This document shows, in pieces, positions 1 through 64,000 of a stretch of 64,000 nucleotides of DNA. Under the pieces are notes generated by a model. It saw only the letters and a program-made list of their open reading frames with translations, ran no database searches and had not been told where the DNA came from. The position numbers were made by a program, and so were the translations under genes. The number at the start of each line of letters is the position of its first letter. The stretch's first letter is position 1. The DNA is from Hypanus sabinus (Eukaryota): assembly GCF_030144855.1 (NCBI RefSeq), contig NC_082706.1, positions 34,286,001 through 34,350,000 of the forward strand, given 5' to 3'.

Positions 1-355
1 GGGTCATGCAGCATTGTCAGAGGCAGAGAGTCGACCAGCAACCATCTCTTTGCTTCAACAAATGCTCCAGCAGTTTGTCTTCTTGCTCCAAGATCTGTAG
101 TTCTTCATCATCACTTTAAAACTGCTATCTAAATATTTTAAGAATCAACCAGCTTGGGTAGTTTGAAAGGAAAAAATATTAGAGATTCTGGAAAACAGGA
201 TTTTTCTGTCAGCTTCTTGTTTCATACTACCTTCATAATCTCTGTCTGTGCCAAACCACTCTACAGCAAACGAAGCATGCTTGAAGTGTGGTCACCGTTT
301 CAACGTGGAAAATGCAGTGCAGAGAATTCCACAAAAATCAACAACTAAAATTGCT

Positions 356-366
356 TTTATTTTATT
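356..366 (-). terminator. Candidate POLM polyadenylation signal (overlapping AATAAA x2)
   Basis: Plus-strand TTTATT at 356-361 and 361-366, ~440 nt downstream of the stop codon. Confidence 0.45.
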
Positions 367-805
367 CCATTTAGTTATTAAAGTTCAGATGACCATGATC
401 CTGGGAAGATAATTCATGCTTTTATGATGATAATAGCATGGGTATTTCACTTGCATCTTAGAGGATACATGATACTGCACTACTCTTACAGTGCAGTGAT
501 CCCTCAATGTCTGACATTATGTGTCTTTTTCTTGAGTTGAACTTGAAAAAGGAGACTCTGGAGTGACAGTGATCCCACTCACCCACTGATACACACCCAG
601 ATATGCATTAGACAGAAACCACATCCAAGCTGCTGAACAATCTGTACCATTGTGAATTACAAATTCAACAGCTTACTGTACAGAAGCAGTCCTGGGTGAG
701 TGCCCACCTTTTACCCAGTGTAAATTGACAAAAGTGCTACAAGTATTTTCTTCCGGAACCATTCTCTGCGGTATTTGTGTATTCCTATGGCCTGAGCTCA
801 GCCGA

Positions 806-48750
<47,945 letters not shown>

Positions 48751-48864
48751 GGTGCAGCTGACACAGGAGCTCACTAACCTAAGAAGGCAAAGGTAGGGTA
48801 TTACTGCTGAGAGAAGGGCTTGAGTCAAACTTCAAAAGGTACAGCACCAGACACAAGAAAGACT

Positions 48865-48985
48865 GAAGATGTCATAAATCTGAGCAACACACACAAAAAG
48901 CTGGATGAAATCAGCAGGTCAGGCAGCATCTTATGGAGGGAAATTAATAACCTTCACTTCAGGAGAAATCCTTCACCAGGACTCA
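48865..48985. mobile_element. Penelope-like terminal fragment in the POLM 5' intron
   Basis: gcaacacacacaaaaagctggatgaaatcagcaggtcaggcagcatc matches the end of the element at 55742. Confidence 0.55.
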
Positions 48986-49249
48986 GAACAACATGAACTA
49001 TTATGTAACTAAGAAACATGGAAGGCAACTTAGTAGGTGGGGGAATACAACTTGAAATTCAACATACCAATTCCTTCAAAAGCATGCCTGTCAACACTAA
49101 ATCAATATTCCAAGTGAAACTTAAGATGCAAGTGAAGATAATTAACAGCGAGACAGACAACGAGTAAGGGTGAAACTTAACAACTGTAAGAGCGATGGTT
49201 TAACGTACGGAGTCAAACAGTTCAGCTCTGTAAGGAAGCCGAGGCCGTC

Positions 49250-49560
49250 CAGGTGGATTCAAACATCACCCTCACCCGGTTGAGCCCCCATACCGAGCAG
49301 CAGCTCGTCCTCGGCGGCGGGGTTCTAACGCGAGACCGGCGACCCGACCGGCACAGGCCGCGCGCGCGCGCGCGCGCACGCCCCGCGGCCGAGAATCCGG
49401 GACCGCGCGGACACGCACGCGCCTCCGTCCAAACGGAAGTCGAGGCTCTTCCGCGTGCGCGCGCTCTGGACGCTTACCGAACGGGAGTGCGCGCTGATGT
49501 CCCGGCTCTGACTTCAACTGGCACGGCTCCAATTACCACTTGGACAGACTTTGCACCGTC
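49250..49560. promoter_or_regulatory. CpG island, probable POLM promoter
   Basis: Abrupt GC/CpG-rich block in an AT-rich background, ~500-800 nt upstream of the ATG; contains (CG)9, an ETS-like CGGAAGT and NRF1-like GCGCGC motifs. Confidence 0.8.
49276..49450 (-). other. Probable non-coding first exon of POLM (5' boundary uncertain)
   Basis: Strong donor CGG|GTGAGG at 49276/49275 at the edge of the CpG island; matching acceptor before 48778. Confidence 0.55.
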
Positions 49561-51265
49561 ATGAATTTATACTTACGTAAAGTTATACTTACCGATCAAC
49601 AAGTATTTAAATCAGCATTTGCCTCGAAGGACCATGCACAGTACGTGGTAGGGACTTCTGCTGCATTGTGGTATGGGCAGGGCACTGCACTGCCAAAAAT
49701 GAACCTGCATTAAAGGCTGTTTCCTTTGCGCTGTCCTGCTAGCTTGTCCAACTGAACCGGTGGATGCCATATCAGCGTTGAGTGTGAGGTATTACTGCCG
49801 AGCTAGCAAGAAATGAGTGAGCGAGTGTGAGGGGTAAGAGAATGGGGGGGGGGGGGCTTCACTCGGACTCGGTGGTGTGACAGCTGGTGGATTCTGGTGC
49901 AAGTGAGCAAGTTTGAGAAGGGGCAGTGTTTTCTGTGCGCTGGGAACCGTTCCTTTCAACAAATGATAGCACCAAGGTCCCAGAGGACTGAGAAAGGAAT
50001 GGGGACAGAGGAAGGCGTAAAAAAGCCAATGAATTTATTGCTGCCACAGGCCATTCTTCTAAAAGGATCCAATAAAGACTTAAAATAATGGCTTTAATGG
50101 AACATTTTCACAAATCCCTGCCAGCAGGACCTAGAGAAATTCTCTCCAACAGGACATCAAACACCAGAAAGCACAAGAACAGGCCCTTGAGCACATGATG
50201 CCAAGTTAACCTGAACCTGTCTGCCCACGCATGATCCATAATCAACTAAATGCCCCCTAACCATCACTATCATGCCAACATACCACCAACTTCAATTGTA
50301 TCTTAGATTTTCATTGCAATTTTGCACAGTCTTCATTTTCCACTGAATGGTATATGTGTGGTTAATGTTCAGTCTGTTGTTTGTACCTACATATTTATTA
50401 TGCTGTGCAAACAAGTTTGGCATTGTACTTCACCCCATCGCACATGTCCACATGACAATCAATTCAACTTGACTTGAGCTTCTGTCATCTCCCACCTGCA
50501 ATGTGTTCCAGGCATCTGTCTGTGTAAAAGAACTTACATGCACATCTCCATTAAACTCTCCCTAGGTCCTCAAGTATTTGACATTTCTGTGCCTGGAAAC
50601 ATATTTTAACTGTTTGCCCTTCATTATTTTTGTAAACTTCTAGTCAGGTCTCCCCTCAGAGAAAACAACACAAGCTTGTCCAACCTTTTCTTCTATCAAA
50701 TTACCTCCATTCCATGCAGCACCCTGTTAAATGTCTTCTGCACTCTCCCCAAAGCCTCCACATCCTTCTTATAGTGTGGTGTCCAATACTCCCAAGTGAG
50801 CCCTAACCAGTTCTATACAGCTGCAGCTTGACTTCTTTATTCATATCCTCTGTTCTCTGACTGATGAAAGCAAGTTGTATGTTTTTTCTTTTAACCATCC
50901 TTTCTACTTGTGTTACTCCTTCCTGGGAGTTATGCACTTGGACCCCATGATTCTTCTGTACGTCAGTGCTCTTAAAGGTCATGCGATTAACTGTATAATT
51001 TTCTCCATTAGACCTCCAAAAGCACAACATGATCAAATCCTTGAATTAAGCTGCTTCTGTCATTTCTCATCCCATATCTATATTCTGCTCTATATTTTGA
51101 ACGCCTTCTTCACTCTCTGCAACTCTACTTTTTTTTTTGTGTCAGCTGCAAACTTACTAATCAACCTGTCTGCACGTCAATCAAGCATTTATATTTATCT
51201 CAAACAACAGAGATCCTGGCACAGCTCTCTGTGAAACCCACTGGTCACAGATCTCCAGATAGAAT

Positions 51266-51433
51266 AACATACATAAAATGCTGGAGGAACTCAACAGGCC
51301 AGGCAGCACCTATGGAAAAAAGTACAGTCAATGTTTTGGGCCAAAACCCTACGGCAGGACTGGAGAAAAAAAGCTGAGGAACAGATTTGAAAGGTGGGGG
51401 GAGAGGAGGGAGAAATGACAGGCGATAGGTGAA
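51266..51433. mobile_element. Penelope-like terminal fragment
   Basis: aaaatgctggaggaactcaacaggccaggcagcacc...ggcaggactggag matches 55742-55830. Confidence 0.6.
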
Positions 51434-51439
51434 TAACAT

Positions 51440-52020
51440 CCGTCATCAGAAACCTCTGCCTTCTATGGCCAAACTAATTTTGAATCCTCTCTACCAAATT
51501 GTGATGGAACCCAAGCATCTTAATCTTCTAGATCAGGAGTTCCCAACCTTTTTGAATGCTACGAAGCAAGGGGGTCTGTGGATCCCATGTTTGGAATCAC
51601 TGTTCTTGATCATCCCATCATGGGGAACATTGTCAAATGTGTTACAAAAGTCAATATAGACAATATTCACTGCCTTATCCCCATCAATCAGCTTCAACAG
51701 CTTCTCAAAACACTCAATCACATTTGTAAACCATGATTGGTCCCACATAAAGCCAAGCTGACTATTTCTAATAAGCTCACAATTTTTTCAAATGCGAGGA
51801 ATTCCCAGAACTTAGAATCCTCTCTAATAGCTTCCCTGCTAGTGACGTGAATTTCACCCACATATAACTTCTAAAATAATCCCAATTGCCCTTCATCAGC
51901 AAAGAAACAATACTGTCTCCAGTTCTTGTCTGATGCTAGGGAGGATGCAAAGATCTTTGTAAAGGCCCCAGCAATCTCCTCTCTTGCCTCTTCCATTACC
52001 TGGGATGGATCGTTGTGAGG
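51440..52020 (-). mobile_element. CR1 RT remnant
   Basis: ORF 51533-51748 CFEKLLKLIDGDKAVNIVYIDFCNTFDNVPH. Confidence 0.6.
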
Positions 52021-52899
52021 TAAAAAAGACTGGCTGAAAGGACCAATTTTTCTGTTGAATATAATTCACAGTCTGAGAATTTAAGAAAATCTCTCCTGCG
52101 TTCTTGATTCAATTTGTGAGACAGTGCAGAATTGTCCCTGGTATGGAAAAGGCACCGAAGAATGTGAAATGGTTTTGCCTCACGTGTTAGTGAGGTGCGG
52201 GCAGTGATGAAGATCACAGAGTTGGCTGTAGTCTTTTGATCTTCTGTGCACCCACAAATACCACAAGAGCCTCTAGTGGGAAAAACAGTAGATCACACAA
52301 GTGGAAAGGCGAGAGGCCTTGCTTTGGCTGGTATGGAGGCCAGCTAGTTTTGGAATGCATGTTAAGGATGGCCACGTTCAACCACTACTCCACAGGAAAT
52401 GTTGAATGGGTTTGCAAGATAACTCCTTGTAAGACAGTAGCTCTGATGCAAAGGGGTAGCTTTATGGAACAGTCCATTTGGGAAACCAAGGGAGATGAAC
52501 TGGAGTCAGGTGCATTAAAAAAAATAATAATAATGCATACTTGTAGAATGCATTATTGCCAAATGATTGGTAATCTCCCTATCAATTGATGAGTTATGAG
52601 GAGAATGTAAACCAAAACTATCTCAATCATCTTGCATTAAGACAACCGGTGTTTATCAGGAGGGGAGTTTTTGGGGAGCTGGATTGTCGGGTCGCCGCTG
52701 GAGACAGATGGATCCAGTGACCTATCAAGTTAAAGGGCCACAGTGAGTATCAAAACCAGGCACCAACTGAATCAGGTGAAGGACTGCGTGTCTTGGCTGA
52801 TGTGAAGATCCAGTAGTTATTCAAGCAGTGTATATTTTATTTATTAATTTTCTAGGATACTGGCATTTTTGAAAGGGCCAGCATTTATTTCTATTTATT

Positions 52900-54440
52900 C
52901 CCATAGACCATAAGACATAAGAGCAGGATTGGGGCATTCATCCCACCAATCTGCTCCGCCATTCCATTGAGGTTGATATATTACTGCTCTCAACCTCTTT
53001 TTCCTGCCTCCTCCTGTAACCTTTGATGCCCTTAAGAATCAAACGCCTATTATTTTAAATATACCCAATATCTTAAACTTCATAGCTATCTGTGCCAATG
53101 AATTCCACTGATTCACCACCTTCTCGCTAGAGAAATTCCTCCTTATCTGTGTTCTAAAAGGATGCCCTTGTAGATAGATAGATAGATAGATCGATAGATA
53201 GATACTTTATTCATCCCCAAGGGGAAATTCAACATTTTTCCAGTGTCCCATACACTTATTGTGCAAAACTAATTACATAAGTATTTAACTCAATATAAAT
53301 ATGATATGCATCTAAAATCAACCTCCCAAAAAGCTTTAAGAAATAGCTTTTAAAAAGTTCTTAAATAGTTACTAAAGTGCATTGAGTGGTAACTTAAGCT
53401 CAGTCCTAATCCCGGCACTTTAACATGTCTTGCCCCTGGTGGTTGAATTGTAGAGCCGAATGGCGTTGGGGAGTAATGATCTCTTCATCCTGTCTGAGGA
53501 GCATTGCATTGACAGCAACCTGCCGCTGAAGCTGCTTCTCTGTCTCTGGATGGTGCTGTGCAGAGGATGTTCAGGGTTTTCCGTGATTGACCGTAGCCTA
53601 CTCAGCGCCCTCCGCTCTGCCACCGATGTCATACTCTCCAGTTCTGTGCCCACGACAGAGCCCGCCTTCCTTACCAGCTTATTAAGACGTGAGGCGTCCC
53701 TCTTCTTAATGCTGCTTCCCCAGCACGCCACCACAAAGAAGAGGGCGCTCTCCACAACTGACTGATAGAACATCTTCAGCATCTCACTACAAACATTGTA
53801 TTATGAGACTGTGTTCTTTGGTCCTAGACTCTCCCACTATTGAAAACATAATCTGCATGTCCATTCTGTCTAGACCTTTCAGTATTCAATAGGTTTCAAT
53901 GAGATCTTCTCTCAATCTTCTAAACTCCAGAGAGTATAGACCTAGAACTATACGCTGGACCCTCTCCAAAGCCAGCACATCCTTCCTTAGATCGGGGGTC
54001 CAAATCTGCTCACAATATTCCAAATATGGTCTGACTGATGACTTAGAAAGCCTCAGAGTTACATTGTTGCTTTTATATTCTAGTGTTCTCAAACTGAATG
54101 TTATTGTTTCCTTTGCCTTCCTCACACCAATTCAACCTGCAAGTTAATCTTTAGGAAAACATTTACTAGGGCTCCCAAGTCCTTTTGCACCTCTAATTTC
54201 TGAATTGCTCCTTGTTTAGAAAATAGTGTATGCCTTTAGTCCTTCTACAAAAATGCCTGACCATACACTGTATTCCATCTGCCTCTTCCTTGCCCATTCT
54301 CCTGATCTATCAAAATCCTTCTGTAGACTCCCTGCTTCCTTGACACTACCTGTCCCGCTGACCTTGGAAATGCTGGGTTGCCTCATTCTGGAACTGCTAT
54401 AGTCTTCCTGATGGAGGTATTCACACAATGCTGTTGGCAA
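52900..54440 (-). mobile_element. CR1 3' part hosting a Rex1 insertion
   Basis: TLEYKSNNVTLRLSKSSVRPYLEYCEQIWTP...LYSLEFRRLREDLIETY. Confidence 0.7.
53173..53795 (-). mobile_element. Rex1/Babar 3' fragment with (TATC)n tail
   Basis: ORF 53420-53782 MFYQSVVESALFFVVACWGS...AIRLYNS; (GATA)n microsatellite ~53171-53202; TTGTA duplicated at 53168-53172 and 53796-53800. Confidence 0.82.
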
Positions 54441-54939
54441 GGGAATTTCAGTATTGGGAACCTGCAACAAAGACAAATGGTCATACATCAGTAAATGAGG
54501 GTAGCGTGCAACTTGGAGAGCATTATGTTCCTATGTTGCTTGCATTAGTGACTGCAGAGCATTTCCCAGATGGTACACACTGTGGGCAGTGCTCTGCTGC
54601 TGGTTGTGGAAATGAATCTTTAGAGAGATAGGGGAGTGCGGAACAAGTGGACTCAACCACTTTCCCCTGAGGCATTAAATCTCAGAAAGCCTCTCCTGGA
54701 CACAATAACAAAGAAGCAGTTTGAGAAGTTAGAGGAGATTTTGTATGCCAGCAAAGACTCTTACAAATTTCAACAGATGCACGGTGCAGATCATTCTAGC
54801 TACAACACAGCCTGGTATGCAGGTTGCAATATGCAGGATTGAAAGAGGCCTCAGAGGTTTGAAGACTCAACCAGCTCCATCACAGGCACAATCTTTCCCA
54901 AGTCTTCAAAAGGCAACACCCATCATTAAGGACCCTCAC

Positions 54940-55176
54940 TGTTGTGTATTTAATATTTTAGTAATATTGGAAATATATTGTTTGAGTCAGCATTCTTTTT
55001 TGTTCACATGTGCATTGTAGGTCATATGTAAAAGCACATGAATAGCATACGTCATCACACCACCACGTCATTAGTGTGTGCCTTGCTAGAAATAAGAATG
55101 AAGTTTATGCACATCTCTTGGTCTCCTTTGTTTTTCTTTTGATTGGCTTTATGTATTTAAGTCACAAAACGTAACA
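54940..55176 (+). mobile_element. Solo LTR of the Mag-like family
   Basis: TGTTGTG...GTAACA; similar to 47173-47413; 5-bp flanks CTCAC/TTCAC; inserted in an L2-like remnant. Confidence 0.7.
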
Positions 55177-55272
55177 TTCACCACCTGTGACTTGCCCTCT
55201 TCTCATTAGTACCATCACAGAGGAGATACATAATCCTTAAGACTCACACTTAACTTTTCAGTAACAGCTTCT

Positions 55273-55740
55273 TCCCCTCTGGCACTCTGCAGGGCTGTGT
55301 GCTCAGCCCGCTGCTGTTCACACTGCTGACACATGACTGTGTCACAGGATTCAGCTCAGACAGTGTCATCAAGTTTGCAGATGATAGGACAGTGGTTGGC
55401 CTCATCAACAACAATGATGAGTCCGGGTACAAAGAGAAATGGGAGTGGCTGGTGGATTGGTGTGAGAAAAACAACCTGATCCTGAATGTGGAGAAGACCA
55501 AAGAAACCATTGTAAGCTTCAAGAAGGTACAGAAGAACCATAGAGAGACTTTAGTGCACTAAATTCCTGGGAGTTCACATCATGGATGACCTCAACTGGT
55601 CCCTTAATATCACCTCCCTGGACAAGAAGGTACAACAGCACCTCCACTTCCTAAGGAGATTCAGGCAAGCAAGGCTTCCCCTCTCCCCATTTTAACTTTA
55701 GGAGCACCATTGAGAGCCTCCTGACAAATTGCATCTCCAA
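55273..55740 (+). mobile_element. Rex/L2-type RT fragment
   Basis: QGCVLSPLLFTLLTHDC...KFADD...LNVEKTKE. Confidence 0.7.
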
Positions 55741-57174
55741 GCAACACACACAAAATGCTAAGGGAACTCAGCAGGCCAGGCAGCATCTACAGTCAGTGTT
55801 TTGGGCCGAGACTCTTCATCAGGACTGGAAAAAAAAGATGGGAAGTTAGAGCAAGAAGGTGGGGGGATTGGAAGAAGAAGTAGAAGGTAGTAGGTGCTAG
55901 ATGAAACTGGGAGAGGGAGCAGGATGAAATAAAGAGCTGGGCAGTTGATTGGAGAAGGGGGAATCTGATAGGAGAGGAAAGAAGACCATGACAGGAAGAG
56001 AAAGGGAAGGAGCACCAGAGGGAGGTGATGGGCAGGAAAGGAGATAAGGTGAGAGAGGGAAATGGAAATGGGAATGGTGAAGAATGGGATGGAGGGGGCA
56101 ATCACTGGAAGTTTCAGAAATTGATGTTCATGCCATCGGGTTGGAGGCTACCCAGAGAGGTTTTGCTCTTCCAGCCTGAGTGTAGCCACATCACGGCAGT
56201 GGAGGAGGCCATGGACTGATGTGCCAGAATAGAATTAAAATAGGTGGCCACCAGAGATCCTATTTTTCTGGTGATGGAGCATAGTTGTTCAGCAAAGCAG
56301 TCTCCCAATCCACATCGGGTTTCACTGATATACAGAAGCCACATTGAGAACACTGGAAACAGGAGAAGTGTCGCCTCATCTGGAAGAACTGTTGGGGCCT
56401 TGAATAGAAGTGAGGGAGGAGGTGTAGGGGCAGGTGTGGCACTTGTTCCACTTGCAAGGAGAAGTACCAGGAGGGAGATCAATGGGAAGGGATGAATGGA
56501 CAAGGGAGTGGCATAGGGAGCGATCCCTGTAGAAAACGTAAAGTGGGGGAAAGGGAAGTGCTTGGTGGTGGGATCCGATGGAGATGCTGGAATGTACGGA
56601 GAATTATGTGCTGGATGCAGAGGTTAGTGGTGTGGTAGGTGAGGACAAGAGGAACCCTATTCCTGGTGTGACAGTGGCTGACGTGCACAAAATGGAAGAG
56701 ATGCGGGTGAGGGCAGCATTGATGGTGGAAGAAGGGAGTCTCTTTAAAGAAGGAGGACATCTCACTAGTTCTGGAATGAAAAACAGATGTGATGAAGACA
56801 GAGGAAATGAGAGAAGAGAATGGCATTTTTACAAGTGACAGGGTGGGAAGAGATTTAGTCCAGGTAGCTGTGAGAATCGGTGGGTTTATAAAAGATATCA
56901 GTTGATAAACTGTCTCCAGAAATAGAGACAGAGAGATCGAGAAAGGGAGGGAGGACCAGGTAAATTTGAGGGCAGGATAGAAGTTAGAGGCAAAGTGGAT
57001 AGAGTCGACGAGTTCCGTGTGTGTGCAGGAAGCAGCGCCAATTCAGTCATCAATGTAGCATAAGAAAAGTTGGGGAAAGATACTGGTGTAGGCTTGGAAC
57101 ATAGACTGATCGACGTAGCTGGCAAAAAGGCAGGCATAGCTGAGACCCATGCGAGTACCCATGGCTACACCTTG

Positions 57175-57869
57175 TGTGTTGCCTTTATGGCAGTTATTTA
57201 GTTTATAATATTTTCGCTTAGTTTGTTAGCATTTTAGTTAAAGTTAGGATTGTTTAGCATTTTAGTTAAAGTTAGGATTGTTTAAAGTAAATTCGTTGTC
57301 TGTGATATATCGCGGCATGCGATGACATCACATCCGGTTTCGCCGCGTCTTGTGGGAAAATACCGGCTTGGAGAAACGGGAAGGTGGGGGCCACACATGT
57401 GCGAGTCCAGCGCAAGAAAAGTTGTCTTTCTACGCACTAGAAACATAGTGGAAGCAACGCCGTAAGTCATGAGATAATCGATATGTTGAATTAAAATGTT
57501 AACGCCGATCCTGTTAAAAGTAACGACAGTCGATAAGGTTTATGTTTTTGTTAGTTAAAGAGTTGCAGATAGTTTGTGTTGAAGTGTATTTAAAGCAGTC
57601 AATGGCATAGGTAGATTCTGACTGTATGCTGCACTTTCATGTAATGTAGTAGTTGTAGTGTTACTTTTGCAAGTATTTACGATGTAAGTGTAATATCAAG
57701 AAGGAAACAAATGCTGTACAAATCTTGTATTGTTTTATCAACAGTTTTCACCATATATTAATGAGGAAGAGCGAACAGTAAATGGTTAATCTTACTGTGA
57801 CCCTGTTTTCATTGACCACGGTTTATCTCGGTGTTTAGTTCGGCGTTCCGTTACACCCTAGCGAGAACA
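57175..57869. mobile_element. Unclassified 695-bp insertion (TGT...ACA) with a 10-bp target duplication
   Basis: CTACACCTTG at 57165-57174 and 57870-57879; Penelope RT is contiguous when the insert is removed. Confidence 0.7.
57226..57281. repeat. Perfect 28-bp tandem duplication
   Basis: TTAGCATTTTAGTTAAAGTTAGGATTGT x2. Confidence 0.9.
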
Positions 57870-57964
57870 CTACACCTTGGTTTGGAGGAAGTGGGAGTAG
57901 CGGAAAGAGAAATTATTGAGATTGAGGACCAGTTCCGCCAGATGGAGGAGAGTAGTGGTGGAGG

Positions 57965-60318
57965 GGAACAACAGTGCCTCTGTGCCTCCGGCACAGAGTC
58001 TGGCCCTGTGGCTCAGAAGGGTAGGGAAAGGAAGAGGAAGGCAGCAGTGATAGGGACTCCAGGGTCCGGGATGTTTCTGATCGCTTCCACGATATCCTGA
58101 AGTGGGAAGGAGAACAGCCAGATGTCGTGGTACATATTGGTACCAACGAGATAGGCAGGAGGTCTTGAAAACAGACTACAGGGAGTTAGGAAAGAAGCTA
58201 AGAAGCAGGACCATAAGGGTAGTAATCTCAGTATTACTTCCTGTGCCATGTAACAGTGAGTAGGAATAGAGTGAGGTGGAGGGTAAATGCATGGCTGAGG
58301 GATTGGAGCAGGGAGCGGGGATTCAAATTTCTGGATCATTTGGACCTCTTTTGGGGCAGGCGTGACCTGTACAATAAGGATATGTTGCACTTGAATCCCA
58401 GGGGAACCAATATCCTGGCAGGGGGATTTGCTAAGGCGATTGGAGAGAATTTAAACTAGAATTCTTGGAGGGTGGGAACTGTACTGAAGAGAAGGAGGAA
58501 AGGGTGGTTGGCTAACAAATAGAGAAATAAAACTTGTAGGCAATGTGAGGGGGAGGAAGGCAGGTGATAGAGAAGGGATGCGCTCAGACTGATGGTTTGA
58601 GATGTGTATTTTAATGCAAGGAATGTCATGAACAAAGTGGATGAGCTTAGAGCGTGGATCAGTACTTGGAGCTATGATGTTGTGGCCATTACAGAGACTT
58701 GGATGGCTCAGGGGTAGGAATGGCTACTTAGAGTGCCAGGCTTTAGATGCTTCAGAAAGGGGTCAAGACAGGGAGGGAGGCAAAAGAGGTGGGGGTGTGG
58801 CACTGCTGATCAGAGATAGTGTCATGGCTTCAAAAAAGGAGGAAGTCATGGAGGGATTGTCTATGGAGTCTCTGTGGGTGGAAGTTAGAAACAGGAAGGG
58901 GTCAATAACTCTACCGGATTTTTTTAAATATATAGACCACCTAATAGTAACAGAAACAACGAGGAGCAGATAGGGAGACAGGTTCTAGAACAGTGCAATA
59001 ATAATAGGATGATCGCGATGGGAAATTTTAATTTCCCCAATATTGATTGGCATCTCCCTAGACCAAGGGATTTAGATGGGTTGAAGTTTGTTAAGTGTGT
59101 TCGGGAAGGTTTCCTGACATAATATGTAGATAAGCCCACAAGAGGAAAGGCTGTACTTGATCTGGTATTGGGAAATGAACCTGGTCAGGTGTCAGGTCTC
59201 TCAGTGGGAGAGCATTTTGGAGATAGCGATCACGTTTCTATCTCCTTTACCATAGCATTGGAGAGGGGTAGGTACAGACAAGTTAGGAAAGCGTTTAATT
59301 GGAGTGAGGGGAAATATGAAGCTATCAGGCAGGAACTTGGAAGCATAAATTGTGAACAGATGTTCTCAGGGAAATGTACGGCAGAAATGTGGCAAATGTT
59401 CAGGGGATATTGGCGTGGGGTTCTGCATAGGTATGTTCCAATGAGATAGGGAAAGGATGGTAGGGTACAGGAACCATGGTGTATGAAAGGTGTAGAAAAT
59501 CTAGTCAAGAAAAGCTTATGAAAGGTTCAAAACACTAGGTATGATAGAGATCTAGAAAATTATAAGGCTAGCAGTAAGGAGCTTAAGAATGAAATTAGGA
59601 GAGCCAGAAGGGGCCAAGAGAAGGCCTTGGTGAGCAGGATTAAGGAAAACCCCACGGCATTCTGTAAGTATGTGAAGAGCAAGAGGATAAGACATGAGAG
59701 AATAGGACTAATCAAGCATGACAGTGGAAAAGTGTGTATGGAACAGGTAGCGGAGGTACAGTACTTAATGAATAGTTTGCTTCAGTATTCACTATGGAAA
59801 AGGACCTTGGCAATTGTAGGGATGACTTACAGCAGACTGAAAAGTTAGCCCAGGAAATTATAGACCAGTGATTCTTACTTCAGTGGTTGGTAAGTTGATG
59901 AAGAAGATCCTGAGAGGCAGGATTTATGTACATTTGGAGAGGCATAATATGATTAGGAATAGTCAGCATGGCTTTGTCAAAGGTAGGTCATGCCTTACGA
60001 GCCTGATTGAATTTTTTGAGGATGTGACTAAACACATTGATGAAGGAAGAGCAGTATATGTATAGTATAGTATATGTATGTAGTGTATATGGATTTCAGC
60101 AAGGCATTTGATAAGGTACCCCATGCAAGGCTTATTGAGAAAGTAAGGAGGCATGGGATCCAAAGGGATATTGCTTTGTGGATTCAGAATTGGCTTGACC
60201 ACAGGAGGCAAAGAGTGGTTGTAGACGGGTCATATTCTGCATGAAGGTTGGTGACCAGTGGTTTGCCTCAGGGATCTTTTATAAATGACCTGGATGAGGA
60301 ACTGGAGGGATGAGTTAG
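57965..60318 (+). mobile_element. Decayed CR1 LINE (ORF1 esterase, EN, RT start), truncated by the ERV
   Basis: VVHIGTNEI...LHLNPRGTNIL (ORF1); GGGVALLIRD...ESLWVE (endonuclease); SQHGFVKGRSCLT (RT). Confidence 0.8.
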
Positions 60319-60730
60319 TGTTGTGGTTTCTCGTCCCCACAAATGACCAGGAGATGCAGAAGATTCTTCAAGAAGGGTTAAACTTTAATTTGCAAATCAA
60401 AGCTGAGACAGTCAGTGAGCTGGTCGCTGATTGCCCACCGATCCTTGTACATAGCATTTTTTATAGCAATTTCCTGTTTTAGTTGCATTAGCATATCCAA
60501 TCTATAGTTGCATATCACAAGTACATCCTCCACTATTGTTTCTAGCATTGACTTAATCATGTTCTAATCTACATCTCTTAGCTAGCCTCTCATTAACACA
60601 CCATTATCTTCTACATTCTTAAGATTTCATTCTCCTGCTAAATTGGATACATGCATAGCAAATAGCAAGCTCAAAGCTGACTACATAGTTCTGGTTACAC
60701 AGCAAACAATGCAACTTTTATACTCCAATA
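60319..60730 (-). repeat. ERV 3' LTR (412 bp)
   Basis: Immediately follows the PPT on the minus strand; starts TATTGG (probably mutated TG) and ends ...CCACAACA; TATAAAA near its 5' end. Confidence 0.7.
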
Positions 60731-60929
60731 TATCCCCCCTTTGAGACCCATACAGAGAAAGAAGACTAAGAGTCCGCGCACAAAAGCCCCAATCAACTCA
60801 AGCACTTATTCCCAAATCTCGGGTTAAACTATAATTTTCTGTGCCAAGACCTCAAAGTATTCTCTCCCTGTTACCCTGGGCCGCTGAGCCAAAAACCTAT
60901 CCCTTTGTACCTGAGACAAGGAAAAAAAC

Positions 60930-61240
60930 TCAGAAGCCCTTCCAATCTACTCCCACACTGTCGTTTTGCTCTTGTTCATCCTGCAGGTGTTGTAGGCTGT
61001 AACGATACATTTTCGGTGTTTCTTTCTCCACTGAGCTTGCTTCAGTAATTGCCACGAGCATCGGAAATTGTTTGGTTGCAGCACGCACTACAAGAGACTT
61101 GAGACAAGGAAGAAAACAGCACAGCACAAACGCATAGCTCAACTATACAATACTGACAGTTATTGCCATTTTAGTCAGCCATGCTCCCCATCCTCCGAGT
61201 CTACTTTCTAACCAGTCAAATAACTGATGTTCGAACCCTG
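60930..61240 (-). pseudogene. ERV env remnant (membrane-proximal region, TM helix, cytoplasmic tail)
   Basis: LFDWLESRLGGWGAWLTKMAITVSIV*LSYAFVLCCFLPCLKSLVVRA just upstream of the PPT. Confidence 0.72.
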
Positions 61241-64000
61241 CATTCTGTGCGCATACCTTGCACTGTGACAAGACAAAGTCCACTGAAGCCTGTAAATAAG
61301 GTGACCACAAACCATCCTTCTTTATTTTCTTTATCCCTTTCTCCCCTTGCACAATGGTCAATCCCATGTGCTTCTGAAATCAGAATCGTCAGTAGAGGGG
61401 TGGGCGCTACCAACAAACCGTCTTCCGTGCTCCACAAGCCTTCCGGGTTCTGCTTGGCCCCCCTTCATCTCCACATTGTCTGTTCTGCTAAAGTTGCCTT
61501 ACCTTGTATTTCAATTAGGTCCTCTACCACAGGTTCTGGAGTTAGGCTTACCTGGGGGGCAATGACAGCTGATGTACATCCAGACGCTTTTCTGGCTGCC
61601 TCGTCCGCAGCTTGATTTCCCTTTGTTATTACATCATTTCCCTTTTTATGTGCCTGGCATTTTACTATAGCCAATGCTTTAGGTTTTATTATGGCTTTTA
61701 TTAAGCCTAGAATTTGCTGACAATGTTGTATGGGATCTCCACTGTTTTTTTTTAAAACCTCTCTGTTTCCACACTGCCCCGAACAAATCAGTATAAATGT
61801 CTACTTTCTCACCTTCCATTATTTCACACGCAGCTGTCAGGGCTTTGATTTCCGCTAGTTGGGCGGAACACGGTTGGGGACAGGACTCCATCCTAATAAT
61901 CTTATAGCTCGACTGATCCTGCTGCACTACTGAGAACCCTGCATGATTTCCATCATAATCCCTATAACAAGAGCCATCTACGAACACAACCTTTTTATCT
62001 ACATCCTCTAGTGGTTCTGACCGTAAATCTGCTCTCAATTTGGCAAATGCCATCGTCTTCCCTACACAATCATGGGGTTCTCTTTCATAGCCCAAAGGGA
62101 CAAAATCGGCTATATTACTGGTAGTGCATCCCTGTATAGTTATGTCTGGAAATGTCAATAGCATCTGATACGCTGCTATCCTGGCCTGCGTCAGCACAAA
62201 TTTCCCTCTTTCCAGCAATTCTGCTACTTCGTGGTGTGTGTACAGAGTCACAGGATAGCCCAGGGTTACAGATGATGCTTTTTCATATGCATAGTACAGC
62301 GCCGCCAATCCCTGATAAAAGGGTGGATACCCCTGAGCCACTTCATCTAGTCTCATACTGTAGTATGCTATCGGCTGCTTTGCTTTTCCTGTGCCTGTCT
62401 CTTGTGTTAGAACCGCTGTGACATAACCCTCCTGTCGGTTGGATGCATACAAATGAAAAACCTTCTCGTAGTCAGGCAAAGCTAATGCTGGTGCTGACCG
62501 CAATTCCTGTTTAATAGTATTGAAAGCTGTCTCCGCCTCTCCATTCCACTGTAAGCCGTTCTTCAAATTTGTATGTCCTGCTTCTTTCATCATCTTTCTC
62601 AAAGGTGCCACAATCTCAGCATATTCTCCTATCCAATCTGAGCTGTACCCTGCCATTCCCAAAAATGTCATCATCTGCCCTACAGTCAGGGGTTTTGGGG
62701 CCTTAGTTATTGCCTCAACCTGATCTGGTGCTATCGCCTTCACTCCCTTGGATATTACCCTGCCTAAGTATTCCACTTGCTGTGTGCAAAATTGCAGTTT
62801 CTTTTTTGATACTTTTTGTCCTCCGTGCGCCAGCTTCTCTAACAGAGTTACAGTGTCCTGCTCACACTGTTCCTTATTGTGGGAACAAATCAAAAGGTCA
62901 TCCACATACTGTAACAATGTACTTTCCAATGGTATGCCCTCTAGGTCTGCCTTCAACACCTGATTAAAAACATGTGGTGAATGTTTAAACCCTTGCGGCA
63001 TTCTGGTATAGGTATACTGAGCACCTCTGTAAGTAAATGCAAACAGATACTAACACTGGTCAGCTAGAGGAATGCTGAAGAAAGCCGAACACAAATCAAT
63101 CACTGAAAAGTAACTTGGAACATTAGTCAAAAGCGTGTATGGGTTGGGGACTACCGCTGGCCAGTCCTCTACCACATCATTTACCGCTCGCAAATCATGT
63201 ACCAATCTCCACTTAGATTTATCTACTTTTAAGACCTGCAGCAATGAAGAATTGCATGGACTGTTTGTTCTTTTAAGCACTCCTATTTCAATCAACCCCT
63301 GCACTGTCAATGCTATTCCCTCTTCTGCTTCTGGTCTTAGAGGGTATTGTGGTCTCCTGGGTGGAATTGCTCCCCTTTTCAGCCTTATTTCCACCGGACT
63401 AGCTGTTTTTATTTTCCCTACGTCCGTGTCATGCTTGACCACAGAATAGATGGCAACTCATCTAACCTATCTTTCTGCTGGCCTCTTTCCTTTCCCAGCA
63501 ATGGCATGTGTGGTTGGGGAGTTATTTCGACCTCTCTCACAGTCCCTACCATATCCACAGTTACCATTATTTTAATGCAATTGTGTCTTCTGATATCCAC
63601 ACCTCTGGCGTGATTTTCCTCCACACTGTTACGGTTTCAGCACTCTTAACTAAGGGTCCTAAGTCCTTAGACTGATATCCCTTGTTTACCAACAACATTA
63701 CGTGGGGCACAGCCTCCGGTACCCTGTACCATTTTTCTAAAAAGGTGTTCCACTTAACTTGTAAAGCTGCCCCTTGCTTTCCAATTATCACAGCCTCCCC
63801 TTCCAGGTGCTGTTGGGTACATGCCTCCAGGTGCCATCTCTCCTCTAACTCCCTGTTCTGAGTCTCGTCAAAAATCACTGTACAATGTAGCTCAGATTTG
63901 GGCATTACAGCCCTGGGTAATATAGCCTGCACACCCTTTTCCCATTTTTCCCAGGTTTCCTGAATCTGATCTGTGATGTCTCCTATCCAAAAGACATTAG
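61240..64000 (-). pseudogene. ERV pol remnant: 2H-like domain, RT, tether, RNase H, integrase N-terminus
   Basis: ORFs 63567-63932, 63418-63624, 63050-63442, 61679-63001, 61465-61674 and 61216-61437, with stops, frameshifts and small deletions. Confidence 0.88.

Follow-up and report, generated by a model that had tools for sequence, protein, structure and literature searches.

A predicted CNPase-like 2H phosphoesterase domain between the protease and reverse transcriptase of a stingray endogenous retrovirus family

Does the endogenous retrovirus at the end of this stretch of stingray DNA carry an extra enzyme in its pol frame and, if so, on what would that enzyme act? The preliminary description of the window (the whole stretch of 64,000 nucleotides of Hypanus sabinus that was analyzed) had proposed, from two histidine motifs upstream of the reverse transcriptase (RT), a 2H phosphoesterase domain that might antagonize 2-5A signaling or, alternatively, process RNA cyclic phosphates. 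At stake may be a step of RNA-end repair during reverse transcription, or a means by which retroviruses counter nucleotide signaling.

In the window copy, the core of the domain lies in a single open frame of the minus strand (63567-63998, 143 aa) that contains all the motifs quoted previously, namely VFWIGDI (63975-63995), ELHCTVIF (63870-63893) and AVPHVMLLV (63687-63713). The coordinates reported for the two catalytic-type motifs, HCT at 63879-63887 and HVM at 63696-63704 (codons CAC GTA ATG on the minus strand), are exact in this frame; the distance separating the quoted motifs, given earlier as about 58 aa, is 52 residues by our count, and the spacing from His to His is 61 residues. A hydrophobic-flanked motif pair 50-90 residues apart occurs only once in the 121,279 six-frame codons of the window. 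The frame ends with a stop at 63567-63569, directly past the domain core, and the last strands of the domain are out of frame, its first residues fall just outside the window end, and the RT of the same copy has more frame breaks. Pfam did not recognize the window domain (best match DUF5797, E 0.14), and sequence searches of the PDB returned chance-level matches only (aprataxin, E 0.5; plant CPDase, E 0.5 on motif 2).

The element around the domain is a decayed class I provirus on the minus strand, and we place the domain between its protease and RT because the protease and the end of gag were found past the window end. That is, the stretch beyond the window (locus L021, about positions 1-2560) holds the 5' LTR, the gag end with one zinc knuckle (one zf-CCHC) and the protease, and within the window the domain is followed by RT, connection and RNase H (61679-63457; PF00078, PF17919 and PF00075, broken by stops and frameshifts), by an integrase N-terminal remnant joined to an env transmembrane tail through an internal deletion near 61245 (61060-61480), and by the 3' LTR (60319-60731). 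The LTRs match at 92.7% identity in BLAST, and the span of the provirus between them, about 6.2 kb, lacks about 1.4 kb of gag, most of integrase and most of env. Two epsilon-like (class I) features, which we took from the available text of PMC3185560 (a one-frame gag-pol with a TAG stop, and a single Cys-His box), are present; a TAG precedes pol in 24 of the 25 copies read. In a poorly resolved tree of 20 RT rows that had no reference viruses or outgroup, the ray element grouped with a pipefish element (100/99). Two probes gave 602 and 559 candidate matches in the genome (96-97% identity for the top 40 from each probe), that is, about 600 candidate copies of the family, and the median LTR identity is 96.0% among the 12 copies with both LTRs measurable. 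The window copy is a dead remnant, one of hundreds. Family-like contigs were also found in sequencing runs of several organisms; the RNA nature of these runs is a guess, and the contigs are uninformative on expression.

To what, then, is the domain related? We modeled the domain with AlphaFold2 on a natural sister, L031, instead of the window copy, together with 79 relatives; the model was of high predicted quality (pLDDT 96.6, pTM 0.90) and presents the two-lobed 2H fold. VIA-align against 48,161 chains placed CNPase at Z 15.8 (rmsd 2.9 over 160 residues), with bacterial CPDase/LigT (Z 8.6-9.7), Usb1 (8.3), Acb1 (7.9) and MHV NS2 (7.9) next, and plant Appr>p CPDase (7.7), rotavirus VP3 (7.1-7.6), AKAP18 (7.3-7.5) and the penguinpox cGAMP PDE (6.5) lower. 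With Foldseek, the listed PDB matches at E<=0.001 were all CNPase or fish RICH. The predicted fold of L031 and the paired motifs thus agree with the original assignment to the 2H phosphoesterases, with CNPase as the closest known structure. In BFVD, two polyproteins of walleye retroviruses and Q2VF30, which we take to come from salmon swim bladder sarcoma virus, matched best (TM 0.81-0.87, E 2e-11 to 2e-7), giant-virus proteins being next, and two of the hits bear the label 'Envelope polyprotein' and are presumably Pol; the top Atlas match was the tRNA-ligase CPD family (0.94).

The likeness to CNPase extends to the sequence. Profile comparison with 47 vertebrate CNPases gave a probability of 93% (E 2.8e-7), the host CNPase exon alone matching the profile weakly (8%), and the alignment is collinear over both motifs, the aromatic residue at Phe235, a Trp and the glycine with which helix alpha7 begins. 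HCT of the window copy aligns with CNPase His230/Thr232 and the second motif with His309/Thr311, and the Phe three residues past the first Thr (63870-63872) corresponds to Phe235, a residue with a base-stacking role in CNPase according to the accessible part of PMC4643303; this column is aromatic (Tyr/Phe) in 84 of 99 relatives. After the second motif there is a predicted helix (63636-63671; 112-123 in the L031 model) that is the putative counterpart of alpha7, with a conserved Gly (63657-63659) aligned to the Gly of the CNPase QTG and present in 96 of 101 relatives. Helix alpha7 is described, in the sections available of PMC4643303 and PMC5283653, as unique to CNPase, as setting its stereospecificity and as blocking the side where viral enzymes bind 2-5A.

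The domain is nevertheless not simply a CNPase. Compared to vertebrate CNPase and fish RICH (PF05881; PDB 2xmi, 1woj, 2i3e), it is shorter (about 165 vs. about 215 residues), shares 12-16% identity with them, scores below the curated PF05881 cut-off (2 of 80 members match, with a best E of 0.011) and is located inside a viral polyprotein, where the protease adjoins it upstream and the PNK-like N-terminal domain is absent. The Arg307 column is mostly Val or Ala and the Val321 column is Lys or Arg in 85 of 104 relatives, and therefore the pocket differs from that of CNPase. The tRNA-ligase (Trl1-type) cyclic phosphodiesterases (PF08302; best E 0.016, in 1 of 80 members) are the family of the top Atlas match, but the ray element has no ligase or kinase partner. 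The 2',5'-phosphodiesterases (MHV NS2, rotavirus VP3, AKAP7) and the Acb1 and poxvirus cGAMP PDEs belong to the same superfamily and have paired HxT/S motifs, but their folds match at Z 6.5-7.9 only and they are described without helix alpha7 in what is available of PMC4643303 and PMC5283653.

A sequence search of 1.84 billion representatives yielded 150 matches at E<=0.001, two of which are repeat artefacts (a word-based homolog search restricted to long proteins gave no match), and the domain, a predicted extra enzyme in retroviral Pol, is kept across more than 100 sequence clusters and is unrecognized by Pfam. Retroviral pol domains were found in 30 of the 33 longer relatives scanned, with a Pfam-unrecognized stretch between protease and RT. 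Both HxT/S motifs are kept in 80 of the 99 relatives covering both, and few columns are as well conserved as those of the catalytic His and Thr/Ser across relatives of 25-45% identity, the range that is also seen to the teleost relatives. The closest named proteins come from the stingray H. sabinus itself (88-90% identical). Among 30 clusters looked up, 13 were named, 12 of them teleost and one ray; hence, of the suggested cartilaginous-fish retrovirus lineage, the cartilaginous host stands and the restriction to that lineage does not. The fish epsilon-like retroviruses (walleye dermal sarcoma virus, walleye epidermal hyperplasia virus 1 and teleost ERVs) show the same fold, and sequence relatives of the domain have the motifs and the position between protease and RT of the ray ERV; unlike the walleye viruses, the ray ERV has a ray host and a simple genome, with walleye-type accessory genes absent from the copies seen (no such ORF was noticed in these deleted copies). 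The earlier remark that 2H domains had already been recorded in fish retroviruses proved correct: excerpts of PMC9503650 (citing Mazumder 2002) report them, including in walleye dermal sarcoma virus, and excerpts of PMC4977317 (citing Basta 2009) mention CNPase encoded by some ray-finned fish ERVs. Position, cleavage and fold class may already be covered in Basta 2009, Mazumder 2002, Fodor and Vogt 2002 and Holzschu 1995; in the literature within our coverage, which excludes most subscription papers, we found no functional test of a fish retroviral 2H domain, and PMC2774666, PMC3185748 and PMC6307210 contain nothing that bears on it.

Comparison of the genomic copies accounts for the Met in the second motif of the window copy. 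We examined 66 loci (39 chosen on the 2H region and 27 on the connection region, after removal of two duplicates and of the second locus of the window itself), of which 65 could be mapped. The first motif is HCT in 53 of these 65, and the second reads HVT in 39, HIT in 9, HVM in 10, HIM in 1 and HVA in 1 (5 unreadable), its last codon being ACG in 37, ACA in 11, ATG in 11 and GCG in 1 (again 5 unreadable). Thr is therefore present at this position in 48 of the 60 readable copies, and its codon is a CpG hot spot that decayed after insertion, as had been proposed for HVM. Among the 59 copies that cover the domain, 33 keep an open frame, 26 of them together with both motifs. For rare variants, every domain is close to neutrality (omega 0.7-1.1, and 0.71 in the 2H domain, with the transition weight fixed at 4), and stops are present. 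Variants common to several copies number 39 synonymous and 20 nonsynonymous (S39/N20) in RT/RNase H vs. S1/N5 in the 2H domain and S1/N2 in the protease; the difference between the 2H domain and RT/RNase H (Fisher P 0.028) is based on few events and on a set in which 39 of 66 copies were picked on 2H likeness. That is, the dN/dS comparison suggested earlier reveals purifying selection in RT and RNase H, and the 2H domain is without such a signal in the shared variants. Selection on the domain may have been relaxed during the last burst.

A Gln-hydrophobic-hydrophobic motif (Gln is found at P2 of walleye virus cleavage sites in the available text of PMC3185560) occurs at 20 of 38 PR/2H junctions; the corresponding counts are 8 of 39 for the 2H/RT junctions and 249 of 1237 for windows of background sequence. 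The two junctions differ at Fisher P 0.0045, a value obtained on related rows, and the motif is absent from 18 of the 38 PR/2H junctions. Motif 2 and the first Trp motif of RT are 86-91 residues apart (39 scored, within a search range of 80-95). Since the Gln motif is enriched at the PR/2H junction but not at the 2H/RT junction, the domain probably remains fused to RT; the pattern is suggestive of a protease cut ahead of the domain and none after it, giving a 2H-RT fusion, although a cut of another type ahead of RT is possible. The proposed release from Gag-Pol as a separate protein is thus unsupported on the RT side, where the motif is found at those 8 of 39 junctions. Overall, we lean slightly toward the domain staying on RT.

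Putting these observations together, we favor, with a probability of roughly 0.5, a Pol-borne, RT-tethered 2',3'-cyclic phosphodiesterase that acts on RNA ends or cyclic mononucleotides. CNPase-type 2',3'-cyclic nucleotide 3'-phosphodiesterase chemistry, as judged from the modeled fold, is the element that we consider likely, and of the two options in the preliminary description, RNA cyclic-phosphate processing would be the better reading by this CNPase-type fold. Under this hypothesis, Gag-Pol would be made by readthrough of the TAG and then packaged, the protease would cut at a site with Gln ahead of the domain and leave its RT side uncut, and the RT-fused domain would act on RNA ends that carry a cyclic phosphate, opening them inside the virion or the reverse-transcription complex. 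The predicted CNPase fold with its alpha7-type helix implies that the attack would yield a 2'-phosphate and a free 3'-OH. The enzyme could then heal ends of nicked genomic RNA or of the tRNA primer that metal-independent RNases may leave; alternatively, it might clear 2',3'-cyclic mononucleotides. RNA-end healing as the selected role is tentative. The substrate is not fixed by the common fold, 12-16% of residues are identical to CNPase, and we know of no reverse transcription step that requires such an enzyme.

Other targets have to be weighed against the immune pathways of the hosts. In the ray genome we found a CNPase gene, an OAS cluster (25 exon matches) and STING; of the host check proposed for OAS and RNase L, the OAS half was thus positive, and RNase L was not found through PF06479 (17 candidates, with two matches that we take to resemble IRE1), from which its absence does not follow. 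With STING in the host and the cGAMP-signaling target also present in teleosts, which would suit the host range, the domain might instead destroy cyclic dinucleotides (2'3'-cGAMP) and so blunt cGAS-STING sensing of reverse-transcribed DNA, a reading that we regard as unlikely. There are 2H enzymes with such activity (Acb1, Z 7.9, Pfam E 0.16; penguinpox cGAMP PDE, Z 6.5), and the basic residue that is conserved at the Val321 site of CNPase might hold an additional phosphate; however, these folds score half of CNPase, and the alpha7-type helix narrows the side that larger 2'-5' substrates use, going by the accessible text of PMC5283653. The fuller scenario, in which a large fish retrovirus clade (rays to teleosts) captured a CNPase-line enzyme, tethered it to the RT N-terminus as a fifth enzyme of Pol and retuned it, through the basic residue at Val321, into a virion-delivered, cGAMP-destroying STING antagonist, appears quite unlikely to us. 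The original lead idea, that the domain degrades 2-5A as a 2',5'-phosphodiesterase and blocks OAS-RNase L in the manner of coronavirus NS2 and rotavirus VP3, is weak, and we hold it the least probable of all. It has in its favor the shared superfamily, the expanded OAS cluster of the host and the existence of OAS and RNase L in cartilaginous fish (PMC10400998, in the part available), but NS2 (Z 7.9), VP3 (7.1-7.6) and AKAP18 (7.3-7.5) align far less well than CNPase (15.8), and the L031 model is predicted to have the alpha7-type helix. Further, according to the same part of PMC10400998, the common ancestor of ray-finned fish lost the pathway, so that in most of the named carriers (12 of 13 clusters being teleost, and the walleye viruses too) there would be nothing for a 2-5A antagonist to act on.

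The two remaining possibilities concern a different nucleotide and no catalysis at all. Action on Appr>p, a known 2H activity (PMC9503650, in excerpt), might be considered in view of the macro domains that some fish ERVs also carry (PMC4977317, in excerpt), but no macro domain was seen in the ray ERV family, the plant Appr>p CPDase reaches only Z 7.7, and alpha7 has been proposed to confine CNPase to 2',3'-cyclic substrates (PMC4643303, available sections), all of which makes this reading very unlikely. A mainly non-catalytic role, as an RNA-binding or scaffold module for RT or as a decoy against host CNPase, would fit the shared variants of the ray family, which are without a purifying signal in the domain, and also the block that host CNPase imposes on lentivirus (HIV) assembly through Gag (cited in PMC5434554, of which a part was available); yet the conservation of the catalytic His and Thr/Ser across relatives as distant as 25-45% identity speaks against it, and we consider such a role quite improbable. 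Hence, the evidence narrows the function to CNPase-type chemistry, probably tethered to RT, and away from 2-5A.

A few additional features of the family and of its surroundings are worth recording. The in-frame fusion of the integrase zinc finger to the env transmembrane tail by deletion is common to 9 of 33 ten-kb copies (L022, L024, L035, L039, L040, L049, L050, L051 and L053), suggesting that a non-autonomous subfamily was copied in trans; the integrase core is retained in other copies, and those looked at (L023, L031, L045 and L047) are also without most of env. Another, distinct ERV (L028:1-1335, minus strand), in which a Gag p30-like region is joined directly to RT, lies in or beside one family copy. 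P0162, a stingray gene model annotated as 'E3 ubiquitin-protein ligase Siah1 isoform X1', shares 90% identity with the protease-2H region and is probably misnamed or chimeric. The OAS genes of the host form a tandem cluster (C31:79.65-79.86 Mb) of about seven to eight genes, with several near-identical units 25 kb apart. Elsewhere in the window there are a long tandem repeat array with several open frames on both strands, of up to 1573 codons (2648-7373), the long ORFs (823, 215 and 291 aa) of another retroelement, Gypsy-like by eye (17753-22321, plus strand), and a LINE, L1-like by eye, with ORF1-like, endonuclease-like and RT-like frames (28867-34454, minus strand).
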